DNA of 64,000 bases from contig NW_026857880.1 of the NCBI RefSeq assembly GCF_026571515.1, positions 186,001-250,000 of the forward strand, written 5' to 3'. Shown piece after piece: positions 1-64,000 of this stretch (positions are counted from its first letter, which is position 1; the number at the start of each line of letters is the position of its first letter). The notes under the pieces were generated by a model. The model was not told the origin of the DNA and did not search any database. It saw only the letters and a list, made by a program, of their open reading frames with translations. Both the position numbers and the translations under genes were made by a program. The stretch is from Ruditapes philippinarum (Eukaryota).

Positions 1-269
1 TATTATTAATGTCGATTTTCTAAATATCATAGGCAACGCCAAGTTTCTCATTCAGATACTTAGTATTGAATATTAAATTGTAATAAAAAACTGTTATAGC
101 CAAGGTTTTCGTATCAAATATTCATTTTTATCAGTTCATGTCAAGCTTCTGAGCGCCTTAAGTAATATCAAAATTCCAAATGGGATATTTATGCCATTTT
201 TTCACATGACCTCCATAAATATCATAATTGCTCATTATGATAATTTCTCAGAGGCCTCGCACTACTATA

Positions 270-705
270 ACTTATGTCAACCTTCACATTATCAATATAA
301 ATGTCAAGTTTCATATTATCAATATAACCGCCTCCGTGGTCGAGGGGTTAGAGTCGATGACTTCTAATCCAGTTACCTCTCTGGCGATCCCCGGAAGATG
401 CTTTGGTAGTTTAGCGCGGAGGAAGGTAGTCTAGTACTGGAGTAACTCTCCAGGAACGATGGTTAGGAAACTACCCACCTATATGACTGAAATACTGTTG
501 GAAAAAGGCGTAAAATAAAACAAACAAACAAACAAACATTATCAATATAAATGTCAAGTTAAAATGTCACGTTTCATATAATCAATATAAATGTCAAGTT
601 TCAGATTTTTAACACAATTGTCAAGTTTCACATCATCAATTTAAATGCCAAGTTTCACATTATCACAGTTAATATCAATTGATATTATCATAGTTAATGT
701 CAAGA
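270..705. repeat. Degenerate ~27-bp tandem repeat (tttcacattatcaatataaatgtcaag), interrupted by a SINE
   Basis: The unit recurs before 328 and about six times between 538 and 705. Confidence 0.75.
328..537 (+). mobile_element. tRNA-derived SINE with (AAAC)n tail and 13-bp TSD
   Basis: A-box-like head (gtggtcgaggggttaga); 3' end tatgactgaaatactgttggaaaaaggcgtaaaa followed by (aaac)n; direct repeat attatcaatataa at 315-327 and 538-550. Confidence 0.75.
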
Positions 706-2730
706 AAGTACATTAACCATTGGTTTATTTTGGAATATAAAGATGACATATATTGAAATATGATGCTGTTCTCTCGTCGGAACTAATATTTAATTGAGGT
801 TATTTATGTAGATTAACAACCACAGCAACGGTATCATTTTCCCCTAAAGTAAGATTTCCAACCCAAACAAAACAAGAGGGTTGTAAATGATGAGATCATA
901 CTTTTCTTATGTGGATTTAAGTTTTCTTAGATGAATTAAATTAGAATAGATACATGTGCCACTTACGTCTATAATGTTGTACAACTCTTTGTTGATGTCG
1001 GCTAAATCTCTGCATGAAAACGCTGCCTAGCTTTCAGAGACGTCATAACCAAGTCTTTTACACCGAGTCCTGATCGATTTTTTAAACTAGTGTTTAGTTA
1101 TTATGCCTTGAAATTTCTTTAAAAAGTTCTCTAAATTTACACAATTTAAGCAATTTTCACTCAAAAACTAAAACCAAAAGTTGTCCCGTTTTGATGTATT
1201 ATAAATGTATTATGCTGTTGTGGTAACTGATGTATTTGTTCTAATAATATATATGTTCACTTTACAATTTGATATTTCGTGTACTCAGAATATATCTGGA
1301 TGGAAAAGGTTTGTATTTAAATCTTTTTTTGTACAAAGCGTAGTTGGTAACACTCATGCGAGAGGTAAAACAGACAGGGGAAGCTACTACTAGCAGCTGA
1401 TCGCCGCTTTACATCCTTGTTTTGATTTCATAAGTGGAACTTTACGGGTTGAGGCATCAGAATTGCAAGCATCGTTTATCCCTATGTGATCGTTCGTGGT
1501 TTTGACCCTTGGTGTTGCCTTTATCATTTTAGTGATTTAACTGTCCGTGCCCTGTCCTGTTTTTGTTTGAGGTCCGCCTGGGCTCCTTGCCACTGGTTCT
1601 TGTTGCTGGGTCGTATTGGGGTTGCGTTCACTGAACGCCGCCTTTTCTTGTTGATCTTGTTTATCATGTTTTAAGCAGGATTTTGATCTTAGTTTGATCC
1701 AATTGTTTTGTATTTGTTTTGTATTTGTCGAATTTATCCAAAAAAAGGGTTGTTTCTTTGAAAATCAGCAATGATTTATATTTTATTTATGTACAGTTAA
1801 TTTTAGCAAAATGCGATCATTTCTAGTTATTAAAACAATTTAAAAAATTGAAAAAAAAATCATTTAGCTATAAATTGAGCGATACAGGTGCTAAAGGTGT
1901 GACACTGAAGTACAATGTGCATTCGCGTTAAAGCCCAATGTGACCAGCCCCTTGTCGCACTTACCAGAATTTTGGGGACCGACTACGGTATATATTTCAA
2001 TTCATTATAACTTATGTAATGTATAACTCTGTTATCAATCAAGAGACTATTCATTTACAAAATGTTTAACTTTTCAAACTTATTTGAAGCACGTGTCTGA
2101 ATAGACAAAGGAAATAGTATCGGCAAAACCGATAGCATCCTTGAGTATAGATATTTTTTATTTTAATTATCCAATCCGACGAGTTTCATAACAGCTTCTA
2201 CTAGCAAATCTTTTGATAACATGGTTTACGAAAATTATAGATTAGGAAAACATGTTCTTATAATGATAAATCACAGAAAAAATGAGAATGCATAGATTTA
2301 TTTTTGATATTATAATTTAATACATATTGTTTCGATTTTGATGTAACATAACGCTTTTATACACAAGTTATTGTTGTCAGTTAGGTGTTATCATCCGACT
2401 ACCTTCACACAGTATTTTATTGCTTTGGAATAATTAGGGTATCTAATATAAGCATTAATATATTCATCATAAATATAAATATCCCTCTGAAAATCCACTT
2501 AAGTTAACAGTCAAATCAGTTTGATAACAGAATAAAAGAAACATCCTGAAATTGCCGAAAGACAAAGAGAATCGCGTAAAATTCCGGAAGATATAAAGAA
2601 GCATCTGGTGCATGTCCGAACGAATAAATAAAATATCTAGAAATAACAGAATAATGTTAGGAAAAATAGAATTTCAAAAATGGTAATATTTTCCACGACG
2701 CAAAAGCGAGTGTTTTTTTCTCTATAGATC

Positions 2731-5700
2731 CTATTGAGGCTGCATGTATTTCATGGGGTTCGTCAAAATCTCAGAGCCCTTGTATTTATCAAGGCATTTC
2801 CCATACCAAAGGTGTCTAAATCTTTTTCCAAACATTTCTTGAATATTTGCACAAAACGCTCTGGTGTAGAAATGTTGTGTATTACATGTACATATCTTAT
2901 TTTTAATTCGAACAACCTTTCCTGCAGGTATGACCACCTGCCCCCTACGACATGTATAATCTGAAAAAAAAAATGTTATTTTAGTTCTTTTACATGTTTC
3001 ACACATTATACTAAAAATACATCCTTATTGAAATATTGCAACAGATAGGTTAAACAATTAAACGTTCACGTATGCCTAAATTGTCATTTTCCACGTCAAA
3101 TATAAAACCGGATATGCAAGTCAGATCATAAGTATGCTTTCAATTGCAAAATTCTAGCCAATGATTACCGTAAAGTTATGAGTTAGGCAGAATATAGAGG
3201 ACTTCTGCTGAATCCATTATAGGAGGTAATTTCTATTCATTTCAGCATTAAATGTATAAAGTATGAAAGTAAACCGTAACGTTATCTATTTGTGACATGC
3301 CATATTTGTTTCGCAGGGCGCCAGACGAAACCACAAAAAGACCAGTTTGCAGTACGTTAGCTCCATGCAGTGCGCCAGGCGAAAATCTGAAATTTAGACA
3401 AAGTCATCACTGTATCTTTATTTCATGCTTTCGTCTCAGGCTCCGCTCGCCAGACAAAATCACGGAAAACGAGTGTACAAGGGCATTTTGTCGTGCTTTT
3501 ACTCCACAGGGAACCACGCGAAAACACGACAATACATGTGTATGATCACTTCATATAAGTGGCGTTCGGCGGGAGCGAAAATACGACATGGCACAGATCA
3601 TTCGCCATAATACTACTTTTCTTCACTTTAGCTAAAGAAATCCAATTCGGGGTAAATTATATACTGCATTTTGATTGGATACCAAGGTCACAGCAAAACG
3701 GATACTTGACCACTTCCGCTCTGACATACGTAACATAACGAATTTAAAGGAGTACATATGAGCCGCGCCATGACAAAGCCAACATAGTGTGTTTGTGACC
3801 AGCATGGATCCAGACCAGCCAGACCAGGATCCATGCTGTCCGCTTACAAACCCTATTACAAGTAGAGAAACTGATAGCGAACATCATGGATCCTGGTCAG
3901 ACTGCGCGAATGCGCAGGCTGGTCTGGGTCAATGCTGGTCGCAAACACAATATTTTGATTTTGTCGTGACGCAGCTCATATATGGTTACTCACCCCCAGT
4001 AGGACAAACCCACGTGCAGTTGGTTGAGCTCGCATATGTTGGGTTAACACATTTTAGTGATTCAGGGGGACACGGTGGGCGATCACACACAACCTTTCCA
4101 TTAGCGAGGCACTCGCAATTGTCACACTTATGACCAACTGGACCTGTAGAAATTATCAAAATGGTGTAAAAGATGATTTCTTATCTTAATGGCATTGTTT
4201 ATTAGTGATACAGATGGAAAAAGGTAATTGTTAATTGATCACGCGCGCATGGACTAACTTACACATGCACATCTTTTATTTATTTATCTATTTATGCATT
4301 TTATATTTATGCATTTATTTATGCATTTATTTATTCATTTATTTATTTATTTTTACATTTCGGGCGTCCACATTTCGGGCGTCCAGTTGACATTTGCATC
4401 TCAATGACATGGTAGGAGTCGAGCAATAATCGCCTTTCAGTCATACAATGATAACGTATGGAATAATCAATGTAATAATCAATGTTAACGCAAATTTCTA
4501 CGGTTAAATAAATTTCAGGTTTTAAACACAAGTTGTATCATAGTTTGGGGATCTTTCTGTTGAAAATGTGTCAGAGTTAAATCGTATACATATAAATGCA
4601 CAGTGCGTTATCTGGAGTCCAGGTATTAGTTACTCGCACTCCAGAGCATGCCCTGTAACACCGCACTTTGGGGTCAAACGCACTATGGGGTTCGACCCCA
4701 AAGTGCGGTAAACTTCGCACCGCACTTTGGGGTCCAACGCACCTTGGGGTCAAAATCGAGAAATTGACCCAAAGTGCGTTAATATGCTACATATCAACGC
4801 ACTTTGGGTTCAAGAGGTCTAAAGGTGTCATCTGAGTTCTGCTTAAATACTGAGTACTGACTTATTTTCAATCTGCGACATTGGAATATTTGAGGTGGTG
4901 TTCAAGATGGCGGTCAATACTTTATGATGCTTAAGTGATAAAAGTTTCATTAATTTTACCACTTGAAATATCTAAAAATTGTGTTCATATATAAGAAAAT
5001 TACGGTGGCACAAAAGTGACATTTGCAATTTTTTGTTATAAGTTTTGTATACATATTTTATTTTAGTTTCGCATACATATTTTTTTCAGTTTTGCATACA
5101 TATTTTTTTAGTTTTGCATTCATATTTTATTTTTGTTTTTCGTACATATTTTATTTTTGTTTTCCATACATATTTAAGCCCATCAAAACAGCCTTCAAAT
5201 CTCATAACAGTCCATAGATTAGTTGAGTATAAAACTAGCACAGTGGTTTGGTCACATTTCTGCCCATTTTTGAAATCGGCCAATCGTTTTCCGGGGGTGG
5301 GGGAGTCTGGTTTCGGCCGACCTTTTTCGGCCCACTTTTTCATATTATAACTATTTTATATAATATTGTTTATTATCATTATATACTTTTATATAAGTGT
5401 CTATTTGGAAAGGGCTGTTGATTGGTGATCAGTTATTATTCCATGAATATGCACCACTCAACTCCACCCCCTGAGAATTGAGAATTATGAAACTTAGGTC
5501 AATTCTTTAGCACATCCAGATAATGTGCAGAACATATATGCCAGGTGTGCCCGGCTCAAGGTCGGGGTCACACCAACAGGTCAAAGGGTAAAGACTTGGG
5601 TTTCATGTCCGCTCCTTATCTCCAAAACCCCTTAAGGATTTTAAGGCACCTTGTGACAAATGTTAACCACATCGAGACCATATGCAGTACCTTTCTTTGG

Positions 5701-8700
5701 GTTACCGCGGACTATATAATATATTTTATAACTAAAAAAGAATATGTATGCAAAATTTAAATAAAATATGTATGCAAACTGAAAAAGAATACATTTGCAA
5801 AACGAAAAAAAGTATGTATTCAAAACCAAAAAAAAAAATATGTACGACAAACAAACAAAAATTTGTACGAAAAAAAAAACAACAACAACAACAAAAAAAA
5901 AAAAGTATCAAAAAAAAAAAAAAAAATACAAATACACTTATATGCCACCGTTCAAAATACTCCAGTACAGAAATTGTGTATTTCTAGAATTAAAAGATGC
6001 TGCGAAAAATATCGCGTTCTGTCGGTCATTTACTTGATAACTTTGGGTGCCATATTGAGCCCTATTTTAAATATGTTGGGAATGAAATTAAATGCAGTTA
6101 GTATTTTTTTTCCCAAAGATCTATAAATATACTCTATTGCAATGTTCTGGTGAAACATTAAGTTTTTCGATCGGTCTATAAATAGTGATTTTTGCAAATA
6201 CATTAATAAGCTTATCAACAAACTTAAGAGTTTTTGTAAGCTCCGTAACAACCGTTCGCCAGAGGTTTTTTATGGGAAATCTTACATACTTCTTTAGGAA
6301 CAGCAAACATGAATTCTATTATGTTAAAACAATGGTATCAGAGAAATTTAAAGTAGCGATAAATGTGAAATTATTTGTCATAAAAGAAGTCAAAACACTG
6401 TAGTATTTGACTTCCATATAAAATACTAATTCACTATAACTGTACTCATCATTGCCAAAAAGCAACAGATCAAAAAGATGGTTCAGGTAATTGGCCAATG
6501 TGTATTTTTTGGATAATATAAAGGAACATCAAAAAGAAAAGGCTTTTAAGAAAAACAAATAAAAGCATAATGGGCCTTTAAACGGTATTTTTAACCCTCG
6601 GGGGGATCGATACCCCACAATCCCCTTTATACACCAAGTGAGAATTTTACATTATTCTGAAGCTCCACTCTTAATGTGCGTCTACTTACATAGTTGATAT
6701 TTTTAGTACTGCCTGGACGGACTACTACTTAAAGCCGCAATAGGGCTCGTATACCTTGTCAAGTTTCTTATATGTCACATTTAGCTGAATTAATGGCTCT
6801 TTCAACATATTATCAGGCACATTTTTTACTGAAATGTCTTACTAAGATTTCCCAGAATTTATACCTTTGTCTATGCTAAGACTATCATATTTCTATAAAA
6901 TGTGGAAACAAACGGGAAAATAATGCATTTAGCTAAAAACAATGGAGTTAATGAAAGGTGTGCATTCTTTTAAAATAAATGGAAAATTTGAGAAAAAATA
7001 TTTAAAAATTTGATACAAATTCTTTATCTAGTGATTTATTTTGTGAAAGTTCTTCACATACTGATCAAGATCATTTAAATCCCTATTGATTCTACTATAA
7101 TTCAGGTCACATGTTTGTGTCTATTTAATACCTTGATTTTTGTTTACCATTGGCTTTGACTACAATATATTATTTAAAACATATTGAACATTAATTTTCT
7201 ATGACCCCAAAGTGCAGTCGTTTGCCTGATGTTAAAAAATGCATATGTACCTGTTTAACGCATTTGGGTCGAAATTGAACCCCAAAGTGCGTAACGCACT
7301 CTGGGGTCGGACCCCAAAGTACGTAACGCACTTTGGGGTCAGACCCCAAAGTGCGTTTGACCCCAAAGTGCGGTGTTACAATGCCCATTGATTGTTTCAT
7401 TTTTGCCGGGGTTTACTTATTGCGACGGAAAAGAAAAGGAAAGCGACAGAAATATCATACCAGATGCACGTTCATTGGTTACTTTTTCCCGGGGTTTCAT
7501 ATTCTGACAACAGGGAACGTGTATTTATGTTTGACTATGATACACAAGAGGAAGAACATCAAAACACTCGGCAATCTGATTAATTCTCGGGGGCTACGCC
7601 CCTCGTACAATCAGATAGCCTCGTGCTTCGATGCTCTTTCTATTACATATATTCAAGAAATGACATCTTAGATACTTTGATGTTGATAAGCATTGTTAAC
7701 ATCATAAAATATATAGTGAGAAGTGAACTAAAAATGTAAAACATAACTAGATACTGATTTACATGTGTAAAAGATTTCTAGCTGGTACATTGACTTGTCC
7801 GAGAGTGAAAGGTGACAAGGTTGATAAGCATTTATAACTCTTATATGCAAAAGTGTAAATTGGATTACGTCCCTTCCATTAGAATATGGATAGTGATGCG
7901 AAATATTTGAGAAAATCTATCACAGTATTGCCCATTTTCCTACATAATATATACCTGTGATATATACATACACAACATTTGCCGTCTGATAAATTCATTA
8001 AAGACAGTTTGCGTTCCGTTAAAATGATATTGTGAAATGAATTATAAACTTATCTAATTTCCATATCTAATTTCCATGGTATCTCAATATTAAGTATATT
8101 CTCCCATTTGCTTTCAACTTTGAGTTTGCCCGTCTCATTATTCCAGAATTGACTATTTGTCAACAAGTTAGTGCAAAGAGCAGGTCTTATTTTTATAGCC
8201 ACTGTCTTATAAAGCATTTACATATAGTGTAACTTCTCTGTCATGTTTTTTTAACTATTATTTTATTGTTTCTTTGTTTTATTGTTTGTTTGTTCACTCT
8301 TATGCCCTTAAAGGTCATAAGGATTTGTTTATGAATAAAAAGGTCAATAAAAATATATGTAGCTATGCTTGATTTAAGAAATCGGCAATCCAGATTCATG
8401 TGTATTTAAACTTCCTTAAAAGCATATCTGTACTTACAAAAAATTGTTGTTTCAAAGGGCCAGATATTTTTTAAATACAATATATTTATTTCTATGTAAG
8501 AACCGGAATATAGCGGTTATTTCCGGAAAAAATATGTGAGTATTACCAAAAACGAATGCATGTATATTAAATATACTTTATTTTGTGATATATATTCTGT
8601 CTTGAATTTTGCTTTATACTGAGCCCAATTTTCGAAAGGTTTTTATGAAAAGTACATGTACTTATTTTCAATTTTAAAGGGAAATTTAGAAAATATAAAC

Positions 8701-10434
8701 ATGTAAAGAAAAAAAAATAGTCTGCCTCATTTGTATCATATTTCTGTAAAACACCTCCGAGTATCTTTTTCCCGTGTTTACTAAATCATTATTTACATAG
8801 TTTACATTGTGTAAATTAGATTGTTAAGTTGTTTTGAAATTTAATTCATTAAAATTTAAACATAAAATTCTTTTTCTTTCAGTTATTGACATAGATGAGT
8901 CAAAGAAAGAGTTACTCTAGCCGCATTCCCTGGGAAAAGTAAAAATGGATAATGCGGGATTTATCGTTGTGTCTCTTAACTATCGGGCTAATGCGATTTG
9001 TTTTATCACCAGAATGACTGGGGATATATTCGAATTGCACTTGGGATTCAATCATCCGATGGTCTCCGCAGGATATGACCTTAACACGGGGTATGAAAAT
9101 CTTTAATTCAAAAGACCCCTTTATTTAGACAAAAGTTACAATATATAAAAAAAGGTTGGCCCTTTGGCTGATAGCGACAAAACATTTAATCTATGCGTTC
9201 CGTGACGTCTGATCACGGGCTCCACTATTTGCCATTCAATCAGTACATATTGATAAATAATATAGTAAAATATGAAAGATTGACTAGTCCATTAAAAATA
9301 AACCGACCTAAAGGGCTATTATGCATTGATAACATTATACAATTTAATGATGTCGTCAAACTTTATATAATGATTAAACATTACCTTGTGGCACAACAAC
9401 GCCATTGTATTTACAGCCACATGATTTACAGCATGAGTCCGCTTTGTAGACCTGGTAGGTACACGTAAGCTCTGGGCATTCTTCATCACACTCTTCACAG
9501 CACTGCTTGCAGCAACCATCTTCTGAATATCTAGTTTGTTTCAGTATACCACACGAGGCTTCCGGACACTTTCTCGGTGTACACGTGAATATTCCATCAG
9601 CACAGCATTCGCATAAATAGCAAGGGTTATGCGGATGTTGAAAAATTTCCCCTGAAGTAAAGTATAAAGAGTCGAATGACGTCATGCATTTGTCTCCCAA
9701 TTTTAAAAGAAAAACAAAATGTTATAATTTCTGAATTTTAAGCCTTTGAAAAGACTTTAAAAATATAATAAATGTACAGACGTGTGTTTTATAATGTGGT
9801 TATTATGAAATTTAGATAATGTAAGAAACTTGTCGCATGAAGAACATACAGGTCTGACTGTGAACTATTAAAGTAGATAAAAGTAAACAAAATGATATTT
9901 TGACTTTGAGACAAACTACCTTATTGCTATACATGTACGCATAAAAAGCAAATTCAAATTCAAATTTTATTTGTCTCCGTGCATCATATATGATATACCT
10001 GTAAAAACAGTTATAATTTATAAAAAAAAGAAAAGAATTTCCTAGGAACAATCACAATGCATAAAAAAGATTATCCCACCTATTTTTTTTAAACTTAAAA
10101 AATGAAAAAAACAAACAAAACATATCATAGCATTTAAAAGCTTATTGGCCCTTAATTTTGAACCGTAACTGTTTTTTACTTGACTTGAGCATTATTTTTT
10201 ATCAAGAAATGTCTTACTTTAATTAATGGGCATAAAATTTTATATCTATAGCAAGGAGAATCTATCATCTTCTATTTCCTTGAGTTGAGGTCTCCGAAAG
10301 GTAACAGTAAACATACCTTCTTGATATTTTTGAAACGCACCCGTCACATAACACGTCCCATTTACCGCTGCCGCAACATCAAACTTTATAACAACGCAAA
10401 GACCGAACAATAACAAACTATACAATCCCGTCAT
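2731..10434 (-). CDS. Secreted cysteine-rich protein with VWC-like repeats, 4 exons, 254 aa
   Basis: Exons 10434-10317, 9651-9385, 4143-3994 and 2960-2731. All introns are GT-AG and phase 1, and the joined sequence is an open 765 nt. N-terminal signal peptide MTGLYSLLLFGLCVVIKFDVAAA. VWC motifs PCYLCEC...CTPRKC...GCCKQC, DSCCKSC and KCDNCECLANGKVVCDRPPC. Exon 3 (GPVGHKCDNCECL...WVCPTG) is absent from the ORF track. Confidence 0.85.
3760..3977. mobile_element. Palindromic MITE, GAG..CTC termini, ATAT TSD (Sola-like)
   Basis: atat|GAGCCGCGCCATGACAAA ... TTTGTCGTGACGCAGCTC|atat; internally palindromic; second copy at 36920-37154. Confidence 0.8.
4654..7380. mobile_element. Non-autonomous TIR DNA transposon, TGT..ACA termini, 6-bp TSD ATGCCC
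   Basis: atgccc|TGTAACACCGCACTTTGGGGTCAAACGCAC ... GTGCGTTTGACCCCAAAGTGCGGTGTTACA|atgccc; several subterminal GCACTTTGGGGTC motifs in both orientations at each end; no ORF; lies in intron 2 of the VWC gene. Confidence 0.9.
5001..5952. mobile_element. Nested TAC..GT(A) TIR element (IS3EU-like, non-autonomous) with inverted subterminal minisatellites
   Basis: TACGGTGGCACAAAAGTG versus CACTTATATGCCACCGTT; flanks gaaaat/caaaat (5 of 6); (ttttgcatacatatttt)n array on the left arm, its reverse complement on the right arm. Confidence 0.65.
7554..7640. repeat. Hairpin with gctacgc loop, dispersed repeat (related copy ~13410-13490)
   Basis: catcaaaacactcggcaatctgatt...aatcagatagcctcgtgcttcgatg is an imperfect stem-loop; similar sequence catcaaatcactcggcaatctgac at ~13411. 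Confidence 0.5.
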
Positions 10435-12409
10435 ATCTCTAACTCAAATCTGATTTACCCCCAAACAATGGGCTGTATTATTTTACTCCTTAACAAATCC
10501 TTATAACTGTATATTTATATATATAATTGTAATGTTTCAAGTCATTAAAAACTGTAAAATGTTTAAAGTTATGAACATTTCATTTCAAAACCTGTTATAA
10601 ATTCGTTATACTGATATCGTCGTCGATCTCATTATTTATGTTTCATCATTAAGCAAAGCGTCCAGTAATCTTGAATTTCCAGAATTGTTACTGAATGTGA
10701 GTATATATATATATATTATTCTTTCTAATCATTTGGTGCAATCGTAAAAGTGACGGTATTGTAACGATTTAAACAGCTAAAAAGAGCGATAATGTCTTAT
10801 CAGATAGACACGGCAATTGAATAAAGGGTTACTTACGCTATTGAGGACAGTTTATGCTGTGAATGCCAATGTTAGTGTTTGAAGCTATTTTTTGTCCAAT
10901 AGGATTGCAAGATTTCAAATGAATCATAACACATTAACTTTGGTAAATCGGCAAACTGTAAATCAGTCTAGTAAACTGACTATCTATAAAATAAATTAAA
11001 ACACAAAACCAGCTTAGTGTTTTAAATTATTTATAAGTACGTATTTACAAAATTAAATTGGTCTCGCGGCTGCGTTGTTATTCTGCAAACGCTGACAAGT
11101 AACATTTTTACTCATGTGACGTCAGATATACCTCCTGTCATCGAACATACAAAAGTGGAATCCTATGAACCTATAAGAACACATCTCAAGCAAAGTCTCC
11201 ATCTCATTTTTAACCATTCTGAACACCTCGCCTCGGTCGACTTTAAGAAGAACTCATACGTAATTATTTGTGAAAGTTGGGGAAACAAGACTGTTTCGAA
11301 CCTTCTATCAAGAAAGTCTGTCCTTACTTTTGTACGACAAGTGATTATGTTTGTTAAGGTACACCCGTATGGCTTGCTGTTGTGGCTTTTAACAGGTTGA
11401 AAAGTACAATAGTTTCAAGAGACAAAATATCAGTTATAATTCGATAAAAGCTTGATAAAAAGTGTGGTGACACTTTTATAATCTCTAAATATCCAGGAAG
11501 CAAAATTTTTAATTACAGTAAAAGGAGCTCTACTCACCTCTAAATGCCAAAAACATAAAAAAATCTTACATTAACCAAAGGTGGACCTAAATTTGAAAAA
11601 TATGCAAAAAAAAAATAAAGAAATATACTAAAATATGATTAACAAGAACAATAAGGAAAGACGGCGTTCAATGAACCCAAATAAGACTAAATTTAAAATC
11701 GCGAAGGATGTGACACATTCGTCAGATAGACAAGCCAGCTACTAAAACTTGGGCATTTAGATGACGAGATCTAGCCAGCCACCAAAGTTTGGGAGTAACC
11801 ACGTGACATCCCCGACGACTTCGGCCAGAAAGTTACAGATAACTGTGTGTATAAAATTGCAGTTAACCTCGTGATTCCCCCAGGGACCGTCAGCCATCCA
11901 TCAATAACTGAGCGTTTATATATAAAAACCTTCAAAAACAAATTGCCAGAATTAAAATTGACAAGTGACGTTACTTTTGAAGCTAAACTTAAGCATCTGT
12001 GACAAAATGTGGTTTCCACATGAACAATTGTAAATTGCTTAATCGTTTCGATTCTGTTTTTGTTTTCTCTTTAATGGTCGCTTATTCTCCGCAAAATATT
12101 GATTCATTTTTGTTTTATTATTCAAAATATCAATATAAAAAATTCCTGTGAAAAGTTGGATTTATATCAATGTTTGGTATCAATCCAACATTCAGAAATA
12201 TATAATCGAGCATTTCATTTACGTTAGCTAAAATCGTTTGAGAATAGTTAGGTTAATTTGATTCGTTCCAAATGATTGTATGCTAAAGTATCTTTGACAA
12301 AATTGTTTTTCAAGTTCTTTTACCCTTGCATTTAATTTAGTGAAATGCAGACTGGAAATAAATGTTCCGTGTAAGTAATGCTTGGCGATTATTTGACTCA
12401 CTCTTTGGA

Positions 12410-12840
12410 CATTCCCAGTGAGCACTACTTCCTCCATGGACATAGCTTACCTTTATGAACAATTTTCGTTGCCGTCAACATTTCTCATCGAGAACTTCTA
12501 CCTACATAAACATTTCTCACTAAATACTATGAAATATATGAACATTTCTTACTGAGAACTACTCGCTCCCTGGGCACATCTCACTCAGCACTACTATTCA
12601 TACATAAACATTCTTCGCTGAAAAGGAAAAAAAGGACCCGTCTGTTATCCATCAACAACTGAGCGCTTATATAAAAGATAATCTTGTCTGCAATAAATAA
12701 TTACAGAATGTTTGTATTTGAGTGACTTCTCTGTTAATCTCATTGAGCACTACTAACTACATGAACATTTTTCACCGATCACTACTCATTTACAATTTTC
12801 ATTAAGCACTACTAAAATCATGAAGATTTATTAATGGACA
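12410..12840. repeat. Degenerate ~30-35-bp tandem repeat (gagcactact...catgaacatttctcact)
   Basis: Recurring gcactact and aacatttctc motifs. Confidence 0.55.
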
Positions 12841-14920
12841 CTTCCCAGAATTAAAGTAAAAACAGTTTTGTTACTGGCCCAAAATATAGGAGACGTATTG
12901 CGTAGGTATTGCACTTAACCCGCAGGTAGATAATTTATAATTTCAAAAGTCATGTTATTTGCAAGCGTTGAAGGGAGTCAACATTTAACAATTGCCTAAT
13001 TCATGACAAAATGTGACTGTAAATACGAAATAGTGTGTATAAGTTTATGACCATACTAATAAAATCAAAGCAGACGATTCCAATAAGGTCTTGGCGTACT
13101 ATGTTCTAACTAAGGCATATATAAAGTTCTTATAAAAAGTTAAGGAACTCTTCTATTATTTTTTACACAAAAGAAATAAGTATTAATTGATCGCACTCCA
13201 GTTACGGCAACGTCTGCCAGGGATGAAAAAAATGCATCACAGCATGCTAATTAATTGACTCATTTTTTCTTAGGTTAAATTACTGTGAGGTAACGATAGA
13301 ACTAATAAAATAGTTTAATTCAGATGCTATTCGTTAATTTTTTCTCGGGTTTCATAATGTGACGACAGGGAAAGTATTTTTCTTTTTGCCTATGAAATAA
13401 ATGTGAAAGACATCAAATCACTCGGCAATCTGACTTTAACTCGGGGTGTAGTTCCTTCGCACAAATCAGATAACATAGTGTTTACTCAATGACTGTACAT
13501 TTCTTGGCTCTTAAAATATGTTTGACTACCTCAAACAATTTGTATAGAATAGAAAGGCCTTTTTTATAAATATGAATAACAGCATGCACATGATATTACG
13601 TGCATATAAATTGTAACTTACTTTGTTCAATGATATTTTTCTCTTAATATCAAACGTCAGTATACATGTATAGCTGAATCACCAACACATGTTGTGAAAA
13701 CAAATGATGTTGCTTTTCGCTTCAAAATACAAAGAAAAACAAATGGTAACACTTTGTTATCCATTGATATTTCGAATCATACATGTATCATATGTTTACA
13801 TTAGACATGAAAGATATATAATATGCCCATTTCAATAACAAAATTACAGTACTATAAATTGATGCAACTTGTATAGCCATCTTTTAACACCTTTTACTTT
13901 GCTGCAATTGAAAATGATTTACCATTGCCACCATTATATATAGAAACAAACAAGCTTACATTAGCCTGGGATTCAGGCGTTGATATTTTTTTTGCTTATT
14001 CATTACTTACGCGCTATTTCATACTCGATCGACATAGATAACACCACATCGTGTCGATTTTCTGAACAGAAGCACATAAAAAATCGACAGACTGGAACCG
14101 AGGCTAAGCTTACATGACAGTACAGTGTGACCATACATTATACCAATTTCAAATTTTCATATTGTTTGATAAAGGACAGTTTTAAAAATGAATCGAATAA
14201 CTATGGTAGAAGTATTTATTTTCATTTATTTTGATAAATAAATTGTTTGTACTTCTTAATGTCATTTTAAATCAACAAAAGAAAAAAACAAAAATAAACA
14301 TATAATGAAATTAAGTTCAAAAGATATGTTTTTAGGATAAACATATACATGTACACTATAACAACATGGAACATTCATGGCCACATGTAACAGCTTGACT
14401 GATAAACACCTGAAGCACGCAACATTTGACGTCAATATAGAGGAAACATGTTGTAATGTTTTTGTTTTTTAATGTAAAAACATTTTCATACTAAAACATG
14501 TTGTTTAATGATAAGTGTATTCAATAAAACTTAAAATTCCATATTTCCTAATTAGCTTTCGCTCAAACGGAAATAAATCATTTATCCGGTAATCTACAGA
14601 AACTAAGAAAATAAAACACATATGAAGCATCATGTTTAAATTTTAATATTTGACAAGTGTCTGCTTTGATTTTTCTCCTGATAAAGATTTCTATTTAAAT
14701 CTATTAGTTTTGAAGTCCATTTATTATAAGACAAAGCATAAACTGGTCGTGTTATAATTAATAAATTTCAGATTTGACATGAATTTCTACTGATCTGTTT
14801 TAATCTATGCATATGTTAAGTAGTTGATAAAAGAAGGCAAATCATGTTTTTTTTTCACTTTCACTTCACTACATGTGGAATAAACCGAATACCATCTTTT
14901 CTGAAAGAAAACATATATAG

Positions 14921-17230
14921 TTACAGACTGATCTTATGGGACAGACCAAGCGACGATTCTAGACCAAGCTTAATGATATCAAGTTTCGAACTGTCCTCAC
15001 TAGTTGAGAAAAGGACCCACGCCTGCGTCAACACTTTGATTGGAACCTTCCCATTTACCTGTTTTTCTCCTCTAAATATTGCTTTCACTTGGTCGATATA
15101 TTCATAAGTCCCAGATGTTGCAGCAAACACAAATTCATCCTCAGTCAGAAAACATTTTCCGTTAATATCATAAATAGAATAGATAACGTCACCACACTTT
15201 TGCATTTTCTCTCCAAACGCCTTTTGATTGGCTTGGAAATCTTTGCTGTTCATGTCAACAAACTCTTGTTCCGTTATAGCACTTCGTTTTCCTCGAAAGA
15301 TGTAATCTTTATACATCAATTTCAGGTTTTGTTGCAACTTCTTCTTCTGTTTCAGATCGAAAAGATGACTTTCAGCAAACCTTTCCCTAAATAATAAAAG
15401 AGGTTTGATATTTAAAAGAGAGTCCAAAATTAAATATACATTGTATGAGTATTTTCAAAAGATATATATTGAAGGCTCATCTGTCTATATTTGATGTTTT
15501 ATACATTGAATTTATTATATGCATTCTTATCAGCTATACCTAGTAACACTCAGTGTGTATACATTGAAACAAGATATAGTCTTTTCAAAATTATTACTAA
15601 AGACTGTTAAATAAAAGTGTACACAGCTCAATTTTCAATAAATTAGGCATTAATCAAAACATGTTCTGTCTTAAAAAATGTAAGCTCTTGTTCTGATTTA
15701 AACAGTATTCAGTATTCTCCAATTTTATAGTGATCTTTAGTTGATATGGTACCAAATATATACAAAACAATAACACTCAATACAACAAAAAAACAAGTCA
15801 TACCGAAGATGAATCATTTTTATTGTTACAGAAATAAAGTAATAAAGAGCTGTCACACAAGTGAAGAATGCCCCCGAAAAGGTTTCTTAAGCATGCAGGT
15901 ATTATGAAAAGAAAAAAGAATGAAAGTAACTAATTTCTTAATATTGTTCTTTGTATTTTTGTACCAATAATCTCTGTTATAGCATGAACATTCAAACTTT
16001 AAGTGTGACCTTGACCTTTGAAGAAGGGACGTGGTTTTTAGACGCGACAGAATGTTGTCATGAGATAGACATTTGTGCCAAATTATTTTAAAATCCCTCA
16101 ATACATGACAAAGTTACAGTCTGGACATGATTGTAAGTTGGGACACACGGACGGACAGACGGACATGAGCCTTAGCCGCGACACATTGTTTTGGTGTGGT
16201 AGATATTTGTTCCCAGATATTTTAAAATCCTTCCATTCATGACAAAGTTACAGTCCGGACATGAATGTGTATCTTCGACAATGAGTACCTTTAAACTATA
16301 AGTGTGACCTTGACCTTGAAGGTAGGAACATGAGTGGTAGTCGCAACATGTTGTCTTGATGTGGTAGAAATGTATGCCTAGTTATTAAAAAAAATTCTTC
16401 GATGCATGACAAAGACAAATGTATAGTTCGGACACGAATGTGTGTACCTATAGACTCTAATTGGGATAAAGTGAACTTCAAAGAGGTAGTGTGACCTTGA
16501 CCTTTGAGGTAGGGCGTGATTTTTGGACGCTACATATCGTCTTGATGTGGTAGACATTTATGCCAAGTTCTAAAAATTCTTCCATGCATGACAAAGTTAC
16601 AGTCCGGACACAAATGTGTGTACCTAACTCTTATTGTGATGAAGTGAAACTTCAACATGTTAATGTGACCTTGACCTTTGATGTAGGGACGTAATTTTGA
16701 AACGCGACACATTGTCTTGATGTGGTATACATTTGTGTTATTTAAAAATCCCTTAATGTATGACAAAGTTACACGAATGACGTGGGGACGCACAGATGGA
16801 CGGACAGACAGACATACTATTTGTATGCCCCCTTCGGGGGCATACAAATAGTAATAATTTATATAGTCTGAGTGAACACATTCTTTATGTCTTGACAGTA
16901 CCAGCAGGATGACTTCAAGTGGCTTAAAGTTATCTTCGCCTGATTTACTGTCTGACTGTAGACTTCAGTGGTAGATCTATTATATGCCGAGGAGCTGAGC
17001 AAAAGTAGACTACCAAATGAAACTGAAGGACAGGGGTGTTACAATGAATAGGAAATATTTCAAGGAATCTGCAAAGATAATCTTAAAGGGATAGCAAGAA
17101 AGGCTTTGTTATTAGAAAATTAATTTTACCCTTCTTCTAACTTGTCTTCCAGGTGTATTTTACCATCTTGTCTCACATCCACTGCCTGGAACCACAGCCG
17201 CCATTTGTATTGCAAATATTCGTTTGCCAT
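14921..17230 (-). CDS. Sarcoplasmic calcium-binding protein-like EF-hand protein (SCP-A), 2 coding exons, 188 aa
   Basis: Exon 17230-17130 (MANEYLQYKWRLWFQAVDVRQDGKIHLEDKLEE, GG|gt, phase 2) joins exon 15386-14921 (ttag|G GAA AGG) in frame. EF-hand loops DVRQDGKIHLED and DINGKCFLTEDE; KW..WF...D...DG N-terminus typical of the SCP family. Confidence 0.85.
15845..16845. mobile_element. Helentron/HINE-like non-autonomous element in the SCP-A intron
   Basis: Starts aagagctgtc...atgccccc; internal tandem units with gtgaccttgacc; (ggac/agac)n microsatellite; terminal hairpin atgcccccttcgggggcat next to an A-tract. Confidence 0.75.
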
Positions 17231-20200
17231 AAAACTACAAATCTAAAAAGAAACATATAACATCAATGATTTTTAAAGTTGAAAAACAATATGTAACATA
17301 TTTTACCATTTAACTGCTCAATTTGTTATAAGTGTTTTCCCTGCTTTTAATTTTGAACGGCCAAATTATTATTTTTGCATGTTTCTTACATGTGCATATG
17401 AATTGTATTTGATTATATATCAAGCCCGGTGCAAAAACAAAAACAAACAAAAACAACAACAAAAAAAAAACTCAACTATAAGTCATTTGATAAAAATGTA
17501 TTTTGAGTATAATTTCTCCATAGCTATATTTATTCTTAGTGTTGTCCAGTAGGATTGCAGTTGTGATCAAAGTGATAAACCAAACTAAGTGCATGCAATT
17601 ATATATATGTACATTATTATATAATACAATTTTCAAACATAGAAAAATATGTAAAATATGTACTGCAATGTATTATATGAAATCACCTAAATATATGCAT
17701 TCATTTCTTATTGTAAAATTTGACTTAAACTTTATAGAAAATAATTTTTTATTACCTCCCTTTATTTACATGAAATGTTAATTTCGGTATTATCTTTATA
17801 AATAATGCTTTTGGAACTAACAATATTGATAAATCTTAATTTGAGCATCATATTAATTATTCAAAACCATAAAAAATTGTGTTACAGGATCTTTAATTTG
17901 ACTGTTCATAAAAGTAATTTGATTTAAAACACTTATAAACTTTAACCTATACATATTTGAATGACTGAATTAATAAACATATAAAATTATATATGAAGAT
18001 AATTTACAATAATCAAATTTATCTATTCATTTACATAATATTAGCTCAGACGTGCACCTCAGATAACAGATAAAAATGGAAGCTCTACCTACTCGTTGAG
18101 TCATGTAACCCTTAATCTACAGAACCGAAGTGAGCAGACCGTACCAACAAAGAATCAGGTCAGTATTTACAAAGATTTATGAAAATTAACGGGAAATTTC
18201 AAATTTTTCACACACTAGGTCAGAAATTCACGAATAATTCATGAAGTCTATTTTCACGAAATTTAAGTGACGCAAAAAAATTCCCAATCTGCAGTAAGCT
18301 GATAAAGGAATCATGTAAACATGTGCGGTAATAATTTGATATGGAATTTGTCTTTCGGGCGATCTTTTAAAAGCCAAAGTCTTATAAGATAAATATTTTA
18401 CTGTAAAGTAGTGTAATGTTAAATTTGTAAGACAATCAAAAACCCATATCTTTGTAAGACAAATGTAGGAGGGTAAGTGATTCATTCAACCAACCGGACC
18501 AACCCCTCTCTACCGACCCACTTTATAAAATCCCCTCCCCCATTCCATACGAATGGCTTTTATACAAATGTCATAAACAAAAGTTATTTATCATTGCCAA
18601 ACATAACTAAAACAGTTACCTGTAACTTCCACACTGATTAAAATCCATCCGATAAAAGTCTCCCCGACACATTTAATGACCCTAGATAACATGACCCGAG
18701 AAAATGTTTACCTCATCGGACTTAAACATGTAAATAAATTTTCAATTGACAAATGAATATATATGGATTATCTACACTTATAGATTATCCTACGTGAAGT
18801 AAATTAAAACACATACAAGTTTAAACATGTTAAATACAAATAACAAAAATATAAAAAAATAAAAAACTCATAAAAAACAAAATTAATATTGTTCTGTATA
18901 TGACTATCAATTATACAGCATTCATAGTCATAATTATAGTCCCTTATCTGATATTATAAGCAATAAAAAATAGGAGTGGCATTCTAGTGATGCTGATTAC
19001 AAAACAAAGGGGGTGGGGGTTACATATGATAAATTATTTTACTTCAGTTTAAACATAATCAGAGACCAAAACTTATCATCAAGATTGTCTCCAAAATAAA
19101 AATAAGTAAATGAAAACCTTCCAAACAAATGCCAAATGTAAAGTTTTAATCAATACCTTCAATACTTTTTTTCAAATTATTGTTTGGGTAGATATTAAAA
19201 GTAATGTCGTCATTTGTTTCCTTTCACTATTTTTTTATAAATATGTGAAATTTAAATAGATAGTCTAGAAGTTAAACTCCTAACAAGCATTAACATTACA
19301 TTTACCGAATCACAAAGGGAGGTAATTGAAAAAATTAACGTAGAAATATTATAGTTCTTGGACATTGCCCTTCCTCTCACTTATCATTTTTCTTGCGTGA
19401 AGTTTTTCTTCAATTACTTTGATTGCGTAAAATTTAAATCAAATTCCTTCCATACTTTTCAAGTTAGAGTATGACGTACGGACGAACTTACAAACCGACA
19501 AGACGCCGACTATTATGCTCTAGTCATAGTTGCGTCAGTCTTCTCTTAAGTAAATAAGGAATTTTAGCCTAAAAGTACCGACATATATCCACATGAATAC
19601 AAATAAGAAATAGCTATCGCAACTTCTCGATACATTGAGCCTTTTGTCTGCTACATTACTAACTAAACATAAATTTTATGGTAGTCAGTCTTATACAGAT
19701 GAAATATTTATGATATTTATGATTTATAAATACTGTTCCTACATGCATGTACATAGACAAAAAGTAAAGCTTTCGTGCAAACAGTTATCGATAATTAAAT
19801 CTATTACAGAATAGATCCTAAAAAGTATTGAATTTTTACAGATATTGAGAAAATTAAAATATAATCGTTTTTAGAAAACATTACGATATTTTTTTACGAT
19901 ATTCGAACAAAAAAATATCCTAGATTTTTACTGATGCCTCTTAAATACTGTATTTTACATATCGTCGGTTGGGAGTCAAAAGGTCGTAACTCATTTCAAG
20001 AAATTTTACAGGAGACCACTTTTTTCTACTTGTTAGCTTACAGTAAAACATTTAGCCTTGTGTTTAAAGATAAACAATATTCACCAGATGCGCATATGAA
20101 TAACGTATAATGTTTGCCTACCCGTATTATTCAAGGGCCATAACTATGAGATACGATGTTTTGTCAAATTCTAAGACCGAGTTACGACATTTTACACTTA

Positions 20201-20299
20201 TACTTACATGTAATAAATGAATGTTTTGATTAATATGCTTGCTGTTTTGTTATTAATTATTCATGCCTTACTAAATAAAACTATTAAATATAGGTGAAA

Positions 20300-20530
20300 T
20301 TCCAATTTTGAGGTTTTATGTCCGTTCTTAACAATCTTGCAGTCCTACAGGCGGGTAGATTCCAAACCAGCTTTCTTGGAAAGTACAAGTTCTAGAATCC
20401 CTTCAACACACAGTAATAAATGTTCTCAAAGAAAGATCCATGGTTGGTAGCTAGGCTCCAACCTATGACCCCCAGTCGGCGTGAGAAACTGCAGTGATTT
20501 CATGTGGGTGACCTTGATGCGGTTGTAGTA
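20300..20530 (-). mobile_element. Degenerate SINE-like fragment inside the Sola1 element
   Basis: Resembles the reverse-oriented SINE fragments elsewhere in the window (ggctccaacct...gtgatttc...gacctt head region). Confidence 0.35.
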
Positions 20531-20575
20531 CCAGAAAAACATATCATTTCAAGTTTTAATTGGTCAAAATTAAAG

Positions 20576-21045
20576 CCATCCGTATTACAGTATCAAAGTT
20601 TTATTCAAACTGAGCAACAAATAACCGAACATTTTGTTTTAGTACAGTAACACAGTTATAACACAATATGAACTGCACTAAAAAACAGTAAAAGAAACAC
20701 TCCGTGCTATAAAGACTGTCCGCCTTAGAGTCATCCGTATTAAAGAATCAAAGTTTTATTCAAACTGATCAACAAATAGCCAAACATTTTGTTTTAATGC
20801 AGTAACACAATTATAACACAATATGAACTGTACTACAATACAGTAAAAGAAACACTCCGTGCTATGAAGATTCAGCCTTGGAGTCATCCGTATTACAGTA
20901 TTAAAGTTCTATTCAAACTGATCAACAAATAACCGAAAATTTTGTTTTAATACAGTAACACAATTTTAACACAATATGAACTGTAATACAAAACAGTAAA
21001 AGAAACACTTTGTCTTATAACGACTGTCAGCCTTAAAGTCATACA
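20576..21045. repeat. Three ~153-bp tandem repeats in the Sola1 region downstream of the transposase
   Basis: Units beginning g(t/c)catccgtatt at ~20576, ~20730 and ~20883, each containing tattcaaactga and aacacaatatgaactg. Confidence 0.9.
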
Positions 21046-21286
21046 AGATTAAGTTTTTCATTTTCAGCATTAATGATTTCTTGCAAATAAAAAAAAATCA
21101 TATTCATTTAGAACATTATGATATGGCACAACATACTCACAACTAAACATAAAACATGTACTATAATAATAAAACTGGCCGGAATTCAGAACTTAAGGCT
21201 GCAACGATATGAATGTACTGAACATGGAGCAAACATACTATAATTATGTATACATCTGCAATCGCTCTTCAAAAATCCTTTCACAA

Positions 21287-23994
21287 TTAATAGCTAAGGT
21301 TGTCGTAGAATCCATGAAAATCTCGAGGTATCACACTTTTGAGCTCTTGAAGATGTTCATACTTGGACGCCTTTATTTTCAGGGGACCGTCATGCAGCTG
21401 CGCTGGTTCATCGTGTAGGTAGGTGTAGTCAGTTTTTCGTGCCTTGCGGGGGAAATCTGTTAATTGGCCGTCGAATGAGAGCTTGTATTGTACAGTCCCA
21501 TCTGGGTTGCAATGCAATACGCGCAGATCAGTTACCACTGGATCTCCTACTTTACTTCCTGGCCTTATTGACGAGTAATAAGATAGCTCAGAATACTTCC
21601 TGAAGAAACTATTATCTACATAATGAACTGTATAGGGCTGACTTGGTCTGGCAGAAGCTAATGAGTCAACATAGTTTTGGGGCACATAGATATTCTTGTT
21701 TTTAATTTTTCTCTCCACAACACTGTGCACCGCATCTACTTCTATTTGGGTGTGACCCTTTTCTAAATATTTTTGTGTTATTTCAATTCCAATTTTTTTA
21801 GATATGTGGCATAATGTATTTGTAAGTATACTGTTTCTATTCTGATATCCACAGCCATCGCTAAACACTATTACATGTTTAATGGCACTGTCCTTTAACA
21901 CAGCAGATTCAATGTAACTAGCAACACAACTAGCAAATGAGTTTGCGGATAAATCACCTTCACCCTCATGCCAAAAAAAGCATGTAACTTCATTAGTTGC
22001 CAGATCGAAAATCGTGAAATTGTGACACGCCAGTTTAGTTTTGTAATATAACGCACTTGCATTAAGTCTTGGTGACAAAAGCACAGACTGCAGGTCCATG
22101 GTTATTACTCTAATAGAAGTATCGGATTGTGCTAGTTCTTTATCTCGATCTTTTTCTGCTCTTGCAGCAGTTTTTCTCTGTTGATGAGCCTCAAACTGCT
22201 CATCAGATATGGAACCAACCTGATGGCCACAACAAACATCACACTGATCCTTCTTCGGTTTATATAGTCCCAAATTCATTCGTGAAAATTTTTCCTCCAC
22301 AAGGCGTCTACTGGCTATTTTGTCAACACATTGTCTTTTATATTCATTATACAAGGCACTAAACGTATCGAATACTGGCTCAAGATACCGCTTAGTACTA
22401 TAGATGACCGGCAATAATGAGATTCCATTTTCGGCAGCGATAAGAGAAAGTTACGAACACTTTCTCTCAAAGCACTATGCCTTTCAGCTTGAGCTCGCTT
22501 GCGTCCCTCTGTAGGAATTAAAAAGACATGTAGAATATTAAAAATGAAATTATTTACAGCACAATTACAGTACAGAAACAGTATGTTCACAAATATCACT
22601 TTTTGCTCGTGTAAGTATTGTGCATTTCTTGATTAATTCTTATTAGAAGTATAATCAATGATGCAATATGAAGTATAATTATGTATGTCTGTGATATTGC
22701 TATTGATGTATCTTGATCCATATAATATTTTTGTGATATCTTGTGAATGTGATCGTGTGATTCTGGTGATATTTGTTTTTGATACTTTTCCTATGATAAA
22801 TATGTTTTTACATTGATGTCTTTCTGTCTGTGATATTCTCCTGTCTGTGATATTACTTTATATAATTTACCTATATCATTTTAAGTGTTTTTAAACTATA
22901 TAATATATTTATTGTAAATTAAATGTATGCATTATAAATTGAATATTTTTACAATAATTATTTATACCTGATGATGTCGATTTCTCAGGAATACCAGAAG
23001 TTGAGTTGTTTACCCATCCATAGACTGTTCTCTCGCCAATTCCAAGCGTCGATAGAAACATATTTTTGCAGACGCGCACCCTCTCGCCATCTACTAGTAG
23101 AAAATACCTAAAGCTCTGACTTCTTCTACTGTTTTCTACAGTTTTTACATTGACCGCTTCTGACCCTACAAGTGAGTTTACATAAACTTTTCTTCCATCC
23201 CACGTCATGTTTTTCCAAAAATTTGAGAATATGATTTTTCTGTTATTTTCTGTAATCTTAGCACATTGTTTAACGCCTGGTTTTTTACATCGCTTGGAAC
23301 AATTGCTTTGTGTCAGAATGCGTTCTGGTTTTTCCTCCTGAAGACCCCATTTGCCGTCAACCTTTTTCAGACCTTTGTATTTTTCTCCTTCCATGCGGAG
23401 ACGTTTTGCAGTTTTCCTTTTACATTCTGGTTTCTTCTTTGCTCGTTTCTGTGGTGCATTTACATCGGTTTCAACATTTGTATTGGTTTCAACAACTTCC
23501 TCGTGATCTATGACATCACTGTTATCAGAAGACGAATCACCCGAGTCCCGTTGCAGCTCATAGTCAGGGTCATATAACGTATCATCAAAATCATAGAATT
23601 TCTCCTCCTCCAATTCAGTGGCTATGAGCTCGCTAACATCTTGTAATTGAGAATCGGCATATTCAAAACTACTCAAAACACTTAAACCTTGATTAATCAC
23701 TTTGCCAACATTTTCTACGTTTGCATCTTGAGCAGGTAATTGTCTACAATTTTCAGCTGAATCCTTACATTCTGCATCAATATTATTATTATCGGCTTTC
23801 AATTCACTCTTATCAGCAACATTTTCTACTTCAAAATCAGCAGGTAGTTGAGTACAGTCTTTGGAAGAATCTATGCATTCTGCATCATTTATTGTGTAGT
23901 CACTGAAATTGTTATTATCGTCAGTTAATTCACTTCTTTTAGATTGTTTCTGTAAGGATAACTGAAGTAATAGTTTACCTCTAGACAACGCCAT
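21287..23994 (-). pseudogene. Sola1-type DDE/D transposase, 2 exons, ~748 aa if repaired; one frameshift
   Basis: Exon 23994-22968 (MALSRGK..., TCAG|gt) and exon 22508-21287 (cctacag|AG), phase 1. Motifs RVCKNMFLSTLGI, ESHYCR, PKKDQCDVC, MDLQ, YYKTKLACHNF, WHEGEG, SDGCGYQNRN, GHTQIEVDAVH. The frame breaks at TATA 22399-22402, between ESHYCRSS and STKRYLE. Confidence 0.85.
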
Positions 23995-23995
23995 C

Positions 23996-24328
23996 TTAAA
24001 AGTTTGTTGCACTTCTACCTGGCTCGCACTTAGGGCAATGGATGCCGTTTTCTCTCAAATCCTCAAAGTGAGACTGATTTAAGTGTTCGTCAGGAAATGT
24101 TGGGTGAATGCAATGTATATGATAGTATCTTGAACATTCTTCAAAGAGACATCTAACGTAGAACGTACCGTCTGGTAATGTAAGTAAAAATGGTCCTACA
24201 TTAACAATTTGCTGAAGTAAAAATATTAAGCTATTGAAATCGGGTTTGTACTGACAAACGTGGCACTTGTAAGATTGAATATTCGTCTCTGATACTGATT
24301 CCGTGTCACTTTCACCGGAGTAAGACAT
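23996..24328 (-). CDS. PHD-finger (C4HC3) protein encoded inside Sola1, upstream of the transposase, 110 aa
   Basis: C-x2-C-x34-C-x4-C-x4-H-x2-C-x24-C-x2-C (CHVC...CLFEECSRYYHIHC...CPKC); strong splice acceptor tctttttcag 2 nt before the ATG; stop codon 1 nt before the transposase ATG. Confidence 0.75.
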   Translation of the reverse strand: MSYSGESDTESVSETNIQSYKCHVCQYKPDFNSLIFLLQQIVNVGPFLLTLPDGTFYVRCLFEECSRYYHIHCIHPTFPDEHLNQSHFEDLRENGIHCPKCEPGRSATNF

Positions 24329-25308
24329 CCCTGAAAAAGATAAATGTGCAATAGATATTATTTTGTCTTTTAAATTGTCTCAGAAATAATACATCAAATA
24401 TCTATATAGCGACAAAAAGTCGTATCTCGATTTTAGCAAAAAAACAATAACAGTGCAAAATGTTGTATCTCATGTTTTGATTTTAAATTTCATTTTTATA
24501 GGTAAACGTCAATATACAAATGTGAATAGCAAGCATATTTAAAGACTTAGTATGGTGTGTTGTGAAATATTCCTTCAAAATGTCTGTGGTGAAATGAATG
24601 CATTTCAGAAATTGAAAAATATCCCACTCACATTAGCATCCCAAAGCCAGTAGCAATTAATTCATATTTATTTGCACATGACTGTGACATACGAAGAGCA
24701 TTTAATGACTAAAGCACCTTAACACAGCTTATGTACTAATAACAGTTTAATATAATGATAAAAAGCATACCTTTCCATCCAAATGTTTGCGCTCTTCAGA
24801 AAATTTTGAGATACGATGTTTTGACCGGGAAAAAAATAGACCAATTGTAATACGACATTTCGTCATGTGCCTGTACTGAAAAAACTGATTGGCCTAGAGT
24901 TACAACAATTAAACATAAAATCGGGCATCACTTTACAAAACTATATAAATCAAAAGGTCATTTTCCAAAAATATCGGAGTTACGACCTTTTGACTCCCAA
25001 CCGACGATATATATACCTATATAACAATATTATATAACAATTGAACCAAAAAGAGCCTAAAAGTAAACAAATACTAATCTCTCCTAGATAAAGTGAAATG
25101 TTTACAATAAATTGTGCTTCAATTTTGCATCTTAAAAAAAAATAAACATATTTTGAATACCAATATTAATGTTTAAGAACTCAAAATGCAATTCTTCTTT
25201 TTTTATCTTTTTTTTCTTTCTTTTTTTTGATGGGGGCAGGGGGGTCTTTTTTTAAATGATTTTGTTTGTTTATGTATGCATTACTTGTTATGCTGTGTAT
25301 ATTTTCAG

Positions 25309-25756
25309 GGAGGCATTTGTCAAACTTGCCCATCTAGAAGGCAAACGCAAAGATGAGGTCCTTGAGACGTCACATAGACTGTGGAATAATTTCATTTTCC
25401 GAGGGAAACCCGGACCAATTACTGAACAAGAATTCATTGATATGACGAACAATGAGTATAAAGAAGATAGGCGTAAGTTTACAGAGAAGGTCAGAAAAGA
25501 TTGTACGGATGATGTGAGTTGTTTCGACTATAAGAAACAAGGCTTTGTTACCGAGGAAGAGTTTTTGACAGGGTGTAAGGCGGCTGGTATGGAGAATGAA
25601 CAATGGAACAAGGATTTCTTCCGAATCTTCAACCCCGTTGAAGGGAAGATCGAAGTCAATGTCATGGTTGAAGCGTGGGTTAGGTTTCTTACGGAAGAGG
25701 ACAGCTCTAAAAAGGATTTGATAATGGAATGTCTACAGACAGGAGATAACGCTTGA
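25309..25756 (+). CDS. SCP-like EF-hand paralog (SCP-B), terminal exon only; first coding exon not found
   Basis: Acceptor attttcag|G GAG (phase 2, same as SCP-A); open to TGA; shares IFRGK, ITEQEF.DM, TE.EF, AWV.F and EDSSK.D motifs with SCP-A; EF loop DYKKQGFVTEEE. Confidence 0.75.
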
Positions 25757-28734
25757 TAGTCCATTGTCAGGTGGAATTAAAGACACTGTACAGACGACCA
25801 TTTTGTAAAACAGACATGGTTTAGAAATATTTATAGTGTTGCAGATATTTGTAGAACTGCTGCTCAGTTAAATTATTCAATTAAATGAAAGCGTTCCATT
25901 CATTTATGTTTGTTCATTTATGTATTAATTCACATTTTTTCATGCTTATTGGCGAAAATTTGATAAGGTTTTCGTACTGATTAATAAGTTATTATTATAT
26001 AATTCACAATTATTAAAGTTAATCCTTCGTTTCATGTTACCAAAATGATCAAATTAAGCTTTGGTTATTCTCTTGAACAGTTTAATACATGTATATCTTT
26101 TGCCCCATAACAAATAATAAAAGAAAAAAGAAACATAACTGCGTACAAACGAATCACTTGTTTTCTAAGAGTTAATTCCCTAGAAAATACAATTGGCCAC
26201 TACTGAATAATGCCTCAGAAATGGACATTTATTTTTCTTCTTTATAAAATTAAACTCTTTTTTTATAAAAAAAAATAAAACATATTCCTAACGCTTTAGT
26301 GACTGGTTTAAAACATATAAGATGATTATAACCGGAAGTAAGTATGTGAAATAACTTGACAAAAAGAAGCAAAACGTAAACAAAGCATTATACTTGTACT
26401 TATTGTCAAAAATCCTAAGAAGCACAAGATGGTAAAGCTTTAATGAATAATTTAATGACATGTAAATTTTATAAACTGAAGCAGGACACAAAAATGAAAA
26501 AAAGAGCATTTGAAAAATGAAAAAAGTGCACGGGACCGTAGGGTGTATTTATGGGCTTTTTAATTACTATATTGATAGATCCTACTATGACCTTTTAATT
26601 TGAATGACAATAAATTAACCCAAAACATTGACATGAGCTTTTTTGTTGATGTAAATCAATCGACCAATCAAATAACCTGATTAAAATATCTACAGACCGG
26701 GTCGCCCATTATTAAAATCCATGAGTATGACTAGAATGGACTGGTATCAATATCATTAATTACGGAATAGATTTTTTTTCACTTTCGTATAAATTCCTTC
26801 AAGATCTTAAATAAAAGTTGTCCTCTGTGATTACGTGTATTATTAGAATTTGTTCTCATGTCTATGTATGTTACATACTGAGATATATTTAATAAACTTG
26901 AAAACTTGAAACAGATATGTTTTTGGTGAAATTCTTTATGTAATTCACTTCTCCGATAATTAGTATTACACAGGTAAAGGATCTTTGCATTGTTTTTCTT
27001 TTGAATTCCCATTCCTGTTAGCCTTTACAGACCACATAAAACGTAATGAGAAACTTGTCAATAATGCTTCATACTAAAATTGAATTCATTAATTGAGTAG
27101 CAGGAATAATTTCGGAAAGAGTGTTAAATCGGGGTCTTTCATTCATTTTTTTTTGATAGACCTTGGTTAAATGCACCTCTTTGTTTGTCAGTGAAAGAGG
27201 CCAATGTGTTCAAATGTTTACGAATACGAGAAAAAACCAAACGAAATATTCGTTTACTACATATCACCTTAAGAATACATAAATAGTAAAATATTGACCC
27301 ATTTTCAGAAACCTCAACACAGAACCACGAAAGATTGCCTCAAGTGATGCTAGAGAAGAAATACGGTGATTCGTTTTGTTTACTCAACCTTATCTCTCAT
27401 GACAAGGTAAATATAATACAATTTATTTGTATAAACTTTAAAATAACTTCTGTAATATTGTCATTGAACATTATAATTATACTTAAATGTGCATTTAAAT
27501 GTATTACCTTGATAATTGACGTAACCTGAAAGTAATCTATCAACGAATTATACTGATTTGATACTTCCGGTTTTGGTTTAAAATATAATCCTTTCATATA
27601 ATAATAATATGTATATTATGAAATAACATAATTATGTAAAAAGTCAATCTAGCTGGTGAAAACCAATTAAATGTAACTATATGGAACCAAAATGACTCAA
27701 AATCAATACTCAAATCTAAGAAGTATCTCACAAATTCACAAGTTACTTTGGTTTACCCTACACTGACCCCATAATCTGAATATGCTGAAAAGTTGAGGAC
27801 TGTTAGGCAATTATATCGGATTTTATTATTGAGAGGAAGTGAAAGTATCGATTCAGAAAACGGCCCATGGTCTATGAGTGACTTAACTTATAGAATAATA
27901 TTGATTGTAAGTAATTTAATCCCATAAACTGCTGAATTTTATTTAAAGAATTGTCCTACATTTGAATACACTAACTCTGGAATAAAGACTATTTAGGGTT
28001 TTCCTGTAAAAACAAACTTTAATTATTATAGTTACAGCAATCTATTGTGTCGGGTAATGCACCGTGATCGGTAAGAGGTTTTTTTCCCTACGTTTTAGCT
28101 GGGAAAACCCACATTTGCCGAGTTCTGGATAACGTCTATTGGGAACAATGCAATTGAAGGTTCAAGTAGTTAAATATCAAACACGATATAGACCATAGTC
28201 CAACTGCACGGGTCTTTCTTTTTTATGTGTAAGATCTAACGATCCATCAATTCATGATTCATACATCGATCCATCATCCATCGATCAACCGTTCTATAAA
28301 TCCGTCTGTTCATACAAACAAAAAGATACTTAGGGGCTATGGAACAATAGATAACAGTAAATTTACTTTGATGCTTTTCATTCATTAAGATCTTATGTAG
28401 CTACTTTTTCTCTGGCGAAAAGAAAAATAGAGAGCATAAGAGTAGCCATATAAATACGAAACTTTTGAACACGTCCGTCTGTCAGTATTGAACAGATTCA
28501 TTAAAGAGAGAACTAAGTTGACAAACAGATTTAAGCAAAAAGTTTAAGTCGCCGGTAACAATTATATTGATTGGTGGTCCAATATTCGTGTATTGGAGTG
28601 ATCTCCACTTGACTTACAATAGATTTAACCTGTTCTCTTTAGTTAACAAATATAGTTAGGCGAAATTCTTATAGTATCCACTAGTAGACATTTCGGAACT
28701 ATGCATAAGATTGGTAAGGCGTGTATCTGATAAT

Positions 28735-29449
28735 TAAGCTATTGCGTTAGGGCCAATGCGTTCTCCCTGAGAACGAAAAGCGCAAAAAATGACAGTAAGA
28801 TCGTGACAGTACGACAGAACGATGGTGACAGTACGATAGTACGATAGTACGATGGGAACAGTACAACAGTGACAGAAAGATGGTGAAAATACGACAGTAT
28901 ACAATGAAGAAACTCTACAGTACGATGGTGACAGTCGATCGTACTGTCTTATTGTCACTATCGTACTGTCACCATCGTACTGTCGTATTGTCAAAATCGT
29001 ACTGTCACCATCGTACTGTCGTACTGACACTATCCTACTGTCGCATTGTCACCATCTTACTGTCACCTTCCTGTCGAGCATGCACAAACATTTCACTCAA
29101 CATGGCTTGCAAAACTTAGAAGTTATACCGGAGTTTTTTTTTAAAACTTTAACGCTACCACATATCAACTATCAAGGCAATCGAATGCTAACAGAATCTA
29201 CTTGTATATATGTTAGGCCATTGTTAAAATGAGACTTTATGTCACGTTCAACGATTTCTACCATGTTCTTATTTAATTATGCGCATGCTTAACAGGAACC
29301 ACAGTAAGATGGTGACAATACGACAGTACGACGGACTTTCACCATTGTATTGTCGTACCTCGCCATCGTACTGACGTATTATCACCATCGTAATGTCGCA
29401 CTGTCACCATCGTACTGCCACGTTTCGCTGGACCTTACGGAACACCGTA
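28735..29449. mobile_element. Degenerate TAC..GTA TIR element with ~30-bp cagtacgatggtgac arrays (IS3EU-like, non-autonomous)
   Basis: Right end ggaccttacggaacaccgta; diverged left end taagctattgcgttagggcc; flanks gataat/gatgat; internal arrays switch orientation. Confidence 0.6.
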
Positions 29450-30020
29450 GATGATAACATTCAATTGTGAAAATACGTGCTGAATAGCATGATCAAACAC
29501 TTGCAGTGTATAATAGCAAATTTTACGTTATTCGTGTCATTTTCCAGTACTCTTAGTGTTATTCATCCTTCTCTTTACCTTTTAATTCTTCAGTAATAAT
29601 AAGGAAAGTACAAAAGCTCAGTTCTTTATTTAATTCATCTTAAATGATATACGCCTTACAACATGTACAAATAAAGATATTAAATTTGAAATATTTTAAA
29701 ATGAGGAACAAGTCATAACATAGAACAAACTACAACTTATATCACTACATTTATTATTTATGATAATTGTTGTAACACTTTACATGAAATGAATATGATA
29801 AAGAAATTTTGATACTAGAAGACATATAATTCTGTGTCATATAATTATTCTAGTTTTTCTTTATTCTATTTGTTTTATAGAGATGATTCAATGATTCCCT
29901 AACAGAGATGATTTGATCACTCCAGATTTGTTATTCTAATTGTCTCAATGATTATAGATTATTTTTGTAATGACTTATTACTATTCGGACAACTGCCAAT
30001 CTCGATTTTTTTTTTCATCG

Positions 30021-33000
30021 CTACTCTTTATTCAAGAACTTTGCAGCAATGAGTATTCCACCTGCTGCCCATGCAGCCAGCCAAGCAACTATATCCAGGG
30101 CAAACCCATATCCAAAATCGGATCCGCTTCTTTTTACTTTATCAGCAAATACTGCCATAGCAATCATCAAGAAAAGTCCTGAAAGAGAAAACAAAACTAC
30201 GGATTCACTAACTTTATAATAATTTTAAAACCAATGTTATACCAGTATTTTTTATGGACCAATACATATACATGTAGCACATGTAAGAATAAACGTTTAT
30301 GTGGAAGAACTTCGCCAATCGGAAATAACTCGAAGCACTTCGCCAACCGAGAATAACTCATTTTAATAAGAACACATACTACGTGATGATGTATTGATTG
30401 AAGGAGATTGTCACATATAATTGAGACTCAATTTTTATAACTTTATATTACTTAAAGATTAAAAAAATGTTTAATTTCCAACTTGACTGGTGGAGGAAAA
30501 CTTCAGGTGTCCCTAGGTAGAACCACCGGCGTTATGTAAGCAAGCTAGATAAGTTTTATAACCCTGTCGGGATTCAAAGTGGTTTGAAGTTTACGACCTT
30601 AAACACTCGGCCTCGGACAACCTTATTAATTTGTTTAATATCTAATAATAATTGGATAATGTTTCAATGCATGCTGTTTTTCCGTATGACTTTTTTCATT
30701 ACATTTGTGCCACATGCCAGGGCGTTTTCCATTATGAGGTACTTACTCAAGAGTAAACCAATATGACGGTTGACCTGTTCCGTAACCATTAAACTGCCTT
30801 GGTAAAGTGTTACTACCTAAATCACATGACTTTTAGACAAGAATTAAACTGTCATAATTAGGAAAATACACACATTGGAGAGTATCTACATAAGTAAAGC
30901 GAACGTGTTCAGTACAAATTAAGTTAAAGAGGAAACGGCTTGAACCTATTTAACATCTGGTGTTTGATATAACCATTTAAACATTAACATATTTATATAC
31001 TGACCTGACGCGAAATTCAAGCCTCCAGCTGCAAAGAGCAGCATCTGTTGATCCTTCATTACAAACATCACAAGCACTGCGCACACAACAGCTCCTGTTA
31101 TTCCGAATATAGCCAAAAATATCATTGCCTTGCACGCCTTGACAGAGTCTTTTTGCTCGTCTGTGGCTAAAGCTAAAGATAAAAAAGAACTCAAACTATT
31201 TAGAAATCATTAAAGCGGTTAAAAAAAATTCATGATATGGGAAGATCGTTTGTTAATATTACATAACTTCTATACATTCGTGTAAAGAACGTTTGGCAAA
31301 CCGGTGCATAATCAAGATCAATGTCAGATTTGAAGGGCAAATTATACTTCAATGCATACTTCATTTGTCTTATATTCTGTTTTTTTCTTTTTTTTAACTT
31401 TAATAAAGTTTTCATTACGTTCGACAATGGACAAAACAAATGTGACATCAATGTCTGCTCAGAGAAGTGAGAATAATGTTATTTTTCAAGTTATGTTTTA
31501 GGCTTATATGGGATATTTGTGTAATTTGGCCTTCAATCTTTGCAAATGATACATGAAATCGGATTCAATAATCCACAACTCAATGTTCATACAGATTTTT
31601 CAGGTCGATTGTGTAGGAAGCATGAAGCTTATAAACACACCCTCAAATCCATTTCTGGAACAAACCAATACTGAGCAACAAGTGTAAAGATACATTGTAT
31701 TTGCTCAATTAAGCATTATGTGTTTATTTTGGTTTCATGCAGAATGAAAGGGTAAACGACATAAGTGAGTTTAATTATTAAGATGTGTTATAATGTTTGG
31801 TTTATACAAATTTATTTTAGTTCGATTGTGTTGGAAGCTATACTAAGCTTATTGAAACACTCTCGAATCCGTTCCTGGAATCAACCAGTACTAAGCAATG
31901 AATGTAAAGTTTCTTGCTCAAGGAAACAATGTTCTTATTGAGTCTTTAAAGTCCTTGTTGAAAATTGAGACAAGAGACGTATGCAATTATAAATTGTGTG
32001 GCCAACTTATTATAGCTTATAATTATAAATGATTTATACAATTTGAAAGATAAATATTTTGATATTCTTAAATCATTCATATTTCGTGTACCTCCGACTG
32101 CTGGTTTGCCTTCATAAACAGTGACCTCTGGATGTGTCCTAACGCTGCATATAAATGGTGCCATTGTTTATTCATTTAACGCAGCAAGTACACTAAAACA
32201 AGAACAGCCAGTCTTTATTGGCAGTTTTACGATGGTTATTTTCTTCTTTGTGTATTGTGACAAAGTCACGAGTCATATTCAAATCAAACTTTGCATGATA
32301 AAATAAACAAATAAAATAGACTGATAAAACAAACAATTTAAGAAAAAACATTAAGGTAGACGATTTTAGATTTTTAGTAATTTGCCTTGAAACTTATTTT
32401 TTTGTTTTGTTCATTTTATGGGAAGGCAGTTCACATCGGATTTAAGCAAAGCTTTGTATGTACATCAATTCCTTTAGAAGTGTTGTATTAAATGTGCTCT
32501 TAATGTCAACATTTGCTTTTTTAATTTAATTTTAACCCATCACTTCATATAAACGTCTTTTCATGCCTTTTCGCACCCCCTCCTTTGAGGCCTCAAAATG
32601 TGAAAAATACCCTAATTAGGCCCCAAACACTTGTTTTCGTTTGAGAAATGGTCACTCTCGGCGCCATCCCCTATCAAATAGATACAACAATGGCGTGCCA
32701 GAAGGGGGTGTGCCACTTTCTGTTTTGGGGGTTTGAAGGGGGGCAGCAGACCCTCTCTTCTCTAAAAAAACTTATTGTACTTGTGAGAGGCTAAAACTTT
32801 CCTCAGGTCGACTTTAAGGTAACGTGTAACCAGCGCCGAAAAGCTTTTGACTCTATCTTAATCCATTAAGGAGTTGCAGCACTTTGAAATCAGTTTTGAT
32901 GGAAAATTCAACGCAAAAAAGTGATTTTTGGCAATTTTGACATGTCCTCTTGTTGCAATGGTAACAGAAACTTTAAGATTGAGTATACCGTTACAAAAGC

Positions 33001-33676
33001 TATGGTCCAGTCAACATTTGTGCATAGCTTGAACAGTATTGAAGACTTTTTTTATAGTTCCATAGCTATTTGAACTTGTAAATGGAGGCTTTCAAATGAA
33101 AACAGCCATATTTCACAAAATGCTCGTGCAGTAATGGGTTTAAGAAGAAATATTTCAGCCAGAAAAAAAAATTGTCAAGAAACGATTAACTAGATTTGCA
33201 TATAATTGTATATTACCATAAAATATAAAAATCAGATACTTCAAACTTATACTTCAGTTATCTGCCCTTTGAATGACCTAAGATAAGCAAAAAATTCAAA
33301 TTCAAGGGCAAATTACTTAAAAACTAGACCGTCCGCCCTGATTTTCTTTCACATAAAGTGATTATTTTGTCCAATTCCAAGATCATGCTCAGCTTAAAGA
33401 AATTCCAGGAAATTCCAGCAAAACTGAAATAAAAAAAACGAAGAATCTTTTAGATAAAAAGAATAAAGTAATTGTTTTACCTGCAGAAACATCATCAATA
33501 TCTACACAGGTTTCTGTTGCAGAACCTTTGGAGCATATTTCCCACAATCCGACCTCATAATCAATAGTGGATGTTACCTCGATTATTTCCCATTTCTCGG
33601 CCGCCAGTGCTATAATGGCAAAAAGAAGGGCCACTCCAGATACCCCAATGCCTACGAGTCCTATGATGTTTGCCAT
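30021..33676 (-). CDS. Claudin/PMP22/EMP-family tetraspan protein, paralog 1, 3 exons, 171 aa
   Basis: Exons 33676-33481, 31166-31005 and 30178-30021, GT-AG, phase 1. W-x-GLW-x2-C-x8-C signature in loop 1, four hydrophobic segments, GYGFALDIVAW before TM4. An in-frame upstream ATG at 33745 could add 23 aa. Confidence 0.9.
30470..30622 (-). mobile_element. tRNA-derived SINE fragment
   Basis: tggtggaggaaaac...gggattcaaa...acgaccttaaacactcggcctcgga is the reverse complement of a tRNA-like head similar to the SINE at 328. Confidence 0.5.
32536..33138. mobile_element. piggyBac-like MITE in intron 1 of tetraspan paralog 1
   Basis: ttaa|CCCATCACTTCA ... TGCAGTAATGGG|ttta; body is homologous in reverse orientation to 56790-57381; absent from the paralog 2 intron. 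Confidence 0.75.
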
Positions 33677-33984
33677 AACCGCACTGTAGCTAAGCTTGAC
33701 ACGAAATGGTAGTTTGTCAAACAGTTTGTTTACTTTGGTTACCATGTTAAGGACAAGGAAACAGAGGGGAAGGGATCCAAATGCAATTATTCGTTTCTTG
33801 TCCACTTTTAATGTGTTTTGTTTGTACGCCGTCAAAATTTTAACTTAATACCACAATTTAGCAATAGTAAGTATTATATACTGAATAACAATTGTAAGTT
33901 TATTTATTACAGAACATTAAATTATATACCGAGATATAGGATTATACGGACCTAGGAGGCTTAAAAAAACAGTGTGTAAAGAAA

Positions 33985-35122
33985 ACTTAGTGCTCGCCAA
34001 TTTTTTTAAGCCAATCACCGACGAGGATTTTTCAAATTTTCAGGTTTCAAATCTTAATAGAACAGATTTTATATAAACTGGACGTTTTATATTATAAAAC
34101 GCAAGTGGGCGGAGCTAAGTTTCGAAGAGCGCTAAAGTGAAATATACGCATGTGCAGAGATCTTGAAGTTTACTCCTACTAATCAATATTTATGCATCAT
34201 GTTTTTTCCGTACACGCACATGTATATCGTCACTACGGCATAGAATTAAAAAGAGGTTCATTGAAATGAAAACAGGCAAAATAACAGTAAAAATGTTTTA
34301 TTACTTACGGAACCAGTATCATTTTATAATTTCCAAATAAAAAGTTCACTTATTCTAACAAAGTATGTATGTAATACATGTATTTCTTACTTTTTATGTA
34401 AATATTACAGCCCGTGCCGCTGCAAAACCGAAAGTAGGGTGTTTTTTATTAATTTTACATTTATTTTTGACAATATACTGCCATTTGTCCGAAGATGGTA
34501 TGTATATGAACATAATAAATATGTATGATGCATATATTATCAAGATACAGGTTCATTTCAGCCCGAAAAATATGTCGAGGTGACGGGCGAGGCAAGACAT
34601 GTCGACTTTTTGTAGCTTATTGACAAATCAGCACATAAATAAAACATTCTAGTGTTCCGTGGTATACATCTTTTCTACGTGTCATACCTCCTTTCCTTAT
34701 TACAATGAATTTTTACTGCATTGTTATCCATCGCTGGTTTGTTTTTAGCAGAGAATGACCTGTGTACAGCGTATGTTCAAAGAGGGTACCGTTTGAGAAT
34801 ATTTTGCAAAGAGGGTACCGATATGGATATGCACCGTCATATTGTCTGATTTACCTTATAAGCTATGCAAAACACGTGACCCGTAAATGTGTACCGCTAC
34901 CTCTTCCAAATATGGTTATACACATTTCTAGGCTATCGTGTGACGTCACGCAGTGTGTTGGGCGGAAAAAAATGGGCGGAGCACTAAGCCGGTTAGAGTG
35001 CATATTGGATGTTCTTCGTAAATAAGAAAGCTACAGTCGCTTTGCAAGCTACAGTCGCTTTGCAAGCTCCGCTCCTTTTTAGCTTTCTTATTTACGAAGA
35101 ACACCCAATATGCACTCTAACC
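33985..35122. mobile_element. Unclassified insertion with subterminal inverted repeats and a terminal ~130-bp hairpin
   Basis: cttagtgctcgccaattttttt (33986) is inverted relative to aaaaaatgggcggagcactaag (~34989), followed by the hairpin gttagagtgcatattgg...ccaatatgcactctaac; missing from the matching upstream region of paralog 2. Confidence 0.55.
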
Positions 35123-36919
35123 TATACTTAAGCTTTTTACTGCTCTCATGTACTATATAATCTACATGCATATTGATTTTTTATATATACCCACATAGAT
35201 ACAATCTCTACGTATAGACAACCATTCACATATATCAATAATGCGCACTTTCTAAATAGAGACCACAACCGTACCAATTTTATTAATCTTGTTTAAGAAA
35301 TTAAGAAATTATTTCTACTGCTTGACTAACGAACTAACTTAAGACTGTTTTGTGCATATTTTGACATTAATTTGGTAATGGACGTGGATTGAAAATGCCG
35401 TTTGAAAGGGGTATATTACTTTCCTGAAAACATATTCAAAATTATAATAAAATTTAATATGGTTCTGAAGGCATGTTGCTTTAAAGGATTTCCAACTTCA
35501 AAATAGAAAAGTGGGCTATCAATAGACTAGAGCCATACACGGCTTCCACTTACTTTCTCTGACTTAGACGATTCTCAAACTCGACTCAGATTATAAAGTC
35601 TCATTTTGGCTTTTACAATTAGTAAGCTTAATTCAACATCTATTTTTTTTCTACATAGATTTTTTTCTAAAGACATTAGTTTTGAAAATTATAATGGTTT
35701 TGAAAAATTATATACCGGTGAAATCGACATTATCTCGACGCAGTAGAGATATTTTTCATACCGGACACAATTATGTATACGGTATATAAAATACAATTGA
35801 TAGATCCCGTTTTTACAATATTTACTTCCCTTGCCAAACAATCTACTTATTTATTTATACATATGCATAAAAATATTATACAACAACAACAACAACAACA
35901 ACATATATTTAGCTATTAAGCGTAATCGTGCTTTTAGCCATAATATACAATTAACATAATGTGATTATAGCAGCAGTATGGAAAAGATTTTTTATCAGTT
36001 TTCATGAAGATGATAGTATTATGAAAGATATTTTTATATTATCTGAAGCATATGATTTATTGGGAATAACCCAAAAAATGGCAGCCAGGGGAGGTTATAA
36101 TTGTTATGCGAAAAGCATCTATAAAATGGTACAAATTTATTGACTTTTAGAATAAAAAATGTTTCACTTTAGACAAAGAAATCTGGACATTTGGATTAAA
36201 GGAAATGGTAAAATTCTATGCGCTACGGAGTCATAATTTTGTTATTACCATAATTTGTTTTGGCTTGCTATTTATCGCAATCGTTAATTCTACTTTGTTT
36301 TCTGTTTATTGTTACCAAGGCAACCTGCAAAAAAGAAACACTCGTTTGTTACATTTGAGGTATTTTTAAAAGCATATACAGTCTATTTTACTGTTACTTT
36401 TTAGGAATATATGACATCGTTAATTAAGATGATAGTACGTACGTCAATGTGAATTAACAATTCGCGCTTTTTCCTTTCATTTCCTTCTGTATTAACAAAC
36501 TGATAGCATTGATTTAAAAAATATGTAAGGTTATGTTGTGATTGGTCCTTCATGAGAATTTTAAAACGCCATTTTGATTCATAATCTTAAAGAGCCATCG
36601 ATTTGATATATGAGAGAAATATCTGAGAAAGTATCTCATTTGATTGATCAAGAACTGACCAGAAACAAATAATTTAATCCTATTGAAAGCAGCTCAAATT
36701 TCAGCTCGTACGATGTAAAAATGTACACATAATATCTCTTTACTTAAAATTGATCATTTTGTTAAATAATAAAACGAAACTATGCGTTATCAAAAAACCA
36801 ATTAATATGCTCGACAACCACATGTAAATCAATGTAAATATTTAAGGATCTCCACGGATCCACGTATGTGTTCTAAAGCCTAAAAACATTTCCAAAAGGA
36901 TTGCCTGTATGAAATAAAT

Positions 36920-37154
36920 GAGCTGCGTCATCACAAAACCAACATAGTGTGTTTGCGACCAGCATAGATCCAGACCAGCCTGCGCATCCGCGCAGTCTGA
37001 TCAGGATCCATGCTGTTCGCTATCAGTTTCTCTACTTGCTATAGGGTTTGTAAGCGAACAGCATGGATCCTGATCAGACTGCACGGATGCGCAGGCATGT
37101 CTGGATCCATGCTGGTCGCAAACCCATTATGTTGGTTTTGTCATGACGCGGGGC
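36920..37154. mobile_element. Palindromic MITE, second copy, AAAT TSD (Sola-like)
   Basis: aaat|GAGCTGCGTCATCACAAAACCAACAT ... ATGTTGGTTTTGTCATGACGCGGGGC|aaat; same family as 3760-3977. Confidence 0.8.
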
Positions 37155-37465
37155 AAATATAGTAGTAAATTACTCAGAGAACCATTTATGGACTCATTGT
37201 TAAACGGATTAAAACTGACATCTTTTTTCTGTTTTTTGTTTTTCGGTTCAGTAAGACCGCTAGAAGGTCTTTCTTTTGCACGTGCAAAGGTGTGGTCTTG
37301 TCAAATAGACCCGGTCATGTAAGGCACGTGATAAGGATGACATGCCTTCGAGCAGATTAAAAATAACATTTAAAGAAATCAGAAATTTAAAAAAAAACGT
37401 ACATGGTGATTTTAATTCAACAAAAAAAAGCATTAAACAATATAATGTTAATTGATACACTTAAA

Positions 37466-40400
37466 TATGGTGGCTAAATTCTGCCATGTCTTTACTTCGT
37501 TCTGTCGCGGTTGAAGGGGGGGGGGGGGGGAGGGACAACACTAAAGAGCGAAATAACGACATAAATATAAATTTTCGCTTCGTCGCACTGTTTTGATCGT
37601 TTTTGTCGTTACTTCTTGTCGGCGCCCTTCAAACAAAACGAAAGCGTCGATACGAGATTTCAACGCGACAACACGAATATAAAAAATATCGTTCTGTCAG
37701 CCAAATTCGGCGTGTTGGCGCCCTATATTTGGCTTTATCTTGTTCTATCGCCATTGCGTTCCACAGGTGCAATAACACGAAAGAACGAAGAAATGTTAAT
37801 TTCGTTTCGGCGCGTTGTCGAATCCGCTTAGCGGTATGACTAAAATACGAAAGTGTCTTTGAAATTTTAATTATATAGCGTTGAAATAAAATTTTACAAT
37901 AAAATTGCAGTTTGAAGACATATATTATCAATTTTTTTTTTCAAAAATAATTATTATGATGATTCAATCGCCATTTATTTCCATAATTTCTATGAACGTC
38001 AATTTAGCTGGTAGTTGAATATTCGAATAACCAAGTACTTACAAGCTGGTAGTTGGTTATTAATAATACATAATTACCAACAATTTAACAGGTGGTAGTT
38101 GATAATTCAATCCAGTGTTACAGCATGAAATTGACAAACACATCATATGTTTTAAAACACAGAAAAAGGAGGGGACTTAGTTTGTTATTCAACTGCCAAC
38201 CAGAAGGTATTTGGATATTCAATTCGAACAGAATGTACTTTCCCAGAACTAATATAACATATATACAGTGCGACAGATGTGTTCTGTGTTCGTTGGAAGT
38301 TGGAATCATGAATTCGCGTAGTTGGAATCATAAATACGTGAAGTTGAATTCGTGAATTTGTTAAGTTGCAATCGTGAATTCACGAAGATGAAATAAGGAA
38401 CTGATGAAGTAAAATGTCCCCACCGGTCTTTCGTAGAAGACAGTAAATGAGTGTAGTTACGTAGATATCGAAGTCATTTTATAATTACTTAAGTTACTTA
38501 TTGGTAAGCAGAAAAATACAAAAGCTTCAATGTATAGTGATAATCAATACAAATATTGAAATTTTCAAAGTCCAAGATCCTATGCATGTAACCCTATATT
38601 TTTTCTCTCTATTATACCACTCTCGGGTAATAACTTTAATTCGCAAGGACTTTCCCACTGGTTATTTTTGCAAATTTGAGTCACATAGTAATGTATCGGC
38701 GTCTTTCAAATCAGAAGTCAGGTGTAGCAAAAATAAATTAGACACGTGCCTTAACCTTTAGTAGTTGAGAACATAAAATAAGCACTAGGCCCCTCGTATC
38801 TCACTGGAAAACATTTTAAGCTCACCTGAGCTAGCTCAGGGTGAGCTTTTACGATCGTTGAATGTCCGTTGTCGGTCGTCCGTCCACGTTTGTTCGTTAA
38901 CACTCTAGTATTCACTTTTTTGCCTCAATCATCATCAAATTTTGTCCGGATACTTATCTAGGTAATAGCTCGGATGAGTTCGAACATTCGTCATCTCGGA
39001 TGAAAAACTAGGTCAAAGGTGCTAAAAATATAAAAAAAAAAAAAAACTTACTCAATCATCATCAAATTTATGCAGAATATATGTCTAGATAATTGCTCAA
39101 ATAAGTTTGAAAATGGGTCATCTCGGTTGAAAAGCTAGGTCACAATAGCTAAAAATAGAAAACCTTGTTAACCGTCTAGTGGTCACATTTTTGACTCAAT
39201 CATAATAAAAAACTTGGTCAGGATGCATGTCGAGGTAATTGCCCGGATGAGTTTGAACATGGATTATCTCGGATGAAAAACTAGGTCACAGAAGCTAAAA
39301 ATAGAAAAATCTTGTTAGCACTTTAGTGGCTACTGTTTTGATCCAAATATCCTGGAAATTGGTCTGAAACTTTGTTTTGATGATTTCTAGGTCAAATTCG
39401 AATATGGATAACCTGGGTTTAAAAACTAGGTCAAACCGCCCAAATACGGAAAACCTTGTAAACACTCTAGTGATCATATTTTTGACTCAATTATCATCAA
39501 ACTTGGTGAGGATGCTTGTCTAGCTTATTGCTCGGATTACTTTGAACATGGGTCATCTCGGATTTAAAACTGGGTCACAGGAGCTAAAAATAGAAAAACC
39601 TTGGTAACATTCTAGTGGTCACATTTTTTACTCAATTATCATCAAACTTGGTGGGGATGCTTGTCTAGGTAATTTTTTGGATAAGTTTGAACATGGATCA
39701 CCTCGGATGAAAAACTAAGTCACATAACTAGCACAACAACTAGCTAAAAAGAAAAAAATCTTGTTAGCACTCTAGTGGCTACTGTTTTGATCCAAATATC
39801 CTGTGTATTGGTCTGAAAGATTGTTTTGATGATTTTTAGGTCAAGGTCGAATATGGGTAACCTGGGTTCAAAAACTTGGTCAGGCTGCTCAAATATGGAT
39901 AACACTCTGGTGGTCATATTTTGATTCACCTGTTATGAAACTTGGTCAGAATGCTTGTCTAGGTAATTGTTTGGATGAGTTCGATGGGTCAGGTTAGCGA
40001 TCCTGGGCCATCTTTGTCCTCTTGTTAGTAATAAACACTTGTCTGCACTTTAATCGTCCCCTCCCTGTCTCAAAAAGTCCCAATGACCACAGTATACATG
40101 TAACCCACGACCTATGGATTGTGAGATAGACTCTAGGATTGCGTTCCAATTGCGTTTAACTTTTAAAATCCGCCAAACATGAACTGATACTGAAATGATA
40201 AAATGATATCTATTCAATAAATAAAAATAACCAATATCTGACCAGCAATGCAACCAATACAAAAACACGAATAGGCATTTAAGCAGGATACAGACTTATA
40301 TGGGGCGACAAAACGATAATTTTATCTTCGTGTTGTCGCGTTAAAATCTCGTATCGGCGCTTTTATATTTTCGTTTGTCGTGATGTCGCGTTTGAAGAGC

Positions 40401-40498
40401 GCCGACCAGTGCGACAAAACGTAAATTTATATTGTCGTTATTTTGTTCTTTCGTCACGACAGGACGAAGTAACGATATGGCAGAAATCAGCCAATATA
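37466..40498. mobile_element. TAT..ATA TIR element with perfect 6-bp TSD CTTAAA (IS3EU-like, non-autonomous), carrying nested insertions
   Basis: cttaaa|TATGGTGGCTAAATTCTGCCATGTC ... GATATGGCAGAAATCAGCCAATATA|cttaaa; subterminal inverted similarity extends ~200 bp. Confidence 0.8.
38814..40026. mobile_element. Helentron/HINE-like element with internal tandem array, nested
   Basis: T-tract, hairpin agctcacctgag...ctcagggtgagct, (gtcc)-type microsatellite, tandem units with aaaactaggtca, end gcgatcctgggccatc...cctcttgtt. Confidence 0.8.
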
Positions 40499-40731
40499 CT
40501 TAAACATTATTCATACGTACCTATATACTCGTAAATATGTAATTATAGATAATGGATAGTCTATAAAAGCTGACACATTTTAGATTTATTTAAACGCGTC
40601 ATTTCTCAAAGCAATAAAAAGCAGTGAATCCTCAAATTTTGAAGCTATAACAGTTATCTTAACATACTTATAACAAAATTTAAATCGCATACTCCATAAA
40701 AAGTAATAAAATGCAAAACAAATGCATAAAT

Positions 40732-42773
40732 AAACAAGAGGGCCATGATGGCCCTAAGGTCGCTCACCTGTATGTAGGCCCCCGGAGCGGGGCCAGTTTA
40801 AACCCCAGGGCTTTTATTTGAACAAACTTGGAAGACACCTATAAGAAGACGTTTCATGATGTACACACTTATAATGAAAAACAATGATCTGCCCTCCCCT
40901 ACCCCCGGCAGGGCCAATTTTAACCAAGGGCTTTTATTTGAACAAACTTGGTAGACACCCATAAGAAGATGTTTCATGCTAAACATCTAAGCTGTAGCTC
41001 ATTGTGTTTTTTTTAAAGAAGATTTTTTAAGTTTTTACTATACACATATAGTTAAAAACAATGACACCCCTGGGGCGGGGCCAGTTTTGACCCCAGGGCT
41101 TTTATTTAAACAAACTTTGTAGACACTCACTAGAAGATGTTTCATGCTTAATATCTAAACTCTAGCTATTTGGGTTTTTTCAAAGATGGTGTTTAAGTTT
41201 TTCCTATACACATATAAGGAAAATCAATGACCCCCAGGTTAGGGCCAATTTTGACCCCAGGGCTTTTATTTGAACAAACTTTGTAGACACTCACTAGAAG
41301 ATGTTTCATGCTTAATATCTTAACTCTAGCTATTTAGGTTTTTTCAAAGAATACTTTTTAAGTTTTTGATATACACATATATAAGGAAAATCAATGACCC
41401 CCGGGGCGGGGCCAATTTTGACCCCAGGGCTTTTATTTGAACAAACTTGGTAGACACCCATTAGAACATGTTTCATGCTAAATATCTTAGCTCTAGCTCT
41501 TTGAGTTCTTTAAAAGAAGATTTTTTAAAGTTTTTTTACTATATACATGTACATATAGGGAAAATCAATGACCCCCTGGGGCGGGGCCAATTTTGACCCC
41601 AAGGCTTTTATTTGAACAAACTTGGTAGACACCCATTAGAACATGTTTCGTGCTAAATATCTTAGCTCTAGCTCTTTGAGTTCTTTAAAAGAAGATTTTT
41701 TAAGTTTTTACTATATACATATAGGGAAAATCAATGACCCCCTGGGGCGGGGCAATTTTGACCCCAGGGCTTTTATTTGAACAAACTTGGTAGACAACCA
41801 TTAGAACATGTTTCATGCTAAATATCTTAGCTCTAGCTCCATGAGTTCTTTAAAAGAAGATTTTTAAATTTTTACTATATGCATACAGGGAAAATCAATG
41901 ACCCCCTGGGGTGAGGCCAATTTTGACCCCAGGGCTTTTATTTGAACAAACTTGGTAGACACTCATTAGAAGATGTTTCACGCTAAATATCTTAGCTCTA
42001 GCTCTTTGGGTTCTTTAAAAAAAGATTTTTTAAGTTTTTACTTTATGCATATAGGGAAAATCAATGACACCCTGGGGCGGGGCCAATTTTGACCCCAGGG
42101 CTTTTATTTGAGCAATCTTGGTAGACACTCACTAGAGGATGTTTCATGCCAAATATCTAAGCTCTAGCTCTTCGGGTTCTTTAAAAGGAGATTTTTAAGT
42201 TTTTACTATATACATATAGGGAAAATCAATGACCCCCTGGGGCGGGGCCAATTTTGACCCCAGGGCTTTTATTTGAACAAACTTGGTAGACACCCATTAG
42301 AACATGTTTCATGCTAAATATCTTAGCTCTAGCTCTTTGAGTTCTTTAAAAGAAGATTTTTTAAGTTTTTACTATATACATATAGGGAAAATCAATGACC
42401 CCTGGGGCGGGGCCAATTTTGACCCCAGGGCTTTTATTTGAACAATCTTGGTAGACACTTACTAGAAGATGTTTCATGCCAAATATCTAAGCTCTAGCTC
42501 TTTCGGTTTTTTAAAAGAAGATATTTAAAGTTTTTTCTTTTGGTTGCCATGGCAACCAGAGTTCTGCATGGAATTAAATTCTTTGAACAATTTTTAAAGG
42601 TGACCACCAAAGGAACATTCCTGTGAAGTTTGGATGAAATTGGCTTAGTGGTTTATGAGGAGATGTTATTTAAAGTAAAAGTTTACGGACGGACGGACGG
42701 ACGACGGACGGACGCCGGACGAAAAGCGATCACAAAAGCTCACCCTGTCACTTTGTGACAGGTGAGCTAAAAA
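40732..42773. mobile_element. Helentron/HINE-like element with ~10 copies of a ~165-bp repeat
   Basis: Starts aaacaagagggccatgatggccct...cgctcacctg; homogeneous units ccccagggcttttatttgaacaaacttggtagacac; (ggac)n; hairpin agctcaccctgtcac ttt gtgacaggtgagct plus A-tract. Confidence 0.9.
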
Positions 42774-42884
42774 TTAAAACAAAAAATATTTACTTTACTA
42801 AACAAAAACAAAATTAAAGCGGCGGAATTAAAGCTGATATACCCAGAAACACTCCGAAGCTTAAAGACATTCCACATATATAAA

Positions 42885-43078
42885 TATAGTCCAAAACTTG
42901 CCTATAGTGACAGTTTATATGAAATACGCGGAAGAAGACCTGAAACGCACACCTGAGTAGAACAACGGTCCGTAATAAGTTTCTCACATGTAGAATCCAA
43001 AGAAGCTAAGCTGGTGCAGACCCAAACTTTTCAGCGGTTTAAAGTTAACGACCGTAACCATTCGGCCACTGTCACCCC
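42885..43078 (-). mobile_element. tRNA-derived SINE fragment
   Basis: Ends acgaccgtaaccattcggccac (reverse complement of a tRNA-like A box); body resembles 30470-30622. Confidence 0.45.
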
Positions 43079-45120
43079 CTTATTTTTTCCAGCTTAATCT
43101 TTTATTTTAAGCTTTACTGGCATTCTTACTTAATTGATTCTCATTCTTTACTAAATAAAAGGACAACGAGTAAGTTGTAATGTGAAAAAAAAATCCACTG
43201 AAAAATATATTTTTTGTTAAGTGCAATATTATTATCAATCTATTGCACTCATGCAGCTTTTAAGGAGCGAAAATGTGCATGTATATTTTTTTTACATAAT
43301 TTATTATGCTGTAATCGATTCTTACTTTATTTATTGAAGGACATCATTGACAACCGAACCCTGTACAGCTAACTTGCACGTAGATCTAGATGTAAGTTTC
43401 TAACAGTTCATTTTTGTCCATTAGTTAAATATTTCATCGCAGGAAGTTTACAAATAACCTTTAAATAAACAATAAAATGATCAAGTGTGTGTACAGTGCA
43501 TTGATTTCATTTTGTTAATAAAAAAACGTTAAAAATTACATCTCGCCCAGACATGCAAAAATCGGTCACGATCAAAAATAGTACACCAATATCGCGAGAT
43601 ACCTGAAACCGATTAAGGAGAATGATGAAATCAAGGTTATTCGTTTCTAAAGCATATACTGTACCTTTTATATATTTGATAGTGATTAAAAGGAAAATTT
43701 ATAAAAAGCAATTATTACTTGCACTTATTTTGAAATGTGTAGTTATGTTAGTAAATAAATAGATATGTTGAATATTTTAAAAACATAAAAACGCTACTTA
43801 AATTTAAAGAAATTGAGGTATGTACAAAATAAGTTGTAATTACAATTTTCGTCTAAGAAAAAAACATTTGCAATTAATAATTGAATGACATGTTAAACAT
43901 CAAACTTCTCTAATCTAGTTTGAGATTAATGATAGTTTCAACTTAAATATTTAGTTGATATGATAAAAACCATTATAGTGGCGGTACAAACGCACCCGTT
44001 TGACATTCAAACGGTGCGATAATTAGAGTTATAAAAATTATTTTGCTGTACATATTTTTCACCACTCAAAAAGGTTGGAAGCATAAAAGGGAAAAAATAA
44101 CATAATTATACCATTTTTAAGAAGAATGTTAGGCTATTCCCCTCTTTCATTTTTTTCAAAAACAATTTCGATATAACCCGTCAACACACTGCATACATTA
44201 CACATAATTCTAACATTGGTTATGAATTATTTGCGCTTAAGTTAAGATTTTTTTAAATTTAACGGTAGATTAATCGAAAACGTTGACAACCCCTTAACCC
44301 CTTTTTTCGCTAAAAAATTCCAATGTCCTTATCATCTTGATGATCTTTTTATTTTTTTAAAGGGAACATTGGGAGAATAGCGAAGTGTTATAACGACAAT
44401 ATATCATATTGCTATAAAAAATATTCTGCCATCGAACCGCCGTGGGTCTTTATTATCTCGATGACACTGGATTCTATGTACATTCATGTATCATTATTTT
44501 AGACGATAAATTTAAATGACCTTGTCCTTAATCCGGAACAGCGCCAGCATGTGTCTGGCACTCTTTTATGACATGGCTTACATTTTTGCTAAGTTTGTCA
44601 AACATTCCTTCAACGAGTAAAAGATTGATACAACAGGCATGGACTGTATGGTACTTGACTTTAAAGTGCAAATCTTGACCTTCAGGAAACACAGCGGCGG
44701 TATGGGATCTAATTATTGAGGTGAACATTCAAGTTAAAATTCTTTACTTGATAAAGGATTTACAAATCGGATACAAAATTGTCTGACCTTGAGCCGACAC
44801 TGTTGTGTGTCCATGTACATTAACACACATGCACATTGACATGATTGAAGCTATAAACATTATCATTCAATGGGTATAGCTTTTTTAAATATTGCACCGT
44901 CTTTAACTACCAATAAAAGAGTTAATAAAGAGTAGTAGACCGACGGCAACATATTCATACATATTTATAAAATGCAGTTTTAAAAAATGCTGCTGCATAA
45001 ACTAACTAAACATTAGCATACATTGTATGGTAGTCAAACTCACATAAATGAAATGTTTATGATTTTAAATATGATAATGTAAAATACTACTTCTAAATGC
45101 ACATAGACAAAAATAATAAA

Positions 45121-46687
45121 AAACAAGAACGTTTTTGTTAAACGCAAATGCCCCCGACTCAGATTATTGTCAGTACCAATATTTCAAAATATGTTTACCC
45201 TTTGACTCAGTAATGGACAGAAAAAAATGCCAAAAAATTGTAAACAAGAGTTATATAGCTTGACAAAGTTATGACATTTTGTAATTGTGAAAAATATAAG
45301 TTGCCAAGTCATTGCTCTAACTTATGAAGTTGAAAAATATTCAACTTCATGCAAGTTATCTTCCTATCATATATGAAATACATCTGTCATTAAATAAAGG
45401 CTGTATGGGCAAAAGTGTAAAAATCTATTATAAGCACTTGTGACCTTAACCAAACTGGCCCTTAAAGGAAGAATATCATGTTAGTTATCTTCCTACCAAA
45501 TATGAAATACATATATAAATAAATAAAGGCTGTATGGCTAAAAGTGTAAAAATCTATTTTTAGCAAAAGTGACCTTGACCCAACTGACCCCTTACTCCAC
45601 CAAAGGAAGAATACTATGCAAGTTATTTTCCTACCAAATATGAAAAACATCTGTCAGTAAATATAAGCTGTATGTGCAAAAGTGTAAAAATCTATTTTTA
45701 GCACAAGTGACCTTGACCCACTGATCCCTACCCCAATGAAAAGGATGAATACCATGCAAGTTATCTTCCTACCAAATATAAAATATATCTGTCACTTAAT
45801 AAAGGCTGTATAAGCAAATGTGTAAAAATCTATTTTTAACACTGGTGACATTGACCCAACTGACCACTAACTCCATCAAAGTTTATGTTTCTATCAATTA
45901 TAAATAACATTTGTCTATGGAATAAAGTCAATACACCTGTAAAAAAATAAAAATATATTTTTAACATTGGTGACCTTGACATTGGTAACATTGACCTTGA
46001 CCCAAATTACCCCTTACTACACCCAAAGGAGGATATCCCTTGGCATGTTTGTATAAAACTAAGACATCACATGAAATATAAAGGCTGTATGAGCAAAAAT
46101 GTTTATATTTATTTTTTAAACCAGTGACCTTGACCTTGTCCCTAGAGACCGCTTACTCCACAAAAATTAGACGACCATCAAGGTATCCACCTACTAAATG
46201 TGAAAGATATCATTAAAGAAATTAGGCAATTAGTAAAAATTTAAGATAAATCCAACTTGCCGAAATAGGTTAACCAGACAAGGCCCTATTTTCAAAGTTA
46301 AAAAAGGGAATTAACTTGGAAATATGGATGACTCAGTTATATAACTAGGCAATATCATTTACTTTGTATTGATAAGTAAGCTTGGAAATTATAAAGCCAT
46401 TAGTATAGAGAGAACTTCAGATATTTCCAACTTGCCGTTTTAAGTTAGCAATTATTCATTTTCTAAGTGCTGAAAAGGGCAAGAACTTGATAAATATGAA
46501 AGCCAGAGTTATGTAACTTGCCCAGATCATGTACTTTGTATTGATAAGTAAGTGTGTAAACTAAAAGGCTATTGGTACTGGTAGAACTGAAGAAAATCTA
46601 ACTTGCCGTTCTAGGTTTACCTAGTACGGACAGACGGACAGACGGACGGACGGACGGTTCAATCTATGTGCCCAGGGGCATAAAAAA
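45121..46687. mobile_element. Helentron/HINE-like element with ~130-bp tandem units
   Basis: Starts aaacaag...aatgcccccg; repeats with gtgaccttgaccc and aaagtgtaaaaatctatt; (ggac)n; terminal tgcccaggggcat plus A-tract. Confidence 0.8.
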
Positions 46688-46759
46688 CAGTATAACCGTG
46701 TTTAAAACATTTAAAATTAATCGGACAAAATATTCTAATTATTATCTGTAAATTTAATA

Positions 46760-49460
46760 CTGTATGTTAACATAGATTTAATAATGGAATGTCAACAAGC
46801 AGGAGATAACGCATCGTCGGATACGCACGGCTGATTCATAAACAATTATTACTTGTTAAACAAGAACTTAGATGATTTGATAGATAGCTTTCGCAATGTC
46901 ATTGAATGAGATTAAGAAATTTAACCTGACGAGGTCGAATCGGTAATGGTAACAGTCAAGGCAGTAAATACATGTTTATTGATATTGACAGATCATTAAA
47001 TTTGGTAGTTGGAAAGTTACCTGAAACAGTAAAAAATCTTAAAAGAAAATATGAACCATTTTATTGAAAGCTATATGAAAGTTAATAATAATGTGTTTTA
47101 TCTGCAAGGAGAATCACTTATCCAGACAGAGATTCTTTAGTTCCTGACGTACTCATTGAAACATTTCCAACGGTGGAGGATAAAAAACTAAGATTTGAAA
47201 GTAAAAGCCAAACTTTCTAACATAATTAATGAAAATGTATGTATCTCTCCAGACAAATCAAAGGATGAAAGAATAGATTCAGGAAATTTCAATTCGGTCG
47301 TGATTTCAGGGAACCGGACGGGACGTCTTCCAATTAGAGGAAAAATAGTTGCATTATATGTATATATGAGAATAGTGGCAGCCATAATAATGGTGCATCA
47401 AATAAAAATAGTAACAACCGCAGTAATAGTGTAAATCAGTACACAAGTAATATTGGCTGTCAGTGCTCAAATGTCAGAGGTAACAATCATGGAAATGGCA
47501 GTATTAATGCTTGAGGTTGTGGCGTAAACGTCTCGGACAGAGAGAAAAATGCTTCCGAGGGCGAGGTCAACAAGGTCAGAATTGAGGTCATGGCAAAACA
47601 GGAGAAAAGGTGCAATTAGGTTGTTGGAATGTGAATGGGCGAAGTAATATTACCTTTTTGACAATTGCCGTTTGAGGGAACAAAGTTTAGAATATTTAAA
47701 CTTGATATTATTGGTATATGCGAATCTCATTTGACTCATAACAATGTATTAAATTTAGATGGTTGCAAGTGGTTTTGTAATTTGTGATTACTGAAACAGC
47801 AGCATTGATGACATGTATGATTATATTTAATTACCTTAAAACTATACATGTACATGTAGTTCCAAACTATATAACCAAATACATATTAACAAAATATAGC
47901 ATACCAATTATGGATCAAATTCCTGCTAAAAACACAACACTAACCCATTTATAAGGTTATGATCTGTGAAATCTGATCCTTCTGTACCAGAATATTCTTC
48001 GCATGGTTTTTGACAAAGTGCATTTATAAAGTAACGATAATATCCTACAGATGTCTGTCCACCAACTCTATCTGTAACGTTTCACTGGTTAAAGATCGTT
48101 CAGCGCGACATTATTGTTGTGCTTGTGGTAATTTAGGTTTTTTTCTATTCAGCTATTTTCTTGTTGGGTGGTTCCAGTAATCCTCACTTGATAAAATCAC
48201 CCTTAGGATATACGGCCTGCTTTTTAAATTTGTCTTTTGACGTCTTATCTGTGATATGCTGGCTGCATAACCTCTGATCTCCTTTCAAAATTCCATTTTA
48301 TTGTTTTTTCGTTTAGGGCACACGCATGTTTTACATGGGGGCCATATGCCGCTTTTCATAGAATGGCACTTACTTGTCCATTAAAGGTTCCATGATAACC
48401 GCCATATGAGCACATCTTCGGATGTTTCAAAATTGTACTAGTTCATATTTAATGTTGAATTCTGCTTAAGCCGGTGTTAGGGGGGCGTGGACGGTAGTTT
48501 GCACTTGACAGTACCGTCCATGAGCAGGCTCAATCTAATCGAGCCTGCAACATTTTCAATTTTGTCGTGTTGGACTTTCTTTAGAGATTCTTGTTTTCTC
48601 TATTTTTACGGTTCTTATGCACTGCATATTTACCGAATGAGATATATCTACCAACAAAGTTTCATGTTGATATCTCTTGTGGTTTCAGAGTTATGTCCCA
48701 GACAAAAAGCGGACGGACGAACAAAGCGGCGACTATACGCTCAACCTTCGTGGGGGCGTAAAAGATACACCTGAATCGGTCAAAGGTAGTTAAGTTTTGA
48801 CTTTTGTATTGTACATTAAGAATACCTACAAATGTTGTCATAAGGAGTAATGAACTGATTTCAAGACAAACCTTCAAAGATGATTTTCTGCTTAGTTCTA
48901 TGTATTTACTTGAGTCTTTAAAAGTCCTGGTAATTACGAAAACCATGAAAGGTAAAACAATAACAGTAATTTTCACAGTATGGTACTCCTTATTATTATT
49001 ATTATTGCTCGCAAATAAAGTCAAAAACAGCAAACAAACGTAAATATTGCTTTTAAAGATATTTCAATGTTATCACATACAATGATGTGTATGATCGATT
49101 AACTGAGGTCATGAAACTGTCCTGTTGGTACCTCGAATAAGACCACAAAGGTTGGAAAACCATTGTGGTGAGATACTTTCAGTGAACTATGAAACGTTCA
49201 AAGTCACGCTGAAATATCAGCTGATAAGTTTAAGAATGATAGTTGTATCTCATTCTTACAATCATTTAATCATAAAATTCTTTAACACCGGTATTATACC
49301 ATCTGAGTGGGAAAAAGTCATTCTATCTCCAGTCCCCAAGTCTAGAACTGCTGATCGACGGGATCCATTGTCATATACAAAAGCTACTCTAGCATTTTGA
49401 TTGCAAGATTATTCTCATGGTATGAGCGAAATAACATTCTAGTTGATGAGCAGAATGTAT
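46760..49460 (+). mobile_element. Decayed CR1/L2-type LINE (ORF1 remnant, endonuclease start, RT fragment), interrupted and internally deleted
   Basis: ~47616-47780 reads LGCWNVNG...LDIIGICESHL...LNLDGCKWF (AP-endonuclease N-terminus); ~49260-49455 reads FFNTGIIPSEWEKVILSPVPK...DPLSY...ILVDEQN (pre-RT domain); many stops and frameshifts. The left boundary is approximate. Confidence 0.7.
48620..48763. mobile_element. Truncated HINE-like fragment
   Basis: aaagtttcatgttgatatctcttgtggtttcagagttatg, (ggac) repeats, terminal hairpin acgctcaaccttcgtgggggcgt plus A-tract. Confidence 0.55.
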
Positions 49461-51179
49461 TAATGAATACAGAAATACGCAAATAAGCAAATATATGCCT
49501 ATGATACCATTCCGTATTTTTTTGATTTAACATAAAGTGCCCCTGTTATGTCTACACCTTTTACTGTAAATTGTACGCTATCTTCTACTCGATATCTGGG
49601 ATCGACATTTCCTCATTTTGACCTATCACGGCTTATTTTTTTCTGAACAATTCTGCGATGAAACTCTCTTGTTGAAATCAGCTTTTGGGGATTCATGACT
49701 AGTCGATAGCTATTCAAACGGCACCAATGTGGAAGTGGTTTCGTATATTGTAATAATACAGAGGCGTTGTATAGCTTCAATCTGTATTGACTCTCGATTA
49801 AATGTGTACACAACCTCAATAGTAATACAAATGTATAATAGCTCTTGATGTTATATAACAAAATGGTATATTTTAAAGTTAATCTCGAATTGATATCTTT
49901 AAATTTAATCAGACTGACATGTACATGTAAATTAATATTTGTCATTGACAGAAATACATTGCAATATAAATATACGCGAATTTAATGTTAAGAAACAGCT
50001 GCTAATGAGTTGAAAAATGCATGACCTTTAGATAAACCTAAAAAACTTTGCTAGGGTGTTCTTGCATAATTGCTATGGGCATTGGAAGTTCATTCCAAAC
50101 GAGATTATTAGCGGTGTCTTAATTTATTTGTGATCATATAAATAAGTATAGAAAAGAAAGGTAACTTTTCAGTACATAAATGAAGTACTTTTAGTATGCC
50201 GAGGAGTTGTCTCCCTTTACAATTTGGTAATTCTCACAGCCAGTTTTGTGTTTTACAATACGTTATTAAAATGTTGTATCTGTTGTTTTCTATGGATGAA
50301 CCTTTAATAAAGATTTAATTCATTTTATGGTACATGTAAAATCAACCGTTGGTATCCCAAGATGGAGTGGAATTTAATTAAGACAGTGTACGGATGACCA
50401 CATACAAATGCGCACGCACGCGCTCACGCACACACATACCTCTTTTGTGAAAATGTCTATGGATTTATTGATTTTCTCCCTCTCCTCAGTAAACAGAAGC
50501 CTTAATTGCAGTCATACAAACTAACTAGTCTGTATGAACATACATTCGGTGTTTCATTCGAAGCACACGATGCATTACATGATGCGACAATTTTACAGGT
50601 TACATCAAAAATCAACGCAGAGGGTTCCAGAATTTTAACTACAGATGAAGCGGTTTATTACTTATAGACCAAACGCCGGTCATGTACCTGTGCTACTGAA
50701 CTACGCCTCGGGTAACAGTATTTTCCTCGGGATGATATTTTTACTGTTACCAACAAACCCATGTGTTATTTATAGAATGTCAGATGATTAAACATGATCC
50801 ACAAAGCATCAGACAGTACGATAAATGGCTTTTGCAAGTTCAATATTCATCAATCAACGAAAGAATTAGTCGCTACGCAAGTTTGAATGGAATAATTTTA
50901 TTAATCTAAAATGTTATACGCCATACAAATTAAGATATCAAATTTCAAACATTTTAAATGAATGACAAGTCATAATATAGAACAAGCTACAACTAATATG
51001 ACGATGTTTATTATAATTGATAACACTTTCTACATGAAATGAAAATAATAATAAAAAGGTTTGATGCTAATATACATGTACATATAATTATATAAAAACT
51101 CTAGATTTGTTATTCTATTTGTTGAGAAGAGTTGATGATTTTTAATACTCTAACATTTGTCGTTTATTGTTTTTTATTA

Positions 51180-52666
51180 TTACTCTTTATTCAAAAACTT
51201 TGAGGCGATGAGAATTCCACCTGCTGCCCATGCCGCTAGCCAAGCAATTATGTCCAGGGCAAACCCGTAATCATAATCTGATCCGCTTGATTTGATTTTA
51301 TCAGCATACACTGCCATAGCAATCATCAAGAAAAATCCTGAAAAACAAACAATATTTAGATTCACAATTATGTGAATTTTGATATTAATTTGGAACAATT
51401 TAATAACAAAACTTGTGTATGATAGTGAGAAGTAATTCTGTATTGACCAATACATATATAATTCAATGTACATGTAAGAATAACTGCATACGTGTAAGCA
51501 CTTCACAAACAACCAGAAATGACTCGTTTTAACAAGAACTCGTTCTATGCAATACGGCTTCAACTTTTATTCTTTAACATATCATATATCAATGTTTACG
51601 TTAACATATTCATATACTTACCGGACGCGAAATTCAAGCCTCCAGCTGCAAAGAGTAGCATCTGTTGATCCTTCATTACAAACATCACAAGCACTGCACA
51701 CACAATAGCTCCTGTTATTCCGAATATAGCCAAAAATATCATTGCCTTGCATGCATTGGCAGAATTTTTTTGCTCGTCTGTGACTGTAAATACCACAAAG
51801 AGATATTATGCCTTTTTACGTTGTCAAGTTAAAATGAAAACCTATAAATACAGATGATAATCGCTTAAAAGGGTCCTGCATTCCAAGTTTGTTATGTCTC
51901 TACACACATAGATGCCATACCCATCGCCGGGGGACAAAAACCCCCGATTTTCGACCCTGTCTCTAGAATCTACACCCCACATAACAAAATAATAGTAAAA
52001 CTTAATCAAAGTTTTACCCGTGACACAAACTCTCCGGGCAACAGCTAGCCGATTTTGGACATTCCGGTTGATGGCTGTTGTGTGAGTGGTTGCACTGTAA
52101 ATGACTCCCTTTACAGTCATTGAATAAATATGTTCTCTAACCTTTAATGTTTAGAAAAAATTCGACCACTTTATATATTACAATTAAGTACAAAAAAAGT
52201 AAAATCAGGTACTTCAAAGGAATGATTGATATATTATATTGATTAAAAATAGAACGACCTAAAATAAGCAAGAGATTCAAAGTCCAGCGCAGACTTATCA
52301 AAACAAAAATCGTCGACCTTGTTCTTCTAACTTAAAATGTTTATTGAATTATAATTATTCTAGTAAGATCGTGCAAAGTTTAAAGAAATACCAATGAATT
52401 TAAGCAATAGTGAAATAAGAAAAAGAATCATAAAATAAAAAGAATAAAGTAATTGTTTAACCTGAAGAAAAATCAGCAATATTGGTACAGCTCTCTGATC
52501 CAGAACCTTCGGTGCATATTTTCCACAAACCGATCTTAGTTTCAATAGTGGTTGTTAAAATTGTGACCTCGGATGTTTCCCATTTGTCGGCCGCCAATGC
52601 TATAATAGCAAAAAGAAGGGCCACTCCAGATACCCCAATGCCTACGAATCCTATGATGTTTGCCAT
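51180..52666 (-). CDS. Claudin/PMP22/EMP-family tetraspan protein, paralog 2, 3 exons, 174 aa
   Basis: Exons 52666-52462, 51783-51622 and 51337-51180, phase 1, same structure as paralog 1; KW...GLWKIC...SC signature; in-frame upstream ATG at 52735. Confidence 0.9.
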
Positions 52667-53726
52667 AACCGCACTGTAGCCAAGCTTGACACGAAATGGT
52701 AGTTTGTCAATCAGTTTGTTTACTTTGGTTACCATGTTACGAACAAGAAAACAGAGGAAGGGAACCAAATGCAATTATTCGTTTCTTGTCCACTTTTTAT
52801 TTTATTTTTCGTGTGGGACTGGAAATGCTGTCAAATTTTTAAATCAAATTTAGAATTAATCTATAGCAAAGTTTATATAATTATCAATTAATCTAAAACA
52901 TATTTTAATTTTATTTATTGCAGCATATTAAAAGCGTATATTCAGAAATTGTGTATTTCGCCTTCAAAGCTTAGTATCTTAGTTAAATTTACCTTTTTTA
53001 TTAATTTCATGGGCTTTATATATTGAATTATTTTATATTTACCTACATAGACACTATCTCTAGTAGTGACACACGAAGTAAAGGCATTTTTGTCTGCATG
53101 TTTTGACTTTAATTTGGTAATTGACGTGAATTGAAAATTGGAATATTACTTTTGTAGATTGCTTTCTTTAATAAATTTTCAAAATTTTAAAGAAAACTTG
53201 CATGACTCTAGGTTTGCTGTTGTAAAGGATTTGAACTTCAAAACAAAATATTGTGGGTTATCTGTCACGGCTTCCACTTATATTCTCCAACTGAGACAAT
53301 TCTTAAAATCGATTCGGATTTTTTACACATGTTTTATTCACCATAAAAAAGTCTCATTTTGCCTTTAACTTATCCCTCACGTTTTATCTGTCTATTTTTA
53401 AAAAAAAAAAAAATTGAAATTTATTACAATATATGTACTTTGAGTTTTTTTAAATAATTATATGCCGGTTAGTTGGACATTTTCCTGACGATTGACGTGA
53501 ATTGACAAATGCTTTTTAGTGTCCAGCTTTAATGGTCATCCAATGGAAACGATATATATCTTTAAATTATAGAAGAAACAGACGTCAATTCTATTTCAAA
53601 TTCCATTCATATTCGCCTTCAGTTTTTCATAGTGCTTCATAGAACTGCGTTGTTGAAAAAGTCGTGACGTAATAAAGTGAATATAATTAATGAAGCCAAA
53701 TTAAGCTTGACACTAAGTATGTTACT

Positions 53727-53821
53727 ATTCATCCGTAGCTGTTCTACAGAAATTAGAAACATTCTATTGTCGCTATCGCTCCTGTCGAAGTTTCTAATTT
53801 CTGTAGAACAGCACGGATGAA
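53727..53821. repeat. Long hairpin with gctatcgct loop
   Basis: ttcatccgtagctgttctacagaaattagaaac ... gtttctaatttctgtagaacagcacggatgaa. Confidence 0.7.
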
Positions 53822-54571
53822 CACTTGCATGGTGGCATGTTTCTGCATACAGTTAACGATATAGTTATCGCGTTAAAGTATCCGATTAACTAGTAAGTTT
53901 TCATTTTTAACATAATCAATAACATACATTTATCAGAATAACTAGATATTATTTCTGTTAGATAGATAATAACGAATTCCAAAAAAGAAGAAGAACAAAA
54001 CATTAAAAAGTGCCCACTTACCAGTTAAATAATAGATACTAAAAACGTTTGAGTTTGTATCAGGTAATCATTTGTATTATTAGAAAATATTTAGTTTTCA
54101 TCACTATTATTTAGTCTTGGCTTGCTATTTTTTGGCAACCATGAAGACTATTTCATCTTTTGTTTGTCGTTACAAAGGCAACTTGCAACAAAGAAAAGGT
54201 CGTGTGTTAAATTTGAGGTATTCTTAAAACATATACAGTCTTTTTTACTGTTACAATTTAAGAATATATGACATCGGTTATTAAGATGATAGTACTTACG
54301 TCAAGCAAAATTAACAATGCCCCCTATTCCCTTTCCCTATTCCCTTTCATTTCCTTCTGTAGTAACACTGCTTTAAAACAAAACAAATGTTACGTAAAGT
54401 TGCGATTTGTTCTTCATGATAATATATAGATATATGTGGCAAAAACCTGAGAAAGTATTAAATGATGAACCGCTGACCAGAAACAAACAATTCAATATGT
54501 TTTTGTTTTTGTTTTTTTAATAATCAATAATAATCAAATACGACGGTTTAATTTCAGTCCGTACAATATCT

Positions 54572-56132
54572 AAAACAAGAGGGTCATGATGGCTCTGAGT
54601 CGCTCACCAGAAACAACTGTTTTTCTGTGTTCGAAATTATTTTTGAAATGAACTTGCTGAAAGGCAAGTCCAGCTCTGTCGCAAGTTCAGCTCAACTTTA
54701 ACTAATAAACTTTCACAACACTTATTGTTTGGGTTTTTTCTTCATAATAAACAATAGCGCCATTAAGATGGTCCTAGATCACTCATATAACCCATCATTA
54801 TACTATGTTAATTGAAATCTTTTGCAAGACTGCTTTCATTATGAAAGATATATTTATAAAGAAGCTGTGTATCCAGTGTCATTTTTTTTAATATTTAATT
54901 TGAGAATAGAATATCTTTAAAATATAGTATAAAGAAATGGCATGGACTGAGATACTTAAGCTTTAGCGGCCCCTACAAGGGGCAATCAAGTTAATTTGAG
55001 CAAATTTGATAAAAGACTACCTCAAAATGCTGTAGACACAATTTGATGACCATGCATCAATTATTTCAGTAGGAAATGATGTTCAAAGTTTTTCCAACTT
55101 TTAGCTTTTCATTAGTGGCCCCTAAAAGAGACCAGTCAAATTAATATGAGCAAACTTGATAAAATAATACCTAAGAATTCCACAGACAAAATTTGGTAAG
55201 CATCCAATTAGTTCTGTAGAAGGAGACGTTTAATGGTATTTCTATTTTCAGCTTTAGCAGCCCCTTTAATATGAGCAAACTTGAAAAAAGACGACCTAAG
55301 AATGCTACAGACAAAGTTTGGTGATCATCCATCAATTAGATTTCGCGCCCCCTAAAATGGGCCAATCAAATTAATATGAGCGAACTTGATAAACTAACTA
55401 AGAATACTACAGACAAAATTTGGTGATCATCCAGCAATAAGTTCTGTAAAAGGAGGTATTTCTATTTTAGCTTTAGCTTTAGCGGCCCCTAAAACGGACA
55501 AATCAAATTAATATGAGCAAACTTAATAAAGCACTGCCTAAGAATGCTACATAATCATCCATTAATTAGTTCTGTGAAAGCAGGCGTTTAAATGTATTTC
55601 TATTTTTAGCTTTAGTGGCCCCTCGAAGGGGCCAATCAAATTCATATGAGCAAATTGATAAAAAAAACTACCGTACGTAGAATGCTACAGACAAAGTTTG
55701 GTGATCATCCATCAATATGTTCTGTAGTAAATATTTAAATGTTTTTTTTTCTTCTATTTTTAGATCTGAGACCCCTTAAAAAGGCCAATCAAATTAATAT
55801 GAACAAATTTGATAATAGACTACCTAAGAATGATACAGACAAATTTTGGTGATCATCCATCATTTAATTTAGTAGTAGAAGAGGTTTAAATGTTTCTTCT
55901 ATTTTAAGCTCTGTTGACCCCTAAAAGGGACCAAATGAAATGAAATGACACATTTAAGTGTGACTTTCACAATGATGCTACAGACCAAATTTGAGGTAAT
56001 TTCAGATAAATCTGCCCAGCAGTTTCAGAGTAGAAGATGACTGTTGACGCATGACGACGGACGACGAACGCCGGAGTATCCCCCTTTCATACTAATAGCT
56101 TACCCTGAACCTTCGGTTCTGGTGAGCTAAAA
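54572..56132. mobile_element. Helentron/HINE-like element with ~125-bp tandem units; empty site visible in the paralogous block
   Basis: aaaacaagagggtcatgatggctct...cgctcacc start; units gcccct...ccaatcaaattaatatgagcaaac; end hairpin ctgaaccttcggttctggtgagct plus A-tract; the flanks join to match ~36708-36735. Confidence 0.85.
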
Positions 56133-56789
56133 ATGTAGACACAGTCTTGCTTAACCTTTAGTTAAATATAAGACGAAACCAAGCGCCGTTGTCAAAATAT
56201 CAATTAATATGCTCTACTACTCTACAACCACAAGTAATTCAATGTAAAATTTAAAGGAGCTCTTCTGAAGTACAAAAGCTTGATGCTTTACATATATGAA
56301 TTGGACCATTTAAAAGTGTATAAAGCTATGCATCTATGCGTCTTTTGTTTGAATTTTAGAAAATAATACTTCCAAATGCTTAAAAGCGTAAGATCACTGC
56401 TAATAGAAAAAAAACACTACTTAAAAATACAAAATCTAGCAGAATAATACTTTGTTCCGTTACATTTTATTTTGTTTACGTACACTATTCATGTGTGTTA
56501 AATCAGAAATTTCTCATAAATGATAAAACCATTGATAAATTTTATATAAATATTTCAGAAGATATAGCTTCATCCCCTTAAACATACACATATGCAACTG
56601 ATTCACAAATATACTCTGGAATAAATTAAAAACCGTATTTTTGTGCTTTTCTTAGCCCGATTTGAGTTAAAAGCGTTGCAACTTTTCAAATTTGGGTCAT
56701 TTTTCACAATTAGTATAATTATCGTATAAAAACAGAATTAGCAAATGATTTAAATTATGGATGTAAACCTTCATCAAATACAACATTAA

Positions 56790-57381
56790 CCTTTTACCCC
56801 ATGAGCATATTGCGAAAAATGGCCGTTTTCATTGAAAAGTCTCCTGTAACAACTGCTATGAAACTATGAAAAATGCTTCAATACTGATGAAACTTGGCAC
56901 AAATGTTGACTACACCATATCCTCTGTAACAGCATGCTCAATCGTAAATTTCCTGTTACCATGGTAACGGGTGGACGTCTCAAATTGCCAAAAATCACTA
57001 TTTTGCATTGTTTTTTCCATCAAAACTGATTTCAATGAATTGAGATAGAGTAAAAGGCTTTTCAGCGTCGGTTACTAGTTACCCTAAGATCGACCTGAGG
57101 CCATTTTTAGCCTGTCACATGTCCAAAATTTTCTTGGCGATGAGGGGTACTCCGCCCCCCTTCAAACCCCACAAACAAAAGGGGGCACATCCCCTTCTGG
57201 CAACCCCCTGATGTAACATTTGGATGGGGGACGGCGCCGAAAAAATGGTCACTTTTAACAACATTTCAAAACGAAAACCAGTGTTTGGGGCTTAAATAGG
57301 GCATTTTTTCACTGTTTGAAGCCTCAAAAAGGGGGGGGGGGGGCAAAAAGCCGTCGAAATACGCTTATATGAGGGAAAAGG
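56790..57381. mobile_element. piggyBac-like MITE, TTAA TSD
   Basis: ttaa|CCTTTTACCCCAT ... ATGAGGGAAAAGG|ttaa; homologous to 32536-33138. Confidence 0.8.
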
Positions 57382-58050
57382 TTAATCTCTGGTCATGTAA
57401 AAAAACTCAGGTAGAGTTCCTTTAACATTCTTTTTTTTTTTTTGAAAGTCACACAAATACGATTCGTAATGTGATCTTCACCTTTCTTTAATAAATATGC
57501 AGTTTTATTGTTTAGCTATACTGTAAATGTTAGATAGCTTGTTCTAATTCTTTACTTTAACGGAATTTGTAATGTGATACAAAACTAAAATATATTCTTT
57601 ATTTAGTGCAGTATTAAAATTCATTCTATTTCACTAATGATAAAAATGTAGCTTGCTTTTTCAAATAGTTTTTATAATCTGCCCAACTAACGAACAACCA
57701 ATAGTGTCGTATTTGTAAACATGTGCTCGTAAATCTAACTTGGTCGAAGTCTTATTTCTCTTGTTGGACGGAATATAGAGGTCATCGCTTTGGCCAATTA
57801 TTTATTTCGATAGAAAATTATCAATTAGTACTAGTATGGGTATTTTGATGAAGATTTTATGAACATTGGTTAATTTTCCCCCGACTCATCATATGGTTAG
57901 AACAATAAATGAAAATACATAAATATCTAAAAAAAACATGTATATAACTTTTTAAAATTGAAATTTCTGAATTTTCACATGTTTTTATTTGTTTGACATT
58001 TCAACCGTTTTTAATTAGTATAATAATAACCGTGAACTAAATAAGTTTCT

Positions 58051-58051
58051 T

Positions 58052-58094
<43 letters not shown>

Positions 58095-58096
58095 TT
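58051..58096. repeat. (TTTA)n microsatellite
   Basis: Direct reading. Confidence 0.95.
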
Positions 58097-58762
58097 GTTG
58101 AGCAAATGACAATATCACGAACCTGGGCATAGAATATGTATTTAAAAGTAAAATATTACCTCAACTATAAATAAATAAATGAAATACTGAAACAAGTATT
58201 TTAGACTCATAAAAACGCTCCTTAAATTTAAAGCAATAATTGAGGCCAATACACAATAAATTAAAGTGTGCATACAGTTTTCGTTAGTGCAAAAAAGGTA
58301 TGCAATAATATATCAATATCAATAATTGAATGGCATGTCACATACCAGACGTATCTTGTTTTTCAAACTTGAGATTATAGATAGTTGCTACATAAATATT
58401 TTTCGATATAATAGAATCCATTATGCCGGTTGCACAAATGCACCTACCTGTAATAATATCAGCTTCAAAATTTCACAAAAGAACCTTAAAATTATAACAA
58501 ACGGTTTTGACAACAACGTTTTCACGTGGAACGTTTCTTTTTTCTTTTTAAAGTTTGAATAGTTTTTTTATAAAGGTTTTTTTTATATCATGAGATATGC
58601 TAAGTGTAATTATATAGATTTTTATATATCATATTGCTATAAACAATATTTTCGCCTTAGAAACGCCGCAAACTTTAAAAAGGTTGGAAGTATAAACAAG
58701 AAAAAAAGAACGCATACTTCCTAATGTTTTAGAAGCAATAACGATTGTTTCTTTCACTTTTT

Positions 58763-58767
<5 letters not shown>

Positions 58768-58812
<45 letters not shown>
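58768..58812. repeat. 45-nt poly(A) run
   Basis: Direct reading. Confidence 0.9.
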
Positions 58813-58814
<2 letters not shown>

Positions 58815-59161
58815 ACCCGATTCAATATTTATAACCGTACTCAGGTCAAATACATTACTTACGTAATTATTAGATTATTGTTCAACTGAAATGAAGTGTG
58901 TTAAAGAATTCGACATATATATGTGTTTAAATTGTTTTTCGTAAATATGTTTTGCGTATTATGTATGAACTATATTATAAATTTGTGTTGCTCTCTGCTG
59001 TACACGTGGGTAATTGTATGTACTGTAATTTACATGTATTTTCTTCTGTATTTGAATGTATGTAAGTATGTATGTATGAATGTACGTACGTACGTACGTA
59101 CGTACGTATGTATGTAAACAAAATATGTAAATAAAACCGATAGATAGACATATTGATGTAA

Positions 59162-59287
59162 CCACAGGTACTTGAAACAAACTATATTTAATGTTCTATA
59201 TAGGCTATATTCTATAATAAGACTTATCTTATTATAGTATATAGCCTATATAGAACATTAAAAATAGTTTGTTTCAAGTACCTGTGG
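59162..59287. repeat. Near-perfect ~126-bp palindrome (fold-back MITE-like)
   Basis: ccacaggtacttgaaacaaactat...atagtttgtttcaagtacctgtgg; flanks atgtaa/atgtag. Confidence 0.8.
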
Positions 59288-59679
59288 ATGTAGCAGTGGT
59301 TCCTAAAATAAATGGTGTTGTATAACAATTTATCACTTAACAAATTAACTTAATATAGAATCATACAGCAGATTTCATATCCTTCCGTGAAGTTTTTAGT
59401 CGGTGTCTGATCCCAACAAATTAAAGAATGGGTGCGTTAATACGAAAAGTCATGCATAATGTCAAACACGAATGAGTAAATACGCCTTGTTTGACTTATC
59501 ATATTTCATGTATATCGTATTTTACTTATTCACACCTTATATTATAGTTATTCATAAATATTTCTATAATGCGTTAATGTATTTTTATAAATTAATAAAT
59601 TAATTTCGATAGTTTTGGTACAATAACATTGACGATATACCATTTCTTTTGAAAAGCAGTAGCGTTCGAATTAATCTTC

Positions 59680-60901
59680 TACGGAATACCGTAAAGGCCA
59701 TCGTGGTTATACGTTAAAATACAGAGGGCGATCATGCGATAGTGCATTGATGACAATACGATAGTGCGATGACGATGCAACAGTGCGATGGCCACAATGC
59801 GATAACGCGATAGTACGATGACGACAGGTCGATAGTGTTATCGCACTGTCGCCATCGCATTGTCGTCATCGCACTTTCGTTTTGTCGTCATCGCACTATC
59901 GCATTGTCGTACTGTCGTCATCGCATTATCGCCATCGCATTGTCGCCATCGCGTTGTCGTATTGCCGATTATCGCCTTCCGGTGGCCGGCTCTAAACTGC
60001 TGACGAATAAGCTGACGGTATAGAATATGGGAAAATAATTTTACTTTTGTCAATAGATTTTTTTCACCTTGTTTTTTCTCTTTTTCTTTGTTTGTTTCTT
60101 TTTCCTTTTTTTTGTATACAGAAAACGTCTAAATAAAATTATAAATTAATAAAAAGTAACATTTTAAATGAAAAGATAGGGGGGAAATACTTTAAAAAAT
60201 TTAATAAACTATGTGAAACTTTAAAAAAAGTCGAAAGATTTCAGATGAAAATGATGTTATATTGACATTTAAAAGATGCCAAAAATGGTTAATGGTCAGT
60301 AGTGCACAGAGGATATTTAAGTTTTTTCTATAAATAAATGATTTATTTAATCTACGTATAATCGAGTGGTATGAAAATAAATATTATATGAGTTGCGGTA
60401 TTATTATATATTTTTTTCTCTTTTTGACATTACAATTTGAAAGAATTTCCATTAAATTTTGTATATCTGCTAAATCTAGAAGCAAGACACGAAAAATATG
60501 TTTCATTGCAGTGAAGAACATATTTTTATAGTGTAAATACGTCAGCTTATTCGTCAGCAGTTTATAATTGACAACCGAAAGCGATAGCTGACAATGCGAT
60601 AACGCAATGGCGACCATACTATAGTGCGATGACGACAGTGCGATGCGATGACGACAGTGCGAAAATGCAATTACGACAATACGACAGTGCGATGACGACA
60701 ATGCGATAGTTCGATGGCGACAGTACGATAGTGCGATGGCGACAACGCGATAGTATTATCGCACTATCAATTGTCGCCATCGCAATATCGCACTGTCGTT
60801 ATCGTACTGTCGCCATCGCACCATCGTCGTCATCGATCCGTCGTATTGTCGTCCTCGCACAGTATAAAGTATTACCACGATGGGCATAACGGTATTCCGT
60901 A
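59680..60901. mobile_element. TAC..GTA element with ~340-bp TIRs built from self-inverted ~30-bp arrays (IS3EU-like termini)
   Basis: TACGGAATACCGT ... ACGGTATTCCGTA; inner TIR edges ctgctgacgaataagctgacg and cgtcagcttattcgtcagcag; no TSD recognisable. Confidence 0.7.
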
Positions 60902-61527
60902 CGTTACTGGGTGTACTATTGTATAATTAGTGCGAAAATGTGATATAAATGTTTATTAAGGGAAGCCACCTGAAACGTACATCGGCGACTCTCCCCAGAA
61001 CACTTTTACTAATTTTATTTACATGGTCTCAAAGAAACAGCTATTTATCTGGTTATTTTATGTGTTAATTTAAAAACACCATTATCCGACTGAACCTGTT
61101 TTCTTACGTCTTATCCTAGAAATTTTAGTTGGAGAAGCTGGTATTCTAAATGTTCCGCTGATCGGAACGATGTTTGCCATTTTGTAAACGACCATCCGAG
61201 TACCCATATAGGGTTTCAACAAATCCTCAAAGTGGTTGTGGAGACTACATGTTTCTATTTATAGATCTAAATCATTCATGAAACCAAAGCTGTTTTTCTT
61301 GTAACAAGAGTAGTTTCACCCAGTTTGTAAAATTCCGTCCACTCATTAAGCAAGATATATTGTTTAAAGTTTATTTCTGTATCACAAATGGCAGCCATCT
61401 TGTCGTGTCCGATTTAAGCAATTTTCGTAAAGGACCACAAACGACATGAAATCATTCTGGCTGTTTCGGTCCAAATATACTGCAAATTCGCCAAGAAAGT
61501 TGTTTAGATAATTCCTAGCTAAAGTTC

Positions 61528-64000
61528 AACAAGACATGCCCACGGGCAGAATGTCGATCCCGCTTGTCTTAATTAAACAATGAATCTATAAGCTTCAGAT
61601 CAAGGAGAAAGATTTATACATAGGTGAGATGTGTGCAACACTTCCTCTTTATACCCAAGGAAAAATCTTGACATTACATCATCTAAGGTGACCTTGACCT
61701 TTGTCCCTTAAATCATGTGATATGAAATTTCCTCCATGCACAAAGAAATTATGGCATGGACAAGTTTGGATGCACACACACGCACGCACGCACACACGCG
61801 CACAACGAACGCACTGGTCAACAGACGCACGCACGCATCACAAACACTGAACAGCAATTTTGACAATATGTAAAGCGGGCTTAAGACAAAATTGCTATGA
61901 CCTTTAAGCATGATACTTCAAAGTATAAGCAAGATATAGTTCGGACAACAATATTTTGATATTTCTATTTGACATCTGACATCTTGTGACCTTGACCTTA
62001 TTTTGGACAAAACAACTCATTTCAACATGGAGGACATTTATGCTAAGTTATATTAAAATCCACCTATGTAAATAGAAGTAATACTCGCAAATGAAGTTTT
62101 TCCGTTATTTGACCTTTGACTGCTAAGTGTGACCTTCACGTAAACACAGGCACCTGAATTTTTCGCGCAACACCACACTATGGAAAACATTTGTCCCTAG
62201 TTTTAATAAAATGCCTCCATGCATATAGAAGTAACGCTCCGGACACGGGTTTTGCGCTTACCCTGAAGTGTGACCTTGATCTTTGTGCGGTGGACCTGGA
62301 CCTTGTGCGTGCCAAACACCATCCCATCATGCTTGACATTTGTTCCAAATTATTTTGTAATCCTTCCAGGAATGACCAAGATGTAGACCGGATGTATACA
62401 CAGACGCGCATACACCGAACTTTACGCAAAAATGTGACGACTAAGTTGAGCTCACGGCAAGCGGGCTTGACAAAAATGGGTCATGTAGGGTTAAAAACCT
62501 GGTCACTCAGTCCAAATATGGAAAAGCCTTGTTCACAATCTAAAGCACAAATGTTTGGATGATTACATGCTCAAGTTCGAATATGGATTATCTAGTCCAC
62601 ATCGTCAAAATAAAGAAAATTCAATGTAAACAATCTGGACACATTGTATATCATTTTCAGCCATAATATACTGATAATTTTTCAGAAAGGTTGTTTGAAT
62701 GTATTTTAGCCTAAGTTTGAATATTGGTCACCTTAGGTCACAGAGCCAAAATATGAAGAAGAAAAAACAACGAACAAGCCCAAATATGAAAAAACAACAA
62801 AACAAACAAAAACTCGATGATTTCTAGCTACTTAAGTTCGAATATGGGTCATCTGGGGTAAAGAAACACTAGGTCACAGAGTCAAAACATTTCGGTTTCA
62901 TTTTCAGTCAATCCTGGAAATCAAGGTTGTTTTGGTGATTTCTGGCTCTAGTTCGAACATGGATTATCTAGGGTCAAAAAGAAGGTCACACACAAAGATG
63001 GAAAACCTCGTGAACACTTTAGATGTTACATTTTCACCCCAAATATAATGGGTATTTGTCAGAAAGTTAGATATAATTTATTGGTCAATTTTGAATCTTG
63101 TTCATCTGGTGTCTACAACTAGGTCACACAACCCAAGTAAGCACTGTGAAGGTAACATTTTCAAATTTTGTTTGTAAAACATGTATGCCCCGTATCAGCA
63201 GTAAATTAGCCATGTGGTCAGGTTATTGTGACTGACTTTTAACCTAGTGTAAAATCAATAGGGATTATCTACTGGACATGACTGTTAAGTTGGTAATTGT
63301 GACCGTAAAGGTTGTGTGCAGCAATACTATGACAAAGTTATCACAAATCTTACCAAATAACATATGCATAAATTTCATGAATCATGGCCTCCTTAATGAC
63401 AGCCTATATGTTATATTACATTAAACCTTGTGTATACCAAAAGCATTTTTAGTTAAATTGAAAATATCAACCAAGGCAACTTGAGTTGTTGAGATATTGG
63501 TCGTAATCCGTTTTTTAGTACAAGGTCAATGTGACTTTGACCGTTGACCCTTATATAAATAGGGTTTTTTCTACTAGCCAAGACCAATGTACCTGTGATG
63601 TTTGAAGGTAATGGGCCCATGAGTTGTTGAGATATTAATCAGAAAGCGTTTTTACATATAAGGTCAATGGCAACTTGACCTCTGACACCTTGACCCAAAC
63701 AATCAATTGATGTCAATGTCTGAACAAAAACAATGCCTCTGTGAAGTTTGGAGGTCAATGGTTCATGGGTGGTCAAGTTATTGACAGGAAACCGTTTTGA
63801 CATACAAGGGCAATATGACCTTAACGTTTGACCCCCTAACTCCAAAATCAATAGGGGTCATCTACTGGCCAAGACAAATGCACATATGCAGTAAGACGGC
63901 CAAGGGCACATGGGTTGTCATGTTATTATTTACAAAGTCAATATGACATTGACCTTCAATCCCTCGACCCCATAAACAAAAGTGGTCATCTACTTGCCAA
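61528..64000. mobile_element. Cluster of nested or adjacent degenerate HINE-like elements
   Basis: aacaag...tcccgc start; gtgaccttgacc units; gcgggcttgacaaaaa end at ~62475; further aggtcac and ttgaccc arrays up to the window end. Confidence 0.65.

Follow-up and report, generated by a model that had tools for sequence, protein, structure and literature searches.

Organization of the element

The window (the whole 64,000-nucleotide stretch of Ruditapes philippinarum DNA that was analysed) contains, on its minus strand, an element of 5,044 bp (19963-25006) delimited by perfect 30-nt terminal inverted repeats (TIRs), with two exact matches against none expected by chance. The 5' TIR lies at 24977-25006 and the 3' TIR, with CGTCGG as its first bases, at 19963-19992; an ATAT target-site duplication flanks the element as transcribed on both the 5' side (25007-25010) and the 3' side (19959-19962). 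In the direction of transcription, a putative promoter region and 5' leader exon (24771-24976), with short subterminal repeats like CGTATCTC and GAGATACG, is followed by a predicted leader intron (24331-24770; donor AAG/GTATGC, acceptor with a long pyrimidine tract and CAG) and by two protein-coding genes, a small open reading frame denoted ORF1 (23996-24328, including the TAA stop at 23996-23998) and a transposase gene. ORF1 comprises 110 codons (23999-24328) and ends in AAC TTT TAA; a single G (23995), kept in three other copies, separates its stop from the transposase ATG (23994-23992). The perfect TIRs, the 110-aa ORF and the TTT-TAA-G-ATG junction reported in the original prediction were all confirmed on the minus strand. 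Within the 3' untranslated portion, on the same strand, there are 3.1 tandem copies of a 155-nt unit (20570-21042).

The transposase ATG opens a 361-codon frame starting with MALSRGK. Exon 1 (22968-23994, N-terminus MALSRGKLLLQLSL) encodes the conserved N-terminus, an acidic region and a Cys-rich, helix-turn-helix-like region, in this order, and is followed by a probable GT...AG intron of phase 1 (22509-22967), a segment flanked by two tblastn HSPs. Exon 2 (21287-22508, stop TAA at 21287-21289) encodes the catalytic part, which matches only DUF7869 in Pfam (E=3.6e-7, 30.4 bits, cut-off 26); the conserved motifs MDLQ, SDGC and ME-x-DS-x-HS contain candidate acidic residues with a putative catalytic role. 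In the window copy, the tblastn alignment switches frame at about 22400, and because of this frameshift (near 22405) the copy is probably non-autonomous. Intact elements with intronless transposase ORFs were found at loci L065 (ORF1 of 108 aa, transposase of 786 aa) and L066 (110 aa and 1312 aa). The transposase intron is present in lineages A (that of the window) and D and missing from lineages B and C. The N-terminus M-x-SRGK-x-L-x-QLAL is conserved as the true start, even in species whose homologues lack the PHD-like domain of ORF1: all 45 such homologues, from molluscs, insects and fish, share the M-x-SRGK start (45/45).

The element fits a Sola1-like cut-and-paste DNA transposon, as originally predicted, an assignment made on its target-site duplication, TIRs and length. 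A 4-bp AWWT target-site duplication, with which ATAT agrees, is the hallmark of Sola1 (Bao, Jurka and Kapitonov 2009 as cited in PMC3845634), and bivalve Sola1 elements have a mean length of 5,445 bp (PMC10294476). ATAT flanks were also found at copy L067, in lineages B (L066) and D (L069), and in a lineage with an F-box ORF (L071; see below). The element shares with Sola1 the AWWT duplication, the TIRs, a large transposase in which acidic residues are catalytic candidates, and a length of approximately 5 kb, and differs from it in the second conserved cistron, of the PHD type or the F-box/LRR type, located 1-31 nt 5' of the transposase ATG. The descriptions of Sola1 that we found in the literature characterize it by the transposase alone, and literature searches on Sola1 combined with PHD, F-box or DUF7869 returned nothing relevant. 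The tight two-gene layout is unusual and apparently undescribed.

ORF1 encodes a probable PHD-type zinc finger

The ORF1 protein (108-115 aa) consists of an acidic, Ser/Thr-rich N-terminal tail with an S-D-T-E-S motif, followed by a C4HC3 finger with the ligands C22-x2-C25-x34-C60-x4-C65-x4-H70-x2-C73-x24-C98-x2-C101. Six of the ligands (C60, C65, H70, C73, C98 and C101) show conservation of 90% or more among 15 sequences, and 45 alignment columns are invariant among 5 lineages. The conserved W/Y-F/Y-H-x2-C signature places an aromatic residue before the zinc-ligand His. The first loop holds a 34-residue insertion with a helix; an intron within this long loop was ruled out because every lineage conserves the segment at the protein level. 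Across all 21 lineage pairs, pN is 0.20-0.31 and pS 0.75-1.0, that is, saturated (pN/pS of about 0.3); judged by these ratios, ORF1 is under strong purifying selection. The proposal that ORF1 is a conserved second component beside the transposase is borne out by this selection and by the diverged lineages in which it occurs.

Searches with the ORF1 sequence gave sub-threshold Pfam matches to PHD_NSD (22.3 bits, gathering cut-off 23.9, E=1.7e-4) and PF00628 (13.7 bits, cut-off 24) and no match to RINGv; a profile search against PDB sequences produced nothing significant. Structural modelling, suggested as a check together with the prediction of a PHD-type ORF, points in the same direction as the conserved ligands and signature. 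The AlphaFold model (pLDDT 75.8) retrieved PHD fingers as the top Foldseek matches and as all 50 best VIA matches, with weak scores (Foldseek E of at least 0.14, Z of 3.2-4.8), including MLL1 PHD3 (Z of 4.8) and AL1 (52 of 52 residues aligned, rmsd 2.3). In the ESM Atlas, each of the nearest clusters is a PHD family (0.85-0.89). The fingers of Pygopus, Alfin-like and MLL proteins, the best structural matches (Z of 4.1-4.8), share with ORF1 the C-x3/4-C-x4-H-x2-C core and the aromatic residue before the His, whereas sequence identity is only 14-25%, and the helix-bearing 34-residue insertion in the first loop sets ORF1 apart. The model accordingly suggests a PHD-type zinc finger with a PHD-like fold, on weak scores. 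These scores are low in absolute terms, though the domains compared have only 50-60 residues. The weak matches also include the RING domains of RNF13 and RNF12 and the C-terminal finger of SLX1.

Two cistrons separated by a conserved stop codon

The stop-then-ATG layout recurs in three near-identical copies of the window element and in at least eight diverged lineages, and hence is not a chance arrangement. The other copies keep TTTTAAGATG; because the four family A copies are 86-98% identical to one another, their agreement on the junction says little. In at least nine diverged lineages, from this genome and from a metagenome, the ORF1 stop is found at the same codon position, exactly six codons past the CEPG motif in nine lineages. 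Neither outcome that the original prediction named as refuting, a plain fused ORF in other copies or an unconserved, neutrally evolving ORF1, was observed. The distance from the stop to the transposase ATG is 1 nt in lineage A, 7 nt in B, 2 nt in C, 13 nt in D, 24 nt in E, 23 nt in F, 2 nt in M1 and 31 nt in M2, and 9 nt in the F-box lineage. The last sense codon of ORF1 (TTT, TAT, CAT or TAC), the stop itself (TAA, TAG or TGA) and the frame offset from ORF1 to the transposase (+1, +2 or 0) all vary among lineages. The context of the transposase ATG mostly includes A at -3 and G at +4.

When 1.84 billion protein representatives were searched with a profile, 13 genuine ORF1 matches of 56-169 aa were recovered, none of them (0 of 13) joined to a transposase, and no fused PHD-transposase protein was detected. 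These comparisons indicate that ORF1 and the transposase are very probably two separate conserved cistrons with a genuine stop between them. A private indel or assembly error that breaks a fusion was ruled out by the retention of the stop in at least nine lineages and in intact elements. Splicing that joins ORF1 to the transposase was ruled out by the gap of 1-31 nt (the 'intron' in the window would be 24 nt long), and is also contradicted by the Met-initiated transposase N-terminus conserved across species.

At the RNA level, no structure was detectable at the junction in 8 lineages (MFE z of -1.44 to +1.21, in windows placed before, over and after the stop). No conserved 18S-complementary, TURBS-like motif was detected at the junction; UGGGA occurs in one lineage only, via codon choice. 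Synonymous sites of ORF1 are not conserved among the lineages.

Expression of the two cistrons

A pyrimidine tract followed by YAG is located 2-45 nt 5' of the ORF1 ATG in all seven lineages compared (7/7), and in the window this acceptor ends 2 nt ahead of the ATG. Splicing of the leader to an acceptor upstream of the ORF1 ATG would make ORF1 the first cistron. We infer that a single spliced mRNA, with a leader exon near the 5' TIR joined to the acceptor just before the ORF1 ATG, would carry both ORF1 and the transposase. Ribosomes would translate ORF1 and terminate, and a minority would restart at the nearby downstream ATG of the transposase, yielding much ORF1 protein and little transposase. 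Among frameshifting, reinitiation and splicing, reinitiation appears to fit the comparative data best, and we put the chance that it is the route to the transposase slightly below even. Reinitiation after long ORFs is reported to be limited to a distance of about 30 nt between stop and restart (PMC10275272). The spacers of the nine lineages (1, 2, 2, 7, 9, 13, 23, 24 and 31 nt) fall within this approximate range. In animals, reinitiation past an ORF as long as 110 codons normally has low efficiency, and in viruses and SART1 it usually requires an RNA element or structure. Both the absence of a detectable structure at the junction and the 110-codon length of the upstream ORF count against reinitiation here.

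The two proteins might instead be made from separate mRNAs, through alternative splicing that joins the leader to an acceptor close to where ORF1 ends, or through a promoter inside ORF1 that generates a transposase-only transcript; the short spacer would then reflect only compaction of the element, and the arrangement would resemble TnpA/TnpD of En/Spm or M1/M2 of influenza A virus. Splicing is evident in these elements from the conserved 5' acceptor and the transposase intron in lineages A and D, an AG directly precedes the transposase ATG in the window, an AG is present within about 30 nt 5' of the ATG in lineages C, E, F and M2, and no RNA structure that would promote reinitiation was found at the junction. 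However, there is no AG upstream of the ATG within about 39 nt in lineage D, about 60 nt in M1 and 28 nt in B, and pyrimidines account for only 8 of the 15 positions before the window AG, compared with 12 of 15 at the ORF1 acceptor. The weak acceptor directly before the transposase ATG, offered in the original prediction as one possible route, is not conserved among lineages. Furthermore, no lineage has a spacer longer than 31 nt despite saturated synonymous sites, which would not be expected of independent transcripts. We consider separate mRNAs somewhat unlikely.

Leaky scanning past ORF1 is unlikely given the 3-10 further ATGs inside ORF1. Readthrough of the stop codon was rejected: it would be in frame only in lineage E and at the F-box locus, and one lineage E variant has an extra in-frame stop. 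The central proposal of the original prediction, a +1 slip of the P-site tRNA-Phe on UUU-U at the UAA that would fuse the PHD finger to the transposase, is permitted by the window junction, where the +1 frame is open and reads TTT AAG ATG (MQQTFKMALSRG), and by three other copies that retain TTT-TAA-G-ATG, but the slippery TTT is private to the window lineage (TAT, CAT or TAC elsewhere), the variable offsets (+1, +2 and 0) and spacers (1-31 nt) contradict it, no stimulatory structure lies near the junction, and there are zero fused homologues among the 1.84 billion representatives. With a genuine, conserved stop between the cistrons, a frameshift fusion is not supported; the comparative data largely refute it, and we regard it as extremely improbable. 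An attractive but mistaken claim of programmed frameshifting is thereby set aside.

Role of the ORF1 protein

The ORF1 protein would act in the nucleus as a cofactor, binding the tails of histones or some other protein of chromatin, and might guide or license transposition or blunt host silencing. Taken as a whole, the explanation that combines a bicistronic mRNA, termination-reinitiation and an ORF1 cofactor has, in our estimate, an even chance of being correct, the weak PHD scores and the transposase frameshift of the window copy counting against it; that the ORF1 protein reads histones is, as a separate proposition, doubtful.

The sister lineages contain, in the position of ORF1, an ORF of the F-box/LRR type (Pfam F-box-like, E=7.5e-10) 9 nt before the transposase ATG; a single-sequence structure model of this ORF had a pLDDT of 37 and was unusable. 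In a genome-wide scan, OTU domains and the transposase matches had one contig (C6672) in common, where they lay about 5 kb apart, and an OTU domain upstream of a Sola1-like transposase was not confirmed. ORF1 could be a swappable host-interface module, either a chromatin-binding finger of the PHD type or an F-box/LRR adaptor of a ubiquitin ligase, in a bicistronic, marine-invertebrate clade of Sola1-like elements. The module would be translated first, the transposase would be kept low by structure-independent reinitiation on the same nuclear mRNA, and modules would be exchanged between transposase lineages; by analogy with the RAG2 PHD finger, VANC and viral F-box silencing suppressors, the ORF1 proteins would target or license integration according to chromatin state, or disable host silencing factors. 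We consider this broader scenario rather unlikely.

A different possibility is that the ORF1 protein is not a histone reader but either a RING-like (RING-CH, C4HC3) finger of a ubiquitin ligase or simply an adaptor between proteins, with a place in a ubiquitin pathway shared with the F-box/LRR ORF1 of the sister lineages. C4HC3 is also the ligand pattern of RING-CH, the RNF13, RNF12 and SLX1 matches mentioned above are compatible with such a finger, and the F-box-like ORF occupies the identical position; because the PHD scores are weak, a RING-like or purely protein-binding cross-brace finger has to be considered. However, the C-x4-C-x4-H-x2-C spacing and the W/Y-F/Y-H signature are those of PHD fingers such as Pygo and Alfin, PHD fingers make up the 50 best VIA matches (50/50) as well as the neighbours in the ESM Atlas, and RINGv gave no Pfam match. 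Both the RING-like or adaptor nature of the protein and its action in a shared ubiquitin pathway are improbable on this evidence.

It is very improbable that ORF1 is passive cargo, either a captured host fragment or the remnant of a once-fused domain severed by a private indel: capture of host fragments by DNA transposons does occur, hosts commonly have PHD fingers and the window copy is damaged elsewhere, but the start, length and stop position of ORF1 are intact across synonymously saturated lineages with pN/pS of about 0.3, ORF1 accompanies intact transposases, and it has no close host paralogue, its relatives among 1.84 billion proteins being short stand-alone ORFs only.

Comparison with known two-component systems

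To our knowledge, few eukaryotic cut-and-paste transposons have accessory genes. The Myb partner of Harbinger led to HARBI1/NAIF1, RAG2 demonstrated a PHD partner that couples a transposase to chromatin, and VANC demonstrated transposon-encoded anti-silencing. To these, the present element adds a Sola1-like clade whose conserved second cistron, shaped by purifying selection, encodes a PHD-type finger in certain lineages and an F-box/LRR protein in others, and thereby a natural system for studying the ways in which DNA transposons read or manipulate the chromatin and ubiquitin pathways of their hosts. Reinitiation, if confirmed, would be a rarity among animal nuclear genes, occurring after a long ORF and with no detectable RNA structure, and would provide a simple setting of the cofactor:transposase ratio.

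Like the element described here, PIF/Harbinger (Myb-like ORF1), MuDR (mudrB), En/Spm (TnpA/TnpD) and VANDAL21 (VANC) encode an accessory protein beside the transposase; in these systems, DNA binding, nuclear import or anti-silencing depends on that protein. However, they rely on their own promoters or on alternative splicing, and their accessory proteins are of the Myb/SANT and other types rather than PHD or F-box; we know of no stop-then-ATG bicistron among them.

In the proximity of a small accessory ORF1 to the enzyme ORF, and in the variable frames, the layout resembles LINE-1 ORF1/ORF2 and SART1 (stop-start UAAUG), and the proposed termination-reinitiation resembles that of bicistronic LINE and SART1 retrotransposons and of caliciviruses. 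For bicistronic non-LTR retrotransposons, reinitiation is expected to yield only small amounts of the downstream protein (PMC10275272). Unlike the present DNA transposon with its zinc-finger ORF1, LINE-1 and SART1 move via an RNA intermediate and their ORF1p binds element RNA; SART1 additionally needs a downstream RNA structure, none of which was detected here.

The pairing of a transposase with a separate PHD-finger partner protein is shared with RAG1/RAG2 and with ProtoRAG/Transib elements that have a RAG2-like gene. The PHD finger of RAG2 reads H3K4me3 and licenses cleavage. The two superfamilies, Transib for RAG and Sola1 here, are unrelated, and RAG2-like partners are large Kelch-repeat proteins with a C-terminal PHD finger, encoded by a separate, oppositely oriented gene, whereas the partner described here is a stand-alone finger of 110 aa, encoded on the same strand and abutting the transposase.

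Organization of the Sola1-like transposon

The DNA transposon lies on the minus strand (19963-25006; 5,044 bp) and is bounded at both ends by perfect terminal inverted repeats (TIRs) of 30 nt that start with CGTCGG, with a flanking ATAT target-site duplication on each side. The 28-nt core of the TIR was matched twice without mismatch, versus zero matches expected by chance. After the 5' TIR, a leader region extends to a good splice donor, AAG/GTATGC, at 24771/24770, followed by a putative leader intron of about 440 nt, which ends with a long pyrimidine tract and CAG at 24331. ORF1 (110 codons, 23999-24328) begins with an ATG located 2 nt past this acceptor and is separated from the transposase ATG at 23994 by its stop codon and a single G at 23995. 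The first transposase exon (342 codons) ends at a GT donor at 22967, a putative intron spans 22967 down to 22509, and the second exon, encoding the catalytic core, terminates with a stop codon at 21287-21289. The 3' non-coding part, before the 3' TIR, includes a tandem repeat (20570-21042; 155-nt unit, 3.1 copies, 87% matches). Short CGTATCTC / GAGATACG-type motifs are repeated close to each end of the element, where they may serve as binding sites for the transposase.

Sola1 is described as having an AWWT tetranucleotide duplication for its hallmark (PMC3845634), and ATAT borders the window element, another copy, lineages B and D, and the F-box lineage (see below). The size of the window element (5 kb) agrees with the mean of 5,445 bp for curated bivalve Sola1 elements (PMC10294476). 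The sole Pfam match of the catalytic region is DUF7869. The element is denoted Sola1-like, a putative placement by duplication and size.

The window copy retains an intact ORF1 and an intact first transposase exon, and a tblastn comparison with an intact relative revealed a frame switch near 22405. The change (22395-22410, minus strand) falls between the conserved motifs ESHYCRSS and KRYLEPVF, so this copy cannot encode a full-length transposase and is probably non-autonomous. About 250 bp beyond the transposon 5' end, on the plus strand (25256-25756), there is a terminal exon encoding an EF-hand protein similar to sarcoplasmic calcium-binding protein (SCP), preceded by a pyrimidine tract; the host site of the transposon appears to be an intron or intergenic spacer within an SCP gene cluster.

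Conservation of two cistrons separated by a stop codon

The original prediction described an ORF1 end of AAC TTT TAA followed by G and ATG, with a +1 frame of TTT AAG ATG, and this is what the sequence contains. A DNA search of the 1.4-Gb assembly from which the window derives yielded three further copies (98, 98, and 86% identical), all of which retain TTTTAAGATG, with an extra T amid many other indels in one decayed copy; these copies are too alike to prove much alone about conservation of the junction. In the 86%-identical copy (L004, G000:C2678:48957-52440), about 590 bp upstream of the ORF1 ATG, as far as the 5' subterminal region, are missing, which brings the TIR to about 90 nt from ORF1, and a 36-nt deletion removes the last Cys pair of its zinc finger while TTTTAAGATG is still kept.

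A protein search of the genome with the 110-aa ORF produced 42 matches with 45-69% identity, on contigs shared with transposase-core matches and upstream of them. The extracted junctions represent at least six diverged lineages in the R. philippinarum genome (A, the window copy, to F), and a metagenome scan added three lineages from another sample (M1 and M2 are metagenomic). ORF1 of each lineage opens with M-S-(Y)-S-G-(E/D)-S-D-T-E-S, comprises 108-115 codons, and stops exactly six codons past a conserved C-E-P-G. The final codon, the stop, and the spacer vary: TTT TAA and 1 nt (G) in lineage A, TAT TAA and 7 nt in B, TAT TAA and 13 nt in D, and TAC TAA and 31 nt in M2, with the transposase at offset +1; CAT TAA and 2 nt in C, TAC TGA and 23 nt in F, and TAC TGA and 2 nt in M1, at offset +2; and TAT TAG and 24 nt in E, at offset 0. 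Two-ORF layouts are intact in L065 of lineage C (ORF1 and a 786-aa transposase) and in L066 of lineage B (ORF1 and a 1,312-aa transposase). A private accident at the junction is rejected, given that the arrangement is shared by diverged lineages, intact elements, and the metagenome.

Across all 21 lineage pairs, the ORF1 frame is open throughout, with nonsynonymous differences of 0.20-0.31 per site and saturated synonymous differences (0.75-1.0). ORF1 is under strong purifying selection along active lineages, and a genuine stop divides the two conserved cistrons of the element.

The intact lineage B transposase (L066:1400-5350, minus strand; G000:C15381) owes its length of 1,312 aa to dozens of tandem copies of a motif of about 12 residues, N-E-M/I-N-V-K/N-S/G-A-C-D-A-S/R, in the N-terminal region. 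In lineage E (L051), the leader acceptor is followed by a 12-codon upstream ORF that stops 2 nt before the ORF1 ATG, a second stop-then-ATG arrangement in the mRNA of this lineage.

ORF1 encodes a predicted PHD-type zinc finger

The C4HC3 pattern initially reported in ORF1 is correct: C-x2-C-x34-C-x4-C-x4-H-x2-C-x24-C-x2-C is conserved across 15 sequences. ORF1 also carries the (W/Y)-(F/Y)-H-x2-C signature that is typical of PHD fingers, and matches the Pfam PHD_NSD profile with E=1.7e-4, slightly below the curated cut-off. For the AlphaFold model built from the 15-sequence alignment (mean pLDDT 75.8), PHD fingers occupy the top Foldseek ranks and all of the first 50 VIA-align ranks (Z 3.2-4.8), among them MLL1 PHD3, ARID5, Pygopus, Alfin-like, PHF8, and BPTF; AL1 aligns with the model across 52 of 52 residues (2.3 Å). 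The ESM Atlas neighbours of ORF1 belong to PHD families only (0.85-0.89). Each of these lines is weak alone and all are concordant, and we accept the predicted fold as a PHD-type cross-brace zinc finger; RING-like activity of the ORF1 product (ORF1p) is conceivable as well.

Residues 4-15 of ORF1 (24284-24319) form an acidic stretch, S-G-x-S-D-T-E-S-x2-E-T, invariant in five lineages and recognisable in the distant relatives P0008 and P0010, which looks like a phosphorylation cluster or a short linear interaction motif.

Expression of the transposase

In seven of seven lineages, the ORF1 ATG is preceded at a distance of 2-45 nt by a pyrimidine tract with YAG, which argues for a conserved leader intron that places ORF1 first in the spliced mRNA. 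The stop-to-ATG spacer is 31 nt or shorter despite saturating divergence, and the transposase restart ATG is mostly in a strong context (A at -3, G at +4). We infer a single spliced bicistronic mRNA carrying ORF1 and the transposase, on which ribosomes that have completed ORF1 would occasionally reinitiate at the adjacent transposase ATG, so that ORF1p would be abundant and the transposase scarce. The expected ratio resembles that in LINE-1, SART1, and caliciviruses, where the stop and start must lie no more than about 20-30 nt apart (PMC10275272). Folding identified no RNA element at the junction in eight lineages, which counts against reinitiation, as does the usually poor reinitiation after 110 codons.

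The chief alternative is that the transposase has a transcript of its own, arising through alternative splicing or an internal promoter; we consider it less likely than reinitiation, and the candidate splice acceptors near the transposase ATG are not conserved. Leaky scanning is unlikely because ORF1 contains 3-10 further ATGs. The +1 frameshift at TTT-TAA proposed originally, which would yield a PHD-transposase fusion, fails: TTT is confined to the window lineage, and the offsets among lineages are +1, +2, and 0. No stimulatory RNA structure was detected in 90-nt windows before, across, or after the stop in eight lineages (z -1.44 to +1.21), and an ORF1 profile search of 1.84 billion protein representatives recovered no fused protein, only 13 true relatives, all of 56-169 aa; two long matches were bacterial repeat proteins, not fusions. 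The ORF1 domain is likewise absent from all 45 homologues of the intact lineage C transposase, found in limpet, clam, moths, beetles, and fish. Most of these open with M-x-S-R-G-K-x-L-x-Q-L-A-L, as does the window protein after its ATG, and the shared N-terminal M-x-S-R-G-K motif indicates that this ATG is the true, ancient start. Thus, of the original interpretation, the two-component reading holds, with two conserved cistrons and purifying selection, whereas the frameshift does not, as neither the slippery codon nor the offset is conserved.

ORF1p may tether the transposase to chromatin, license it, or counter host silencing, by analogy with the RAG2 PHD finger, the Myb partner of Harbinger, and VANC.

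F-box sister elements and possible exchange of the first cistron

The evidence leaves a Sola1-like clade with a conserved bicistronic architecture of ORF1 and transposase, in which the first cistron is of either the PHD type or the F-box/LRR type. The accessible literature yielded no description of such an architecture; it is of interest for both transposon biology and translation reinitiation.

The F-box type is exemplified by a related element (L071:2344-7691; G000:C4655) with an ATAT duplication, TIRs separated by about 5.3 kb, and an intact transposase of 809 aa (L071:4041-6467). Here, the PHD ORF is replaced by an F-box-like and leucine-rich-repeat ORF (Pfam F-box-like, E=7.5e-10, over the cut-off), the last exon of which (L071:3327-4028) stops 9 nt before the transposase ATG. 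Because this exon opens at a splice acceptor and lacks an ATG, the first coding exon lies upstream. The genome contains about 80 matches to the F-box ORF, many upstream of Sola1-like transposase matches.

In a quick, not final, maximum-likelihood tree of the catalytic core (L005-L034 and L075), the PHD-bearing and F-box-bearing lineages are interleaved, and the type of ORF1 has to change three times or more; lineages B and M1 group with the F-box locus L021 (SH-aLRT 98). This topology hints that the ORF1 module has been exchanged between transposase lineages.
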